Source of the DNA: Acidobacteriota bacterium
Lineage (GTDB): Bacteria > Acidobacteriota > Thermoanaerobaculia > Multivoradales > UBA5704
Length of the DNA: 64,000 bases
Reading direction: 5' to 3'
NCBI GenBank assembly: GCA_040005235.1
Contig: JBDTZG010000019.1
Location: forward strand, 1-64,000
A model generated the notes under the pieces. It made no database searches. It was not told the DNA's origin and saw only the letters and a program-made list of their open reading frames with translations. This document shows positions 1 through 64,000 of the stretch, piece after piece. Position 1 is the first letter of the stretch, and every line of letters starts with the position of its first letter. The position numbers and the translations under genes were made by a program.

Positions 1-103
1 GCGAGGGGGAAACACCCGTTCCCATTCCGAACACGGCAGTTAAGCCCCTCAGCGCCGATGGTACTGCACGCGCAGGTGTGTGGGAGAGTAGGTCGTTGCC
101 GGG
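1..103 (+). rRNA. rrf: 5S rRNA (5' end lies outside the window)
   Basis: Contains canonical 5S segments CCCGTTCCCATTCCGAACACGG..GTTAAGC..CAGCGCCGATGGTACTG..GGGAGAGTAGGTCG. Confidence 0.97.
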
Positions 104-116
104 AATTATCTTGTAA

Positions 117-153
117 AACGGCCCTCGAGAAATCGAGGGCCGTTAGTTTTTTT
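117..153 (+). terminator. Rho-independent terminator downstream of the 5S rRNA
   Basis: Perfect hairpin AACGGCCCTCGA-GAAA-TCGAGGGCCGTT followed by a T-run. Confidence 0.9.
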
Positions 154-178
154 GTGCTCAATTTTCCAAGGAGGCTGT

Positions 179-613
179 ATGTCGATCCTGCCATCCTCCC
201 CGGTCGAACCTTTGAATGACGACGCGTTGCTCGAAGCCTTCGAAACCACTTCCATTTCGGCCAAAGACTTTCACCACCGCGAGCACATTCGGGTGGTCTG
301 GAAGCTGATCCAGCTCGTCGGCCAAGAGCCGGCTCGCGAGCGGTTCGTCGCGGCGCTCGTCCGTCTGGCCCGCGCACATGGAGCTGACCAGCTTTACCAC
401 GAGACCCTCACGCGGGCTTGGGTCGAGCTGATCGCGGAAGCGGCGGGGCGCTCGCCCGCTTTCCGCTCATCGGAAGAGTTTCTCGTCGAGCACCCCGGTC
501 TGCTCGATCGCTCCATCCTCGATCGCCACTACTCTCCCGAGCTCCTCGCGACCGCCGAGGCGCGGAAGAGTTGGCTGCCGCCGGATCGCCTGCCGATCCT
601 CGTGGCCGCTTGA
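179..613 (+). CDS. Conserved hypothetical protein (FHHREH...YHETLT...YS motif pattern)
   Basis: GGAGG RBS before ATG179; globular His-motif protein, function unknown. Confidence 0.75.
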   Translation: MSILPSSPVEPLNDDALLEAFETTSISAKDFHHREHIRVVWKLIQLVGQEPARERFVAALVRLARAHGADQLYHETLTRAWVELIAEAAGRSPAFRSSEEFLVEHPGLLDRSILDRHYSPELLATAEARKSWLPPDRLPILVAA

Positions 614-719
614 AGACTCGCGCCGCTCGGCCGGGATATGATCTTTCGGGCCGGCGGAGAGGCGTCGCGGTCGACGCCGAGAGGAGCGGAGCCTCCGCCG
701 TCCTCCAAGGAGATTGAAA

Positions 720-899
720 ATGTTCAAGAAGTCCCCGCGAAAGCTTTCCCTACGCCGTGAAACCGTGAGCGAGCTTTCCTCCCCGCGTCTGCAGCCGGTT
801 GTCGGTGGCTGGCCGACGGACTCGAACTGTCCCACCTGCCTCATTAGCTGCGACGCGACCTGCATTTCCTGTTTCTGCCCCAGCGCGGAGTGCGGCTAG
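720..899 (+). CDS. Putative RiPP (lanthipeptide-like) precursor peptide, 59 aa
   Basis: AAGGAG RBS 7 nt before ATG720; leader KKxxRKLSLRRETV..L..VVGG; core WPTDSNCPTCLISCDATCISCFCPSAECG. Confidence 0.75.
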   Translation: MFKKSPRKLSLRRETVSELSSPRLQPVVGGWPTDSNCPTCLISCDATCISCFCPSAECG

Positions 900-907
900 G
901 TCCGATC

Positions 908-939
908 ACCCCGGCCCGCCCCGCTGGGGCGGGCCGGGT
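908..939 (+). terminator. GC-rich stem-loop after the precursor gene (terminator or mRNA-stabilising hairpin)
   Basis: CCCGGCCCGCCCC-GCT-GGGGCGGGCCGGG inverted repeat; no strong U-tract. Confidence 0.55.
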
Positions 940-958
940 CTCCCGCCCTTCTGCCCTG

Positions 959-2557
959 ATGATATCTCTCTCCGTTCGCCTCGCCGGGAAACCCGCAGCG
1001 CTCCTCCTTGCACTCCTGGCTCTCGTCTCCGGCGGCTGTCAAAGAGAAGGCGCTTTGCCCGGCAAACGTCCGCTGCTCGTAGTCGGAATCGACGGCGGCG
1101 AGTGGAAAGTGATCGAGAAACTCTGGGCACGAGGGGAGCTGCCGAACTTGCATGCGCTTGCCGATCGCGGGGTGCGCACTCATCTCAAGACGGCGTACAA
1201 CTCTTCCCCCGTCATCTGGACGACGATCGCAACTGGAGTCATCCCAAAGCGGCACGGCATCACCGACTTCGTCGTGCCGACGGCGCAAGGGGACCTGCCA
1301 GTTTCCTCCGGCCTGCGCAAGGTTCCGGCGCTCTGGAACATGACGACCACCGGCCGAAGGAAGGCCGCGGTCCTCGGCTGGTGGGCTTCCTGGCCGGCCG
1401 AGCCCATCCGCGGCGTCCTGGTCAGCGACCGGATTCTGCTCGACCTGCCGAACCGGGTCTCCCCACCCGAGATACTCGCCCGATTCCAGAAAGCCCAGGT
1501 CGCGGCGGAGAAAGAGCCGTCGCTTTTCGGCCTGGAAGAGGAATCCGAGCGGCGCGATCGGTCGATGTCCTACTTCGCCCGCGAGCTGTTGGCCAAGGGC
1601 GACCTCGACCTGATGCTGCTTTACTTCCGGAGCACCGACGTCGTCTCCCACCGGGCCTGGAAATACTTCGAGCCGGAGGCCTTCGCCCCGATTGATCCGG
1701 CCGAGCTCGAAGCGAACCGGGAGCGGGTTCCAAACGTCTATCGCGCGGTCGACGTAGAGATCGGCAAACTGCTCGAAATCTCCCCTGACGCGAACATCCT
1801 GGTGATCTCCGACCACGGCTTCCACGCCACTGCGCGCGAAGAAGAGACCAAGGTCCTGCTCGATCTCGACGCCCTGCTCGAACATCTCGGCTACCTGACG
1901 CACACCCACAAGGGAGGCGCAGTCGACTTCGCCCGGACTCAAGTCTTCAGCTACGCCTCGTCCAACTTCCGCCAAGCGCGCTTCGTCCGCTTCGCTCTCG
2001 TCGGGCGGGAGAAAGAGGGGACAGTGCGACCCGTTCAGCGCGCGGCCCTACGCGATCGACTGACCGAGGCTCTCCGCGGCATCACCTATTCCGGCGGCGA
2101 GCCGGTCTTCTTCGTCCGCGACGCTCGCCCGAAGGAAATCACCGAAGGGGCGGACTTCGTGATCGGAGTCTCCAAAGCCGGCGCCAGCGAAACTCTGATC
2201 ATCAACGGAACGCCCTGGAAAGGCGCGATCTCCGGCATTGATCGGATCTCGGGAACCCACACGACCACCACCCACGGAATCCTGATCTCCGCGGGTCCCG
2301 ATATCGATCCGAAAGCGGATCTGGCCGAGATCGACATCCACGACATCACCCCGACGCTTCTGTTTGGCCTCGGCCTACCGGTCGCCGAAGATTTCGATGG
2401 GGAGGCCTACCCCCAGTTGTTTCGCGAAGAGTTTCGCCAACGCCACCCAATGCGAAAGATCAAGAGCTGGGGCGTGCGGAAGAGCAAGAACGGGCAGGCC
2501 TCGAAGGCGGATGATCAGCTGCTGGATGATTTGCGGTCGTTGGGGTATATCCAGTAA
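959..2557 (+). CDS. Alkaline phosphatase superfamily (phosphodiesterase/nucleotide pyrophosphatase-like) lipoprotein
   Basis: VVGIDG, SPVIWTTIATG, D-x-x-x-H and VISDHGF motifs; C-terminal LRSLGYI; lipobox-like LVSGGC. Confidence 0.85.
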   Translation: MISLSVRLAGKPAALLLALLALVSGGCQREGALPGKRPLLVVGIDGGEWKVIEKLWARGELPNLHALADRGVRTHLKTAYNSSPVIWTTIATGVIPKRHGITDFVVPTAQGDLPVSSGLRKVPALWNMTTTGRRKAAVLGWWASWPAEPIRGVLVSDRILLDLPNRVSPPEILARFQKAQVAAEKEPSLFGLEEESERRDRSMSYFARELLAKGDLDLMLLYFRSTDVVSHRAWKYFEPEAFAPIDPAELEANRERVPNVYRAVDVEIGKLLEISPDANILVISDHGFHATAREEETKVLLDLDALLEHLGYLTHTHKGGAVDFARTQVFSYASSNFRQARFVRFALVGREKEGTVRPVQRAALRDRLTEALRGITYSGGEPVFFVRDARPKEITEGADFVIGVSKAGASETLIINGTPWKGAISGIDRISGTHTTTTHGILISAGPDIDPKADLAEIDIHDITPTLLFGLGLPVAEDFDGEAYPQLFREEFRQRHPMRKIKSWGVRKSKNGQASKADDQLLDDLRSLGYIQ

Positions 2558-2593
2558 TCAGTATGTAAGAGTTTTTTCCAGTCAAGTTTTCCT

Positions 2594-4963
2594 TCACTCC
2601 ACTCGATATCCCACCCCATCCGACCGCCCCAAATCATCCGTCACCACCAGCCGGTGCTCTCCGGGAACTGCCTCCAGAAACAGCTTCTCCCCCGGCTTAC
2701 CCGAGGCCACCAGGATTCCGTTCTGGTACCACCAGATGCGGTTCGCCCCCACTCCAACCCTTGCGATCAACGGAATGCGCTGGTCGCTCGACGGGGCGTC
2801 GCGCCTCATCCGGTAGGGGGTGAACGGATCGGGCGAAACGATCTTCGGCGGTTCGCGGCCGGGGAGGCTTGCGCAGTCCGGGCTGGGCTGGGGGATATTG
2901 GGGGTGCTCATTCCTTGGGCCTGCCACCAGGCGACCAGCTCCGGGGGAAAGAATTCGAGCACGATCGAGCGGTACGGGCGATTGAGGCAGTCGCCGCCGA
3001 GGAGGTCTCCGGTTTTGGCGTCAACGAAGGCTCGACGGTGGATCGGGCAGGCGGTGAGGTTTGTCTTACCGGGGAGATAGACGGTTTGAATCCGATTCGG
3101 GCAGTCGGGGGTCGGGAGTTGGCGCGAGACCGCGCAGAGCTCGATCGGTTCGATGCGCAGGCCGCGGGGGATCTTCGGCGCGCTCCCTTGCCGGTCGATC
3201 GCGCGGAAGAGATCGAACAACAAGGGGCCGGCGTGCTCGCTTCCAGAGATCCCCTGGCGCGGCGTGCCGTCGAAATTGCCGACCCAGACTCCGATCGCGT
3301 AGCGACCCGAAAAGCCGACCGCCCAGGCGTCGCGGTGGCCGTACGAGGTGCCGGTCTTCCAGGCGACGGCCGGGACCCCGGTCGCAAGTTGCCACGACTC
3401 GGGAAGATCGGGACGCTTCAAGTCGGTGAGGATCTGGGTGGTCAAGGCGGCGGCTTCGGCCGAAAACAATCGCTTGGGCGGCGGTTCGGTTCCCCGCATC
3501 CGACGGGTGGATTCCTTCGGGACGATCATCTCGACCGGACGATGGAGACCCCCTTCACCGAGCGTCGCGTAGAGGTTCACCAGGTCGAGGAGCGTCACCT
3601 CTCCGGCGCCGAGGATCATCGGCAGACCGTAGGTGGAGGTCGCCCGATCGAGGGTCGAGAGACCTCCGGCGAGCAGGAGCTTGTGGAAACGTTCGAGACC
3701 GACTTCCGAGAGAAGCCGTACGGCGCAGGCGTTCAACGAGTGGATCAGAGCGTCGCGCACGGTCGAGCGGCCGCGATAGACGTCGTCGTAGTTTTCCGCG
3801 ACGTAGCCGCCGAAATCGGTCGGGATGTCGAGCAGGTACGACTCGGGGAGTAGCCGGCCGTCGTCGAACGCCATCGTGTAGAGGAACGGCTTGAGGGTAG
3901 AGCCGGGGGACCGGCGGGCGGCGCTGCCATCGACCTGGCCCTGAAAAACCGTTTCGTCGTATCCAGCGGAACCGACCAGCGCGCGGAGCGACCGCCGGCC
4001 GTTCTCCTCCATCTCGATCACCACGGTGGCCGCGTTGCCGATGCCGAGCGCGCGCAGCTCAGAGATCCTGCGCTTCACCAGCTCTTCCGCCGTTCGTTGG
4101 ACGGTGGCGTCGATCGAAGTCCTCACCCGGGCGCGGCCGGGGGAGAGCCGCGCGATCCGCTCGGCGAGCTGCGGCGCAGAGAATGGTGCCTTCCGTTTCT
4201 TGGCCGGGAGCGGTTGGCGGAGCCCCGCGGCGATCTCCTTCTGCGAAAAAGCTCCCCGCTCGGCGAGCTGATGGAGCACCCGGTCGCGGGCCTGCCGCGC
4301 CGCGGCCGGATGGGTCGTCGGGTCGTAGCGCGAGGGGGAGCGGGGCAGAGCGGTGAGCAGTGCAATTTCACCCAGGCTCAGCTGGCTCGCCGGTTTGCCG
4401 AAATAGAACCAGGCGGCGGCACCGACCCCTTCGAGGTTGCCGCCGTAGGGGGTGAGGTTCAAGTACAGCTCCAGCTGCCGGCGTTTCGAAAGGTGGGCGG
4501 TGAGCTGGATCGCCCGCACCGCCTCGACCAACTTGGCCCAGAGCGTGCGCTTTCGGGGCGAGGCCATGCGGGCGATCTGCATTGGAATCGTCGAGGCGCC
4601 GGAGACCACCTCTCCCGCTTTGAGGTTCGCGCCCGCGGCGCGAAAAATTGCTACGAGATCGACTCCCGGGTGGCCCCAGAAGCGACGATCTTCGGAAGCC
4701 ACGAGCGCTTTGGGCAGCTCGGGCGGCAGTTCCGAGAGGTGGATCGGAAAGCGCCATTGGTCGTCCGGCGGCAGGAAGAACCGGAGCGGCTCGCCCGCGC
4801 GGTCTTCGACGATCAGCGCGGGCGCCCGATCGAGGGCGGCCCAGGGGAACGGGAACAGGAGATCGAACAGGAACGGCAGGAGCAGAAGGGCAAGCCCGCC
4901 GAGGGCGACGCGGACACCTCGGCGGGCCAGGATATTCTTCAGATTCAGCGGCAGATCCCTCAC
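2594..4963 (-). CDS. pbpC: Penicillin-binding protein 1C
   Basis: Transglycosylase motifs EDRRF and GASTIPMQ; transpeptidase motifs STLKP, SLN and KTGTSYG; immediately downstream of alpha-2-macroglobulin. Confidence 0.95.
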   Translation of the reverse strand: MRDLPLNLKNILARRGVRVALGGLALLLLPFLFDLLFPFPWAALDRAPALIVEDRAGEPLRFFLPPDDQWRFPIHLSELPPELPKALVASEDRRFWGHPGVDLVAIFRAAGANLKAGEVVSGASTIPMQIARMASPRKRTLWAKLVEAVRAIQLTAHLSKRRQLELYLNLTPYGGNLEGVGAAAWFYFGKPASQLSLGEIALLTALPRSPSRYDPTTHPAAARQARDRVLHQLAERGAFSQKEIAAGLRQPLPAKKRKAPFSAPQLAERIARLSPGRARVRTSIDATVQRTAEELVKRRISELRALGIGNAATVVIEMEENGRRSLRALVGSAGYDETVFQGQVDGSAARRSPGSTLKPFLYTMAFDDGRLLPESYLLDIPTDFGGYVAENYDDVYRGRSTVRDALIHSLNACAVRLLSEVGLERFHKLLLAGGLSTLDRATSTYGLPMILGAGEVTLLDLVNLYATLGEGGLHRPVEMIVPKESTRRMRGTEPPPKRLFSAEAAALTTQILTDLKRPDLPESWQLATGVPAVAWKTGTSYGHRDAWAVGFSGRYAIGVWVGNFDGTPRQGISGSEHAGPLLFDLFRAIDRQGSAPKIPRGLRIEPIELCAVSRQLPTPDCPNRIQTVYLPGKTNLTACPIHRRAFVDAKTGDLLGGDCLNRPYRSIVLEFFPPELVAWWQAQGMSTPNIPQPSPDCASLPGREPPKIVSPDPFTPYRMRRDAPSSDQRIPLIARVGVGANRIWWYQNGILVASGKPGEKLFLEAVPGEHRLVVTDDLGRSDGVGYRVE

Positions 4964-4967
4964 CCCC

Positions 4968-7900
4968 CTACTGCCGGACCTTCACCGTCACCTCGCCCTT
5001 GGGGCTCGTGCCCCGAAGTGCGGGGTTGTACATCGCCTCGACGTGGACCGGGGGCAGGCGGAAAGTGCCCGGAGCCACGGCGCGGACGAGGGTGTAGAAG
5101 GTCTGCCAGCTATTGGCGGGCAGGTCGGTGAACAGCAGGAACCGGTCGTCCCTGAGATCCTGATGGACGGCCCGGAGGTTGGCGTCGTTCACCCACGGGA
5201 GCTGCTCGGTCGTCTCCAGCCGCGGGTTTTCGACCTCGACGCCCGAGGCGAGGAGGCTGACGATCGCCACGTTCAGCAACGGACCCGAGACGCTGCGCAA
5301 TCGGGTTTTGACCGCCAGCAGGTCGCCCTGCTGGACGTTCGACAGATCCGCCGGTTTGCCATCGCGGGTGAGGATCTCCCGCTCGACTTCGATCCCGGCG
5401 GACTCCGGCTTGAAGCCCGAGTCGGTGGGAATCGCCCGGGTGATCACGCTGTAGAACGCCGAGCCCGGTTTGTAGCCCTTGTCCATCTCGATCCGGATCG
5501 CATCGGTCCCCTTGATGTTGCGGAACGTCACGGTTTGCTTGGTGAACGTGCCGATCTTCGTGCCGCCAGCGTAGAACGTGCCGGTGAAGGGCGGCGCGTC
5601 CGCCTGTTTCTTGTAGAACTGGCCGAGGGCAATGAACGCAAAGCCCGATTCCTGGGTGCTCCAGGTATCGACGTCGCGGGCATCGCGCGCCAGACGATCG
5701 ACCAGCTGCGCCACCCTGGGGCTCGCCGGCTGGGCGTCGAGCAGCGCCATCAGGGTGATCGCCCGGTTGCGGATCTCGGAGTTGAAGTTGCCGCCGGTCT
5801 GGCGGTTCACCTTCTCGACCTCCCCAAGGTTCGCGACCAGATCGCCCGCCGCCTGGCGGTTGCCGACGCTTGCATAAGCCCCCGCGAGGAGAGAACGCGA
5901 CTCCGGCCGCAGCGCCTTCATCTGCTTTTCGCGCAGGAAGTCCATCGTGCCCAGGTCGGCTTTTCCGGCGCGGGCGAGAACGTACAGCTCATAAGCCGTC
6001 CGCTCCAGCTCTTCCTGACCGTAGGCCGATTTCGCCTTGGCGTCGCCCGCGATCCATTTGAGCGATCCGTCGTAGAGGAAATCCTCGACCGGATGCCCGG
6101 CCCGCCGCGCCTCGACCAGGAAGTGCGCGACGTAAACGCTCGCCCACGGGTGGATCTGCTCGCCGCCCGGCCAGAGCGAGAACCCGCCGTTGAACAGCTG
6201 CATCGTGGCGAGCCGCCGCACGGCGTCCTGGACCATCACGGCCGGATCGCCGCGCCCCTTCTTCGGATCGAACAACTCCGGTTCCAGCTCCTTGGCGAGG
6301 TCGCCCATGTAAAGCAGCGGGAACGCCGAGGAGACGGTCTGCTCGGCGCAGCCGTACGGATAGCGGAGGAGATCGGACAGCTTGCCGGTGAATTGGACCA
6401 GCGGTCCGGAGCCGATCCGCACCGTGCGGACGATCGTCTCCTCGCGCAGGCCGCCGTCGTCCACCTTGAGCTTGATCTCGTCTTCCTGCATCGCCCCGGC
6501 CTGCTCGGTCGCGATCGGGAACAGATCGGCCCGGACCGGAACGTAGGCCGAAGACCGGCCCGATTCGCCGTTGCCCGAGGCGGACGCCACGAAGCGAATG
6601 TCACCCGCTCCGCCGCCCGACTCGACGTCGAAATAGACCGTCGCGTCCGTCGCGTTCGCGAGTTGGAGCGACTGCGCCCCGCCCGTGACCTTCGCGGGGC
6701 CTTGGGCGGTGAGGCTGACCTGGAACGTACCGGCCCGGCCGGTGTCGTTCCTCACCGTCACCGGCACCTTCAGCTTCTCCCCGAACGACAGCACGCGCGG
6801 GAAGGTGGGGAGCACGGCGACGGGGGTGCGCACCCGCATCAGTTTTTCGGACGAGCCGAACTTCCGGCCGTCGATCGCGACCGCCATGATCCGCAGTGCG
6901 CCCTGGAACTCCGGCACCTGGAAGGTCAACCGTGCCCGGCCCGAGGCGTCCGCGGTGATCGGACCGGACCAGAACGCGACCGGCGCGGTCCGGCGAATGC
7001 CTTCGGTCCGCACGTATTGCGACAGCCCCTCGCCCCCTTCGCCGCCGCCCTTGGCCTTGGCGCCTTCCGGGCTCACCTCGGGCAGCAATACGCCGAAGGT
7101 GTCGTAACTCAGGACGCCAAGCGCCAGCTTCCGATAGAAGAAATCGAACGGCTGCGGCGTCTTTTGGGCGATCAGCTGCAGGATGCCTTCGTCGACCGCG
7201 GAGAGCGTGATGACCGCGCCGGGCCGGGTTTGCACCTCGATCGAAACCGGCGATTCCGGCCGTATTTCATCCGGCGCGGTGATTGCCGGCTGGAGTTTGT
7301 TGGCGACCCGATCGACCGAGATCGGCACGGCGCCGAACGCGCGGCCGGCGGAGCCGGGTTCCAGATCCTTCGCCTTGCGGACCAGCGTGGCGGTCACGTA
7401 GGCGTTCGGCCGCCACGAACCGTCGACCGGGATGGTGATCTTGCCCGTGTTGCCCGCAAGGTCGAAGCTCTGGACGAAGAAAATCTTTTCGCGCTCGACC
7501 GTGAGTAGGACCTTGCCCGGGAACGGCGCGCGGATCTGAATCGTCGCCGTGTCGCCCGGCGCGTACTCTTCCTTGTCGAGATCCAGCTCCAAGCGGGTGG
7601 GGTTCTTGATCCCCCAGGGCGAATATCCCCAGCCGCTGGCGTAGAACTCGACCTCCGTCGAGGCGAGGGTGGCGGGATCGGTCAGCACGACGCGATAGCT
7701 GCCGTACTTCGTCGGGCGGAATTTGAACGTGCCGCGCGTCTTGCCCGCCGCCACCGGCAGCGTCTGGACGAGCACCGGATCGCGGGTCGATTCCCAAGCG
7801 TAGTTCCCCGCGTCGGTCCGGCGCAGCACGGTATTCCAGCGGTCGAAATAGAGCTCGGCGCGCAAGGAAGCAGCAGCGGTTTCCTTGCCGTCGGGCGAGA

Positions 7901-10421
7901 CCGCCACCCAGTCGAAGCTCTGGTCCTTGTTGATCTCGGGGAAGGCGTCGGGGTTCGGCCGCTTGAGCCCCAGGTAATAGGGGTAGGGGTGGATCTTCAA
8001 GCGCTGCAGCGCCGAGACGCCGCGCCCGCCTTGCTCTTGCACGCGCGCCGTGACGATCGCTTCGAGCGTTGACGGGACCGGCAGGCCGTCGGGCACCGCT
8101 GCGGAGAACTCCTTGCCGCCGTCGGCGTCGAGCTTGCCCTCTTCCGAGAGCAGCTCGGTGTCTTCGAGCTTCCGGTCGGCGTTGCGGAAGTTGAACGCCT
8201 CGAATCCCTTGGGCGCGAACGTCGCATCCGCGAGGCGCACCTTGCTCTCGACCGCGAGGCCGGAGGCGGGAGGCCCGAACAGGTAGTTGCTCTGCACCTT
8301 GTAGGTGAGTTTCTCGCCCGGTTTCGGTGCCTTCGCTGCGCCGGAGATCTCGACTTTGATCCGGTCGGGAACGAAATCCTCGACCGAGAACGCGTAGGTG
8401 CCGATCACGGTCTCGGCCACCTCCAGCTCCAGCGAATGCCGGCCGGTCGTGGCGTAGGCGGGAATCTGCAACGAGAACGGCGACAGGCCGCGATCGGTGA
8501 TCGAGATCCGCTGCGTGCTCCGTTCCTTCCCTTCCGGATCGCGCCAACGGAGGATCGCGGGCATCGCCGGGGAGGGTTGCAGGTCGCCATCGCGGACGAT
8601 CGCCAACCCTTCCAGCTTCTCGCCCGGCCGGTAGAGGTTGCGCTCGCCGAACAGGTAGGCGTCATAGCCGGCGCCCGACGGCTCGCCCCCTCCGACATCC
8701 AATCCGGTGGTGTCGGTCTGCATCTCGTCGAGCAGCAGGAAGCTCCAGTCGTCCCCCTTCTCGATCAGGACCATGTAGGGCGTTTTATCGGCGAGCGCTT
8801 GCGGCTCACGCAGCCGCCAGAGTCCGCTGCCGTCGGTGGTGCCCGAACCGATCGGCTGGTTCTGGTCCGAGATCAGCGTCACCTTCGCCCCGGCGACCGG
8901 CGCCAGATCCTTGTAGGACGAGACCCAGACCATGAATTCGCCCGGCCCCTTCTTAGCCACCACGCCGAGGTCGGTGACCAGCAGCCAGCGCTGCTTGCCT
9001 TCGTAGTCGTCCGGCTTCGTGACCACCATGCGGAACAGGCCGTGCTCGCCCTCCGGCACGTGCTTGTCGAGAGTGATCGGCGTCGTCACCGTCTTGTTCT
9101 TCGGCCCCTTGACCGCGATCGTTTCGGTCTTCAGGCGGTCGCCGAGAGCGTGGTTGATCTCCGAGCCTTCATAGGCGAACTCCTCGCCCCAGAAGCCGCC
9201 GTAGTTGAACAGGAAGAACAGGTTGTTCTTGTAGACCCGGTCGACGTCGAGCTTGAAGCCGTTCAGATTCACCGTGTCGATCGCCACCGTGTGATTGCCC
9301 GTGGCGGAGAGGAAGATCCCCTCGCTCTGGAAACCGACGGTCGCTTCGAGATCGGGCAGGTCGACGTCCTCTTCATAGTCCTCTTGGAGCGAAGAGTCGT
9401 CGGTCGCCGGCAGCCCTTTGGCGATTTTCATCGCGTATTTCGCGCCCGGGGCGAACGGACCGGTCAACGTGACGTTGGTGCCGTCGGCCGCCGGCTGGAA
9501 CGCGACCGCCGGGGTGAAGGTGATGTATTTCGCGGCCACCGCCGCCTCGACCGGCGAGGAGAAATGAATCGTGATCGTCGATTCCTTGTCGCCCGGCGCC
9601 GCTTCGACCCCCCGCACCACGAGCTTGATCGAGGAGCCGATCGGCACCTCTTTCGAGTAGTCCTCGCCGAGCGGGATGCTGCCGGAGACCGGCGTCAGAT
9701 CCTTCGATACGACGATCTTCGCCGTCCGCTCGTCGACCTGCTTCTGCACCGGATCGGTGCGGTACTCGACTTCCTGCGAGGCCCAAGTGGTCAGGAGATG
9801 GATCGGCACGTCGCCCGCGACCGGATCGACCAGTTTGATCTGCTTGATCAGGACTTCAGGGTCGACGGGGTAGTTGAATTTGAAAAAGCCGTGGAATGCG
9901 ATGCGCGCCTTGCCTGCGACCTCTTCTTCGGCGTCGACGCCCGAAATCAGGAACTTGTCCGTAACCACTTCGAGCTCGGTGTCGCCGGAGAAAATCTGCC
10001 CCGGCCGCAGAATGCGTTCGGGAATCAGCTCGATCTTGTATTTCGAAGCGATCGGAAAGCCGCCGCTGGGGGAAAAGCGCAACGCGTTCGTATCCTGCCA
10101 GCGCCATGACCCGGCAATCGCCGGATCGATCGTCGCAGGCGCCTCGGCCAGCACCTGCCCCTGAAGACCCTCGCCGAGCGGCCGGTCGAACAGGATGTCG
10201 ACGTACTGGCGGGCGTCGCGATCGACCAGGACGTCGAACACCGAGACCGTCTCGCCGCCGGTCGCCCCAGCATGAAGCTTCGCGGTCATCCGCGAAAGCT
10301 GGTCGCGGAAGGCAAAGGCGGACATCCCGACCAGGGACACCCCGAGCGCGATCAGCAGTACATCTTTCCAACGAGGGCGCGCGGGATTTTTGTCCCGGGG
10401 CTGCGAGAGCGGGAGCGACAT
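4968..10421 (-). CDS. Bacterial alpha-2-macroglobulin family protein
   Basis: 1817 aa; YRPGE MG domain motif; thioester motif YPYGCAEQ; EAMY near the C-terminus; paired with pbpC. Confidence 0.95.
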   Translation of the reverse strand: MSLPLSQPRDKNPARPRWKDVLLIALGVSLVGMSAFAFRDQLSRMTAKLHAGATGGETVSVFDVLVDRDARQYVDILFDRPLGEGLQGQVLAEAPATIDPAIAGSWRWQDTNALRFSPSGGFPIASKYKIELIPERILRPGQIFSGDTELEVVTDKFLISGVDAEEEVAGKARIAFHGFFKFNYPVDPEVLIKQIKLVDPVAGDVPIHLLTTWASQEVEYRTDPVQKQVDERTAKIVVSKDLTPVSGSIPLGEDYSKEVPIGSSIKLVVRGVEAAPGDKESTITIHFSSPVEAAVAAKYITFTPAVAFQPAADGTNVTLTGPFAPGAKYAMKIAKGLPATDDSSLQEDYEEDVDLPDLEATVGFQSEGIFLSATGNHTVAIDTVNLNGFKLDVDRVYKNNLFFLFNYGGFWGEEFAYEGSEINHALGDRLKTETIAVKGPKNKTVTTPITLDKHVPEGEHGLFRMVVTKPDDYEGKQRWLLVTDLGVVAKKGPGEFMVWVSSYKDLAPVAGAKVTLISDQNQPIGSGTTDGSGLWRLREPQALADKTPYMVLIEKGDDWSFLLLDEMQTDTTGLDVGGGEPSGAGYDAYLFGERNLYRPGEKLEGLAIVRDGDLQPSPAMPAILRWRDPEGKERSTQRISITDRGLSPFSLQIPAYATTGRHSLELEVAETVIGTYAFSVEDFVPDRIKVEISGAAKAPKPGEKLTYKVQSNYLFGPPASGLAVESKVRLADATFAPKGFEAFNFRNADRKLEDTELLSEEGKLDADGGKEFSAAVPDGLPVPSTLEAIVTARVQEQGGRGVSALQRLKIHPYPYYLGLKRPNPDAFPEINKDQSFDWVAVSPDGKETAAASLRAELYFDRWNTVLRRTDAGNYAWESTRDPVLVQTLPVAAGKTRGTFKFRPTKYGSYRVVLTDPATLASTEVEFYASGWGYSPWGIKNPTRLELDLDKEEYAPGDTATIQIRAPFPGKVLLTVEREKIFFVQSFDLAGNTGKITIPVDGSWRPNAYVTATLVRKAKDLEPGSAGRAFGAVPISVDRVANKLQPAITAPDEIRPESPVSIEVQTRPGAVITLSAVDEGILQLIAQKTPQPFDFFYRKLALGVLSYDTFGVLLPEVSPEGAKAKGGGEGGEGLSQYVRTEGIRRTAPVAFWSGPITADASGRARLTFQVPEFQGALRIMAVAIDGRKFGSSEKLMRVRTPVAVLPTFPRVLSFGEKLKVPVTVRNDTGRAGTFQVSLTAQGPAKVTGGAQSLQLANATDATVYFDVESGGGAGDIRFVASASGNGESGRSSAYVPVRADLFPIATEQAGAMQEDEIKLKVDDGGLREETIVRTVRIGSGPLVQFTGKLSDLLRYPYGCAEQTVSSAFPLLYMGDLAKELEPELFDPKKGRGDPAVMVQDAVRRLATMQLFNGGFSLWPGGEQIHPWASVYVAHFLVEARRAGHPVEDFLYDGSLKWIAGDAKAKSAYGQEELERTAYELYVLARAGKADLGTMDFLREKQMKALRPESRSLLAGAYASVGNRQAAGDLVANLGEVEKVNRQTGGNFNSEIRNRAITLMALLDAQPASPRVAQLVDRLARDARDVDTWSTQESGFAFIALGQFYKKQADAPPFTGTFYAGGTKIGTFTKQTVTFRNIKGTDAIRIEMDKGYKPGSAFYSVITRAIPTDSGFKPESAGIEVEREILTRDGKPADLSNVQQGDLLAVKTRLRSVSGPLLNVAIVSLLASGVEVENPRLETTEQLPWVNDANLRAVHQDLRDDRFLLFTDLPANSWQTFYTLVRAVAPGTFRLPPVHVEAMYNPALRGTSPKGEVTVKVRQ

Positions 10422-10545
10422 GGGTGTTGGCCTCCGAAAGACCGAAAATAAAGTGGGGAGAGGATTCTACATCTAGTGCGGCGTAAACCGATGGGCGTTC
10501 TGGTGGGTCAACGCCGGGAGTATCGGCGCGAAAAACGCTATCTGA

Positions 10546-12963
10546 CTAACCGCCGCATCGGCTCGCCGCGGCGACCGCCCCCTGCGCTCTTTCGAATCGG
10601 CGGTCGGCTTCCCGCACCTTACCGGAAAGGGTCGCGACGGCTTCTCGGGCGAACTCTCGAGCTTCCGCGCAGCGGCCTTGCTTGAGGCGCAATTCAGCGA
10701 GTGGCACGAGCGCTTCGGCGGTCGAAGGATGGCCCGCGGGGAAAGTGGCGCGAAACGCCGCGAGCGCCCGGTTAAGCCGCTCTTCCGCCTGAACGAGGTC
10801 GTTGGCGCCGCCTCGGGCGAGCGCCAGTCTCCCTTGACGCTCCCAGGTTGCGGCAAGCTCCGGGTGGTTTGGAGGAAAGAGCCGCTCGCGAATCTCGGCG
10901 GCGCGATCGAGCGGCGGCCCGGCCGCCTGTAGGTTCCCTTGCTCCAGTAATAGCGCGCCGAGCAAGTGGAGATCGCGTGCGAGGTCCGGATGGTTGCCTT
11001 GTTGGACCGTCTGGTCGATCTCCATCGCGCGGCGAAACGATTGCTCGGCCTCGGCCCATCGCCCTTGGCCCTCGAGCGCAAGGCCGAGGAATCCGAACGT
11101 ACGCGCGACCTCCGGATGAAGCTCGCCATCGTGGTTCCGGATCGTCGCTAGCGCCGGACGGACGAGCGACTCGGCCGTCACATAATCGCCCCGATCGATC
11201 AGCAGCAGCCCCAGATTGACCGCGGCGGCGCAGTCGGGATCCGGATGGTCGCGGTCGAGCCGCAGAGCGCGACGATAGAGCGGTTCGGCAGCCGCGTAGT
11301 CGCCGCGATCATGGAGCAAGAGGGCGAGATTGTTGAGGCTCGCCACGACCAGCGGATCGTCTTCGGCAAACAGCCTTTCCCGCATCGCGAGCGCTTCGCG
11401 AAAGAGGGGCTCGGCCCTCGCGTAGTCGCCCGAAAGGGCCTGGACCACGGCGAGCCGATTGAGGCTGCTCGCGACTTCGGGATGATCGCCCGGAAACAGC
11501 CGGCGTCGGGTGGCGAGCGACTCCACCAGAAGCGGCTCGGCGCCGCTGAAGAGACCGAGGTTTTGATACACGCGGCCGATCGTCTCTTGAAGCGAGGCGC
11601 GCACTTCCGGCTCGTCGGCCAGCTCGGTGCGCAGTCGCACGGCGCCCCGGTCGAGCATCTCGCGCGCGGTGACCGAGGCGCCGCGCGATTCGCTCGGATC
11701 GGCGATCTCGAACAGATCGATCAGAAAGCCGGCGGTGCGCTCCGCCCGGTCGCGTTCGCGGGCCAAACGGCGGGACTGGAGGGCGAGCGAGACGGCGAAC
11801 GCGACGATCAGCGCCAGAAATACGGAGGCCGCCGCCACGGCCCAGCGGTGGCGACGGACGAACTTGGTCGTCCGATAGGCCCAGGTGTCGGGCCGCGCGA
11901 CGACCGGCCGGCCGGCGAGGAAGCGGCCGAGATCCTCGTCGAGCTGGGCGACCGAGCCGTAACGGCGCTCGGGCTCTTTGCGCAGCACCATGCGCAGGAT
12001 GTTTTCGAGGTCGGCGGGCAGGCGCACCGCGGTGAAGCTTGGCGGCTGCTCGCAGATCGCGCGTTCGACCTCTGCGGGAGCGAGACCCTCGGTCCGAATC
12101 GGCCGTCGACCCGTCGCAAGCTCGAACAGCAGGACGCCGAGCGAGTAGACGTCGGTCGCGGTCGAGACCGGTTCGCCGCGCACCTGCTCGGGGCTCGCGT
12201 AGGCGGGGGTGAGGGCGCGCAGTGCCGTCGCGGTCGGGTCGGCCGGCAGGCCCTCGGAATCCCCCAACAGCTTCGCGAGGCCGAAGTCGAGCAGTTTCGG
12301 CGCGCCCTCCGGCGTGACCAGGACGTTGCCCGGTTTGAGATCGCGATGGACCACCAGCCTCTGGTGCGCGGCGTGGACCGCGGCGCAGACCCTGCGGAAC
12401 AGCCGCACCCGGTCCGCGAGGTCCAGTCCGCGCGCGTTGCACCAGGCGTCGATCGGCAGGCCGTCGATCCACTCCAGCGCGACGTAGGGCCGGCCGTCCT
12501 CGGCGAGGCCGACGTCGAGCAGGCGCGCGATGTCGGGGTGATCGAGGGCGGAAAGGGCGCGCCGCTCGGCCTCGAACTGGGCGACGACGCTCCGGCCGTC
12601 GAGCCGATCGCGGTCCAGCAACTTGAGCGCGACCGGCCCCCCTTCGCTCCGGGCGAGGTAGACGGTGCTCGTCCCTCCTCGCCCCAGCTCGCGTTCGAGC
12701 CGGTACGGGCCAATCTGCCGGCCGTTCGCCGCGCCGCTCGCGAGCAGCCGGGCTCCCGCGGCTACCGCTTCGACGATCACCCGCTCGGAATCAGGATCGG
12801 CGGCGATCAGCTCTTCCACCCGGGCGCGCAGAGCGGCATCCTCGCCGCAAGCCACATCGAGAACGCTTTCGCGCTCGCCCGGCGCGGCGGCGATCACCGT
12901 ACGCCACGCCGCCCCGACCCGAGGCCAATCCGCCGAACCGCGGGGTGCTGGGGGTCTAGACAT
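10546..12963 (-). CDS. Ser/Thr protein kinase with a TM helix and C-terminal TPR repeats
   Basis: LGRGG, VALK, HRDLKPGN, DFG and YASPEQ motifs; HPEVASSLNRLA-type TPRs; ATG12963 overlaps the ECF stop. Confidence 0.93.
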   Translation of the reverse strand: MSRPPAPRGSADWPRVGAAWRTVIAAAPGERESVLDVACGEDAALRARVEELIAADPDSERVIVEAVAAGARLLASGAANGRQIGPYRLERELGRGGTSTVYLARSEGGPVALKLLDRDRLDGRSVVAQFEAERRALSALDHPDIARLLDVGLAEDGRPYVALEWIDGLPIDAWCNARGLDLADRVRLFRRVCAAVHAAHQRLVVHRDLKPGNVLVTPEGAPKLLDFGLAKLLGDSEGLPADPTATALRALTPAYASPEQVRGEPVSTATDVYSLGVLLFELATGRRPIRTEGLAPAEVERAICEQPPSFTAVRLPADLENILRMVLRKEPERRYGSVAQLDEDLGRFLAGRPVVARPDTWAYRTTKFVRRHRWAVAAASVFLALIVAFAVSLALQSRRLARERDRAERTAGFLIDLFEIADPSESRGASVTAREMLDRGAVRLRTELADEPEVRASLQETIGRVYQNLGLFSGAEPLLVESLATRRRLFPGDHPEVASSLNRLAVVQALSGDYARAEPLFREALAMRERLFAEDDPLVVASLNNLALLLHDRGDYAAAEPLYRRALRLDRDHPDPDCAAAVNLGLLLIDRGDYVTAESLVRPALATIRNHDGELHPEVARTFGFLGLALEGQGRWAEAEQSFRRAMEIDQTVQQGNHPDLARDLHLLGALLLEQGNLQAAGPPLDRAAEIRERLFPPNHPELAATWERQGRLALARGGANDLVQAEERLNRALAAFRATFPAGHPSTAEALVPLAELRLKQGRCAEAREFAREAVATLSGKVREADRRFERAQGAVAAASRCGG

Positions 12964-13558
12964 GGGCAGCCTCGCGCAACGCCGCGACCAGCCAGGCGCG
13001 GGCCAGACGAGCTTCGAGTACGACGGTCGAAATCGATCGATCGAGCACCTCGGCGGTCTCTGCGACGGAGAGGCCGGCGAAATAGTGCAGCTCGATGATG
13101 CGCGCTTTGCGCGGGTCGACCTTGGCAAGCGCCGAGAGGGCGTCGTCGAGCGCCACCAGGTCGGCCGCCCGTTCGCCGACCGCCGAGGCCCCCTCGTCGA
13201 GCGACAGGAGCCGCATGCCGCCCCCTCGTTTGTCCGCCCGGTGAGCCCGCGCATGATCGACCAGAATGCGCCGCATCACCTGCGCCGCGACCGCATAGAA
13301 ATGAAGCCGGTCGCGCCATGCGGGACGTTCCGCGCCGATCAGGCGCAGGTAGGCCTCGTGGACCAGGGCGGTCGGCTGCAACGTGTGATCCGTCCGTTCG
13401 CGGCGCAGATAGCGATCTGCGACCCGGCGAAGCTCGCCGTAAACCCGCGGCACCAGGCGATCGAGCGCGCCGCGGTCGCCGTCGCGCCAAGCCGCCAGGA
13501 GCTGGGTAATCTCTTCGGCGGGGAGCACCGGATCGAACGACTTTGGGGTGGCCGACAT
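12956..13558 (-). CDS. ECF RNA polymerase sigma factor (TIGR02999-like)
   Basis: EITQLL..GD..ALDRL..YGELRR..HTLQPTALVHEAYLRL..MRRILVDHAR signature. Confidence 0.93.
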   Translation of the reverse strand: MSATPKSFDPVLPAEEITQLLAAWRDGDRGALDRLVPRVYGELRRVADRYLRRERTDHTLQPTALVHEAYLRLIGAERPAWRDRLHFYAVAAQVMRRILVDHARAHRADKRGGGMRLLSLDEGASAVGERAADLVALDDALSALAKVDPRKARIIELHYFAGLSVAETAEVLDRSISTVVLEARLARAWLVAALREAAHV

Positions 13559-13658
13559 GCGTTTCACTAGAACAACAGTGCCGAAAGTTCCAGGGAGCGC
13601 GACGGCCGGCGCCAGGCGATCTTCACGCTTTGCTGCGTTTCGGTGTCTGACGTCAATT

Positions 13659-14072
13659 ATGGAACCTCTCGCCGGCTCTTCTCGCGATCTCGACTCCGCT
13701 TCCCGGTCCGACGCTCTTCCGCCCACTCCCCGCCGCGCTTCGGCTCGGTTGATCAACTTCGGCCTGTTCGGCGCCGCCGTCTCGACCCCCGAGAGGATCG
13801 TGCCCAACACCCGCTGCCGCCTGCTATGCGCCGCGCGGGACGGAGAGATCGAGCTCGAGGCCGAGGTGATCCGTTCGATGTTCCGGGTAGCCGCCGACGG
13901 CTCCCCCTATTACGAGGTCGGGCTCCGCTTCGACGGCGTGTTGGGTGAAGTCGGCCAGAGGGTGCTCATGTTCCTGGTCGAGGTCGGAGCGATTGGAACC
14001 GACGATCGGCTCGCCGAGCGTTTCGCGGGGGGCAATTGCGGGCGGCTGACGATCGAGATCGAAGGTACTTGA
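13659..14072 (+). CDS. PilZ-like domain protein
   Basis: LINFGLFGA (degenerate D/NxSxxG) ... LEAEVIR ... YEVGLRF beta-barrel pattern. Confidence 0.55.
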   Translation: MEPLAGSSRDLDSASRSDALPPTPRRASARLINFGLFGAAVSTPERIVPNTRCRLLCAARDGEIELEAEVIRSMFRVAADGSPYYEVGLRFDGVLGEVGQRVLMFLVEVGAIGTDDRLAERFAGGNCGRLTIEIEGT

Positions 14073-14209
14073 GGGCGTCGACCGCCCTCGCAAATGGACG
14101 CTCCGCCCCGGTCTGAAGTCACCGGAAGGGCCGTGCTAAACTGGCAGAACGCTTGCTAGGAGCACAGTTTAGGCCGCACTTCAGAGAGCCTTCCTTCCGG
14201 AGGAAACGT

Positions 14210-16720
14210 ATGGCGAAGACGTCCGAGTCACCGGGTTCCGGCGATGCCGAATTCCGGCCCTTCATCCCGGCCGAGGCGAACCTGCCCGAGCTGACCGCCC
14301 TGCCGCTGATCGTGGGCACCCTGCTCGGCATCGTCTTCGGTGCCTCTTCCCTCTACCTGGTGTTGAAGGTCGGCCTGACGGTGAGCGCGTCGATCCCGGT
14401 CGCGGTCATCGCGATCACGCTGTTCAAGCTGCTGAGCAAGGTGGGCTTCCGCGGCTCGTCGATCCTCGAAAACAACATCATGCAGACGGCGGGCTCGGCG
14501 GGCGAATCGATCGCGTTCGGCGTCGGCGTGACCATGCCGGCGATTTTGATCCTCGGTTTCGGACTCGAAATCTTCCGCGTGACGCTGGTCGCCGTGCTCG
14601 GTGGCCTGCTCGGCATTTTGATGATGATTCCGCTTCGCCGCGCGTTGATCGTCAAGCAGCACGGCCTGCTCAAGTATCCGGAAGGCACGGCCTGCGCCGA
14701 AGTGCTCAAAGCCGCGGCGTCGGACGAGGAGCGGGCGATCGCGGCGGCGGGCGGCAACACCCAGGCGACCAGCGAAGAGGCGGCCTCGGGCGCCAAGGCG
14801 ATCTTTGCCGGCTTCGGCCTGGGTCTCATCTACAAGACGGCGATGGCCGCGTTCAGGCTCTGGAAAGACACGCCCGAGAAGGTCTTCGGCGCGCCTTTTA
14901 AAGCCGGATCGATCTCGGCCGAGATCTCCCCCGAGTTGCTCGGCGTCGGTTACATCATCGGCCCGCGCATCGCGTCGATCATGTGCGCGGGCGGCGTGCT
15001 CGCCTACCTGGTGCTGATCCCGGCGATCAAGTTCTTCGGTGAGGGGATGACCGGTCCGCTCGCTCCGGGAACGATCCCGATCGCCGAGATGGGACCGAAC
15101 CAGATCCGCGGCGCCTACGTGCTCTACATCGGCGCCGGAGCGGTCGCGGCGGGCGGCATCATCTCGCTCTTCCGCTCGCTGCCGACGATCTGGAACGGTC
15201 TGCGCGAAGGTTTGAAGGACATGAAGTCCAATCGACGCGAAGCGTCGCCCACCCAGGTCAAGCGCACCGATTTGGATCTGCCGTTCAAATTCGTGCTGAT
15301 CGGCATCATCGTGCTGATGGCCCTGATCGTCATTTCTAACGACCTCTACGTCGACGCCGGATTCGGCACCCGCCTGCTCGGCGCACTGATGATCGTCATC
15401 TTCGGCTTCCTGTTCGTCACCGTGTCGTCCCGCCTGACCGGCGAGATCGGCTCGTCGTCGAACCCGATCTCGGGAATGACGGTCGCGACCCTGCTGCTCA
15501 CCTGCCTGATCTTCCTGGCGCTCGACAAGACCGGCCAGACCTACTACGTGACCGCCCTCTCGATCGGCGCGATCGTCTGCATCGCTTCATCCAACGGCGG
15601 TACGACCTCTCAGGACTTGAAAACCGGGTTCTTGGTCGGCGGCACGCCGAAGCTCCAGCAGATCGCAATCCTGGTGGGCGCGCTTGCCTCGGCGGTCGTG
15701 CTCGGGCCGATCCTCCTCAAACTGAACGAGGTGGGCACGGTCTACGTGCCGCGCGTGACCTATGAAGCGGTGGAGAACGCTCCGACGCTGGCCGCGGATC
15801 GCGCGGCGCCACTTTCGGCTTTCGCCGATCCGATCGCGCCGCCGGTCGGCGGCGCCTACCGCACGCTTGCGGTGGCCCCGACCGATACGACCGCTGGAGT
15901 CGATCCGGGGACCTACCTGGTAGATGGCTCTGGCAAGGTCGTCTACAAGCGGTTGGAGAACTTCCCCGATGGCCTGGTGGCTCCGGCCGGCGAACTTTCG
16001 GCGAAGCCGGAGACGCTCAAGGGCGTTCAGGCGAAGACCGATTCCGCCACCTATCGTGTCTGGTTCCGCCAGGACCCCGAGGGTGGATCGGCGACGCACT
16101 TCCTGGTCGATTCCGCGGGTATCCCTGTGTATATGGTGGACGCGGGGATCAACGGCACCCACCGCATTCGTCCGGACGGCTCCAAGGTCACCAAGTTCGA
16201 TGCACCGAAGGCGACGCTGATGTCTTACATCATCAAGGGCATCTTGAATCGCCAGCTTCCCTGGGGCCTCGTGCTTCTCGGCGTGATGATCTCCCTCGTG
16301 CTCGAAATGTCGGGGATCCCGTCGCTTGCCTTCGCGGTCGGCGTTTACCTGCCGCTTTCCTCGTCGAGCCCCATCTTCATCGGCGGCGCGGTCCGTTGGC
16401 TGGTTGACCTTTACACGAAGAAGAAGTTCGCGGGTAAGAACCTGACCGAAGACGAGCTGACCGCCGAAGGCGACAAGAGCCCCGGCGTGCTAATGGCCTC
16501 AGGCTACATCGCGGGTGGAGCGATAGCCGGCATCCTGATCGCGTTCATGGCGGGGGTGCTGGACGACTTCACCCAGACGATCACCGACTTCATGACCAAG
16601 AACAACCCCTTCCTCGAAGGGGCCAATTCGGATGTGCTCTCGCTGATCCCCTTCGCGGTGATCGTGATCCTGCTCTACCTCGCGGGCCGCGAATCGATCC
16701 TGTCGCGCAAGGCGAGCTGA
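14210..16720 (+). CDS. OPT family oligopeptide transporter
   Basis: [41 protein letters not shown] and SQDLKTG motifs; GGAGG RBS. Confidence 0.95.
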
Positions 16721-16746
16721 GGCGGACGAACAGCTGGGCTCTGACC

Positions 16747-16773
16747 GGGCGGCCCTTCGGGGCCGCCCTTTTT
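16747..16773 (+). terminator. Rho-independent terminator
   Basis: GGGCGGCCC-TTCG-GGGCCGCCC-TTTTT. Confidence 0.9.
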
Positions 16774-16782
16774 GTTGAGGTT

Positions 16783-17331
16783 TTACGCCGATTTTTCGGA
16801 GTATTTTGCCGCGAGCTTCCTTACTGTCGTCAGATTCCTCAGCGTGGTCGGCATGCCGAGCGCCTTTTCGAGCTTGGCGCCGGAGAAAAGCGACTCGTTG
16901 AACTTCTTATGGCAGAGCCAGTAGACCAGGCGTTCGTAGACGTGAAACTCGTCGCAAAGCGTGCGGCAGCCCGCCACCTTCATTTGGCTTTCGGCGCCGG
17001 GAGCTGCGGCGAGAAAACCGACGTAGAGGGTCGAGTCCTCCGGTGTATCGGGAAAAGGCTGATACGCGGCGGCATGAGCGACCTCGGCAGGGGTGCGCAG
17101 GAACGTCGTGACCGCATAGCCGAGCGACTCCTTGAGGTGGCTCTCGATCTGCAGCTCCAGCTTCCGTGCGTCCTTAGCCGGTGAATCAAAGATCACGTTG
17201 CCGCTGGCGATGAACGTCTCGACTGCCGTGAGGCCGAGGGCCTCGAATAGCTCGCGCAGGCGGTCCATCTTGACGGTGTGACCTCCGACGTTGATCGCGC
17301 GCAGGAAGGCGATGAATTTTCGCGTGGGCAT
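16783..17331 (-). CDS. DUF1697 domain protein
   Basis: AFLRAINVGG..VKM..L..F..LG...VETFIASGNVIF; C-terminal T-x-RN..TVRKL. Confidence 0.9.
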   Translation of the reverse strand: MPTRKFIAFLRAINVGGHTVKMDRLRELFEALGLTAVETFIASGNVIFDSPAKDARKLELQIESHLKESLGYAVTTFLRTPAEVAHAAAYQPFPDTPEDSTLYVGFLAAAPGAESQMKVAGCRTLCDEFHVYERLVYWLCHKKFNESLFSGAKLEKALGMPTTLRNLTTVRKLAAKYSEKSA

Positions 17332-17346
17332 GGCGGGACCTCTGAC

Positions 17347-17661
17347 TTAGCCGGCGTGCTTCCACTGAGGCCGATCGGGCAGCCGTTCCAGCATCGCAGC
17401 TCGGCTCGGCGGCTCGGCGGGTTTTTCCATGTGGAACACCAGATGCCAATAAGCCCACGATCGCGGATCGAACAGGCCAGTAGGAGGATCCAGGAGCACC
17501 GCGCGCCAAGCCGATTCTGGAAAATGCTCCCGCGCCGCGAGGATGTCTTCGACTGTGCCGTAGACCATTACCTGGGCGAGAAAGCGGTGCGGATCGGTGA
17601 GCGCCTCCTGCGGGCTGATCCACCAGAACAGCCGCTTCGCGACCTCCTCGAGCGTTCTCAT
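17347..17661 (-). CDS. Small hypothetical protein, probable partner/antitoxin of the AbiEii-like NTase
   Basis: 4-bp ATGA overlap with the upstream gene; LFWW..P......RFLAQVMVYGT.EDI pattern. Confidence 0.65.
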   Translation of the reverse strand: MRTLEEVAKRLFWWISPQEALTDPHRFLAQVMVYGTVEDILAAREHFPESAWRAVLLDPPTGLFDPRSWAYWHLVFHMEKPAEPPSRAAMLERLPDRPQWKHAG

Positions 17662-18314
17662 CGGGAGAGGTCTCCGGGCAGTGCGGGAATCGACGTCAGG
17701 CGGCCTAGATCGACGGAGCTCGTAGCCGCGACCAGATGATCGCGAACTCCGGCTGGAAGCGAAGCCAGGTTGCCGTCGTTGAAAAACGACAGGGCTTTGA
17801 GCGAAAGAACCGGACTGAAACTCGGACCGTAGACGCCTTTCGCCGCTCCGAGAGCTTGGTCGAGGCCGATCCCCTCATCGAGCAGCCGCGCGATGTCCAA
17901 ATAATCTTTGGCTTCGGCTCGCCCTTGCACGGCGCCCATCTTGGTTGCAGCTAGATCGAGCAAAGAGGCGATTCGCCAACCGAAGGAGTCGAGAGCATCA
18001 GGCTCCGCAACCCTCCGCAAACCGAGACCGCCGAAAAATGAAAGCTTGACCGGACCGCCTCGATCCACCATAAAGACCAGGGTATTGGCCGACGACTGGA
18101 TGTGGTCGATCACACCGAGTTCGCCGATCTCTCGCTCAAGATGCTCGGGGGCGAACGGCACGCTGGAAAAGAAGTCGAAATCTTCCGAGATCCGGTGGCC
18201 AAGCCGTAGAGCGAGCGCCGTGCCGCCATACAAAACGAACCGCGACGGAACCACCGCCAGGTCCGGCCATAGTCGCTGCTGCGCTTCGGGGAGGGTTTCG
18301 AGCAGGGGTTTCAT
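17658..18314 (-). CDS. Nucleotidyltransferase, AbiEii/AbiGii toxin family
   Basis: FVLYGGTALALRLGHRISEDFDFF; K..A...R...KDYLDI. Confidence 0.9.
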   Translation of the reverse strand: MKPLLETLPEAQQRLWPDLAVVPSRFVLYGGTALALRLGHRISEDFDFFSSVPFAPEHLEREIGELGVIDHIQSSANTLVFMVDRGGPVKLSFFGGLGLRRVAEPDALDSFGWRIASLLDLAATKMGAVQGRAEAKDYLDIARLLDEGIGLDQALGAAKGVYGPSFSPVLSLKALSFFNDGNLASLPAGVRDHLVAATSSVDLGRLTSIPALPGDLSR

Positions 18315-18378
18315 CGCGTGCAAGTCTACCGCCCTCGGAGGGCCGAAAATCGATGCAACTTCCTCCGACCGTCGGCGT

Positions 18379-18477
18379 AGAAAGAAGAGGCGACGGTCTG
18401 AGCCACCGTTGCTGCTCTTCTCTCCCCTCCCTCAAAGAGCGGTGCCGGCCTCGCGGATTGGAAAGCGGGGCCGGCAC
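18379..18477 (-). terminator. Two tandem hairpins downstream of the TonB receptor; the distal one is followed by a U-rich tract on the minus strand
   Basis: GTGCCGGCCTCGC/GCGGGGCCGGCAC (18442-18477) and GAAGAGGCGACGGT/ACCGTTGC..CTCTTC (18384-18420). Confidence 0.55.
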
Positions 18478-18491
18478 TCCCCCTGAAATTC

Positions 18492-20693
18492 TCAGATCCT
18501 TCCGACCAGCCCCACCGACATCGTCCGCCCGCGGGCGAACGCCGAAACCGAATCGGCCGATTCGAGATACAGCTCGTCGGTCAGGTTGCGGCCGAGCAGG
18601 CGTAGTTCGAAGGTTTCGTTGATGCGCCAGCCGAGCCCCAGGTCGTAGCGTTCGTAGGCGGGAACTTCCTGCTCCGACGGCCCCGGCCGGTCGTCCTTGG
18701 CGTAGGCCGCGGCGCGGAAATAGGCCCAGGCTCGCGCTCCGGCCCAGCGGAGGGTCGCTCCGGCGTTCGGGGCTCCAATGTCGTCGACAGGAAGATCGTT
18801 GTCGAGGTTCGTTCCGCGGCTCCAGGCGGCCAGCAGCTCCAGTCCGAAACCTCTACCGAGCGGCAGTTGGGATTCGATTTCGACGCCCTCGATCCGCGCT
18901 TCGCCGCTGTTGCGGAAGAAGAAATCGCGGCTCGTCTGAATGCGCTCGATCAGATTGTCGATCCGGTAGCGGTAGGCGTAGAGCGCGACCGAGCGGCCGC
19001 CGCGCGCCCAGCGGAAGGCGGAATCGAATTGGAGGCTCGTTTCGGGTTCCAAATCCGGGTTGCCGGTCACCGTGCCGCGGCCGGAGGGCCCTTTGAAGTA
19101 GCGATCGGAGAGGGTCGGCACGCGAAAACCGCGCGCCGCTTGGAGGGAGATCGTCGAGTCGGGAAACGGCACGAAGGTGAGCGCCGCCTGGCCGGAGAAC
19201 GTGCCGTCGGTCTCACTCCGATCGCCGAAGAAGCCGCCGGAGTTGGTGCTCCGCACCGAGTCGCCGCGGACGCCGACCGAAAGCGAAACCTTTGAGCTGA
19301 GCGCGCGGTCCCAGGTACCGAAAGCGCCCAGGTCCGTCCGATCGGCGTCCTCAATCGCTCGCGCCCGGATCACCGTCGTCGGGCTCCCCGCACGGTCGTA
19401 GAGCTGCTGCCGGGCGATCGCTTCGAGACCCAGGCGGGACGAGAGGTCGAGGCCCAGCTGAATCCGGCCCCCGAGCGCGGCGCGCGAGGCGACTCCTCGT
19501 AGCGCTGCGTCGTAGGACGAGACGTCCGAGGTCTCGAAGATCCGGGTGGTGGTCGACGTCGCCAGCCGATCGCGATCGAGCACCAGACGGTAGTCGGAGA
19601 GCGCCATCGACAGGTCGAAGTTTTCCCAACCGCCTCGGGCTCCCGTGTCGAGCCCCAGATTGAAGCGGCGGGAGGTCTCTTGCGGGTAGTTCGTGACGTT
19701 CCGATCCGAGTCCGAAGCGGGTTTGCCCACGTCGGTCGCCTCGTCGTAGGCGAGTCCAACCCGCAGCCGGCCGAGGCCGGTCGGCCCGGTATAGCGCAGG
19801 GCGGCGCCCTGGCCGTCGTATTGCCAGAGCGGGATGGGGCGGCCCTTGCCGTCCTCGCCGTCCCGGCCGCGACGCGATTGAATCGAGGCGAGAAACGCAC
19901 CTTCTCCCAGGCTCTTCGAGATCTCCAGGCCGCCTGCCGTCTCCTCCGAGGCGAGCAGGCCTTGCGAGAGATCGAAGCGGAGCGAAAACGGCCCCGGCTG
20001 GGGATCTCGCGGCCGGGCGTGGATCACCCCGCCGAAGGCGTCCGACCCGTAGGCGACCGCCCCGGCTCCTCGGGCGACCTCGATCGAGCCGAGGGTGAAC
20101 GGATCGAGGAAGGTGGCCGAGGCTCCCGCCCGCCGTTCGGCGGTGACCCGGGCACCGTCCAGCAGGATCAGCGTCCGGCCGCGGGCCTGGCCGCGGAGCG
20201 AGGGGACGCCTGCCAGGCTTTCGTCGGATTTGACCACGCCGGCCACCCCGTCGAGCGCGTCGACCAACCGCTCCGGCCGGCGCTGCTCCAGGTTCTCCTG
20301 CGCGAGGGTGAGCAAGGCGGCGGCGGGTGGAGCCTCAATCTCGGCGGCCACTCCCGTCGCCACCGTAATCGTTTCGCGGAAGGTGGCGGCGAGCGTCACG
20401 TCGAGTGAGCCCGCGGTCGGAAGGGTTTCAATCCGGACCGGCGGCGAGACCTGGCCGCCGGGGCCGATCGCAATCAATTCGAAAGGAACGGCAGGGTCCG
20501 GCGCGATCGAAAAACCGCCGTCGGAATCGGTGAGCGCCGCGCTCGCGCGGCCGACCACCGAAACTTCGAATCCCGATGCGGCGTGGCCGTCGGGCAACAG
20601 GAGCCGACCTTCAAACGCGTTGGCGGCAGGGGCGAAGAGGGGAAGTGCGGATAGGGCGAGCGCGTAGCGCAGGCCACGGAAATTTGGCTTCAC
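18492..20693 (-). CDS. TonB-dependent receptor
   Basis: Signal peptide; ETITVAT TonB box-like; plug motifs SLRG, LLDG and IEVARGAGAVAYGSDAFGGVI; GNPDLEPETS; NLTDELY. Confidence 0.93.
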   Translation of the reverse strand: MKPNFRGLRYALALSALPLFAPAANAFEGRLLLPDGHAASGFEVSVVGRASAALTDSDGGFSIAPDPAVPFELIAIGPGGQVSPPVRIETLPTAGSLDVTLAATFRETITVATGVAAEIEAPPAAALLTLAQENLEQRRPERLVDALDGVAGVVKSDESLAGVPSLRGQARGRTLILLDGARVTAERRAGASATFLDPFTLGSIEVARGAGAVAYGSDAFGGVIHARPRDPQPGPFSLRFDLSQGLLASEETAGGLEISKSLGEGAFLASIQSRRGRDGEDGKGRPIPLWQYDGQGAALRYTGPTGLGRLRVGLAYDEATDVGKPASDSDRNVTNYPQETSRRFNLGLDTGARGGWENFDLSMALSDYRLVLDRDRLATSTTTRIFETSDVSSYDAALRGVASRAALGGRIQLGLDLSSRLGLEAIARQQLYDRAGSPTTVIRARAIEDADRTDLGAFGTWDRALSSKVSLSVGVRGDSVRSTNSGGFFGDRSETDGTFSGQAALTFVPFPDSTISLQAARGFRVPTLSDRYFKGPSGRGTVTGNPDLEPETSLQFDSAFRWARGGRSVALYAYRYRIDNLIERIQTSRDFFFRNSGEARIEGVEIESQLPLGRGFGLELLAAWSRGTNLDNDLPVDDIGAPNAGATLRWAGARAWAYFRAAAYAKDDRPGPSEQEVPAYERYDLGLGWRINETFELRLLGRNLTDELYLESADSVSAFARGRTMSVGLVGRI

Positions 20694-20825
20694 GAAGAGA
20701 TCCTCACCAGCGGAGGCGCGCCGGCCTCAAAAGGAGGTCGGCGACGCGATCGTTCTCGGGGTGGCGCCGGGCGGACGAATTCCGCGCGGGCGCCATAAGA
20801 GGCTCCGAGAGGAGGGATCAGCCGA

Positions 20826-21173
20826 TCATTCGTTGAAGCGGTGAATGCGCAGGCGAAGCGGGATGGATGAGCGGGCGTCGTCGATCGAAGAGATGACGTC
20901 GTCAGGCGGCAGCGCCCGGGCCGAAGAGGTGATTTCCGTACGAGCGGGCAGGGTGAGGCGAGGGCGGCCTCTTTTGCCGATTCTGCGGTGGATCGAGTGC
21001 GCACCGACGGAAAGGTGCGCAACGTTCGCCCGCCCGCTTCTCGCCTGCCCCGAGGAGATCCAGCTTTCGTCGCCTTCGGCCGAGATCGACCGGAGAGAGG
21101 GAGCCGAAACGGCGGCTGGCGGAAAGGCCCAAAGGCCGAGCAGGAGGGCGAAAAGCCAGGGGCGGCGAAACAT
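20826..21173 (-). CDS. Small hypothetical protein with an N-terminal signal/TM segment
   Basis: MFRRPWLFALLLGLWAF...; fills the gap between co-oriented genes. Confidence 0.45.
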   Translation of the reverse strand: MFRRPWLFALLLGLWAFPPAAVSAPSLRSISAEGDESWISSGQARSGRANVAHLSVGAHSIHRRIGKRGRPRLTLPARTEITSSARALPPDDVISSIDDARSSIPLRLRIHRFNE

Positions 21174-21266
21174 CAGGCGGGGAGTGTACCGCGGACCTGC
21201 AAGATGGGGCGACGCCGAGCGGAGCGTCGCCCCTGGATCGTGCGGCGAGTGGGGGCCTCCCGCGCG

Positions 21267-22493
21267 TCAGTGGGCGGGTAAAAACCTTTGGCCGAACACC
21301 CCCGTCAGGCTGTTCTGCCAAACGATCACCGCGCTGCCGTCTGCGGCATAACCGATCGCCGGCAGCCCGAGATGACGGTCCGCTCCGGCCGCGACCAGGA
21401 AATCGTCGGAGAGCGCTGCGCCAGCCGCCGAAAACCGCCGGGCCACGATCCCCGCATCGGCATCCGCATTGCCGTCTCCATCGCTCGTCCAGGCGACCGT
21501 GAAGCCGCCCGACGGCTCGTACGAGAGGGTCGGATGGCGCTGGACGCCGTCCCGTGCCTGGTTGACGATCGAGGTGCCGAGCGGCCGGCCGAGGCGGCTG
21601 AAGCGACGGACCAAGACGTCGCCACGGTCGAGCGCTGGGCTCTGGTCGGTCTGCCAGACGAGAGCGAAGGTTCCGCCTTTGCCGCAGGAGACCGCGGCGG
21701 TCGATTCTCGGGCACGCGGCGGAGCGATGGTCCGCTCGCCTTCGAGCGGCGCGAGGGTCGGTCCCAGCCGTCGCATCGAAACGCCCTTCAAGGTCGAGAG
21801 AAACGGCTGGAAGGTGTCGACGTTGGTCCAGGTCGCGATCGTGCGGTTTGCCGTGTCGATGCAGAGGTCCGGTCGGGAGTCGTTCACGAGTCCGGTATTG
21901 ATTTTCACCTGACCGGTTTTCGGCAAGCCCTGTGCGTCGAAGCGACGGACGAGGACCTCCGGATTGTCCGTGCCGAGGACGAAGCGCACCCAGGCGACGA
22001 CGAATGAACCGTCCGCCGCGCGGGCCACGGCGGGCTTCAGATGGCGCGAGATCGAAAGGCCGCTCGCGTCGTCGATCGACACTTGAATCCGGTCACCGAT
22101 CCGCTCGCCGACAAAGCCGAGCCGCTGCGCAAAAATTCGATCGGTCTCGGCCCACACGGCGACGACGTCATTGCGCGATGCCGCGAGATCGACCTCTTTG
22201 GCGGACGACGAATCGCTGCCGACGAAAGCGAAATCCGAGCCGAGGGCCGTGCCGTTGGCTTTGAAGCTCCGGCCCGGCACTCCATCCAGTCCGGCGTTTC
22301 CTTCTCCTTGCCAGGCGGCGATGAAATCGCCGGCCGGGGCCACCGCAACTTTCGGTTCACGCTGTTGACAATCAGAGCACGAGCTCAAGGAAAACGGCGG
22401 GCCGGCTTTGGCCGGGGCGGCGGCGAATGCTACCGAGCCGGCGAGGCCGACAGAGAGCGCCAGCGCGGCGATTGCGATCTTTGGGTTCGACAT
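21267..22493 (-). CDS. Secreted repeat protein (GxF[VI]VxW repeats, probable beta-propeller), paralog 1
   Basis: Signal peptide; AAGGAG RBS; about six to seven repeats of P.VA....G.FVVAW....V..RRF...G. Confidence 0.8.
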   Translation of the reverse strand: MSNPKIAIAALALSVGLAGSVAFAAAPAKAGPPFSLSSCSDCQQREPKVAVAPAGDFIAAWQGEGNAGLDGVPGRSFKANGTALGSDFAFVGSDSSSAKEVDLAASRNDVVAVWAETDRIFAQRLGFVGERIGDRIQVSIDDASGLSISRHLKPAVARAADGSFVVAWVRFVLGTDNPEVLVRRFDAQGLPKTGQVKINTGLVNDSRPDLCIDTANRTIATWTNVDTFQPFLSTLKGVSMRRLGPTLAPLEGERTIAPPRARESTAAVSCGKGGTFALVWQTDQSPALDRGDVLVRRFSRLGRPLGTSIVNQARDGVQRHPTLSYEPSGGFTVAWTSDGDGNADADAGIVARRFSAAGAALSDDFLVAAGADRHLGLPAIGYAADGSAVIVWQNSLTGVFGQRFLPAH

Positions 22494-22624
22494 AGGAAAG
22501 CTCCTTGGTGAAAAGAAGTCGATCAGCGCGGCCGCACCGAAGGGTTTTGTCTAGACCTGTCCTTCTTACGGTTCGGCGAGGGCCTGCGTTGGGCGTTGGC
22601 GCAAACCGCGGCGAGAGAAAATCA

Positions 22625-22663
22625 AGAGAAACGAAAAACGGCGCCCGAAAAAGGGCGCCGTTT
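22625..22663 (-). terminator. Rho-independent terminator between the two paralogs
   Basis: AAACGGCGCCC/GGGCGCCGTTT hairpin with a long U-rich tail on the minus strand. Confidence 0.85.
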
Positions 22664-22690
22664 GGCAAGGCTTCCTGCGCTTCGCGAGCG

Positions 22691-24019
22691 CTACTCTTGC
22701 GGCTCGGGGTCCGCGATGTCGGCGGCCTCTGCGGCCTCCGCGGGATCGGCGACTCCGGCTTGGGCCAGGAACGGCGTGCCGGGGGTGAAGCGGCGCATCC
22801 AGACCCCTTGCAAGCCGTCTTGGAAAGCGACGACGAAGTTGCCCGCGGTGCCGACGTGCGCGATCTCCGGCTCGATCGAACGCGGATTGCCCGACGGATA
22901 GGTGTCGACCGCGAAGTCCGTTCCGGTAGCCACGCCGGCTACCGAGAAACGGCGGCCGTTGATTGCGCCTCCGAAGGTTAGGTTGTGCTCCCAGACCACC
23001 ACGAAATTGCCCTTGGAGTCATGCGAGACCGCGGGGTTTCTTTGGTTTTCAGCGGTCACCGAGTTGACCCGGAACACGTTGCCCACGCGCCGCCCCAGCT
23101 TGGTGTAGCGGGCGCCGAGGATGTCGAACCGGTCGATCGCCGGCGGCTGATCGCTCTCCCAGACGATGACGAAGTTGCCGCCCGTGCCGCACGAGATGTT
23201 CATCTGGGCGTTGCTCGCGAGAGGTGGGGCGACGATGGTCTCGGCCCCCTGGAGGACCCCGGCCGCAGAGATCCGGCGCAACGAGACCCCCTTGTGGTTC
23301 GGCTGGAACAGAGGGAAGCCGTCGGCGGTGGTCCAAGCGACGTCGATCTGGCCGGTCGAATCGACGCAGAGGTCGGGACGGTCGCCGTTGACCAGCCGCG
23401 TGTTCAGCTTGACCGGGGCGCCTAGTGCCACGCCGTTCTTGTCGAATCGACGGATCTGGATCTCCGGATCGGTTCCGGGAGTCGTGGCTCCCGGCGGAAG
23501 ATAGCGAATCCAGGCGATCACGAATCCGCCGCCCGCCGTGCGACCGATGGTCGGGTTGAAATCGGCGTAGGGCGGCAACGCCGGGTTGTCCACGTTGACC
23601 AGGATCGGCGTTCCCTGAGGGACCCCGGCAAGCGAGTAACGCTGCGCGAACACGTCGCTGTTGGCGTTCGCCACGGAGGACCAGGCCGCAACGTATCCGG
23701 TTGCGTCTCCGGCCGCCGCGACGTCGAACTGCTCGGGCGGCACGACCCCTTTGTTGATCTGAAAGTCGGCGGCTTTCGGCATGCCGGTGTTTTTGAACAG
23801 GCGCCCGACGACTCCCTTGGCATCGATCGAGCTCTCCCCTTCCCAGGCGATCAGGAACTCACCCGATGCGAGCCCGGCGATCGAAGGGGTCGTTTGCGAG
23901 CAGGTGGTGCAAGAGCTGGCGCGCGCCTTGGCGCCGATCGGAGCGGGACCCGCGGCGCCCGCGGGCGGAAGTGCGGCGAGTAGGAGGGTTGCGGCGGCGA
24001 GGATCGGGGGTTTGAACAT
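22691..24019 (-). CDS. Secreted repeat protein, paralog 2
   Basis: GAGGAGG RBS before ATG24019 (MFKPPILAAA); same repeats and cysteines as paralog 1. Confidence 0.8.
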   Translation of the reverse strand: MFKPPILAAATLLLAALPPAGAAGPAPIGAKARASSCTTCSQTTPSIAGLASGEFLIAWEGESSIDAKGVVGRLFKNTGMPKAADFQINKGVVPPEQFDVAAAGDATGYVAAWSSVANANSDVFAQRYSLAGVPQGTPILVNVDNPALPPYADFNPTIGRTAGGGFVIAWIRYLPPGATTPGTDPEIQIRRFDKNGVALGAPVKLNTRLVNGDRPDLCVDSTGQIDVAWTTADGFPLFQPNHKGVSLRRISAAGVLQGAETIVAPPLASNAQMNISCGTGGNFVIVWESDQPPAIDRFDILGARYTKLGRRVGNVFRVNSVTAENQRNPAVSHDSKGNFVVVWEHNLTFGGAINGRRFSVAGVATGTDFAVDTYPSGNPRSIEPEIAHVGTAGNFVVAFQDGLQGVWMRRFTPGTPFLAQAGVADPAEAAEAADIADPEPQE

Positions 24020-24241
24020 AGGGGAGAACCTCCTCGGTGAGTCGCTTGCTGTGAATCCGGGTACGTCGGAAGCGGGCTCACGGGGACGGTACCGAGGTTC
24101 CGCCCTCATGTGCCGGGTGATTTTATCCATCCGGGCGTATACGTGCGAGGCTTTGAAAGCGTCGCGGTTTCCTTGCGGCCCCGTTCGGTGTCCAAGAGAA
24201 TGAAACGGTGCCGACCTGTCCGGCTCCGAGGGGTGATTTCG

Positions 24242-25138
24242 ATGCCAACGCTTAAAAGCAGCCTGCTCGCCGACCCTCGCCACTACCAGATCGCGGTGCT
24301 TGCCTCCTTGCTGCTCTATGGGGTGGCGGCGCTCGATTTTGAAGTTCCGCCGGTGCGGATCGCGGCAATCCTCGCCACCTGCCTTGGCGTCCAGTGGCTT
24401 GCCGGCAAATGGGCCGGCCTTCCCGCGTTCGAGCCGCGGAGCGCACTTATCTCCGGCCTTTCGCTCTGCCTGCTTTTGCGCACCAACTCGCTGTTCCTGG
24501 CGCTCGCCGCGGCGACTCTCGCGGTGGGCAGCAAGTTCGTCCTGCGATATCGCGGCAAACACCTGTTCAACCCGACCAATTTCGCGATCGTCGCGGCGAT
24601 CCTCTCCGGCGGCGGATGGGTCTCTCCCGCCCAGTGGGGCAACGCCGCGCTGTTCGGCTTCCTGATCGCCTGTTTGGGCGGCATGGTGGTCCATCGGGCG
24701 CTCCGCTCGGACGTCACCTACGCGTTCCTCGCCTTCTACCTCGCGATTCTATTCGCCCGCGCCACCTGGCTCGGCCAGCCGAACGCGACGCCTCTCCACC
24801 AACTGAGCAACGGGGCTTTCCTGATCTTTGCGTTCTTCATGATCTCGGACCCCAAGACCACCCCTGACTCGCGGCTCGGGCGGATCGTCTTCGCCGCGGC
24901 GGTGGCGCTCGGCGCGGGTTTCGTCACCTTCGTACTCTATCGGCCGAACGGGCTGTTGCTCTCGTTGGTCGCGATGTGCCTGCTCGTGCCGGTCCTCGAT
25001 CGGGTCTTTCCCGGAGAGCGGTTCGATTGGCGGCAAGCCGGGACGCGTCCGGCTCCCGAAACGGCCGGAGATTTGCCTCATTCCGTTTCCCCCCACACGC
25101 CAGGGACCGCGGGCCTTGCGGCTCCCGGACTGGTTTAG
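24242..25138 (+). CDS. Stand-alone RnfD/NqrB-like membrane protein
   Basis: DPRHYQI, SALISGLSLCLLLRT, KHLFNPTNF and FFMISDPKTTP motifs. Confidence 0.85.
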   Translation: MPTLKSSLLADPRHYQIAVLASLLLYGVAALDFEVPPVRIAAILATCLGVQWLAGKWAGLPAFEPRSALISGLSLCLLLRTNSLFLALAAATLAVGSKFVLRYRGKHLFNPTNFAIVAAILSGGGWVSPAQWGNAALFGFLIACLGGMVVHRALRSDVTYAFLAFYLAILFARATWLGQPNATPLHQLSNGAFLIFAFFMISDPKTTPDSRLGRIVFAAAVALGAGFVTFVLYRPNGLLLSLVAMCLLVPVLDRVFPGERFDWRQAGTRPAPETAGDLPHSVSPHTPGTAGLAAPGLV

Positions 25139-25167
25139 GTTCCCTTGAGAAAGAAAGGAAAATACCA

Positions 25168-26550
25168 ATGGCTCGGCACACGGAAGGACGGCACAGAGGG
25201 CTCTTGCTCGCCCTGGTGGCCTGCTTGGCCGCGGGGCCTCTGGCGCCCGCGATCTTCGCGTTCTGCGGCTTCTACGTCGCAAAGGCGGACACCAAGCTGT
25301 TCAACCAGGCATCGCAGATCGTCATGGTGCGCGACGACGATCGAACGGTGCTCACGATGGCGAACGACTTCAAGGGCGATCCGAAAGAGTTCGCGGTGGT
25401 CATCCCGGTCCCGGTGGTCTTGAAGCGCGAGCAGATCCACGTCGCGGACAAGGGGCTGATCGACCATCTCGACTCTTACACGGCGCCGCGCCTGGTCGAG
25501 TATTTCGACGACAACCCCTGCCAACGACAAGTCTACGAAAGGATGGCCCCGTCTGCGGGGGTGGCGGGCGGCGTGGTCGGGGGAATGGCGATGGACCGGG
25601 CCGAAAAGCTCGGAGTGAAGATCGAGGCGAAGTACACGGTGGGCGAATACGACATCCTGATCCTCTCGGCCACCCAGAGCTCGGGGCTCGAAACCTGGCT
25701 GCGCGAGAGCGGCTATCGCATCCCCGACGGCGCTTCAGGCGTGCTCGGCGCCTACATCAAACAGGGAATGAAGTTCTTCGTCGCCAAGGTCAACTTGAAA
25801 GAGCAGTCGAAGCTCGGTTTCAGCTCGCTCCGTCCGCTCCAGGTCGCCTACGAGGCGGCGAAATTCATGCTGCCGATCCGCCTTGGAATGGTCAATTCGG
25901 CCGGCGCTCAGGAGATGTTCGTCTACACCCTCTCGCGCAAGGGCCGGGTCGAGACCACCAATTACCGGACGGTCAAGCTCCCTTCCGGGGACGAGATCCC
26001 GCCTTACGTCAAGGACGAGTTCGGGGACTTCTACAAGGCGATGTTCACCCAGCAGGTGAAGAAAGAGGATTCCCAGGCGGTCTTCCTCGAATACGCCTGG
26101 GACATGAGCTGGTGCGATCCCTGCGCCGCCGAGCCGCTCTCTCAAGCCGAGCTGCGCGAGCTGGGGGTCTTCTGGCTCGATGGCCCAACCGATTCCGGAG
26201 GGCGCGGCGGTTTCGTCCCCTCGGGCGGGAGCCAGAACGTGTTCGTCACCCGTCTCCACCTGCGCTACGACCGGGCGCACTTCCCGGAGGACTTGGTGTT
26301 CCAGCAGACGGCGGACCGCGAGAACTTCCAGGGGCGCTACGTCCTGCGCCATCCGTGGAAAGGGGACGACCGCTGCGAGGAGGCTCGGCAATATCGCCGC
26401 GAGCTTCCAAAGCGGCTGGATCGCGAGGCGCAGACGCTCGCCCACCTGACCGGTTGGGACGTCAACAAGATCCGAGGCAAGATGAACCTCGCGAGCGTCT
26501 CCTCCGAGCCCGGCGAGGAGGAGCCCTGGTGGAAGAGGATTTGGGACTGA
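25168..26550 (+). CDS. DUF2330 domain secreted protein
   Basis: Signal peptide followed by FCGFYVA; YTAPRLVEYFD; WDMSWCDPC; TRLHLRY; FQGRYVLRH. Confidence 0.9.
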   Translation: MARHTEGRHRGLLLALVACLAAGPLAPAIFAFCGFYVAKADTKLFNQASQIVMVRDDDRTVLTMANDFKGDPKEFAVVIPVPVVLKREQIHVADKGLIDHLDSYTAPRLVEYFDDNPCQRQVYERMAPSAGVAGGVVGGMAMDRAEKLGVKIEAKYTVGEYDILILSATQSSGLETWLRESGYRIPDGASGVLGAYIKQGMKFFVAKVNLKEQSKLGFSSLRPLQVAYEAAKFMLPIRLGMVNSAGAQEMFVYTLSRKGRVETTNYRTVKLPSGDEIPPYVKDEFGDFYKAMFTQQVKKEDSQAVFLEYAWDMSWCDPCAAEPLSQAELRELGVFWLDGPTDSGGRGGFVPSGGSQNVFVTRLHLRYDRAHFPEDLVFQQTADRENFQGRYVLRHPWKGDDRCEEARQYRRELPKRLDREAQTLAHLTGWDVNKIRGKMNLASVSSEPGEEEPWWKRIWD

Positions 26551-26623
26551 CGGCGTTGTAGAATCGATGGTTCCGGCGGGATCGGCCGCTTCGGGGCGCT
26601 CCCGCCGGGCATCGAGGCCTCCC

Positions 26624-28423
26624 TTGGAAGACATCCGCAACTTCTGCATCATCGCGCACATCGACCACGGCAAATCGACGCTCGCCGATCGCTTGATCCA
26701 GCGCTGCGGCGGGGTGGAGAAGCGCGAATTCCGCGACCAGCTGCTCGACTCGATGGACATCGAGCGCGAGCGGGGCATCACGATCAAGAGCAACACGGTG
26801 AGCCTGTCTTATACCGCGAAGGACGGCGTCACCTATCGGCTGAACCTGATCGACACCCCCGGCCATGTCGATTTCTCGCACGAGGTGCGGCGCTCGCTGA
26901 TGTCGTGCGAAGGGGCGCTGCTGCTGGTCGACGCCTCCCAAGGGGTCGAGGCGCAGACGCTCGCCAACCTCTACGTCGCGATGGAATACGACCTGACGAT
27001 CGTGCCGGTGATCAACAAGATCGATTTGCCTTCCGCCGACGTCGACCGGGTGCGCGAGGAGATCGACGCGGACCTTGGGCTCGATCCGTTCGAGGCCGTG
27101 CTCTGCTCGGCGAAGCTTGGCATCGGCATCGACGAGGTGCTCGAAGCGGTGGTGACCCGCCTGCCGCCGCCCCTGGGCAAGGTCGAAGACCCCCTGCGGG
27201 CGTTGATTTTCGACGCCCAGTACGACGCCTATCGCGGCGTCGTCCTGTTGATCCGGGTGAAAGAAGGGGCGATCCGCCCGGGGCAGAAAGTCGTGTTGAT
27301 GCACTCGCGCCGCGAGTACGACGTCGAAGAGGTCGGCCTGCTCCAGTTGAAGCGGGTGAAGACCGCGACACTCGAAGCGGGCGCCGTGGGCTACGTCATC
27401 GCGGGGGTCAAATCGGTCTCGGACATCGCCGTGGGCGACACGATCACCGACGTCGCCCGGCCGGCCGCCGCGCCTCTGCCCGGCTACAAAGAGGCGAAGC
27501 CGGTGGTGTTCTCTTCCATCTATCCGATCGCCACCGACGAATACGAAGATCTCGCCAAAGCGCTCGACAAGCTGAAGCTGAACGACGCCGCGCTTACCTT
27601 CCAAAAGGACAGCTCGACCGCCCTCGGCTTCGGCTTTCGCTGCGGTTTCCTGGGGCTGCTCCACCTGGAGGTGGTGCAGGAGCGCCTGGAGCGCGAGTAC
27701 GACCTGGCGCTGCTGCTTTCGGCGCCTTCGGTTCGCTACATCCTGCATCTGACCTCGGGGGAGCGAACGGAGATCGACAACCCTTCTTTCTTTCCCGATC
27801 CGGGCGCCATCGCGCGCGCCGAGGAGCCATTCATCAAGGCGTCGGTCCGCATGCCCGAGCGTTACGTGGGCGCGGTGATGGAGCTCTGCCGCGACCGGCG
27901 CGGCCAGAACACGACCTTCAACTACCTCGCGGTCGGCCGGGTGGAGATCGTTTCCGAGCTGCCGCTCGCCGAAGTGCTGTTCGATTTCAACGACCGGCTG
28001 AAGACCATCACCCAGGGCTACGGCTCGTTCGACTACGACCTGCTCGACTACCGCGACACCGACCTGGTGAAAGTGGACATCTTGGTGAACGGCGAAAAGG
28101 TGGACGCCCTCTCCCAGCTGGTCCATCGCGAGAAGGCCCGCTTCCGCGCGCTCCACTACTGCGAGCGGCTGGAGGCGACGATCCCGCGTCAGCAGTTCAA
28201 GATCGCGATCCAAGGGGCGATCGGCGGCAACATCATCGCCCGCTCGACGATCAATGCCTACCGCAAGGACGTCATCGCCAAGTGCTACGGCGGCGACATC
28301 AGCCGTAAGCGCAAGCTGCTCGAAAAGCAAAAAGAAGGCAAGAAGCGGATGAAGGTCGTGGGCAACGTCGAGATCCCGCAGGAAGCATTCCTCGCCGTGC
28401 TCAAGACCGACCTCGACAGCTGA
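26624..28423 (+). CDS. lepA: Translation elongation factor 4 (LepA); alternative start 26567
   Basis: IRNFCIIAHIDHGKSTLADR, ERERGITIK, DTPGHVDF, GFRCGFLGLLH, KCYGGDISRKRKLLEKQKEGKKRMK. Confidence 0.98.
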   Translation: MEDIRNFCIIAHIDHGKSTLADRLIQRCGGVEKREFRDQLLDSMDIERERGITIKSNTVSLSYTAKDGVTYRLNLIDTPGHVDFSHEVRRSLMSCEGALLLVDASQGVEAQTLANLYVAMEYDLTIVPVINKIDLPSADVDRVREEIDADLGLDPFEAVLCSAKLGIGIDEVLEAVVTRLPPPLGKVEDPLRALIFDAQYDAYRGVVLLIRVKEGAIRPGQKVVLMHSRREYDVEEVGLLQLKRVKTATLEAGAVGYVIAGVKSVSDIAVGDTITDVARPAAAPLPGYKEAKPVVFSSIYPIATDEYEDLAKALDKLKLNDAALTFQKDSSTALGFGFRCGFLGLLHLEVVQERLEREYDLALLLSAPSVRYILHLTSGERTEIDNPSFFPDPGAIARAEEPFIKASVRMPERYVGAVMELCRDRRGQNTTFNYLAVGRVEIVSELPLAEVLFDFNDRLKTITQGYGSFDYDLLDYRDTDLVKVDILVNGEKVDALSQLVHREKARFRALHYCERLEATIPRQQFKIAIQGAIGGNIIARSTINAYRKDVIAKCYGGDISRKRKLLEKQKEGKKRMKVVGNVEIPQEAFLAVLKTDLDS

Positions 28424-28456
28424 GCCGCCGGCCTCGGAGACCCGTGAGCCCCGAGC

Positions 28457-29179
28457 ATGCGTCTACTCCTGGTCGAAGACTCCCAACGCCTTCGCTCGAC
28501 CCTCGAACGCGGCCTGCGCAAAATCGGCCATGCCGTGGACGCCGCGGCGGACGGGCGGGAGGGTCTCTGGCTCGCGACTGAAAACAGTTACGACGCGATC
28601 GTCCTCGACCTGCTTCTGCCGGAGATCGACGGCTATACGGTGCTCAAACAGCTGCGGGAGCGGGGCAAACGCACGCCCGTCCTGATTCTGTCTGCCAAAG
28701 ACCTGGTCGAAGACCGGGTGCGCGGGCTCGACCTTGGGGCCGACGACTACCTGGTCAAGCCGTTTGCGTTCGAAGAGCTGGTCGCCCGCCTCCAGGCGCT
28801 CGCCCGGCGAGGTCACCAGGTGGCCACTCCCGCGCTGGTGATCGGGCCTCTTTCGGTCGATCTCGCCGCCCGCCGGGTTTGGTGCGACGGCCGCGAAGTC
28901 CGATTGACCGCGCGCGAATTCAGCGTCTTGGAGCTGCTCGCCCTCCGGCGGGGCGAGGTGGTGTCGCGCCGCGAGCTTTGGGAGCACCTCTATGAATTCG
29001 AGGACGAGGCTGCGAGCAACGTGGTCGACGTTCTGGTCTACAGCATGCGGAAGAAGCTCGAAGGGGCCGATGGCGGTTCGGCCTCCCGGTTGATTCAGAC
29101 CCGCCGCGGCCAGGGCTACCTGCTCGACGTCGCGCCGGTCGAGGCGCCGGACGACATCGCGGGCGAGGGCGTTTCGTGA
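28457..29179 (+). CDS. OmpR-family response regulator
   Basis: LLVED, VLDLLLP, GADDYLVKPF; winged-helix motifs LTAREF and IQTRRGQGY. Confidence 0.95.
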   Translation: MRLLLVEDSQRLRSTLERGLRKIGHAVDAAADGREGLWLATENSYDAIVLDLLLPEIDGYTVLKQLRERGKRTPVLILSAKDLVEDRVRGLDLGADDYLVKPFAFEELVARLQALARRGHQVATPALVIGPLSVDLAARRVWCDGREVRLTAREFSVLELLALRRGEVVSRRELWEHLYEFEDEAASNVVDVLVYSMRKKLEGADGGSASRLIQTRRGQGYLLDVAPVEAPDDIAGEGVS

Positions 29180-30630
29180 GATCGCTCCGCGGCCGACTGA
29201 CGCTGTACCTCCTGGTCGGCTCGGGCGCGCTGCTTGCGCTCGGCGGTCTCTTCCTCTATCGGGTGATCACCTCCCGACTGCAAGAAGATTTCGACCAGCA
29301 GCTGGTGGCCAAGGCCCGGTCGCTCGCCCTGCTCACCGAAGAGGCGGAAGGCGCCCTCTGGGTCGAGCTGCCCGAAGAGGGGATGCCCGAATTCGCGGCC
29401 GGTTCATCGTCCGAGTTCTTCGAGTTCTGGATGGCCGACGGCAAGATGCTCCGGCGTTCGAATTCGCTCGCCGGGCGCGATCTGCCGCGTCTTTCCGCCG
29501 CATCGAAGAGTGCCTGGCAGGCGCCGCGCCTGTGGAGCTCGGCCCTGCCGGATGGCCGGCCCGGTCGCCTGGTCCAGCTCACGGTCCTGCCGCGCATCGA
29601 CGACCATCCCGCGGGAGAGGGGGGTGAAGCCGGCGTCGAGGTGCGTTTCGACCCGGCGGGACCGAAGGCGACCCTGGTGCTCGCCCGCGGCCACGGCGAT
29701 CTCGACCGCTTTCTCGCCGAAACGCGGCTCTGGCTCGGCGTCTCGTTCTTCTTCCTGCTCGCCGGTCTCGTCGGCCTGATCCGTTTGAGTCTCGGACTGG
29801 GCCTTGCGCCGCTCTCCCGGCTGGTTTCGCGGATCGAACGGCTGGACGCCGGCTCGCTCGGCGAGCGGATCGATCCGACCGACGTTCCGGCCGAGATTTC
29901 GGTCGTGGTTCAACGGATCAACGACCTGCTCGGTCGGCTGGAAACCTCGTTTGCGCGCGAGAAGGCGTTTTCCTCGCACCTAGCCCATGAGCTGCGGACG
30001 CCGCTCGCCGAGCTGCGGGCCGCGACCGAGGTGGCGCTGCGCTGGCCGGACGATTCCGCCTCGGTCGCCGCGAGCCTCGAAGACGCTCGGGCGATCGGTC
30101 TGCACATGGAGCGAATCGCCGAAAACCTGCTCGCCTTGGCGCGTAGCGAGAGCGCTCCGGAGGCGCCGGTCGAAGAGGAAGTGCCGCTGCGTGCCGCGAT
30201 CGAAGAGGCCTGGCGCCCTCTGGCTCGCGCCGCGGCGGAAAAAAAGATCGAGCTGAACAACGAGATACCCGACGGGCTCGCCCTGCCCACCGACCGGGCG
30301 AAACTCGGGTTGATCCTCTCCAATCTGCTCGACAACGCGGTGGCCCATGGCTCGCCCGGCGGCTGGGTCGCCTGCCGGGCGCTCCCCTCCAACCACGGCT
30401 CAAACGCCACGGTCGCCCTCGGGGTGGAGGTGAGCAACCCGGCGGCGGATCTGTCGTCCGACGATCTGCCCCATCTGTTCGACCGCTTCTGGCAGAAAGA
30501 CCCGTCGCGCTCCGGCCCGCACGCGGGCCTCGGCCTGCCGCTGGTCGCCTCGCTCGGCCGCTCGCTGGGCCTTATCGTCGACGCGCGGCTCGCCGCCGGC
30601 AACCTCGAAATCCGGCTGGCCCGATTCTGA
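29176..30630 (+). CDS. Sensor histidine kinase (QseC/CusS-like)
   Basis: Two TM helices and HAMP; AHELRTPL H-box; NLLDNA; FDRFW; GLGL; overlaps the regulator stop. Confidence 0.93.
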   Translation: MRSLRGRLTLYLLVGSGALLALGGLFLYRVITSRLQEDFDQQLVAKARSLALLTEEAEGALWVELPEEGMPEFAAGSSSEFFEFWMADGKMLRRSNSLAGRDLPRLSAASKSAWQAPRLWSSALPDGRPGRLVQLTVLPRIDDHPAGEGGEAGVEVRFDPAGPKATLVLARGHGDLDRFLAETRLWLGVSFFFLLAGLVGLIRLSLGLGLAPLSRLVSRIERLDAGSLGERIDPTDVPAEISVVVQRINDLLGRLETSFAREKAFSSHLAHELRTPLAELRAATEVALRWPDDSASVAASLEDARAIGLHMERIAENLLALARSESAPEAPVEEEVPLRAAIEEAWRPLARAAAEKKIELNNEIPDGLALPTDRAKLGLILSNLLDNAVAHGSPGGWVACRALPSNHGSNATVALGVEVSNPAADLSSDDLPHLFDRFWQKDPSRSGPHAGLGLPLVASLGRSLGLIVDARLAAGNLEIRLARF

Positions 30631-30740
30631 TCTACGGGCCGCGTCGCGATTTTAAAGTCCCCCTCTCTGCCCGGGGCGGCACTCTTGCCTCCGGGGGGCC
30701 CCGTCTTCAAGCTGGAGGGGGGATCAGGGAAGGACCGGGA

Positions 30741-31670
30741 ATGAGCGCACGACACGTACTTTCGCTGGCGGATCTCGATGCCGCGACGATCCGCCGGATC
30801 GTCGATCAGGCCGTCGCGATCGGCGCCGGCAAGCCGTATGGCAAGCCGCTCGCCGACAAGGTGGTCGGCGTGTATTTCAAGAAGACTTCGACCCGCACGC
30901 GCACCGGTTTTACAGTCGGCGCCATGAAGCTCGGCGCCTCGGTGATCTCCTACGGGCCGGACGACTTGCAAATCAAAACCGGCGAGACGCTCGAAGACAC
31001 CGCGCGCGTGCTCGAAAATTACCTCGACGCCCTGGTCATCCGCACCAACGAGTCCGTAGAAGAGATGCGCGCGCTCGCCGACGCGGGAAATCTGCCGATC
31101 GTAAACGCCATGAGCGACTCCGAGCACCCGACTCAGGCGCTGTGCGACCTGGCGGCGCTCGAAGAGCACTTCGGCCGCCTCGAAGGGCTCCACGTCCTCT
31201 ACATCGGCGAGGGGAACAACACGACGACCGCCCTCGCCCGCGGGTTCGGCAAGCTGCCGAACATGACGCTCACGATCGTCACCCCCGAGGGGTACGGCAT
31301 TCCGGACGCGGTGGTCGCCGAGGCGCAAGGGTATGCGGCTTCGACCGGCTCGAAGATCGAGCAGCATCACAGCATGGACGACCTGCCGCACGGGGTGGAC
31401 GCGGTCTACTCCACCCGCTGGATGACCATGGGCGTGCAGAAGAAGGACGCCGATTGGCTGGAGCGCTTCCGGCCTTACACGATCGATCCCGCCGTGATGG
31501 CCCGGGTGTCCAAGAGCGACACGATCTTCATGCACGACCTACCCGCCATGCGCGGCTTCGAGGTGGTGGACGATGTGCTCGATGGGCCGCAGAGCATCGC
31601 GTTTCGCCAGGCGTTCCACAAGATGTCGAGCGCGATGGGCGTACTGATGTACTGCATCCTGGGGCACTAG
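30741..31670 (+). CDS. Ornithine carbamoyltransferase-family transcarbamylase with non-canonical substrate motifs
   Basis: FKKTSTRTR and HPTQ present, but STRWMTMG and MHDLPA replace DxxxSMG and HCLP. Confidence 0.85.
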   Translation: MSARHVLSLADLDAATIRRIVDQAVAIGAGKPYGKPLADKVVGVYFKKTSTRTRTGFTVGAMKLGASVISYGPDDLQIKTGETLEDTARVLENYLDALVIRTNESVEEMRALADAGNLPIVNAMSDSEHPTQALCDLAALEEHFGRLEGLHVLYIGEGNNTTTALARGFGKLPNMTLTIVTPEGYGIPDAVVAEAQGYAASTGSKIEQHHSMDDLPHGVDAVYSTRWMTMGVQKKDADWLERFRPYTIDPAVMARVSKSDTIFMHDLPAMRGFEVVDDVLDGPQSIAFRQAFHKMSSAMGVLMYCILGH

Positions 31671-31721
31671 AAGCAACGGCCGTCCCACGGTTGGGTCCGC
31701 GGGCGGGAAGGGTGCCGTATC

Positions 31722-32426
31722 ATGGGGTCTACGCCGATGGCCGACTCCCGCACGCTTCCCGACCCGCTGCCGATCTTTCCGCTCACGGGGACGCTCCTCC
31801 TACCCGCCAACTGGCTGCCGCTCAACATCTTCGAGCGGCGATACCTGGCGATGGTCGAGGACGCGATGGCCGAGGGCAAGACGATCGGCATGATCCAGCC
31901 GCTCACCGCGCGCCAGGACAACGCTCCTCCCTACGAGGTGCTGCTCGAAGAGATCGAGGATCACCCCTCGCTTTACCGCGTCGGCTGTGCCGGCCGGATC
32001 GAAAAGTGCGAGCGACAGCCGGACGGCCGATTCCTGATTCTGCTGCGCGGTGTGTCCCGCTTCCGGATCGCGACCGAGCTGCCGCTCCATCGCGGCTACC
32101 GCCGGGTCGTGCCCGACTACGGCGGCTTCGCGCGCGACGAGGCGGAGGGCTCGGTGCAGCTCGATCCCCGCCGCCTGCTTGCGGCGGTGCGCGCCTTCGC
32201 CGGCCGCCAGGGACTCGAATTCGACGACGAGGTGCTGAACGCGCTCCCCGGCATCTCGCTGCTCAACGGCCTCTCGGTCGCCCTGCCGTTCCGTTCGGAC
32301 GAAAAACAGGCGCTGCTCGAAGCCGAAACCCCTGCCGAGCGCGAAGAGATGCTCCTCACCTTGCTCGGCATGGGCGTCGACTTGGTCGACCTGGAAGATC
32401 ACTACGTCCCGCCGATCCTCAACTGA
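31722..32426 (+). CDS. LON peptidase substrate-binding (Lon-N) domain protein
   Basis: LPIFPL..LLLP...LPLNIFE.RY; VGCAGRI; DGRF.I.L.G..RF; EKQALLEA. Confidence 0.9.
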   Translation: MGSTPMADSRTLPDPLPIFPLTGTLLLPANWLPLNIFERRYLAMVEDAMAEGKTIGMIQPLTARQDNAPPYEVLLEEIEDHPSLYRVGCAGRIEKCERQPDGRFLILLRGVSRFRIATELPLHRGYRRVVPDYGGFARDEAEGSVQLDPRRLLAAVRAFAGRQGLEFDDEVLNALPGISLLNGLSVALPFRSDEKQALLEAETPAEREEMLLTLLGMGVDLVDLEDHYVPPILN

Positions 32427-32433
32427 GCTGCTC

Positions 32434-33573
32434 GTGGGTCCCGGCCTCTACCTCCACGTCCCGTTCTGCTCCGCGATTTGCCCCTACTGCGATTTCGCCG
32501 TGCTCACGGGGGGCACCGAAAAACGCCGCCGCTTCGTCGCGTCGCTGCTCGACGAGATCGCCCTCTGGGCCGGCTCCGAATGGAACGGCTTCGATACGAT
32601 CTACTTCGGCGGCGGAACCCCCTCGGCGCTTGGCACGGAGCAGATCGGCGAGATCCTTGAAGCCATCTACGCGACCTTTCCGGAAAGCCGTGACGCGCGG
32701 ATCTTCCTCGAAGCGAACCCGGAGGACGCGAGCCCCGAAGCCTTCGCCGCGCTCCGCGCCCTTGGGCTAGCGACGCTGTCGCTCGGGGTTCAGACCTTCG
32801 AGCCCGCTGAGCTGGCCTTCCTGGGCCGCCGCCATACGCCGGAACAGGCCGAACGCTCATTTCATCTCGCGCGAGAAGCGGGATTCCCGACCGTCTCGGT
32901 CGATCTGATCTTCGGCCTCCCCGACCAGGCACCCAGCGCCTGGCGCCGTTCTCTCGAAGCTGCCGTCCGCCTGGGCGCCGATCACGTCTCCTGCTACCAG
33001 CTGACGATCCACGAAGGGACCCCATTCGGCTTCCGCCGCGACCGCGGCCAACTCGCCGAAATGCCCGAGCCCGCGCAGGCCGAGATCTTCCACCTCACCC
33101 ACCAACTTTTGGGCGACGCCGGCTACGAGGCCTACGAAGTCTCAAACTTCGCCCTCGCCCCGGAACACCGCTCGCGCCACAACCAGAAATACTGGCGCCA
33201 TGTCCCCTACCTCGGCCTAGGTCCCTCCGCCCACTCCTTCGACGGCAAGCGCCGTTGGTGGAACGAACGAAAGCTCGGGCCTTGGGAAGCGAAGATCGAG
33301 CAAAGCGAACGGCCGATCGCGGAAGAGGAAACGCTCACCGCCGGCAATCTGGCGCTCGAAGCTCTGATGCTCGGGCTCCGGACGAAAGAGGGACTCGATC
33401 TCCGGGGTTTTCAGGAGCGCTATGGAGTGGATCTCGAAACGACGAACGCCGACTTGATCGAGCGGGCCATCGGCAGCAGCCTCCTGATTCGGGAAGGGGA
33501 GAGGCTCAAGCCCACTCGCGGGGGCCTTGCGGTAGCCGACGGGTTGGCGCGGGATTTTGAGGTTGGGAAGTAG
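32434..33573 (+). CDS. hemW: Radical SAM heme chaperone HemW
   Basis: LYLHVPFCSAICPYCDF, YFGGGTPS, EANP, YEVSNFA, HNQKYW, YLGLGPSAHS. Confidence 0.93.
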   Translation: MGPGLYLHVPFCSAICPYCDFAVLTGGTEKRRRFVASLLDEIALWAGSEWNGFDTIYFGGGTPSALGTEQIGEILEAIYATFPESRDARIFLEANPEDASPEAFAALRALGLATLSLGVQTFEPAELAFLGRRHTPEQAERSFHLAREAGFPTVSVDLIFGLPDQAPSAWRRSLEAAVRLGADHVSCYQLTIHEGTPFGFRRDRGQLAEMPEPAQAEIFHLTHQLLGDAGYEAYEVSNFALAPEHRSRHNQKYWRHVPYLGLGPSAHSFDGKRRWWNERKLGPWEAKIEQSERPIAEEETLTAGNLALEALMLGLRTKEGLDLRGFQERYGVDLETTNADLIERAIGSSLLIREGERLKPTRGGLAVADGLARDFEVGK

Positions 33574-33633
33574 GGGGCGCACCGCAACTAAGGCCCGGGC
33601 GACGGCAGGCGCCGCCCGGTATTTCCCGCCCGG

Positions 33634-34236
33634 CTACTTCTTCCGATTCGCTACGATCACCATTGACGGCACGAGTTTGCCCGTGGCGTCGGTGTAGAAC
33701 GACTCGTTCTTGAACGAATCGTCGCTCAGCCAGGTAATGACCGTCTTGGTCACGGACTTCTGTCCGGACATCGGGTCCATCATGTCGCCCGCGTAGGTGA
33801 TGCTCTTGCCGTCCGCCGAGGGGTTGCCGGCCATGTACATGATCCCGGTGCCCGCGTTGTCGATCCAGGAGACCACGTAATGGTGCGCGAGGTTGTCGTA
33901 GCCGTCGGTGCCATGACCTTCAAAGGGCTGGCCCATGAAGGTGCCTTTCCAGGTCGAGGCGACGTAGCGGCCGCCGAGCATCCACTCGGAGTGGACGGTG
34001 CCGGTCGATTCCGCCGGCGGTGCGGTCGGGTCCATGTACATCTTGAGGCCATAGGTCCAATCGCCGACGTACTTGCCGATCAGCTTGTGCTGCTCGCCGG
34101 GGCTCATGGCTTTCATCATCGCTTCCATCATGGCCGGGTCCATACCCTTCGCGGCGGGCGGATCGGCGGCCAAAGCGGTCGCTGCCGGGACCGCGGCGAG
34201 CAGGGTGGCGAGGGCTAGGAGCGGAAATCGTTTCAT
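33634..34236 (-). CDS. DUF1579 family secreted protein
   Basis: Signal peptide; PGEQHK...VGDW; LGGRY; FMGQPFEG.G.DGYDN; WIDN.GT. Confidence 0.85.
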   Translation of the reverse strand: MKRFPLLALATLLAAVPAATALAADPPAAKGMDPAMMEAMMKAMSPGEQHKLIGKYVGDWTYGLKMYMDPTAPPAESTGTVHSEWMLGGRYVASTWKGTFMGQPFEGHGTDGYDNLAHHYVVSWIDNAGTGIMYMAGNPSADGKSITYAGDMMDPMSGQKSVTKTVITWLSDDSFKNESFYTDATGKLVPSMVIVANRKK

Positions 34237-34490
34237 GGCGGGTTCTCCTTGTGGTGCGTTCTTCTGTGGATCGAGGACCGGCTGCTGAGGGCGGAGCCGG
34301 TCGGGCTTGTGCTTACGCTCGGTTTACGCTTACGCTAACAGCGCGCCTCGGCGTTCGTCAAGAGACTGCTGGGAACCGGCCCGCGAAGGGCCGGGCAGTC
34401 CATCCGGGTTACCGTCGGGAATCGTCGGGTATCATCCGCGCCCGCGGCCCCGGCGAACGCTCGGGCGCCACGAGGAATTTCGAACCGATT

Positions 34491-36395
34491 ATGTCCCAAC
34501 CGACCTACGACGCCTCCGCCATCGAGGTTTTGACCGGCCTGGAACCGGTGCGCAAGCGCCCCGGGATGTACACCCATACCGACCGGCCGGACCACCTGGC
34601 GCAAGAGGTGATCGACAACGCGGCCGACGAGGCGATCGCCGGGCACTGCTCGCTGATCGAGGTCGATTTGTACCAGGACGGCTCGCTCGCGGTCGCGGAC
34701 GACGGGCGCGGCATGCCGGTCGATCTCCATCCGGGCGAAAAGGTCTCGGGGGTCGAGGTGATTCTCACCCGTCTGCACGCCGGGGCGAAGTTTTCGGACA
34801 AGAGCTACCGCTTCTCGGGTGGCCTCCATGGAGTCGGCGTCTCGGTCGTGAATGCCCTCTCGAAGCGGCTCGACGTCTGGGTCCGTCGCGGCGGCAAAGA
34901 GCACCACATGGCGTTTGCCGACGGGACGAAGATCGAAAAGCTCGAAGTCGTGGGCACCGTGGGCCAGCGCAACACGGGGACCACCGTCCGCTTCTGGCCC
35001 GATCCGAAGTTCTTCGATTCGCCGAAAATGACGGTCGGGAAGATCAAACACTCGCTGCGTGCGAAGGCCGTCCTCTGTCCCGGACTGCGCATCCGCTTCC
35101 GGCATGAAGGGGCGCCGGACGACGCGGAGGAGTGGTTCTATCAGGACGGCCTGACCGACTATTTGACCGATGCGCTGGGGTCCGCGGAGCGGATTCCCGA
35201 TCCGCCGTTCGTCGGCCATTTCAAGGGGAACGACGAAGAGGTCGACTGGGCCGTGGTTTGGCTGCCGCCGGATGCCGAAACCCCCGACGCCGTGTTGGCC
35301 GAGAGCTACGTGAACCTGATCCCCACGGTGCAAGGGGGCACGCACGTCAACGGCTTCCGCGCGGGGCTCACCGAAGCGATCCGCGAGTTCTGCGAGTTCC
35401 GCGACCTGCTGCCGCGCGGAGTGAAGCTCGCGCCCGAGGACGTCTGGGGGCGTTGCGCCTATCTCCTCTCGGTCCGTTTGAAGGAGCCGCAGTTCACCGG
35501 TCAGACGAAAGAGCGATTGTCCTCGCGCGAGACCGCGGCGTTCGTCTCGGGCGTCACGCAGGACGCGTTCGGCCTCTGGCTCAACCAACACACGACGGAC
35601 GCCGAGCGAATCGCCCGCCTGGCGATCGACAGTGCTCAGGCACGGCTTCGGGCGGGGAAGAAGGTCCTTCGGAAGACGGTGACCAGCGGGCCGGCGCTGC
35701 CGGGCAAGCTCGCCGACTGTTCGAGCCAGGATCTAAGCCAGACCGAGCTGTTCCTGGTCGAAGGCGATTCCGCCGGCGGCTCGGCCAAGCAGGCGCGAAG
35801 CCGCGAGTTCCAGGCGATCCTGCCGCTTCGCGGAAAGATCCTGAACACTTGGGAAGTCGATTCAAGCGAGGTGCTGGGTTCGCAGGAGGTCCACGACATC
35901 GCGGTGGCGTTGGGGGTCGATCCGGGAAGCGGCAAGATCGACGGCCTGCGCTACGGCAAGATCTGCATTCTGGCCGATGCGGATTCGGACGGCGCCCACA
36001 TCGCAACGCTCCTCTGCGCCCTGTTCGTCAAACATTTCCGCGCCCTGATTGAAGATGGCCGGATCTATGTGGCGATGCCGCCGCTGTTCCGCATCGACGT
36101 GGGGAAAGAAGTCCACTACGCCCTCGACGAGCAGGAGAAGAAAGGCATCCTCGACCGCCTTGCCGCCGAAGGCAAACGCGGCAAGCCGAACGTTCAACGC
36201 TTCAAGGGCCTGGGAGAGATGAACCCCCTCCAGCTGCGCGAAACCACCATGGCTCCGGATACCAGGCGCCTGGTCCAGCTCAACATCCCGCCCGAGGACG
36301 ATGTCGAGAAGCTGATGGATTTGCTGCTTGCAAAAGGCAGAAGCGCCGATAGGCGCGAGTGGCTGACGCGGAAGGGCAACCTGGCGGAGGTATGA
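34491..36395 (+). CDS. parE: DNA topoisomerase IV subunit B
   Basis: IEVLTGLEPVRKRPGMY, GLHGVGVSVVNALS, LVEGDSAGGSAKQ, DADSDG, QRFKGLGEMNP. Confidence 0.97.
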   Translation: MSQPTYDASAIEVLTGLEPVRKRPGMYTHTDRPDHLAQEVIDNAADEAIAGHCSLIEVDLYQDGSLAVADDGRGMPVDLHPGEKVSGVEVILTRLHAGAKFSDKSYRFSGGLHGVGVSVVNALSKRLDVWVRRGGKEHHMAFADGTKIEKLEVVGTVGQRNTGTTVRFWPDPKFFDSPKMTVGKIKHSLRAKAVLCPGLRIRFRHEGAPDDAEEWFYQDGLTDYLTDALGSAERIPDPPFVGHFKGNDEEVDWAVVWLPPDAETPDAVLAESYVNLIPTVQGGTHVNGFRAGLTEAIREFCEFRDLLPRGVKLAPEDVWGRCAYLLSVRLKEPQFTGQTKERLSSRETAAFVSGVTQDAFGLWLNQHTTDAERIARLAIDSAQARLRAGKKVLRKTVTSGPALPGKLADCSSQDLSQTELFLVEGDSAGGSAKQARSREFQAILPLRGKILNTWEVDSSEVLGSQEVHDIAVALGVDPGSGKIDGLRYGKICILADADSDGAHIATLLCALFVKHFRALIEDGRIYVAMPPLFRIDVGKEVHYALDEQEKKGILDRLAAEGKRGKPNVQRFKGLGEMNPLQLRETTMAPDTRRLVQLNIPPEDDVEKLMDLLLAKGRSADRREWLTRKGNLAEV

Positions 36396-36444
36396 AGGTG
36401 TTAAAGTTTGAGGAGGCGTTCGAAGGAATCGCAAGGAGGAATCC

Positions 36445-36663
36445 ATGAAGAGCCAAGAGATCGAACCGGAAGCTTCTTCGAGCGAAACTCTCTTCGCGGA
36501 GGCTCGCGAGTTCGCCCGACAGCTCCTCGAAGAGCGAGAAAAGAACGCGCTCCTGCCGCGTAGCGAAGATCCGTTTTTCCTCGACGATGAGGTTTGGGAA
36601 GGCCATACGCCTGGGGATGTTGCGCTTCGACACGATGCCTATCTCTATGGGGACAAGAGTTGA
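36445..36663 (+). CDS. Putative antitoxin (VapB-like)
   Basis: AAGGAGG RBS; acidic 72 aa ending DVALRHDAYLYG; overlaps the PIN gene start. Confidence 0.75.
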   Translation: MKSQEIEPEASSSETLFAEAREFARQLLEEREKNALLPRSEDPFFLDDEVWEGHTPGDVALRHDAYLYGDKS

Positions 36664-37067
36664 TCTTTGTCGATACGGGTCCATTGGTTGCGCGGTATCT
36701 CAAGAACGATCAACTCCACGGCGTAGCGGTGGCGATCTGGCATGAGCTCGAAAGAGGCCGAGAGTCTTTCGCTCTGAGCAGCCTGGTGCTCGCCGAGACC
36801 CTCAATCTATTGTCGCAACGAGCGGATCCGGGATTTGCCGCCAGAAAAGGCCGCAAACTGATCGGCTCAAATTCCTTTCGGCTCTTCCGTCCGAATCTCG
36901 AAGAAGAAGCGAACGCATTGTGGATGATGGAGAAGTTCTCGGATCAAGAAGTTGGCTTCACGGACTGTGTCTCTTTCGCATTGATGAAGACCCATCGCAT
37001 TCGCCGCGTTTTCACTTTCGATCGCCACTTCGACATTCCCGGTTTCGAGCGTTTCCCTCTCTCCTAG
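36660..37067 (+). CDS. vapC: PIN-domain toxin (VapC family)
   Basis: IFVDTG, VLAET, GFTDCVSFALM and FTFDRHF motifs; TTG start overlapping the antitoxin TGA. Confidence 0.9.
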   Translation: MIFVDTGPLVARYLKNDQLHGVAVAIWHELERGRESFALSSLVLAETLNLLSQRADPGFAARKGRKLIGSNSFRLFRPNLEEEANALWMMEKFSDQEVGFTDCVSFALMKTHRIRRVFTFDRHFDIPGFERFPLS

Positions 37068-37070
37068 CCC

Positions 37071-39338
37071 ATGGCCAAATCAACCCGCACCTCCACCCCG
37101 CGCCTGCCGCTTTTGGCGTTTGGCGACGTCGACATCGAGAAGATGCGGCTCGGGGAGTTCACCGAGAAGGCGTACCTCGATTATTCGATGTACGTGATTC
37201 TGGATCGCGCGCTTCCTTCGTTGACGGATGGGCTGAAACCCGTGCAGCGGCGGATCATCTATGCGATGTCCGAGCTAGGGCTTTCGGCTGCTTCGAAGCA
37301 CAAGAAGTCGGCGCGCACGGTGGGCGATGTGCTGGGCAAATACCATCCGCATGGCGACTCGGCTTGTTACGAGGCGATGGTGTTGATGGCGCAACCGTTT
37401 TCGTTGCGCTATCCGCTGGTCGACGGCCAGGGGAACTGGGGCTCGCAGGACGATCCGAAATCGTTCGCAGCGATGCGCTATACCGAGGCGCGGCTTACCC
37501 GCTTCGCGCAGGTGCTGCTCTCCGAGCTGGGCGAGGGGACCGTCGAGTGGGGAGCGAATTTCGACGGCACGCTGGATGAGCCGAAGCAGATGCCGGCCCG
37601 GCTGCCGCATGTGCTGTTGAACGGGGCCTCCGGAATCGCGGTCGGCATGGCGACCGACATTCCGCCGCACAACGCGCGGGAGGTGGTGGCCGCCGCGATC
37701 CATCTGCTCGATCATCCGAAGGCGACGGTCGAAGATCTCTGCGAGCACATCGCGGGACCGGACTTTCCGACCGAGGCGGAGATCATCTCGCCGCGGGCAG
37801 AGCTGCAAAAGATTTACGAGACGGGAGCGGGTTCCGTGCGCCTGCGCGCGGCGTGGGAAATGGAAGGCAACGACGTGATCGTCACCGCCCTTCCGTACCA
37901 GGTTTCGGGCAGCAAGGTGCTCGCCCAGATCGCGGCGCAGATGCAGGCCAAGAAGCTGCCGATGGTCGAAGATCTGCGCGACGAGTCGGATCACGAAAAT
38001 CCGACCCGCCTGGTGATCACGCCGCGCTCGAACCGGGTGGACGCGGAAGGTCTGATGGCGCACCTGTTCGCGACCACGGAGCTCGAACGGACCTATAGGG
38101 TGAATCTGACCATGATCGGCCTCGATGGCCGGCCGCGTCAGTACGACCTGCGCTCGATCCTCTCCGAGTGGCTCGAATTCCGGATCGAAACCGTGCGGCG
38201 CCGCCTGCGCCATCGCTACGATCAGGTTTTGACCCGGCTCCACCTGCTCGAAGGGTTCCTGATCGCCTACCTCAATCTCGACGAGGTAATCCGGATCATC
38301 CGCACCGAAGACGAGCCGAAGCTGCGCCTGATCGAGCGTTTCGCCCTCTCCGACGCGCAGGCCGAGGCAATCCTCGAAACCAAGCTGCGCCACCTCGCGA
38401 AGCTCGAAGAGATGAAGATCCGCGGCGAGCGGGCGGACCTGGAAAAAGAGCGCGCCGATCTGGAGAAGACTTTGTCGTCCGAGGGGCGGCTGAGGAAGAA
38501 GGTGCGAGACGAGCTGGAGCGCGACGTAGCGACCTTTGGCGACGCGCGCCGCTCGCCGATGGTCGAGCGCGAAGCGGCGAAAGCGATGGCCGAGACCGAG
38601 CTGGTCCCTTCCGAGGCGGTGACCGTAATCCTCTCCGAAAAGGGCTGGGTGCGCGCCGCCAAGGGGCACGAGGTGGACGCGGCGGGTCTGCCCTACAAAT
38701 CGGGCGACACATTCCTCCAAGCGGCCACCGGCCGGACCAACCAGTCGGCTCTGTTCCTCGATTCTACGGGACGCTCCTATGCGCTCCCCGCCCACCTGCT
38801 CCCCTCGGCCCGAGGCCACGGCGAACCGCTCTCCTCGCAGCTTCAACCGCCCGACGGCGCCCACTTCGTCGCCCTGTTGATGGGCGCGGATGACGATCTC
38901 TATCTCGTCGCCACCTCGGCGGGCTACGGCTTCCTGGTACGCCTCGGCGAGCTCGCCAGCCGCAACCGGGCGGGCAAAGCGGTCCTGAACGTCACCCCGG
39001 GCTCGAAGGTGCTGCCGCCGGTCAAGGTGACCGACCTCGAATCCAGCCGCCTCGTGGCCGCGACCGACGGTGGCCGGCTCCTCCTCTTCCCGCTCGCCGA
39101 AATGCCCGAGCTGGCCCGCGGCAAAGGGGTGAAGATTCTAAACCTCTCGACGAAAGAGAAGGAATCGATCGTGGCGCTCGCGGTCCTGCCGCCTGGCGGG
39201 CACTTGAAGCTCCACGCCGGCAAACGCTACCTCGCCCTCAGGCCCGCCGACCTCGAACCGTTCGCCGGGAAACGCGCCGCACGCGGCGCGAAGCTGCCGA
39301 GGGGGTTCCAGAATGTGGGGAGCTTGGAGGTCGAGTAG
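37071..39338 (+). CDS. parC: DNA topoisomerase IV subunit A
   Basis: [41 protein letters not shown] (catalytic Tyr). Confidence 0.97.
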
Positions 39339-39340
39339 AC

Positions 39341-39428
39341 GGGTCGCGGTTCGCGGCCCAAAGGGTCGCGTTTTCGTTAGCCCAGGCCGACGGCCTGGGT
39401 CACCGTGTCGCCATGGTCGCGACCCTAC
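39341..39428. repeat. Nested palindromic (REP-like) element between convergent genes
   Basis: Outer GGGTCGCG...CGCGACCC encloses hairpins CGCGGCCC-AAA-GGGTCGCG and CCCAGGCC-GAC-GGCCTGGG. Confidence 0.55.
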
Positions 39429-40399
39429 GGAATCAGCAACACCTTCCCCGAACTCTTCCGGCTCTCCAGAAACGCATGCGCCGCGGCGCCTTGGCCGAGG
39501 GGGAAGCGGGCGGCGATCGTTACTCGTAGCGCTTCCTGCCGAACCCAGCCGAACAGCTCGGCCGCGCGGGTGCGGCGATCCTCTCCGGTGCGTAAGACGT
39601 TCCAGAGATCGCCGCCGGTGATTCGCTTCGAGGTGTCCATCAGCATGCGGGGATCGACGAGCGGCGGGTCCCCTCCGGCCATGCCGAAGAAAACGACGTG
39701 GCCGCCGGTCCGGGTTGCGGCGAAGCTTTCGGTGAGGGTAGAGCCGATCGAATCGTAGACCACGTCGACGCCTTCTCCGTACGAAAAATCTCGGGCCGCC
39801 TGAACCCAATCGTCGCCGTAAAGCGCGGTCGCCTCGGCGCCCGCGGCGAGGATCGCCGCCGCTTTGCCTTCGCCGGAGGTGAGGCCGAGTACCCGGGCAC
39901 CGAGCCGTTTCGCGATCTGCACCAGCAGCAGACCGACCCCGCCGGCCGCAGCGTGGACCAGAACGCTCTCCCCGGGTTCGATCGGATGGCTGTCGCGGGT
40001 GAGGTATTGGGCGGTAAGCCCTTGGAGCAGAAGTGCCGCGCCGGTCTCATACGAAATGTCGTCCGGCAACGGAATCAGCTTCTCGAACGGCACGGAAACC
40101 AGCTCCGCGTTGGCCAAGGGGCTGTCCGCAAATCCAACCCGGTCGCCGATTTGAACAGGAGACGCCGCTCCTTCCGCCGGTTCGATCGCCTCGACCACCC
40201 CCGCCGCTTCGTACCCCGCGATATAGGGCGGTGCGCCCACCAGGTGGTAGTTCCCGCGACGGCGATAGACGTCCGCGAAGTTGAGGCCGATCGCGCGGGT
40301 TCGCACCAGAGCGTGCCCCGGAGGGAGGATGGGATCGGGGATCTCGCGGAGCTGGAGCACTTCCGGCCCGCCGAAGCTGTCGAAGACCAGGGCTTTCAT
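39425..40399 (-). CDS. qor: NADPH:quinone oxidoreductase (zeta-crystallin/MDR family)
   Basis: FGGPEVL, GLNFAD, GYEAAG, LVHAAAGGVG, GVDVVYDSIG, GKVLL. Confidence 0.92.
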   Translation of the reverse strand: MKALVFDSFGGPEVLQLREIPDPILPPGHALVRTRAIGLNFADVYRRRGNYHLVGAPPYIAGYEAAGVVEAIEPAEGAASPVQIGDRVGFADSPLANAELVSVPFEKLIPLPDDISYETGAALLLQGLTAQYLTRDSHPIEPGESVLVHAAAGGVGLLLVQIAKRLGARVLGLTSGEGKAAAILAAGAEATALYGDDWVQAARDFSYGEGVDVVYDSIGSTLTESFAATRTGGHVVFFGMAGGDPPLVDPRMLMDTSKRITGGDLWNVLRTGEDRRTRAAELFGWVRQEALRVTIAARFPLGQGAAAHAFLESRKSSGKVLLIP

Positions 40400-40403
40400 C
40401 TGC

Positions 40404-40583
40404 CTACTCCGCCTTCTCCACCCGCACGTCCAAATCGCCGTAGCGGTCGCGGTGGATGGTCAGCTCCCAGGGGTTGCAGCAGACTTCGCAGTCTTGCACC
40501 TGTTTGCCCCATTGGTCGGATTCGATGGCGACTTCGATCCGCTCGCCGCAGTAGGGGCACTGGATTTCTACCCAGTCGGTCAT
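40404..40583 (-). CDS. CPXCG-motif cysteine-rich protein, 59 aa (absent from the ORF track)
   Basis: Hand translation MTDWVEIQCPYCGERIEVAIESDQWGKQVQDCEVCCNPWELTIHRDRYGDLDVRVEKAE; packed tightly between EVE and qor. Confidence 0.9.
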   Translation of the reverse strand: MTDWVEIQCPYCGERIEVAIESDQWGKQVQDCEVCCNPWELTIHRDRYGDLDVRVEKAE

Positions 40584-40585
40584 TT

Positions 40586-41107
40586 CTAGGGGGCCTTACG
40601 GGGCTTTTTGGCGGGTTGATCGGAGCCAAGTCGCCCGAGCTTTTTGACGATCTCGAATTCCGGTTTCGCGACCGGCTGGATCGACAGGCGCATGCCTTTG
40701 CGGATCACCATCATCTCTTCGAGGCCAGGAGTCACTTTGAGCACGTCGAGAGGGATGATCTCGGGGAACTTCTCGATGAACTTGACGTCGACCATGTACC
40801 AGGTCGGGTTTTCGGGATCGCTCTTCGGATCGAAATAGTCGTGCTTCGCCTCGAAGGCGAACGAGTCGGGGTAGGCCGCGCGCGAGACTTCCGCCAGGCC
40901 GGCGACTCCCGACGGCACCGAATTCGAGGCGTAGAACAGCACCCCGTCGCCGACCTGGAAATCGTCGCGCAGGTAGTTGCGCGCTTGGAAGTTCCGCACG
41001 CCTTCCCAGGAGGTCGAGCCGTCGCGCGCGAGGTCGTCGATCGAATAGGCCTCGGGCTCGCATTTCATCAGCCAGTAGCGCTTGGACGGGAGCTTGGCGC
41101 GGGGCAT
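40586..41107 (-). CDS. EVE domain protein
   Basis: YWLMKCEP, WEGVRNFQARN, GDGVLFY, YFDPKS, RLSIQPV. Confidence 0.93.
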   Translation of the reverse strand: MPRAKLPSKRYWLMKCEPEAYSIDDLARDGSTSWEGVRNFQARNYLRDDFQVGDGVLFYASNSVPSGVAGLAEVSRAAYPDSFAFEAKHDYFDPKSDPENPTWYMVDVKFIEKFPEIIPLDVLKVTPGLEEMMVIRKGMRLSIQPVAKPEFEIVKKLGRLGSDQPAKKPRKAP

Positions 41108-41122
41108 GGAGAAAGTCTCCGG

Positions 41123-41156
41123 AAATGAAAAAGGGCCCGCTCGGCAGAGCGGGCCC
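41123..41156 (-). terminator. Rho-independent terminator of the helicase-like gene
   Basis: GGGCCCGCTC/GAGCGGGCCC hairpin with a U-run on the minus strand. Confidence 0.8.
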
Positions 41157-41173
41157 ATTCGACAAAAAACGCC

Positions 41174-42820
41174 TCAGCCCTTGAACGTGGAGCGTCGTCC
41201 GCGGATGCCCGAAGGCGGACGCTCGGGCAGGAGCGAGGGGTTGGTGTGCGAGTTCGGATCGCCTTGGATCTGACGGTACGGCGGCGTGTAACCGCCGCGG
41301 CCGGCCTTGCCTCCCCGGCGGGCGACGTTGCCGTTCGGTCCCGGTCCATGGCTGGAGCTGTACGAGCCTTGAACCGAGTTGCCGATCTCACCGCGCGGCG
41401 GTTGGGGCTGCCGTGGCTCTTTGCGCGGCCGTTGCCGGTCGCTGCGATCCCCGCCGCCCTCGGCCGCTGCCTGCGGCTTGGGCGGCTGCGGCTTCCTCTC
41501 CTCGCGCTTCTTGCCTCGCGGCCGTTCCTCGTTGCGCCGCGCTTCCGGACGGGCCGGCCGCGCTTCGGCGGTCTCTTGGGCTTCGAGCTTCTCTTCCGGC
41601 TCCTGAGCGTAATCGAAATCTTCGAGCGTGCGTCGCTCTAGGGGAGTTCCGAGGATGCGCTCGATCGCCCGCAGCTCGCCCATTTCGCGCTCGGCGACGA
41701 GGGAGATCGACGAGGCGATGTTCGGCGACAAGGTCACCCGCTGGAGGTAGTCCTCGCCGGAGGTCGGAGCGTCGAAGTGGATCACGCTCACCGTGCCTTC
41801 GACCCCCATGCCCCGGGCGGCGACGTCGGTCGCGACCAGCGCGCGAAGGCGCCCTTCGTTGAAGCTCGCGATCGCCGCGGCGCGCTGGCCCGGCGAGCGG
41901 TTGCCATGAATCCGGTCGCAGACGATGCCGTTCTTGGCCAGCAGCTCGGTCAGGCGGTTCGCCCGGTGCTTGGTGCGCGCGAAGACCACGACGCTGCCTA
42001 CGACGTCGCGGCGCAGCAGCTCAAGCAGCAGGGGAGCCTTCAGCTCCTCGCGCGCCTCGTAGGCCGCCTGCTCCAGGTTCTCGGGCAGCTCCGGCGGCCG
42101 CGACTGGCCGATCTCGGTCGGTTCGCGCAGCAACTGGTGGGCGAATTCGGTGACCGGGGCGGATGGCAGGTTGGCGAAGATGATCCGCTGCTTCGGCGCC
42201 TCCGGAAGGCGGTCGAGCGCTGCCACCAGCTCCGGTCCGAGCATCCGGTCGACTTCGTCGAGCACCAGGACCTCGACTCCGGCGAGCAGATCGGGCAGCC
42301 GTTCGAGTGCGGCCGGCAGGGCGGTGGGGACCGCCACCAGGAGGTCGAAGCCCGCCGCCAGCTGCTCGTCCGAGTCGCCGCCGTCGCAGACCGCGAAGAT
42401 GCGCAGGGTGCTCTTATGAGCGAACGCACGCGCCTTTTCGCGGATCTGGATCGTCAGCTCGCGAGAGGGGGCGAGGATCAGGACCCGACCGGTCTCCCCG
42501 TTGAGTACCGCGGGCTCCGCCTCGGAGGCGGTGATTTCCGGGGTTTCCGAGGGCTCCGAGGTCTCCGGGGTCTCCGCGACGTCGCCGCCTTCGGCAGGTT
42601 CCGGAGCGCCGGCCGGAGCGTGCCGGGCGATCAGCCCGTGCAGGACGGGTAGCAGATAGGCGGCCGTTTTGCCGCTGCCGGTGGCCGCGAGGGCCATCAG
42701 ATCGCCACCCGCCAAGATCGGCGGCAGGGCGTCCTTCTGCAGGTTGGTCGGATGGGTGAGGCCTAGGTCCCGAACCCCTTCGAGGAGGTCCGGATGCAGT
42801 CCGAACGAGGAAAACGGCAT
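41174..42820 (-). CDS. DEAD-box RNA helicase-like protein with degenerate motifs
   Basis: Q motif, ATGSGKT, APSREL, DEVD and ATDVAARG; basic disordered C-terminal tail. Confidence 0.85.
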   Translation of the reverse strand: MPFSSFGLHPDLLEGVRDLGLTHPTNLQKDALPPILAGGDLMALAATGSGKTAAYLLPVLHGLIARHAPAGAPEPAEGGDVAETPETSEPSETPEITASEAEPAVLNGETGRVLILAPSRELTIQIREKARAFAHKSTLRIFAVCDGGDSDEQLAAGFDLLVAVPTALPAALERLPDLLAGVEVLVLDEVDRMLGPELVAALDRLPEAPKQRIIFANLPSAPVTEFAHQLLREPTEIGQSRPPELPENLEQAAYEAREELKAPLLLELLRRDVVGSVVVFARTKHRANRLTELLAKNGIVCDRIHGNRSPGQRAAAIASFNEGRLRALVATDVAARGMGVEGTVSVIHFDAPTSGEDYLQRVTLSPNIASSISLVAEREMGELRAIERILGTPLERRTLEDFDYAQEPEEKLEAQETAEARPARPEARRNEERPRGKKREERKPQPPKPQAAAEGGGDRSDRQRPRKEPRQPQPPRGEIGNSVQGSYSSSHGPGPNGNVARRGGKAGRGGYTPPYRQIQGDPNSHTNPSLLPERPPSGIRGRRSTFKG

Positions 42821-42905
42821 ACGGAGATTCCGCCTTTTCGTTGCCGCGCACGCCGCATGCCTACCAGGGAGGCGCCGGGGTGCGCACCGTTGATTCCGCT
42901 ACAAT

Positions 42906-42994
42906 TGATCTCGAAACGTCTGATCCCGAAACGTCTGATTTCGAACTTCAGGTCTCGAAACGGCTGGTCCTTACACTTCGGTCCCGAAATACTC
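42906..42994. repeat. Degenerate tandem repeat, about 15 bp x 6 (TGRTCYCGAAACGTC)
   Basis: TGATCTCGAAACGTC, TGATCCCGAAACGTC, TGATTTCGAACTTC, AGGTCTCGAAACGGC, TGGTCCTTACACTTC, GGTCCCGAAATACTC. Confidence 0.75.
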
Positions 42995-43224
42995 GGGCGG
43001 TCTCACCAGAAGAGACCCCCGTTCCAGGCTCTACGGCCCTGGTTCTTACTCCCGGGCCAAGGAGCGGATCGGGAAGATCCGGGCGCCCGTGGCGTATACG
43101 GTCTCACAAAACCCCCTCTTCTGCCAAGCTCCCTCGATTTTTTCGCTCGTGGCCGGCCGAAGAGCGGTCGTCTTTCCAGCGCCGGATTGGGGCGGCGCGG
43201 CGTCCCCCTGGTAGGCTCGCGGGC

Positions 43225-44991
43225 ATGACGTTCCAGATCTTCCTGGTCCTCGCCCTGCTCGCGACCGCGGTCGTCGTGTTCGCCTTCGAATGGCTGTCGG
43301 TCGACGTCGCCACGTTGATCCTCCTGTCGATCCTGGTTCTATCCGGCGTGCTCGACGTCAAGGAGGCGTTCGCCGGGTTCTCGAACGAAATCGTGATCAT
43401 CCTGGCCGCAATCTTCGTCCTGTCGGACGGGTTGATGCGCACCGGAGTGGTCGATCGGGCGGGATCTTGGATCTATCGCCACGCGGGCGGCAGCCCGACC
43501 GGAATCGTGGTTTCCGTGATGCTGGTGACCTCTTTCATGTCCGCATTCATGAACAACACGACCACCACCGCCGTGGTGCTTCCCGCCGCGCTCGGCGTCT
43601 GCAAGAAGAGCGGCATCGCGCCGAGCAAGGTGCTGATCCCGGTGGCGTTCGCCTCCATGCTCGGCGGGACTTGTACGCTCGTCGGCACCTCGACCAACGT
43701 CGCGGCGAGCGCCTATTTGAAGAGCGCCGGAATGAAGCCTTTCGGCCTGTTCGAGTTTCTGCCGGTGGGCCTTGCGGCCTGCCTGATCGGGACGCTCTGG
43801 ATGGCGTTGATCGGCCGGCGCTTCCTGCCCGCGCACGCCGAAGCGAGCTTGACCGAAGAGTATTCCGTGCGCCAATACCTGTCCGAGCTGGTGGTCACCG
43901 AGCGCTCGCCGCTCGCCGGCCAGACGTTGCGCGACGTGCCGTTTACCGAGCTCGAAACGACCGTGCTCGCGATCGTCCGGGGGAACGAGAAATTCTCGCC
44001 CGATCCCGATACGCAGCTGCGCGCCGAGGACCTGCTGATCGTCAAGGCGAGCCGCGAGGGTCTGCTCAAGGTGAAGGACACGCCCGGCTTGGAGATCAAG
44101 CCGGACTTGAAGCCGGACGACATCGACCTCACCAGCGAGACGATGAAGGTGGTGGAGGCGGTCCTGATGCCCCAGTCGAGCTTGGTCGGCCGGTCGATCA
44201 AGGAGCTGGATTTCCGGCGCCGTTTCGGCGTGACCGTGATCGCATTGTTCCGTCAGGGGCACGCATTGCCCGAAAAGCTCGGTACGCTGCCGCTGCGGAT
44301 CGGCGACGTGCTTCTGCTGCAAGGTCGGTCGCAACGGTTCGCCGAGATCGCCGACAACGCCGACCTCTGGATGCTTCAGGAGACCGAGCACCGCCCGGCG
44401 CGCACCCGGTCGGGCCTGGCGGTGATCGGTTTGTTCATCGCGGCGCTCGCCGCCTCCGGCTTCGGTCTGATCCCGCTGCCGATCGCATTCCTGCTCGCGG
44501 CGGTCGGCGTTCTCCTGCTGCGCATCGTCACGCCGGAGGAGGCGTACAGTTTCATCGATTGGCGGCTGATCGTCCTGATCGCGGGGATGACCGCGTTCGG
44601 CACCGCGATGTCCAAAACCGGCGCGGCGGAGTATCTCGCCGGGATCATCGTTCATTGGACCGCGCCGCTCGGGATCGGTTTCCTGCTCGCGGCGTTCACC
44701 CTGCTCACCGTTCTCTTGACCCAGCCGATGTCGAACGCGGCCGCCGCCCTCGTGGTGCTGCCGATCGCTATGCAGACCGCGGCGCAGATTCATGCCAATC
44801 CCCGGACCTTTGCGGTGCTCGTTACCCTCGCGGCGTCGCTCTCGTTCTTGACGCCGTTCGAGCCCTCCTGCCTGTTGGTCTACGGCCCGGGCAAATACCG
44901 CTTCAAGGATTTCCTGCTCGCCGGCCTGCCGCTCACGGCGTTGATGATCGGGCTGCTGCTCTGGATGGTGCCGCGAATCTGGCCGCTGTAA
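43225..44991 (+). CDS. SLC13 family permease with TrkA-C domains
   Basis: SAFMNNT, LGGTCTLVGTSTN, MSNAAAA and ASLSFLTP motifs; two RCK_C-like repeats. Confidence 0.92.
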   Translation: MTFQIFLVLALLATAVVVFAFEWLSVDVATLILLSILVLSGVLDVKEAFAGFSNEIVIILAAIFVLSDGLMRTGVVDRAGSWIYRHAGGSPTGIVVSVMLVTSFMSAFMNNTTTTAVVLPAALGVCKKSGIAPSKVLIPVAFASMLGGTCTLVGTSTNVAASAYLKSAGMKPFGLFEFLPVGLAACLIGTLWMALIGRRFLPAHAEASLTEEYSVRQYLSELVVTERSPLAGQTLRDVPFTELETTVLAIVRGNEKFSPDPDTQLRAEDLLIVKASREGLLKVKDTPGLEIKPDLKPDDIDLTSETMKVVEAVLMPQSSLVGRSIKELDFRRRFGVTVIALFRQGHALPEKLGTLPLRIGDVLLLQGRSQRFAEIADNADLWMLQETEHRPARTRSGLAVIGLFIAALAASGFGLIPLPIAFLLAAVGVLLLRIVTPEEAYSFIDWRLIVLIAGMTAFGTAMSKTGAAEYLAGIIVHWTAPLGIGFLLAAFTLLTVLLTQPMSNAAAALVVLPIAMQTAAQIHANPRTFAVLVTLAASLSFLTPFEPSCLLVYGPGKYRFKDFLLAGLPLTALMIGLLLWMVPRIWPL

Positions 44992-45017
44992 AAAAAGGGC
45001 GGCCCTCGCGGCCGCCC
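44990..45017 (-). terminator. Terminator between convergent genes
   Basis: A7-GGGCGGCC-N5-GGCCGCCC. Confidence 0.75.
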
Positions 45018-45042
45018 CTACCGAAACCAAATCAACCCTCTT

Positions 45043-46896
45043 CTACTTCGACACCGTGCCGATCGCCGCCTTCTCGCGCGGCACGAACTCCTCGAACAGC
45101 GCCTTCTTGAGCAGCGTCGGCGGCAGCAGCCCCTGGGCGATGATGAAGTCGTTGAACCGTTGCCGGTTGAACGCCGGTCCGAGCGTCCGCTCGACTTCGG
45201 TCCGCATTTCCATCAGGCGCTGGTAGCCGCAGAAATACGCGGTCGCCTGGCCCGGGGAACGGAAGGTGTAGCGCTCGACCTCCTGGAGCGCCATCGCGTC
45301 GGACATTACGACGTCTTGAGTCAAAACGCGGGTGGCTTCTTCCTTGGTGATCGTGCCGCGCTGAAGGCCCGGATCGAGCTGAGCGCGGGCGGCGCGTAGC
45401 AGGCGGGCCTGGAGCGCCACGAGCTGGCCGTCGAGCGGCTCGTAGGGCTTTGCCTCCGCCTCGGCGTAGAGGCCCCAGCCTTCGGCGTTGACGCTGTTGA
45501 AGGCGAACAGCGCGCGGGCGAGCGAAACTCCCTTTTCGACCAGCGACGAGAACTGCAGCTCATGCCCCGGCCGCCCTTCGTGCGCGGTGAGTGTCCAAGA
45601 GGCGGCGTCGAACGTGAAATCGTCGAACCCGATCAGTTTGCCGTCGGGGCCGGCGATCCGCAGCGGCAGCACGAACTCGCCGGTCTCGCCGGTGTTGCCG
45701 ATCAGCCGTGGCGGGCGCATGTTCGGAGCGGGCACCGCGGCGCTCTCCGCCGCGCTCGCAAGCCGGATGTGCATCGGCCGGTCGGGGAGCGTCACGATGT
45801 TGTGGTCGCGGATGATCTTTTCGAGGTCCTTGATCCGCGCCTCGTAGTGGGGAAGGATCGCCTCGCCCACGATCTGGTTCTTTTTCAGCTCGCGCAGCAC
45901 GTCGCGGTAGTCGGTGGCGGAAAAACCTTTCTCTTTCGCTACCAACGGCGCTAGGGTCTGCATCTCGTTCTGGATCTCGCGGAACGAGACCTCGGCGCGG
46001 GAGACCAGCTCGTCTACGGCCATGTCGACGCCGACCTGCTTGAGCGATAGCGTATAGAGTTCCGGCGGCAGGCGAAAATCGGTGCGGGAGCGCGGCAAAA
46101 CTTCGGCCCGAAGGAACGCCTCGTAGTCGGCGAGCTGCTTTTTGACCGCCGCGTAATCTTTCTCGTAGCCCGCGATCTTGTACTGCCCAAACAGCTCGCC
46201 GATGCCGTCGGAGTAGGTCGCCGTGGTCTGGAACGCCTTTTCGATCTCGGCGCGGGTGGGTCCGATCAGCCCCGGAATAGCCAAGCGAGCGCGCATGTAG
46301 TCGGCCGCCAGGACCGTGATCGGCTTGCCGCCGTTCGCTCCGGCGTCGAGCCCCGCGTACTTGTGAAGACGCGCCACGGCGGTCTTCCGGCGTTCGGGGG
46401 CGACCTGGTCGTCGAGCAGGGAACGGACTCCCTGGAAGATCAGCTGATGAATGTCGAAGAACGGCACGGCAAGGCGCTCGTTGACCTCGGCGGCTTCGAT
46501 GCCGTCCTCGGCCGAACCGATCAGGATCTCCAGATCCTGGCGCACCGCCGGATCGCTCTCCGCGGCGAGCCGCTTCTTGAGCTCGGCGATCCCCTCCTTC
46601 GTCGCCGCCGTCTGGCGTTCGACGACCCCGGGGGTCAAGTCGGTGATCTTGTCGTCGTACCCGTCGACGCCGAACTGGCTCGCGCCTTCCGGGCCGAAGC
46701 GGGCGAACAGGTCGATCAGGATCTGGGAATTCTTGTCGCTCTTTTCCACCCAGGCCTGTTTGGCCGGCGGCGCGGTTTTCGCCGGTTCGGCGGCGTGGGC
46801 GGCGCCTGAGAAAGCGGCGAGGCCGAAGCCCAGCGCCACGAGCGCGAGCACCGCGGGGCGGCGTACGCGGACGGATTTGCGAGACGTATCGAGCAC
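45043..46896 (-). CDS. DUF885 family secreted protein
   Basis: HEGRPGHELQ, EGWGLYAE, RLLRAAR, EVERY..PGQATAY; AAGGAG RBS 8 nt before GTG46896. Confidence 0.9.
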   Translation of the reverse strand: MLDTSRKSVRVRRPAVLALVALGFGLAAFSGAAHAAEPAKTAPPAKQAWVEKSDKNSQILIDLFARFGPEGASQFGVDGYDDKITDLTPGVVERQTAATKEGIAELKKRLAAESDPAVRQDLEILIGSAEDGIEAAEVNERLAVPFFDIHQLIFQGVRSLLDDQVAPERRKTAVARLHKYAGLDAGANGGKPITVLAADYMRARLAIPGLIGPTRAEIEKAFQTTATYSDGIGELFGQYKIAGYEKDYAAVKKQLADYEAFLRAEVLPRSRTDFRLPPELYTLSLKQVGVDMAVDELVSRAEVSFREIQNEMQTLAPLVAKEKGFSATDYRDVLRELKKNQIVGEAILPHYEARIKDLEKIIRDHNIVTLPDRPMHIRLASAAESAAVPAPNMRPPRLIGNTGETGEFVLPLRIAGPDGKLIGFDDFTFDAASWTLTAHEGRPGHELQFSSLVEKGVSLARALFAFNSVNAEGWGLYAEAEAKPYEPLDGQLVALQARLLRAARAQLDPGLQRGTITKEEATRVLTQDVVMSDAMALQEVERYTFRSPGQATAYFCGYQRLMEMRTEVERTLGPAFNRQRFNDFIIAQGLLPPTLLKKALFEEFVPREKAAIGTVSK

Positions 46897-47127
46897 GAGG
46901 AACGCTCCTTCCGAAGAAATCGAGGGGGACCGGACGGCAGGCCCGGCGTCACCTCCGATGTACGGCAGGGAGGGCGAAAAGATTTCCCGGACCGAGCGGA
47001 CGGTCGCCACTCGGGTAACCGCACGGTAACCGGCGGCCCAGCGGAACCGGCCTGGCGGCCATGCTAAGCTGGGGGTCCAGTCGCCAAGGGCACCCAAACC
47101 AGCTCTTATCCGTCGGGTCTTGTCCGC

Positions 47128-47466
47128 ATGATCGTCGAAAAACGCCATCTACCGGGTTTCACCGTGCTCAATATCGAAGGCGTGATCAAGCTCGGCGAGA
47201 GCGCGCAGTTTTTCGCCCAGACCTTGGAGCGCGCCCTCGATCACGATCTGGGGCACGTAATCATCGATTTTTCCCAGATCAACTACATCGATTCGACCGG
47301 AATCGGCGAGTTGGTCGGATATCTCGGGCGTTTCCGCGATTTCCAGCGCGAGCTGATCCTGGTCAACCCGAACGAGCGCATCCGCAAGCTACTCCAGGTC
47401 GCTCGCCTCGCCGAGCTGTTTCCGACCTACGACTCGGTCGAAGCGGCGATCGCCGCCGAGGCGTGA
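47128..47466 (+). CDS. STAS domain anti-anti-sigma factor
   Basis: VIIDFSQINYIDSTGIGELV (phospho-Ser motif DSTG). Confidence 0.92.
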   Translation: MIVEKRHLPGFTVLNIEGVIKLGESAQFFAQTLERALDHDLGHVIIDFSQINYIDSTGIGELVGYLGRFRDFQRELILVNPNERIRKLLQVARLAELFPTYDSVEAAIAAEA

Positions 47467-48527
47467 CGCTCCTGCCCGGACCCGATTTGCCCGCCGGCGC
47501 CTCCCGGTTCGCTCCGATCGCCGCGGTGGTGAGGAGCGGTCGGGCCGAATCCTGGATTCTCGGCGCCGCCGCGGTCGCCACCCCGGCGGGGAGTCTGGTC
47601 GCTTCGGCAGGCGATCCGAATCTCGCCACCTTCATCCGCTCCGCGGCAAAGCCGTTCCAGATCCTGCCCCTGCTTCTCGCGGGCGGAGTCGAGCGTTTCG
47701 GGCTCGAACCCGCGGACTTGGCGTTGATTTGCGCCTCGCACGGCGGCCGGCCGGAGCATACGGAACGGGCCGCGCGGCTGCTCGAACGGGGCGGCTTCTC
47801 CGGCGCCGATCTGCTCTGCGGCGCCCACGTGCCGTTCGACCCGCAAGCGGCGCGCGATCTGCTGAACCGCGGCGAAGCGCCGAGCGCCCTCCACAGCAAC
47901 TGCTCGGGTAAACATGCGGGGATGCTCCTCGCCTGCCGGCTGTTGGGTTTTCCGACCGCCGAATACACCGCTGCCGAGCATCCGCTGGAACGGCGCATGC
48001 TGGCCTGGATGGCGGAGTTGGCACGGGTCGAAGAGAGCGAGATCGGCCTTGGGATCGACGGGTGCAGCATCCCCGCGTTCCACATGACGCTCGCCGCCGC
48101 CGCCCGGGCCTATGCGGCGCTGGCCGATCCTGCCGGTGCGGGTTTGGCGCCCGAGGTGGCCGGAGCGCTCGACCAGGTGGCGGAAGCGATGGGCGCGGCG
48201 CCCGAGATGGTCGCCGGCCCCGGGCGCTTCACCACCCGGCTGATCGCCGCGACCGGCGGCCGGGTGATCGGCAAGGAGGGGGCCGAAGGGTTTTACGCCA
48301 TGGCGGTGCGCAGCCCGTTCCCGCTCGGGCTGGCGTTCAAGGTGGCCGACGGGGGAGAGCGAGGCCGTGACGGCGTGGCGCTCGAAATGCTGCGCCAGAT
48401 GGGCGCGCTCTCCGGCGAAGAGCTGGCCGACCTCGACGATCTGATGAAGCCGCCGATCCGCACGATACGCGGCGAAGCGGTCGGCGAGGTGACTCCGGAG
48501 ATCGAGCTGGTGGGGGTCGAGCCGTGA
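47463..48527 (+). CDS. L-asparaginase II family protein
   Basis: RSAAKPFQ, CASHGG, NCSGKHAGML, DGCSIP and KEGAEG motifs; GTGA overlap with the STAS gene. Confidence 0.9.
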   Translation: MTLLPGPDLPAGASRFAPIAAVVRSGRAESWILGAAAVATPAGSLVASAGDPNLATFIRSAAKPFQILPLLLAGGVERFGLEPADLALICASHGGRPEHTERAARLLERGGFSGADLLCGAHVPFDPQAARDLLNRGEAPSALHSNCSGKHAGMLLACRLLGFPTAEYTAAEHPLERRMLAWMAELARVEESEIGLGIDGCSIPAFHMTLAAAARAYAALADPAGAGLAPEVAGALDQVAEAMGAAPEMVAGPGRFTTRLIAATGGRVIGKEGAEGFYAMAVRSPFPLGLAFKVADGGERGRDGVALEMLRQMGALSGEELADLDDLMKPPIRTIRGEAVGEVTPEIELVGVEP

Positions 48528-48575
48528 GCCCGCAGCGGGTTCCTGAAGTTCGTTAGAGGAGGTTTGACTCCACCC

Positions 48576-48968
48576 TCACGACGGCATCTCGTGGGCGTCC
48601 GCCTCCAGGTGGACGTCCAACTCGCCGTGGAGCTTGAGATACCGCTCGACCGGCATGCCGACCCGCTCCGCGAAGCTCTGCTGATAGCTCGCGACGGCAC
48701 CGACCGGTTCGTCGAGGTAGAGCCGTTCGATGCGAAACAGCGGCACGAACATCGTGGAGAGCCCCAGCGAAGGCGGCTCTTTGGATGCCGCCTGGAGCGC
48801 CCACTCGGCAAAGCTCGCGACGCCGATGCCGCGCATCTGCACCCCCGCGACGCCGAGGTCGTAGAGCACTCCCCAGAACTTTTCGGTCGGGTTGACCAGA
48901 TGGACGAGAACGATGGAACCGGGTCGGATCACAGGCGGCGCTCCTTCAAGCGGAGAAGGATACGGCAT
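48576..48968 (-). CDS. Hypothetical protein
   Basis: Globular-looking ORF (VHLVNPTEKFWG..FVPLFRIERLYLDE). Confidence 0.7.
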   Translation of the reverse strand: MPYPSPLEGAPPVIRPGSIVLVHLVNPTEKFWGVLYDLGVAGVQMRGIGVASFAEWALQAASKEPPSLGLSTMFVPLFRIERLYLDEPVGAVASYQQSFAERVGMPVERYLKLHGELDVHLEADAHEMPS

Positions 48969-49071
48969 GCGCAAACCTCGATCTCAAAGAAATTTGCACC
49001 CCGCGGCCGTCGAATTTCGCGTTAGGTCTAAAGAGGCCCTCTTTTTCTCTCGGCCCGAGGAGTTGCTCGCC

Positions 49072-49383
49072 ATGCATCGACTGGAGATCCTGTCCGCTGC
49101 AAAGACCAACTGTGAGGAGGCGTACGCCCGAATCGCCTGCCTCGGAGGGCGCGCCGCCGACGGACGCCCTTGGCGTCTGGCCAACGACGACGCCATCCGA
49201 GCGCTCGAAACCGGAGCCCGGAGCCTGTTCGTCCGCTGGCACGGCCAAGAGCACGACGTGGTGATCGAGCGCGACCCGCAAGGGCACAAGCTCCTCCGCA
49301 TCGAAGGGGACTACACCGCCTCGAACGCCCTGTTCTCCCTGCCGGAGTGCATGCCGGACCCGCCGCCGCCGGCATTCGTTTGA
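49072..49383 (+). CDS. DUF3892-like protein
   Basis: GAGGAG RBS; RI...GG...DG..W....DAI..LE.G...FV...G.K.LR...D....N.L.SLPEC pattern. Confidence 0.7.
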   Translation: MHRLEILSAAKTNCEEAYARIACLGGRAADGRPWRLANDDAIRALETGARSLFVRWHGQEHDVVIERDPQGHKLLRIEGDYTASNALFSLPECMPDPPPPAFV

Positions 49384-49547
49384 GGCGCGCCCCGAAGAGG
49401 AAATCCCCGGGCTCGGCTTCGCCCGAGCGAACGGGTATCCTCTAGGCACGGGAAAACCAGGCAGGACGGGCGCTGGACGCGCGAGCCGTAGGAAATCGGC
49501 TCGCGCGGCGCGATCGCCATTTCCTGCCGGGGCTCCCGTCTTCCGCC

Positions 49548-51506
49548 ATGCGTACCTACGAGGATTTCGAGCTGTGGATCTCCGCCGAGGGGGAGGGTGC
49601 CGGTTATCGCGTTCGCGCCAAAGAGGCGGGGGAGTCGCGGTTCGACTTGGATGTGGAAGACCTCCGCGAGAAGGCACGATGTCTTGCAGAGGCTTTCGGG
49701 GGAAGGGATTCCCTCCAGGCCAAGACCCTCAAGGAAGCGAAGGATTTCGGGAGCGTCCTCTTCCGAGCGATCTTTCCTCTGCCGATCTACGGCAAGTGGC
49801 GGGAGGCCCGAGCGCGCAGAGGTTTCACGAAAAAGAGCGTGCGCCTAAGCCTCCATTTCGATCGAGCCGGTTCTCTCGCCGGCCTTCCCTGGGAACTTTT
49901 GTTCGACGGCGAACGATTCTTCTGTCTCTCAGCCGAAACGCCGATCGTTCGCCATCCCGAATTTTCGGCCTCGGCCGAGACCTCTCCCGCCAGACGGCCT
50001 TTTCGATTGCTGGCGGTTCTCCCGGAGCCGCTTCGGCAGGAGGATTTGGACGGTCACGGTGAGCTTCTGGATCTTCAAAAAGAGCTGGCCGCGAGGATTC
50101 AAGAGGGTTCGGTCGTCGTCGAGTCGCTTGAGAAGCCGAGCTTTCGCGGCCTCTTGGAGCGGCTCAAAGCGGATCCTCCGGTTCAGGCTCTCCATTTCGC
50201 CGGACATGGTGAAGCCCTTCCCGAGTTCGGCGACGGAGCGTTGTGCCTGGAGAGAGAGGGACGGGTTCGCTATTCCGATTCGGTGCCGGGTTACGCTCTG
50301 GCTCCGATCCTCTCCGACGCCAAAGATCTGCGGTTCGTCTTCCTCAACGCGTGCGAAGGCGGTCGCAGCGCATCGATCGAGGATCCGGGAAACCTCGCGC
50401 ACCGCCTCCTCGAAGCCGGCGTGCCCGCCGTGCTGGCTTTGCAAACTCCGATCGGCAATCGGGCGGCCAAGATCTTCAGCCGGATTTTTTACCATCTGTT
50501 GGCCAAGGGTTGCCCTCTCGAAGAGTCGGTCGCCGCCGCGCGGCAAGCCCTGCAATCCGGAGAGTTCGGTCTCGCCTGGGCTTCGCCCGTGCTGTATCTA
50601 CGGTCATCCATCGGCCAGGTCATTCGGCCAAAGTATTCTTGGCGGCGAATCATCCTTTTCGGATCGGTATTGATCATCGCGCTCGGGATTGCGCTGGCTG
50701 CCTTCGAGGGCAGGCGAATCTACGAACGATTGATCCATGCCGCACGGCCTCATTCGCTGGCACGTCGTACCGCGGATCCCGCCTGCCCTTCGCCGCGCGG
50801 TCTCGACTTTGCGTTCGTGAAGATCCCAGCCGGCGAATTCAAGATGGGCGCTCCCGCTCGACGCGGGGATCGCTCAACGGAGCGGCCGGCGCACGAAGTA
50901 AAGATCACAGAAGGATTTTGCATTGGTGGGTACGAGGTCACCGAGGCCCAATACAACGCGGTGCTCACCGGAGAAGACGCCCCGACGAGCCCCGGCTTCG
51001 ACGTGCCGAAAGTCAGCGTGACGTGGAACGAGGCCCACGACTTCGTGGTGAAACTGAACGAGCGCGATCCTGGAGGGTACTACCGCTTGGCGTGGGAAGC
51101 GGAGCTCGAATATGCGGGCCGCGCCGGAAGCTCAGCGGCATTCATCCGCGGTGACAAGGAGGAGGATCTCAAATATCAGGCCAATTGCCTGGACACTGAC
51201 ACTGAGGATGGCTACCCTAAGATCGCGCCCATCGGCTCGTTCGGTCCCAACAAATGGGGCCTTTACGACGTGCACGGCAACGTCGGAGAGTGGGTCGCGG
51301 ATCGGTTCGCCCCTTACTCTCCCGATGGTGAGCCGTTGATCGATCCTCAGGGGCCGGCCACGGGAACCGATCGGGTGCGGCGGGGAGGAAGCTTTCGGAC
51401 GAACGCAAAGAACTGCGCAGCGTGGAGCCGGAAGTCCTCAGAACCCGGTCGCCGAAGTGACGACCTCGGTTTCCGGATTGCTCGCTCGCCGAAAGCCGGC
51501 GCCTAG
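49548..51506 (+). CDS. CHAT (caspase-like) domain + TM + FGE/SUMF1-like domain protein
   Basis: LPWELL, HFAGHG and FLNACEG; TM IILFGSVLIIALGIALAAF; F.MG, YEVT, GLYDVHGNVGEW, RGGSF, LGFR. Confidence 0.9.
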   Translation: MRTYEDFELWISAEGEGAGYRVRAKEAGESRFDLDVEDLREKARCLAEAFGGRDSLQAKTLKEAKDFGSVLFRAIFPLPIYGKWREARARRGFTKKSVRLSLHFDRAGSLAGLPWELLFDGERFFCLSAETPIVRHPEFSASAETSPARRPFRLLAVLPEPLRQEDLDGHGELLDLQKELAARIQEGSVVVESLEKPSFRGLLERLKADPPVQALHFAGHGEALPEFGDGALCLEREGRVRYSDSVPGYALAPILSDAKDLRFVFLNACEGGRSASIEDPGNLAHRLLEAGVPAVLALQTPIGNRAAKIFSRIFYHLLAKGCPLEESVAAARQALQSGEFGLAWASPVLYLRSSIGQVIRPKYSWRRIILFGSVLIIALGIALAAFEGRRIYERLIHAARPHSLARRTADPACPSPRGLDFAFVKIPAGEFKMGAPARRGDRSTERPAHEVKITEGFCIGGYEVTEAQYNAVLTGEDAPTSPGFDVPKVSVTWNEAHDFVVKLNERDPGGYYRLAWEAELEYAGRAGSSAAFIRGDKEEDLKYQANCLDTDTEDGYPKIAPIGSFGPNKWGLYDVHGNVGEWVADRFAPYSPDGEPLIDPQGPATGTDRVRRGGSFRTNAKNCAAWSRKSSEPGRRSDDLGFRIARSPKAGA

Positions 51507-51919
51507 CCGTGCCCGCCCCCCTCGCCCGGTTCTGACAGCTCCAGCAGCACGCCCCCGGTGCTTTTCGGGTGGACGAACTGGACCAGCGCGCCGCCCGCGC
51601 CGCGGGTGGGCTCGGGGCGTAGGACTTGGAAGCCCTGCTCGCGCAGCCGGGCGTCGTCGGCTCGGACGTCGTCGCTCGCCAGGCAGACGTGGTGGATTCC
51701 GGGGCCGCGCTTTTCGAGGAACTTGCCGACGATCGTGTCGGGCGAGAGCGGCTCCAGGAGCTCGATCTTTGTCTCGCCGCAGGAGATGAAGGCGACGCGC
51801 ACCCCTTCGTCCGGCACCTCTTCGATCGAATCAACGGTAAGCCCCAGCGCCTCGTACATCTTGCGCGCCTCGGCGATCGAGGCGACCGCAATGCCGATGT
51901 GGTCGATCTTGCCGATCAT
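51503..51919 (-). CDS. mce: Methylmalonyl-CoA epimerase
   Basis: KIDHIGIAV, IELLEP, KFLEKRGPGIHH, FVHPKSTGGVLLEL. Confidence 0.95.
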   Translation of the reverse strand: MIGKIDHIGIAVASIAEARKMYEALGLTVDSIEEVPDEGVRVAFISCGETKIELLEPLSPDTIVGKFLEKRGPGIHHVCLASDDVRADDARLREQGFQVLRPEPTRGAGGALVQFVHPKSTGGVLLELSEPGEGGGHG

Positions 51920-52914
51920 TCTTCCTCCGCGGCGGCGCTCTCGACCACGCCTCGAAACAGCCGCTCCGCCACCAGGTAGGGATCGACCCGCTCGGCGAAG
52001 CCCGCTTCGACCGCTCGTTCTACACCGACCACCCGGTCGGCGGCGGCGATCACCCGCTCTTTCAAGATCGTCTCGACCCGCAGGCGCAGGTGCGACAGGC
52101 GCCGGGCGGCGAGGTTGCCGCTGGTGCTCAGAAATTCGCGGTGGCGCTCGATCGCCGCGATCATCGCGTCGAGCCCCTCGTCGCGGCTTGCGACGGTGCG
52201 GACGATCGGCGGCACCCACTCGCCGTGCTCGCCGAGAGAGAGCATCATCTCCAAATCGCGCTGCGAGCGATCCACCCCGTCGCGGTCGGCCTTGTTGATC
52301 ACGAACACGTCCGCAATCTCCATCAGCCCCGCCTTGATCGCCTGAATGTCGTCGCCCAAGCCCGGCACGGTGACCACCACGACCGAATCGACGCTGCGGA
52401 CGACATCCACCTCGTCCTGGCCGACGCCCACGGTCTCGACCAGGATCCAGTCGAAACCCGCCGCATCCAGCAGGTCGATCGCGTCGCGCGTCGCGCGGGC
52501 CAGGCCCCCCATGTTGCCGCGGGTCGCCATCGAGCGGATGAACACCCCCGGGTCGGTGTAGTGGCCCTGCATGCGAATCCGGTCGCCTAGCAAGGCGCCC
52601 CCGGTAAACGGGCTGGTCGGATCGACCGCCAGCACCGCGACCGTCTCGCCGCGCGCGCGCAGGTGGCGGGTCAAGCGATCGACCAGAGTGCTCTTCCCCG
52701 CGCCCGGCGGGCCGGTCATGCCGACGACGCGGCCGTGGCCGGTCTGCGGATAGAGCCGGGCGACCAGCTGACGCTGATCGGGTCCGCCGTCTTCGAGCAG
52801 CGAGATCGCCCGCGCCAGAGAGCGGGGCTGGCGGGTCAAAAGCCGTTCGATCAGGGCGTCGAGATCTTGCGGACCCCGCGCGCGCACCGGCCGGTGCGGT
52901 GAATCCGGCGTCAT
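51916..52914 (-). CDS. meaB: Methylmalonyl-CoA mutase-associated GTPase MeaB
   Basis: GPPGAGKST, AVDPTSPFTGGALLGDRIRM, ETVGVGQDE, GDDIQAIKAG. Confidence 0.95.
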   Translation of the reverse strand: MTPDSPHRPVRARGPQDLDALIERLLTRQPRSLARAISLLEDGGPDQRQLVARLYPQTGHGRVVGMTGPPGAGKSTLVDRLTRHLRARGETVAVLAVDPTSPFTGGALLGDRIRMQGHYTDPGVFIRSMATRGNMGGLARATRDAIDLLDAAGFDWILVETVGVGQDEVDVVRSVDSVVVVTVPGLGDDIQAIKAGLMEIADVFVINKADRDGVDRSQRDLEMMLSLGEHGEWVPPIVRTVASRDEGLDAMIAAIERHREFLSTSGNLAARRLSHLRLRVETILKERVIAAADRVVGVERAVEAGFAERVDPYLVAERLFRGVVESAAAEEE

Positions 52915-54062
52915 CCCTGACCTTTGAGCACGCCGCGGGCGATCACCAGCCGCTGGATCTCACTGGTCCCCTCGCCGATGGTGCAGATCTTCGCGTCGCG
53001 GTAGTACTTCTCGGCCCGGTAATCCTTGATGAAGCCGTAGCCGCCATGAATCTGCACGCCGCGCTCGGAGCAGAACACGGCGGCCTCTCCGGCGTAGAGC
53101 TTCGCTTCCGAGGCGAGCTGCGAAAACTTCTGCCCGCGGTCGTTCGCCTCGGCCGCGGCGAAGGTGAGGATCTCGGCCGCGGCGATCTTGGTCGCCATCT
53201 CGGCCAGATGGAACTGCACCGCCTGAAACGACGAGATCGGCTTGCCGAACTGCTCGCGCTCTTTGGAGTACTTCAAGGCCGTCTCATAGGCGCCGATCGC
53301 GGTGCCGAGCCCCAAGGCCGCGATCGAGATCCGGCCGCCGTCCAAAATCGCCAGCGCCTGCTTGAACCCCTCGCCGGGTGAGCCGAGCAGGTTTTCGTCC
53401 GGCACGAAGCAGTCTTCCAGGATCACCTCCGTCGTGTCCGAGGCGCGGATACCGAGCTTGTTCTCCTTCTTCCCCGGCCGGAATCCGGCCATCCCCTTCT
53501 CGACCACGAAGGCCGACATGTGGCTGCCGCGCTTCGCCTCAGGGTGGGTGACCGCCATGATCACGAAGGTATCGCCCACCGAGCCGTGGGTGCAGAACGC
53601 CTTCGACCCGTTGAGGACCCAGCCGCCGTCCACTTTCTTACCGTTCGTCCGCGCGGCGGCCGCATCCGACCCGGAGCCCGCCTCGGTCAACCCCCAGGCG
53701 GCAATCTTCTCGCCGCTCGCGAGCGGGGTGACCCAGCGCTTCCGCTGCTCTTCGTTGCCGAACTTGTAGATGTGGTTCGTCCCCAGCGAGTTGTGGGCGG
53801 CGATCGAGATGCCGACCGAAGGATCGACCTTCGACAGCTCGGTGATCACCAGCACGTATTCGAGATAGCCGAGCCCCGCGCCGCCGTACTCCTCCGGGAA
53901 GATGACCCCCAGAAAACCGAGCTCGCCGGCCTTCCGGATCACCTCGCGCGGGAACTTCTGCTGCTCGTCGATCTCATCGACGATCGGGTCGATCTCGCGC
54001 AGCGCAAACTCGCGCGCGGTGTCCCGAATCTGAACCTGCTCGGCCGAAAGGGCGAAATCCAA
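52911..54062 (-). CDS. Acyl-CoA dehydrogenase
   Basis: LTEAGSGSDA, KLGIRASDT, LDGGRI, QIHGGYG and IGEGTSEIQR motifs; AGGAG RBS before TTG54062. Confidence 0.95.
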   Translation of the reverse strand: MDFALSAEQVQIRDTAREFALREIDPIVDEIDEQQKFPREVIRKAGELGFLGVIFPEEYGGAGLGYLEYVLVITELSKVDPSVGISIAAHNSLGTNHIYKFGNEEQRKRWVTPLASGEKIAAWGLTEAGSGSDAAAARTNGKKVDGGWVLNGSKAFCTHGSVGDTFVIMAVTHPEAKRGSHMSAFVVEKGMAGFRPGKKENKLGIRASDTTEVILEDCFVPDENLLGSPGEGFKQALAILDGGRISIAALGLGTAIGAYETALKYSKEREQFGKPISSFQAVQFHLAEMATKIAAAEILTFAAAEANDRGQKFSQLASEAKLYAGEAAVFCSERGVQIHGGYGFIKDYRAEKYYRDAKICTIGEGTSEIQRLVIARGVLKGQG

Positions 54063-54295
54063 GGTCTTCTCCTGATCTCCCGGCCAGCGGGCGGAAGCTG
54101 AGACTCGGGCGGTGGAGCCCGTCCCGCGATAGAGCGGAGATGCTATCGCGCGGCCAACGACAGCGCCAACCCCAGCGAAACCCGGACTCCGCCGAGACGA
54201 TGACCCGAAATTCGCGCCGTTTGCCGCAACGCCGCGGGAACGCCTGCGCCGGCCTCTCCCGAGCGGCAATCACGGCAGAATAGCCACACTCGCAG

Positions 54296-54301
54296 TAAAA
54301 T
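54296..54301 (+). promoter_or_regulatory. Candidate sigma70 -10 element (TAAAAT) just upstream of the palindromic array
   Basis: TAAAAT in a GC-rich genome; no convincing -35 element seen. Confidence 0.35.
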
Positions 54302-54316
54302 ATGCCGTCCCTGCGG

Positions 54317-54486
54317 CGGGGAACGCTTCCCTGGTCCAGAGATCTGTTCTCCAGACCAGAGAATCATTCTCTGCCGCAGAGAATCTTTCCCTGCATCGAA
54401 GAAACATTCTCTAGAGTAGAGATAGAATCTTTGTACCAGAGAGTCATTCCCTGAGCCAGAGAACCGTTCCCCGCGCCAGGGAGCGC
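54317..54486. repeat. Array of 8 (+1 partial) palindromic units with exact 20-bp period, consensus CAGRGAAnnnTTCYCTGnnn
   Basis: Units start at 54317, 54337, 54357, 54377, 54397, 54417, 54437, 54457 and 54477, with no indels. Confidence 0.9.
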
Positions 54487-54526
54487 TAATATCCACGCCA
54501 TCGCCCCTATCGGGAGGAGAGCGCCG

Positions 54527-54892
54527 ATGTCCCACGGAACGTACGCTGAACAGCTCGAAAGTTGGCGAATTCTGGTCAACAACCTCGAATCGAAGATCGA
54601 TAACGTCCCCCAAGCCGCAGCCGATCGTGCCGAGCTCCGAAAGCTGACCGACGAGGTGCAAAGGCTCTCCGCAGAAATCGAGGTCGCCAGCGGCCAGCTC
54701 CGAATCCTCACCGACCGCCGCCGCAAAGCAGCCCATGCTGCCCGCCAGAAACGCCTCCTGATAGCAGCCCACCTCCAGGGCCACTTCGGATTCGACCACC
54801 CCGGCCTCCTCTCCTTCGGCATCGAACCCCGAGCCCGGAAGAGGCGGGCCAAGAAGGCGAAGCCGAGTGGGGAAGGGACTCCAGCCGGATAG
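54527..54892 (+). CDS. Hypothetical 121-aa helical/coiled-coil protein with a basic C-terminal tail
   Basis: GGGAGGAG RBS; heptad-like core; LQGHFG....LLSFGIEP motif; RARKRRAKKAK tail. Confidence 0.85.
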   Translation: MSHGTYAEQLESWRILVNNLESKIDNVPQAAADRAELRKLTDEVQRLSAEIEVASGQLRILTDRRRKAAHAARQKRLLIAAHLQGHFGFDHPGLLSFGIEPRARKRRAKKAKPSGEGTPAG

Positions 54893-54999
54893 CGCCCCGC
54901 CTCAGGTGTGCTCCTCCTGGGACCGGGCATGTGAAGCCGAGAGGGGAAGGGACTCCAGTCGGCTAGCTCGCCGCCTCAGGCGTGCTCCTCCTGGGACCG
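54859..54999 (+). repeat. 67-bp imperfect direct repeat x2 (54859-54925 and 54933-54999)
   Basis: GAAGCCGAGWGGGGAAGGGACTCCAGYCGG.TAGC...CCGCCTCAGGYGTGCTCCTCCTGGGACCG in both copies. Confidence 0.9.
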
Positions 55000-55061
55000 C
55001 CGGCGTCTCGCCGGCGCAACGCCTCAACGGCGACAGGCGCCGAACGCGGCCAGAAGCGGCG

Positions 55062-55286
55062 CTAAAAGCCTCGGCGTAGCCGGATACCTTCCGGTTGCGC
55101 AGCGTAAGCCAGCGCGGCAAGCATTTCGTCGCGGGTCAGGTCGTATTCCTTGGCCACCTCTTCGAAGGCCATACCGCCGCCAAGCTTGCCGATTACCAGA
55201 TCCACTGGAACTCGAGTTCCCTGGATCACCGGCCGCCCGAAGCGGACGCTTTCATCGACGCTGATGCGGGGGGCGATCTGGATCAT
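55062..55286 (-). CDS. DUF433 domain protein (antitoxin-like), orphan
   Basis: RISVD..VRFGRPVIQGTRVPV..V...L..G....E....Y.LT.....AAL.YA. Confidence 0.9.
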   Translation of the reverse strand: MIQIAPRISVDESVRFGRPVIQGTRVPVDLVIGKLGGGMAFEEVAKEYDLTRDEMLAALAYAAQPEGIRLRRGF

Positions 55287-55497
55287 GGGGAGAAGAATAG
55301 CTTGCCCGCGGGAAGGCTGTTCCTGGGACCGCCGAGCACCAGCTCGGCATCGAAGCGGCGAAAGCGCCCAAAGCAGGTGAGCGGGTGCTCGGCTGGTCTA
55401 TCTGGTCTCAACCCTCGATCCGCCAGAGGCCAAGAGGCCGGCTTCCACCTTCGAGTAGCAGGTTCGTCGCCTCCAACAGCACGACGCGCGGACTGCA

Positions 55498-55614
55498 TTA
55501 CCTCGTGGTGAGAACGTCCATCTGCTCTGCGAATCGATTTGGACGGGCGGTCGAGTAGTCGAACCGGTACTCGGCGCGCAGCTCGTCGTCGGTGTCAGCA
55601 GCTACCTTCTTCAT
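55498..55614 (-). pseudogene. Truncated antitoxin-like remnant (resembles partners of BrnT-type toxins), 38 aa
   Basis: Hand translation MKKVAADTDDELRAEYRFDYSTARPNRFAEQMDVLTTR*; DELR.EY.FDY...PNRFA motif. Confidence 0.55.
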
Positions 55615-55622
55615 AGCGCTGC

Positions 55623-55907
55623 TCACCAGGTCACGCCCTTCTTCTCTACCGGAAACAGCTTCCGTTCCGAGAGCCGGTCTTCATCCAAAACTCGAATCAG
55701 GTATTCGCCGGTCTCCTTCTGCTCTTCTGCATCCCCGTGGTTGATCCACGAGTCGAACAATGCCGAGAGCGCAGCGGCTCGGTTCTCTACCGGTATTTGG
55801 CTCTCGAGGAGGGTTAGTGTGTACTGCTCAACCGGCAGGCCTTGGTCGGCGGCGAGTTCGGTCAGGCGTCGCTCCAGACTAGGAGTCAACTCAAGAGTAA
55901 GGGTCAC
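55623..55907 (-). CDS. Putative antitoxin (RHH-like N-terminus), orphan
   Basis: GGAGG RBS before GTG55907; LTLELTPSLERRL...A...G..VE; acidic EEQKET..YL...LDEDRLS.RKLFP. Confidence 0.65.
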   Translation of the reverse strand: MTLTLELTPSLERRLTELAADQGLPVEQYTLTLLESQIPVENRAAALSALFDSWINHGDAEEQKETGEYLIRVLDEDRLSERKLFPVEKKGVTW

Positions 55908-56420
55908 AGGACACCTCCGAAGGGCGGATCCCAATAGCCCGGTCGATTCTAGACCAGCGCGCCGCCCCCTGCCTCAAGATGCTGCGATTTTAACAGGCAT
56001 TGGCGGAGGCTAGGTCCCATCGTCGCGGCTTTCCCCGGGACCGCCGAGCACCAGCTCGGCCCGGTCGTCGAGCGGCCTCCTGTGCCGAACCGTAGGCCTA
56101 CCATTTCGCTTCCATATCGCCAGCCCTGGGACCGCCAGCTTCCTCGCTGGCGCTTCGCCCCGCTCGATTCTAGCAGTCCTTGCCGGAAGCCTGGGCGGTT
56201 GCTGCTTTCTCCCGAGGCCGCAACCGCTCGGCACCTGGCAGCGCCCCCATCCTGGCCTTCCCCCGGCTCCAACCGGCCCCCTCCCCGGGGGAAGGGACGC
56301 TACGTTCGGCGGCGGTGGCCGATGAGGCGAAAAGCAGCCGAGCTGGTGCTCGGCGCGCCCGGGGAGAAGCTCCCTTCGGCGAAAGACTTCGGCTCTGCGG
56401 GTCGTTGGTGCGCCCTCGCC

Positions 56421-57035
56421 CTACCGCCCACCCACCCAATCCAGCACCCCCCACCCCAACTCCCCAAACAACGCCTTGACCGCCGGCAGCGGCAGCCCGA
56501 CCACGTTGGTGTAGTTCCCGTCGATCGCCTCGACGAACAGCGCTCCCAGCCCTTGGACGGCGTAGGAGCCGGCTTTGTCCATCGGCTCGCCGGTCGAGAC
56601 GTACCAGGCGATGGTTGGGGCATCCATGGGCGCCATGCGGACTTTGGAGAGGGTGAGGCTTGAGGCTTCGCGCAGGGCCGGCTCGGCCGCGTGCAGGAGG
56701 GCGACTCCGGTGTAAACCTGATGCTCGCGGCCGGCGATCTTGGCGAGCATCTTCTCTGCGTCACTAGTGTCGGTCGGTTTGCCGAGCAGCTCTCCGTCGA
56801 GGACGACGACGGTGTCCGCCGCGAGCGCCAGCTCTCCGGGTTGGACGACGGCCGCGGCTTTGGCTTTGGCTAGGCGGAGGACGTAGGGACCGGGTAACTC
56901 GTTGGGGAACGGGGTTTCGTCCAGATCCGCGGGGCGGATGGTGAAGGCCAAGCCCAGCCCCAGGAGCAGCTCGCGGCGGCGGGGGGAGGCGGAGGCTAGT
57001 ACGAGGGGCGGGAGAGGGGTTTTGTTGGCGGTCAA
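56421..57035 (-). CDS. maf: Maf family nucleoside triphosphate pyrophosphatase
   Basis: LVLASASPRRRELL, ADTVV, LGKP, DKAGSY, NVVGLP. Confidence 0.95.
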   Translation of the reverse strand: MTANKTPLPPLVLASASPRRRELLLGLGLAFTIRPADLDETPFPNELPGPYVLRLAKAKAAAVVQPGELALAADTVVVLDGELLGKPTDTSDAEKMLAKIAGREHQVYTGVALLHAAEPALREASSLTLSKVRMAPMDAPTIAWYVSTGEPMDKAGSYAVQGLGALFVEAIDGNYTNVVGLPLPAVKALFGELGWGVLDWVGGR

Positions 57036-57038
57036 GGT

Positions 57039-59648
57039 CTATGGATAGTAGCCCGGGATCGCCTTCGCTTCGAGGCCTGGCTTTTGGAGTTTGATCTGGA
57101 CTTGGCGGAATTTGTCGCGGCTGCCGTTGCCGCTTTGGGTCGACTGGTAGGCGAGCAGGTACTGGCTGCGGACCTCTTCCTCGATCGACTTGTAGACGCC
57201 TTCCAGCTCGCTCGCCTTGTCGACGAAGAAGAAGTGGCCCCCCGTCTGTTCGGCGAGCTGGAGGAGCTTCAGGCGCACGTCGGCGTCTTTGGTCGAGAGG
57301 TGGATGCCGACCGAGTAGATCGCCACGCCGGAGCGCTTGGCGTATTCCAGGGCGTCGGCGTAGGTGTAGTGGCTCCCCTCGTCCCGGCCGTCGGAGAGCA
57401 GCAGGATCGCGCGCTTGCCGCGCAGACCGCCGAAATCGAATAGGGCTTGGATGATCGTGTCGTAGAGCGCGGTGTTGCCTTCGGCGACCAGGTTCGCGAG
57501 CCCTCCGGCGAGGACTTCCTTGTCGTTGGTGAACGGCACCGCGACGACCGGTTTGTCGCTGAAGGTGAGGACCATCGCCCGGTCTTTGGGCGTGATCACG
57601 GTCTCGAAGAAACGGAGCGCGCCTTGGACCGCTTCGGTCAGCTCTTCGGACATGGAGGCAGAGGTGTCGAGCAGAACGCCCGCGTAGATCGGCAGGTCGT
57701 TCACCTTCTCGAAGCGGGCGATCGGCTGCTCGACGCCGTCCTCGGTGACCTTGAAATCCTTCTTTTCGAGCCCCTCGACCGGCCGGCCGCGGCGATCGAG
57801 GACCGAGGTGTAGAGCTCGACGAAATCGACGTCCACCTCCGCCGATTCCGGCGCGTTGATCAGCACCGTGTCCTCGGCCGAATTGCCGTCTCGAAGGTAG
57901 GCGACCGCGCGCACGTAGCTCACCTGATTCCCCTCGGGGAGGAGGATCGGCTGGACGAACGGGCGCTGGTAGAGGGTGGCGACTCGCGTCTCGTCGAGAA
58001 ACATCTCCACTCGTTCGAGCTCGTCGCCCTGCGGCACGTCCACCTCGGCCTGGGCGCGCAGGCTCGACGTGTAGGCCTTCCCCGGCTGCGGTTCGACCAG
58101 GCGGACCGAGAAGCGGTGCGGCCCGGCGTTCAGCAGGATCTCGTCGCTCGCGAGCTGGACGCCCTGGGCGTCTAAGGCGCGGACCTTCAACTGGTGGGCG
58201 CGCGGCTGAAGCCCAAGCGGCAGATCGACGCTCCAGGGCGGACGCGACTTGGCGAGGATCGCCCGGCCGTTCAGCTCGAACGACAGTTTGGCGATCCCCT
58301 CGCCGGTGGTGATCGCTTCCACCCGCGCCGTGCCGGTCTTCAAGCCAGGGCTCGGGGGAAGGATGCGCACGGTCTGCTCGCCGGCGGGGATGGCGGCGTT
58401 CGCCTCGGCGAGCCGCGGATCGCCCGTGCTGAGAGGGGCGGGAGCGCTCGCCACCACCACGGAGGCCGCCGCATCGGGAACGCCCGGGACGGTCAGCTCG
58501 CGCTCGTCGCGAAAATAGCGCTTGCCTCCGGCGTCTTCGACCCGGACGATCATATGGTAGAGGCCGGGCCGGAGCGTCCGCTCGAACACCAGCGGGATGT
58601 CCGCGCCGCGCGCATCGGTTTCGGGCAGGGTGAAGCGGTAGCGGAACTGGTCGAACAGCTCCCCTTCGCGCAGCACCTCGCCGTCGACCACGAAGTCGTA
58701 GGACGCCCGATCGCCCACCTTGGCGAGCCCCGCGTCCGTCTTGGCGACCGCGAGCTGCCCTTGGACGATCGTCCGGCTCTGGCGCCGGGCGGGGAAGGCG
58801 AGCTCGAGCCGAGCCGGCAGCAGCCCCGCCCCCTCCGGCAGATCGGTCGAGCGAGAGAGGAAGCTCTTGAGCCATTCGTCGCCTGGTTTCGGCACCAGCG
58901 GGAGCTTGGTTTCGGCCTGGCTCCAGTCGATCGACTGGGAGAGCGCGGTAATGATCGAATCGCCGCGCGGACAGCCTGAGATCGCCCGCGCCGCGGCCGC
59001 TTCGGTGTCGCCTGGGTTGCCGAGCTGGCTCGGCGGCACGGCGGAGGCCGTGAGGCTGAGCAGGCGCGAGGGACCTTCGTTGGGGTACCAGAGGCGATAG
59101 GCGCCGCGGACTCCGCCGGTCGGTTGATAGAAGATCAGATTGAAGAAGCCGTGGATCAGCTCGTTCGATGTGTACGACCAGACCTCGATCGGCAGCATCG
59201 CCTCGGGGCAGCGGAACTCCTCGACCTTCGCCGGGACGCCGTTCCAGAGCATCATCTTCGCCCGGTCTTCGGTCAGGTTGCCGAAGCGCTGGCGGGCGAT
59301 CTCGGAACGCTCCTTCCAACGGTCCTCGAGCTCATTGCGGCCGGTTTCGGGGTAGGGATCGCGCACGCTCCAGAAGCGGCGGATGAACGAGTCGCGCTGG
59401 TAGTCCTGCTTGAGCGCCAGAAACGCCGCGCGCTCCGGGGAGGAGATCAGGAGCGCCACGTCTTCGAGCCACTGCTGATGGCGCGGAGCCAGCTCCGCGG
59501 CATCTGGAGGGAGAACCGGGGCCGGCGTTTCCGTAGCGGGGGGCTTGGCGGCCTGCAAGGTTCGCGGGGCGGCCAAGGTTCCCACGGCTCCTCCGGCGAG
59601 AGCCGCCGTGAGGAGAAAACCTACCGAGCCCCGTCCGAGCTTCGACAT
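57039..59648 (-). CDS. Secreted GWxTD-like + Ig-like + VWA domain protein, paralog 1
   Basis: FIRRFWSVRDPYPET..NE; DRAKMMLWNG.P; MIDAS DTSASM, TALYD and LLSDG; ELYTSVLDR.G.PV.GL...DF...EDG. Confidence 0.88.
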   Translation of the reverse strand: MSKLGRGSVGFLLTAALAGGAVGTLAAPRTLQAAKPPATETPAPVLPPDAAELAPRHQQWLEDVALLISSPERAAFLALKQDYQRDSFIRRFWSVRDPYPETGRNELEDRWKERSEIARQRFGNLTEDRAKMMLWNGVPAKVEEFRCPEAMLPIEVWSYTSNELIHGFFNLIFYQPTGGVRGAYRLWYPNEGPSRLLSLTASAVPPSQLGNPGDTEAAAARAISGCPRGDSIITALSQSIDWSQAETKLPLVPKPGDEWLKSFLSRSTDLPEGAGLLPARLELAFPARRQSRTIVQGQLAVAKTDAGLAKVGDRASYDFVVDGEVLREGELFDQFRYRFTLPETDARGADIPLVFERTLRPGLYHMIVRVEDAGGKRYFRDERELTVPGVPDAAASVVVASAPAPLSTGDPRLAEANAAIPAGEQTVRILPPSPGLKTGTARVEAITTGEGIAKLSFELNGRAILAKSRPPWSVDLPLGLQPRAHQLKVRALDAQGVQLASDEILLNAGPHRFSVRLVEPQPGKAYTSSLRAQAEVDVPQGDELERVEMFLDETRVATLYQRPFVQPILLPEGNQVSYVRAVAYLRDGNSAEDTVLINAPESAEVDVDFVELYTSVLDRRGRPVEGLEKKDFKVTEDGVEQPIARFEKVNDLPIYAGVLLDTSASMSEELTEAVQGALRFFETVITPKDRAMVLTFSDKPVVAVPFTNDKEVLAGGLANLVAEGNTALYDTIIQALFDFGGLRGKRAILLLSDGRDEGSHYTYADALEYAKRSGVAIYSVGIHLSTKDADVRLKLLQLAEQTGGHFFFVDKASELEGVYKSIEEEVRSQYLLAYQSTQSGNGSRDKFRQVQIKLQKPGLEAKAIPGYYP

Positions 59649-59730
59649 CGTCGGGTGATCCTACGCGCGCTGGTCGATCCCGACAACGGCGTGGGACGAA
59701 TTGACGGGAACGGGGGCTGAGGTGCCCACC

Positions 59731-62355
59731 CTACGGGTAATACCCCCGCAGCGTCTTTGCCTCCAGCCCCGGCTTGCCGACCTTGCACTCGATGGTGCGG
59801 AAGTTCGTGTCGTCCGAGCTGTTGGTCGACTGGTAGGCGATCAGGTACTGCGAGCGCAGCTCCTGCTCGATCTCGGTGTAGATCCGTGACAGCTCCTCCC
59901 CTTTTTGGACGAAGAACGACCGGCCGCCGGTCTCCTCGGCGAGCTTGGTCAGCTTCCGCTTGTCGAGATCCTTGCCCAAGCCGATCGAGTAGATCGTCAC
60001 CCCGGCGCGGCGGGCGTAATCGAGCGCGTCCTCGTAGGAGAATTTGCTGTTCTCGTCCTTGCCGTCGGAGAGCAGCAGGATCGCCCGCTGCCCCTTGATG
60101 CCGTTGAAGTAGTAGAGCGTAAAGACCAGGCTGTCGTAGAGGGCGGTGCCGCGCTCGGCCTTCACCCCGGCGAGGCCGCCGGCGAGGGTCCCCAGATCCT
60201 TGGTGAACTTCGCGGTCAGGTTCGGCCGATCGTTGAAGGTGATCACCGCGGCCCGGTCCTTCGGCTGGACCCGCTTCTCCAGGAATTCGAGCGCCGCGGC
60301 CCGCGCCGCGGGGAGGTTCGCTTCCATCGAGGCCGAGGTGTCGAGCAGGATCGCGGCGTGAATCGGCAGGTCGGTCACCTTTTCGAACCGGTTGATCTCC
60401 TGGGCGACGCCGTCTTCCGCGATCGAGAAATCTTTTTGCACGAGCCCATCGACCGGATGCCCGGCACGATCGAAGACGCTGGTGTACAGCTCGACGTACT
60501 GCACCTTCAGCTGCTGGAAGTCGTCGGGCGCGTTGACGAACGCCACGTCCTCGGTCGAGTTGCCGTCGGTCAAGTAGGCGACGGCCCGGACGTAGCCCAG
60601 CTCCAGATTCTTGGGCAGCACGATCGGCTGGGTGTAGGGCGCCTGGTAAAGGGTCGCCACCCGGTCCTCGTTCAGGTACAGCTCGACCCGTTCGACCAGC
60701 TCGCCGTCCGGCACCTGGACCTCGGCGCTCGCGGTGAGGCTTTTCACATAATGCTTGCCGCGCACCGGCTCGGTGAGGTGGACGCGGAAGCGCTGCCCCG
60801 CCGAGTTGAGCGCCACGGAATCGCTCGCCAGCTCCTTGCCCGAGGCGTCGAAGGCGGTGGCGATCAACTGGCGCGAGCGCGGCAGGGTGCCGAGATCCAG
60901 CTCGACGCTGTAGGGCGGCTTAGTCTTGGTGAGCAGGGGCTTGCCGTCCAGGCCGAACGTGACCTTCGCGATGTCCGGCCCGGTGGTGAGCGTGTCGAAC
61001 CGGAGCATGCCGGTCTGCAGCTCGCCCGTCGGCGGGATGATCTGGAGGGTGTTCTCAGCCCGGCGGATCGCCGCGTTCGCTTCGGCGAGCAGGCTCGCGG
61101 TGGCGGCGTCCTCGGGCGGCGGAGGCGGCACTTCGCGATCCACCTGCGGCACGATCACATCGCGCTCGGAGCGGTGGAACTTGCCGCCGTTGATGTCCTC
61201 GATCTTGATCACCATCTTGTAGCGCCCGGGGCGTAGATAGCGCTGGAACACCAGCGGCAGATTGGCCTGGGCGGGAAACTCGCCGGGGAAGTCGAACTTG
61301 TAGCGGAAGCTGTCGAACAGCACTTTGCCTTCGAGGACCTCGCCGGTCATCTGCAGGTTGTACGAGCGGTGCTCGCCGAGCTTCGCCTGGCCGATGTCGG
61401 CGGTGTTGACCGAGAACACCCCCTGGACGACCGTGCGGTTCTGGCGCCTGCCCGGGAACGCGAGATCGAGCTTCGCCGGGAAGCCGGGTGCGTCGGGCGG
61501 CACGTCGGTCGAATACGAGTTGAAGGTCGCCACCCACTCGCCGCTCGGACCCTTGGGCGGGGTTTCGATCTGCAGTTGGAGCGTCATGTAGCCGAGGCCC
61601 TGTTTCGCCACCCAGCTGATCCCCCCGGCGAGCTGGTCGCCGTCGCGGCATTCGTTCGCCACCCGCTCGAGCGAGGCGTTGTTGGAACCCTCGACGAACA
61701 GGGTGTCGAGCCCTTCCGCCGGCGCCCAAAGGCGGAACTGGCCCGCGCCCCAGCGCTGGTAGAAGACCAGGACGAACTCTTCCCGCAGGCGGTTGCCGCG
61801 GCCGTAGTACCAAACCTCCAAGGGCCAGAGCACGGTGGTGCAGCGCGAGGTGATCCGGCCGTCCGGCGGGCCGTTCAAGAGCATCAGCCGGGAGCGGTCG
61901 TCGGCTACGTTGCCGAAGCTCGCGCGCGCCTGCTCGATCGTCGACTGCCAGCGGTCCTTGAATTCGTTCTTCGCGGTCTCGGGGTAAGGGTCGCGGACCT
62001 CCCAGAAGCGCTTGATGAACGCGTCGCGCTGGTAGTCCTTTTCCAGAGTCAGAAACCCGGCCTTCTCCTCGTCGGACAGGAGGATCGAAACCTCCTCGAA
62101 CCAGGCGCGATACTCCTCGGAGAGCGCGGCGAGCAGCTTCTTCTGGGTCCCCCGGTCGAGCTTCTTCGGCTTTTTAGGCGCGGCGGGCGCCGGCGGCGCG
62201 GCCTTCGGGTTGGCGGGGGGGGGCGCCGGAGCGGCGAGATCGGGTGGCGCGGTGGGCGGCTTCGGTTCGTCCGCGCGGGCGGGTGAGGGGAGGCTCGAAA
62301 ACCCTAGCGCTCCGGACAAAGAGAGTAGAGCGACCGTCCGCGTAAATCGACGCAT
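59731..62355 (-). CDS. Secreted GWxTD-like + Ig-like + VWA domain protein, paralog 2
   Basis: Start MRRFTRTVALL (ATG62355); same architecture, MIDAS DTSASM and GYYP C-terminus. Confidence 0.88.
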   Translation of the reverse strand: MRRFTRTVALLSLSGALGFSSLPSPARADEPKPPTAPPDLAAPAPPPANPKAAPPAPAAPKKPKKLDRGTQKKLLAALSEEYRAWFEEVSILLSDEEKAGFLTLEKDYQRDAFIKRFWEVRDPYPETAKNEFKDRWQSTIEQARASFGNVADDRSRLMLLNGPPDGRITSRCTTVLWPLEVWYYGRGNRLREEFVLVFYQRWGAGQFRLWAPAEGLDTLFVEGSNNASLERVANECRDGDQLAGGISWVAKQGLGYMTLQLQIETPPKGPSGEWVATFNSYSTDVPPDAPGFPAKLDLAFPGRRQNRTVVQGVFSVNTADIGQAKLGEHRSYNLQMTGEVLEGKVLFDSFRYKFDFPGEFPAQANLPLVFQRYLRPGRYKMVIKIEDINGGKFHRSERDVIVPQVDREVPPPPPEDAATASLLAEANAAIRRAENTLQIIPPTGELQTGMLRFDTLTTGPDIAKVTFGLDGKPLLTKTKPPYSVELDLGTLPRSRQLIATAFDASGKELASDSVALNSAGQRFRVHLTEPVRGKHYVKSLTASAEVQVPDGELVERVELYLNEDRVATLYQAPYTQPIVLPKNLELGYVRAVAYLTDGNSTEDVAFVNAPDDFQQLKVQYVELYTSVFDRAGHPVDGLVQKDFSIAEDGVAQEINRFEKVTDLPIHAAILLDTSASMEANLPAARAAALEFLEKRVQPKDRAAVITFNDRPNLTAKFTKDLGTLAGGLAGVKAERGTALYDSLVFTLYYFNGIKGQRAILLLSDGKDENSKFSYEDALDYARRAGVTIYSIGLGKDLDKRKLTKLAEETGGRSFFVQKGEELSRIYTEIEQELRSQYLIAYQSTNSSDDTNFRTIECKVGKPGLEAKTLRGYYP

Positions 62356-62439
62356 GAAGCCCCGCTTTCGTAAAACCGTCCTCGGTAGGGGGCTGGAATG
62401 CCCACCCCGGTGGACGGCACCGGTTACAATACCCGTTCC

Positions 62440-63627
62440 ATGGCCGCTGTCTACCTCGACCACAACGCGACGTCGCCGCTCGACCCAAGGGTCCGAGAGG
62501 CGATGCTGCCGTGGCTTGGGGAACGGCATGGCAACCCGTCGTCCTTGCATGCTTTCGGCCAGGGGGCGCGGAACGCGATCGAGGAGGCGCGCGAGAAGGT
62601 CGCGGCGCTCCTCGGCGCTCGGCCGGCCGAGATCGTCTTTACCGCCTCGGGCACCGAGGCCAACAACGCGGTGCTGTTCGATCTGGCGTTTGCCCCTTCG
62701 AAGGACGGACTTCCCAAGAGAGTCGTGACCTCCGGTTTCGAGCACCCTTCGGTGCGCGAGGCGGCGAACCGTCTGGGGGACCGAGGGTTCGAAATCGAAA
62801 GGATCGCGCCGCGCGGCGGAACGGTCGATGCCGACGAGATGATCGCGGCGCTCGCCCCCGGCCCGAACCGCCCCGCCGCGAGCCTCGCGGCGCTGATGCT
62901 CGCGAACAACGAGCTGGGGACGATCCAGCCGGTCGCCCAAGTCGCCCGGGCCGCCCGCGCGTTCGGCGTGCCGGTTCTCTGCGACGCGGTCCAAGCGGTG
63001 GGCAAGATCCCCGTTTCGGTGGCTGAGCTGGACGTCGACGCGTTGGTTCTGGGGGGCCACAAGTTCCACGGCCCGCTCGGCGCCGCGGCGCTCTGGCTGC
63101 GGAAGGGGTTCGATCTCCACGGCTACTTGGTGGGCGGCAGCCAGGAGCGCCGCCGCCGCGCTGGGACCGAGAACGTACCGGCGATCGTCGGCTTGGGGGT
63201 TGCGGCAGAGATTGCCGCGCGGGAGCTGGAGACGCGGCATCGCCATCTCGCCGGGCTCCGCGACCGGATCGAGCGCGGGATCTTGGAGTCCACCCAAATC
63301 GCCGACGCCCGCATCCACTGCACCGATCGGCCGCGCCTGCCGAACACGACGCACATCGCCTTTTCCGGCGTCGAAGGGGAGGCACTGTTGATCCGCCTCG
63401 ATCTCGCCGGATTCGCGGTCTCGACGGGGTCGGCCTGCTCTTCCGGAACGGTCGAGCCGAGCAAGGGGATGCTCGCGGCCGGTTTCTCGCCCGAAGAGGC
63501 GCTCTCGTCGCTTCGGGTCAGCGTCGGCATGACCAACACCGAGGCGGAGATCGACGCTTTCCTGGAATCGCTGCCGCGCGAAGTGGCCGCGCTCCGCCGC
63601 TTCGCGCCGGTTCCGGTGTCGCGATGA
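62440..63627 (+). CDS. Cysteine desulfurase (IscS/NifS-like)
   Basis: YLDHNATS, GNPSSLH, SGTEANN, NNELG, GHKFHGP (PLP Lys), STGSACSSG. Confidence 0.95.
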   Translation: MAAVYLDHNATSPLDPRVREAMLPWLGERHGNPSSLHAFGQGARNAIEEAREKVAALLGARPAEIVFTASGTEANNAVLFDLAFAPSKDGLPKRVVTSGFEHPSVREAANRLGDRGFEIERIAPRGGTVDADEMIAALAPGPNRPAASLAALMLANNELGTIQPVAQVARAARAFGVPVLCDAVQAVGKIPVSVAELDVDALVLGGHKFHGPLGAAALWLRKGFDLHGYLVGGSQERRRRAGTENVPAIVGLGVAAEIAARELETRHRHLAGLRDRIERGILESTQIADARIHCTDRPRLPNTTHIAFSGVEGEALLIRLDLAGFAVSTGSACSSGTVEPSKGMLAAGFSPEEALSSLRVSVGMTNTEAEIDAFLESLPREVAALRRFAPVPVSR

Positions 63628-64000
63628 GCGCACGAATCGAAATGGTGCCCGATGCGCCTGGCCCGGTCGCGCCCGGCCCGGCTACGTCCGGTCTGACCGC
63701 GGTCGCGATGAGTGGCGGGCTCGATTCCTCCGTCGTCGCCTGGCTGCTCGCCCAAGAGGGACAGCCGGTGGTGGGCCTTTCGATGCTCCTCTGGGATCGC
63801 TCGGACGAGGTCAGCAACGGCCGCTGCTGCGGCGCGCTCGATCTGGGCGACGCCAAGCGCGTGGCCCAGCAGGCGGGGATTCCCCACTACACCCTGCGGA
63901 TGGACCAGGAGTTCCGCGAGAAGGTGGTCGATCCCTTCGTCGGCGATTACCTCGCCGGGCGGACGCCGAGCCCGTGCGTCGCCTGCAACACCTGGATCAA
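63624..64000 (+). CDS. mnmA: tRNA 2-thiouridine synthase MnmA (3' truncated by the window end)
   Basis: AMSGGLDSSV, RCC, F...VVDPF...YLAGRTPSPCVACN; ATGA overlap with the desulfurase. Confidence 0.95.
   Translation, partial: MSARIEMVPDAPGPVAPGPATSGLTAVAMSGGLDSSVVAWLLAQEGQPVVGLSMLLWDRSDEVSNGRCCGALDLGDAKRVAQQAGIPHYTLRMDQEFREKVVDPFVGDYLAGRTPSPCVACNTWI

Follow-up and report, generated by a model that had tools for sequence, protein, structure and literature searches.

A phased dyad array and a small basic protein gene that recur as paired modules in an acidobacterial genome

The array and the genes around it

The window analysed here, a stretch of 64,000 nucleotides at the start of contig JBDTZG010000019.1 of an Acidobacteriota genome, contains an array of palindromic units directly upstream of a gene encoding an uncharacterised basic protein of 121 amino acids, and on the other side of the array a gene for an acyl-CoA dehydrogenase, followed by one for MeaB (Pfam), runs in the opposite direction (Table 1). 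The dyad units of the array start at 54317, 54337, 54357, 54377, 54397, 54417, 54437 and 54457, with no indels. This is the arrangement that the initial annotation had described, eight units at a strict 20-bp period, and both Tandem Repeats Finder (TRF; period 20 over 54357-54479) and a second repeat finder (seven copies at 20/40-bp spacing) concur with it. The partial ninth unit CAGGGAG at the right end had also been seen correctly, but the matching half-site GTCCCTG at the left end had been overlooked, and if both end half-sites are counted, the array can alternatively be parsed as nine complete TTCYCTG-NNN-CAGRGAA dyads. The CRISPR assignment that the initial annotation had dismissed is indeed out, since a CRISPR array has repeats of 25-40 bp with unique spacers of similar length, and the present array has 17-bp units, 3-nt linkers and a 20-bp period.

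Table 1 Features of the locus, in coordinates of the window
Feature	Coordinates	Strand	Remarks
Acyl-CoA dehydrogenase gene	52911..54062	-	Pfam; probable TTG start at 54062 behind GGAGATCAGGA; neighbour, outside the module
Left AT-rich terminal box TAAAAT	54296..54301	.	Immediately 5' of the first half-site
Repeat array	54307-54483	.	Eight complete 17-bp dyads that repeat every 20 bp exactly, with a single half-site on either side
Opening lone right-type half-site GTCCCTG	54307..54313	.	
Eight 17-bp dyad units, yrGrGA-N5-TCyCyr	54317..54473	.	Exact 20-bp period, variable 3-nt linkers
Odd unit TAGAGATAGAATCTTTG, centre GATAGAATC	54417..54433	.	Individually retained in every orthologue
Terminal left-type half-site CAGGGAG (partial ninth unit)	54477..54483	.	
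TAATAT box	54487..54492	+	May be the -10 element of the small gene, the right terminal box of the array, or both
Ribosome-binding region GGGAGGAGAG	54512..54521	+	From sequence; GGAGG site 5' of the ORF
Gene for the 121-aa basic (pI 10.4), all-helical protein with a disordered Lys/Arg tail	54527..54892	+	Uncharacterised family; ORF intact
74-nt tandem duplication	54846..54993	+	Copies the last 15 codons and post-stop sequence; copies 84-91% identical

The array stands apart from the rest of the genome in composition (G+C 0.535 versus 0.659) and in sequence. A scan for the 17-bp consensus, a check that the initial annotation had suggested, found four matches to a strict form of the motif in the 6.22-Mb genome, and the two-unit pattern has five matches; since every one of these lies within the window array, the array is not a product of chance. 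A loose form of the motif has 95 matches, eight of which are the eight units of the window, with the others single and scattered. AT-rich boxes flank the array on both sides: TAAAAT was noted before, and a second box, TAATAT, can now be added between the array and the ribosome-binding region, separated by 3 bp from the last half-site and by 35-40 nt from the ATG. Because a consensus promoter scan found no full sigma-70 site at the window locus, we take TAATAT only provisionally as the -10 element of the small gene.

The earlier description of the gene product as an uncharacterised helical protein holds. In the AlphaFold model (pLDDT 87), helices span residues 6-26, 28-87 and 92-97 and are followed by the disordered tail, and no strand is predicted. 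Neither the protein nor 29 aligned members of its family gave a meaningful match in Pfam, NCBIfam or PHROGs, including the transposase models and Y1_Tnp, and a sequence profile search of the PDB returned no informative relative. Fold searches yielded generic helical hairpins and coiled-coil-like noise only (Foldseek against the PDB, E >= 7; VIA-align, Z <= 7.0), and in the ESM Atlas the matches were to unnamed Acidobacteriota clusters, apart from a lead to DUF6261 whose score of 0.76 lies below the tool's own bar.

Orthologous loci, paralogs and array classes

Close relatives of the 121-aa ORF are present in three of the seven other genomes of the genus, with 59-75% identity; in ten other genera, a search of 84 genomes with a cutoff of E <= 1e-25 found none. 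A search with the single protein found no related loci in genome contigs, and one with the orthologue alignment added two orthologous loci from metagenome contigs. The comparison of the window with these five other loci (G001, G003, G007, L054 and L055) comprises 54 full units. All five carry an array of the same type in the same register to the start codon, with units that begin at -50, -70, -90 and at further 20-nt steps, never more than 1 nt off, and with 7-12 units per locus. Within the unit, the core positions G3, G5 and A6 and their counterparts T12, C13 and C15 are invariant or nearly so (1.55-2.0 bits over the 54 units), and the five central and three linker positions carry 0.2-0.5 bits.

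The ends of the array are conserved as well. The opening half-site reads GTCCCTG or GTCCTTG at the same place in G003, L054, L055 and G007, the terminal half-site reads CAGRGAA at -50 in all six loci, boxes of the AAAATA/AAATAAG type occupy the position of TAAAAT, and at a fixed distance after the last half-site every locus has a box that reads TAATAT, TAATTT, CATTTT or GTATTT. The odd unit centred on GATAGAATC recurs in all six; five loci have it at -110, and G001, where the array is degenerate, has it one unit farther from the gene, at -131; its presence in every locus argues that the units are inherited individually and are not homogenised. Changes in unit number are distal to this odd unit. 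That the array stays in exact register with the start codon even where the proteins are only 59% identical looks like the result of selection for a local function.

The initial annotation had treated the array and its gene as a single module, and this proved to be wrong, in that the module is one of about two dozen in the same genome. A tblastn search followed by an iterated HMM search identified 27 family matches there, of which 24 are full length, and each of these 24 has a strong AGGAG-type ribosome-binding site. All family members are basic (pI 8.1-11.2) and have tails rich in Lys, Arg, Ala and Pro. A profile search of 1.84 billion cluster representatives gave 1334 clusters at E <= 0.001, of which 620 reach E <= 1e-10; almost all have lengths of 110-170 amino acids. 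Among 30 genomes of relatives, 17 of the 18 from the same taxonomic family have between 4 and 47 matches and none of the 12 from other families of the order has any; a search of lower sensitivity, which scored 14 candidates per genome in 300 additional genomes sampled evenly across the phylum, found none at E <= 1e-8. The most conserved stretch of the family, AHxGFxNPxLxxFGIRP, is common to paralogs with different arrays and thus cannot be the element that confers specificity. A Pfam scan of 89 neighbours of the paralogs showed them to be diverse, with many toxin-antitoxin genes and no conserved operon partner. A Pterin_4a-like gene often precedes those full-length paralogs that are array-less (C10, C123, C109, C18:226979 and C82), and three paralogous modules have the order Pterin_4a-like gene, array, family gene, with both genes on one strand.

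Homologous genes do have periodic arrays in their flanks, as the initial annotation had asked. When arrays were scored by autocorrelation, as a window with 20-22-bp or 40-44-bp periodicity and a match of at least 0.5 within 450 bp upstream, they were detected at 16 of 23 scorable full-length paralogs versus 29 of 1437 control genes, a 35-fold enrichment. In the 24th full-length paralog the array is cut by the contig end, and C69 and C99, which are additional to the 16, have arrays that appear degenerate by eye. Within 450 bp downstream of the full-length family genes no periodic array was found (0 of 24). The arrays differ in sequence from gene to gene, and most paralogs have their own; motif types are common to close paralogs, and many are variants of GGAA...TTCC with different spacing. 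Since the arrays differ between cassettes, an integron attC-like identity was rejected. By eye, 24 loci of other genomes comprise 11 with an array upstream, 8 with a conserved upstream coding region, 4 with neither and 1 cut by a contig end.

Arrays were also collected across the whole genome with TRF, accepting periods of 19-23 with 3.5 or more copies and periods of 39-46 with 3 or more, which gave 106 loci. Thirteen of these are located within long genes, where they probably encode heptads. As a reading of the 21-bp arrays in general, heptad coding is out, with periods of 20, 22 and 41 bp common and most arrays intergenic. When grouped by shared 9-mers, the loci form seven classes with at least three members, and six of the seven (with 19, 17, 6, 5, 5 and 3 loci) hold exactly one array that is linked to a family gene, so that the paralog in question behaves as the cognate 'master' gene of its class. 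Classes without a linked family gene account for 44 of the 106 loci (about 40%). The class of the window array is a singleton in this genome (G000). Its three-unit pattern occurs in four of 92 genomes of the family, namely G000, G003 and G007, in which the orthologue is present, and G066, in which the match is a different motif, GGGGAGGGCTTCCCC; none of the four same-genus genomes without the orthologue has it. The G001 copy is too degenerate to match this strict pattern.

The periods of these arrays are more uniform than their sequences. Genome-wide, TRF rows number 72 at period 20, 10 at period 19, 14 at period 22 and 8 at period 23, with 21 and 40-42 abundant too, and the periods of dozens of arrays of unrelated sequence cluster at 20-22 bp. 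A period of two turns of B-DNA, whatever the sequence of the array, points to a constraint at the level of DNA, with binding on one face. Among a small number of related genomes, the three that have the family, which represent three genera, hold 7-8 arrays per 400 kb; of the two from the same order that lack it, one has none in 400 kb and the other 2 weak ones in 200 kb.

A candidate operator lattice and its known counterparts

About two dozen times in the genome of this soil bacterium, a small protein gene is paired with an array of its own, which suggests a previously undescribed family of putative array-binding proteins. The reading that we favour, with a probability of about 0.5, is that the array serves as a cooperative operator lattice for the adjacent protein, its predicted ligand, and that gene-less arrays have dispersed in a REP/RAYT-like manner. 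The half-sites, rGrGA and TCyCy, alternate in orientation every 10 bp, which places successive sites on one face of the helix, and the most likely ligand would be the small, basic, coiled-coil-like protein encoded downstream, which may act as a symmetric oligomer that polymerises cooperatively along this face. If the TAATAT box is the -10 element, the eighth unit would cover the expected -35 position and the array would also extend over the spacer, so that occupancy of the array should control the gene's own promoter, probably by repressing it (negative autoregulation). The module would then consist of array, promoter and gene, and the genome would hold about two dozen paralogous modules with private array sequences. 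A cooperative lattice was the first of two options in the initial annotation, and it is favoured by the conserved half-sites, the free linkers, the 20-22-bp periods and the excess of arrays at family genes; the part of that option that names the adjacent protein as binder is a prediction from these comparisons.

Several observations weigh against the operator lattice. The protein matches no known DNA-binding family or fold, to judge from its sequence and predicted model, and the pairing of classes with paralogs could arise from co-duplication of gene and array, which would need no binding. Some full-length paralogs, those listed above, are array-less, and about 40% of the arrays belong to classes without a linked family gene. 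The gene-less arrays are not promoter-specific, with 29 in convergent, 28 in tandem and 18 in divergent settings. With regard to possible partners, DCoH is a cofactor of HNF1, and the DCoH/PCD-like protein that is encoded beside some family members hints at a possible cofactor here.

Four groups of known systems invite comparison. Plasmid partition systems of type II (ParR-parC) and type Ib (omega, ParG, ParB) have tandem repeats that include the promoter and lie upstream of the gene for a small, cooperative, autoregulating coat protein, and the centromere repeat of pSK41 is 20 bp long. Centromere binders are described as ribbon-helix-helix proteins and partition complexes as extended or superhelical (PMC3074162). 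The window locus is similar in working principle, with a small and putatively binding protein and a tandem array over what is predicted to be its own promoter, the array ending just 5' of the conserved TAATAT box. However, a Pfam scan of the window neighbours and the 89 paralog neighbours found no ParM/ParA-type NTPase beside family genes, and the 121-aa protein has no match to a ribbon-helix-helix family and, in the AlphaFold prediction, helices only, with no N-terminal strand. Unlike plasmid partition, the system is also chromosomal, with about two dozen modules in each genome and gene-less arrays throughout the chromosome.

The iterons of P1, F, RK2 and pSC101 are direct repeats of 17-22 bp, spaced about two helical turns apart and adjoining the gene of their binder, and the present arrays are like them in having sites on the 17-22-bp scale at about two helical turns beside the gene of a putative binder. 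The units here differ in being dyads and not directional repeats, neither the protein nor its neighbours include a Rep family or winged-helix initiator, and about 100 chromosomal arrays cannot all be origins. H-NS, MvaT and Lsr2, together with the H1-like-tailed proteins PhaF, PhaM and AlgP, are loose readers of AT-rich DNA that are not known to have private phased arrays. The family resembles them in small size, in an N-terminal coiled-coil-like part, in a C-terminal region with a short conserved element ahead of a Lys/Ala/Pro-rich tail, and in frequent location in variable islands, but here the proteins pair with arrays that are private, phased and sequence-specific. Pfam and NCBIfam gave no match to H-NS, Lsr2 or MvaT and the structure searches only the generic helical folds mentioned above (Foldseek E >= 7, VIA-align Z <= 7.0), which leaves room for a distant relation.

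The population structure is closest to that of REP/REPIN elements and their RAYT genes in Pseudomonas and Enterobacteria. Bertels and Rainey describe RAYTs that are each tied to one REPIN type, and palindrome classes with one adjoining gene each that have scattered gene-less intergenic copies, often between convergent genes (PMC3337134). One master gene per class is likewise what we find in six of the seven classes with at least three loci, and the window class was found only in genomes with the orthologue. Unlike REPINs, the units here are strung in strict phase into long tandem arrays, 7-20 of them at 20-22 bp, and the arrays are confined to the upstream side of the gene (16 of 23 upstream, 0 of 24 downstream). 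The master is also different: it is a 120-aa helical basic protein and not an HUH tyrosine transposase, the IS200-like HUH/Tyr signature being absent from the 29 aligned members (Y1_Tnp and transposase models) and the model being all-helical, and there are up to 47 master genes per genome compared with one to three for RAYTs. Thus the system resembles REPIN-RAYT in population structure and ParR-parC/omega in working principle, and with no NTPase partner, no predicted ribbon-helix-helix, no HUH transposase and arrays on one side only, it is a member of neither. A limited literature search found no description of such arrays or of the protein family.

There is a substantial chance that the system is a new DNA-recognition system. 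In a wider version that we offer tentatively, it may constitute a private DNA-addressing system of one acidobacterial family, in which each paralog (up to 47 per genome) reads its own class of phased 20-22-bp dyads through a novel DNA-binding architecture, the arrays spread in a REP-like way, and the pairs provide modular promoter control, insulation or chromosome organisation. If the protein does bind the array, this would be a new family of DNA-binding proteins with an unusually readable code, as each genome would offer dozens of natural protein-site pairs with sites repeated 7-20 times in phase, from which the rules of specificity could be derived by comparison alone, and such pairs might be used as orthogonal parts. 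It would also join RAYT-REPIN as a second case in which every class of a repeat population is tied to a master gene of its own, the protein being non-enzymatic here, and one in which the question of how and why such populations persist can be put to a direct test.

Other readings of the array

The gene-less arrays behave like a dispersing repeat population and recall REPINs with their RAYT genes, and they give rise to the best of the alternatives, which we nevertheless consider unlikely. It holds that the arrays are primarily self-propagating, REP/REPIN-like intergenic repeats, that the small protein is a class-specific master or maintenance factor, and that the upstream array is its 'home' copy, with regulation secondary. 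The overlap with the operator lattice is considerable, since both readings need the protein to recognise the array. The two largest classes, with 19 and 17 loci, have many gene-less copies and one gene-linked copy each, a logic that matches the tie of each RAYT to one REPIN type described by Bertels and Rainey (PMC3337134). The gene-less arrays adjoin all kinds of housekeeping genes, and no flanking sequence or target-site duplication common to them was seen. Gaps between convergent genes hold more than their share of them (29 of 75 arrays, compared with 356 of 1601 long intergenic gaps), and 18 contigs end in arrays. The site upstream of an aminotransferase gene, a housekeeping promoter, has a 13-unit array of one class in G000, an array of another class in G003 and none in four other genomes, and G003 has a second, gene-less array of the window class that is bounded on either side by inverted AT-box copies. 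Against this reading, the 120-aa helical protein has no HUH/Tyr or other catalytic signature and matches no transposase family, family genes have arrays on one side only, and the class of the window is single-copy in G000 and yet keeps its exact register with the start codon across the orthologues.

Somewhat less likely again is that the array is a promoter-upstream element read by another factor, or through phased bendability of the DNA, with the small gene merely lying behind it. A protein that has no recognisable DNA-binding domain, arrays that also adjoin many unrelated housekeeping genes, and the 44 of 106 arrays in classes without a linked family gene would all be compatible with such an element. 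The sequence of the array differs for each paralog, however, so that one common factor cannot read them all; the base-specific conservation of G3, G5 and A6 is unlike selection by curvature alone; and both the 35-fold enrichment and the pattern of one master per class would be left with no explanation.

The second option of the initial annotation, a transcribed leader or small RNA with alternative hairpin registers, has fared poorly, and we regard it as very improbable. On paper, both strands of the palindromic array form stable folds (-83 and -98 kcal/mol), and in the three modules with an array between same-strand Pterin_4a-like and family genes co-transcription is possible. However, 107 of 378 within-unit pairs (28%) are not Watson-Crick, and as these include both A.C (45) and G.T (29) mismatches, neither strand is favoured. 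The invariant positions are uninformative on pairing, and the variable paired positions show no covariation (odds ratio 0.85 for 4/14 and 0.69 for 2/16; Fisher p = 1), which points to selection on independent half-sites and not on hairpins, the half-sites being read one by one, as by a protein. Rfam gave no match near a gathering threshold, the three matches being to microRNA models with 22-29 bits against thresholds of 91-117 (29 against 91 for the best). A fixed two-turn period across unrelated arrays has no RNA rationale, and the putative -10 box sits downstream of the array.

The possibility that the initial annotation had raised against its own proposal, that the array is an operator of the divergent acyl-CoA dehydrogenase/MeaB operon, deserves almost no credence: the array does lie in the intergenic region that separates the two divergent genes, but it abuts the ribosome-binding region of the small gene and is ~245 bp from the probable start of the dehydrogenase, and it goes with the small gene, since three genomes of the genus (G002, G004 and G005) have the dehydrogenase and its conserved 5' region with both array and small gene absent, and in G006 a deletion removed the array along with the 5' part of the small gene, of which only the last ~35 codons are left. 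The locus is a variable spot, and DUF433 and ParD-like antitoxin-type genes are found there too.

Pterin_4a-like genes beside family genes

The window's own genome (G000; C-numbers denote its contigs) has six Pterin_4a (PCD/DCoH)-like genes, five of which lie directly upstream of, and on the same strand as, a member of the uncharacterised family to which the 121-aa helical protein belongs, or of the array of such a gene. The sole copy that stands apart from family genes, on C116, is also the best-scoring of the six. In other genomes, a comparable coding region was found by eye upstream of the family gene in 8 of 24 loci. The genes for the DCoH-like protein and the helical family protein form a conserved pair.

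On C10, a 19-unit array is found upstream of a gene encoding an 860-aa AAA_16/TPR (STAND-type) NTPase. Behind the NTPase gene, in the same orientation, come a Pterin_4a-like gene and a family gene. The array belongs to the C127 class, as defined by shared 9-mers, and the closest paralog of the family gene behind the NTPase is the master gene of C127, i.e., the family gene linked to that class.

In several paralog subfamilies, the 5' untranslated region includes a short GC-rich hairpin whose loop is ATTCC or ATTTC (for example GACCGC-ATTTC-GCGGTC). This hairpin precedes the ribosome-binding site by about 10-25 nt and occurs in array-type and Pterin_4a-type contexts alike. No obvious copy of this hairpin was seen at the window's small gene.

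Coordinates of features in the window and in G000
Feature	Location	Strand	Remark
Array and NTPase gene locus	C10:22334-25444
Five Pterin_4a-like genes upstream of a family gene or its array	C52:8228-8494, C59:71247-71516, C123:12267-12548, C10:20632-20871, C69:23542-23802		outside window
Paralog 5' hairpins (examples)	C10:20541-20600, C127:240-300, C107, C126, C8:55813-55880
652-aa ORF	window 49548-51506	+	domains by eye
74-nt tandem duplication	window 54846-54993
GC-rich palindromic element	window 54971-55023
DUF433 antitoxin-like gene	window 55062-55286	-	just downstream of module
ParD/HicB-like small gene	window 55623-55934	-	just downstream of module

Genomic surroundings and a relic of the small gene

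The window's module (small gene plus array) has the DUF433 antitoxin-like gene and the ParD/HicB-like gene just downstream, and toxin-antitoxin genes are common beside its paralogs too (PIN, BrnT, HigB, MazE, AbiEii, and DUF433/DUF5615); the modules are therefore located in variable islands. The GC3 of the window's small gene is 0.73, compared with 0.84-0.87 for its core neighbours.

In another genome of the same genus (G006:C19, locus L101), the orthologous small gene survives as a relic opposite the 5' region of the acyl-CoA dehydrogenase gene. This relic retains only the final ~35 codons (…HFGFDHPGLLSFGIEPRAPKKRAKKAK…) and directly abuts the conserved dehydrogenase upstream region, with the array and the 5' part of the small gene deleted.

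Other features of the window

The tandem duplication takes in the final 15 codons of the small gene and the 27 nt past the stop codon, and its copies are 84-91% identical to each other. The palindromic element (~30-35 nt, CTCCTCCTGGGACCGCCGGCGTCTCGCCGGCG) is a separate, REP-like dispersed repeat, with at least 20 further genomic sites detected by blastn-short (C67, C118, C5, C60, C12, C8, and others). Inspected by eye, the 652-aa ORF appears to encode a putative CHAT-type protease domain and a membrane segment, with a formylglycine-generating-enzyme (SUMF1)-like domain at the C-terminus; at this position the crude gene caller favoured an ORF on the opposite strand.
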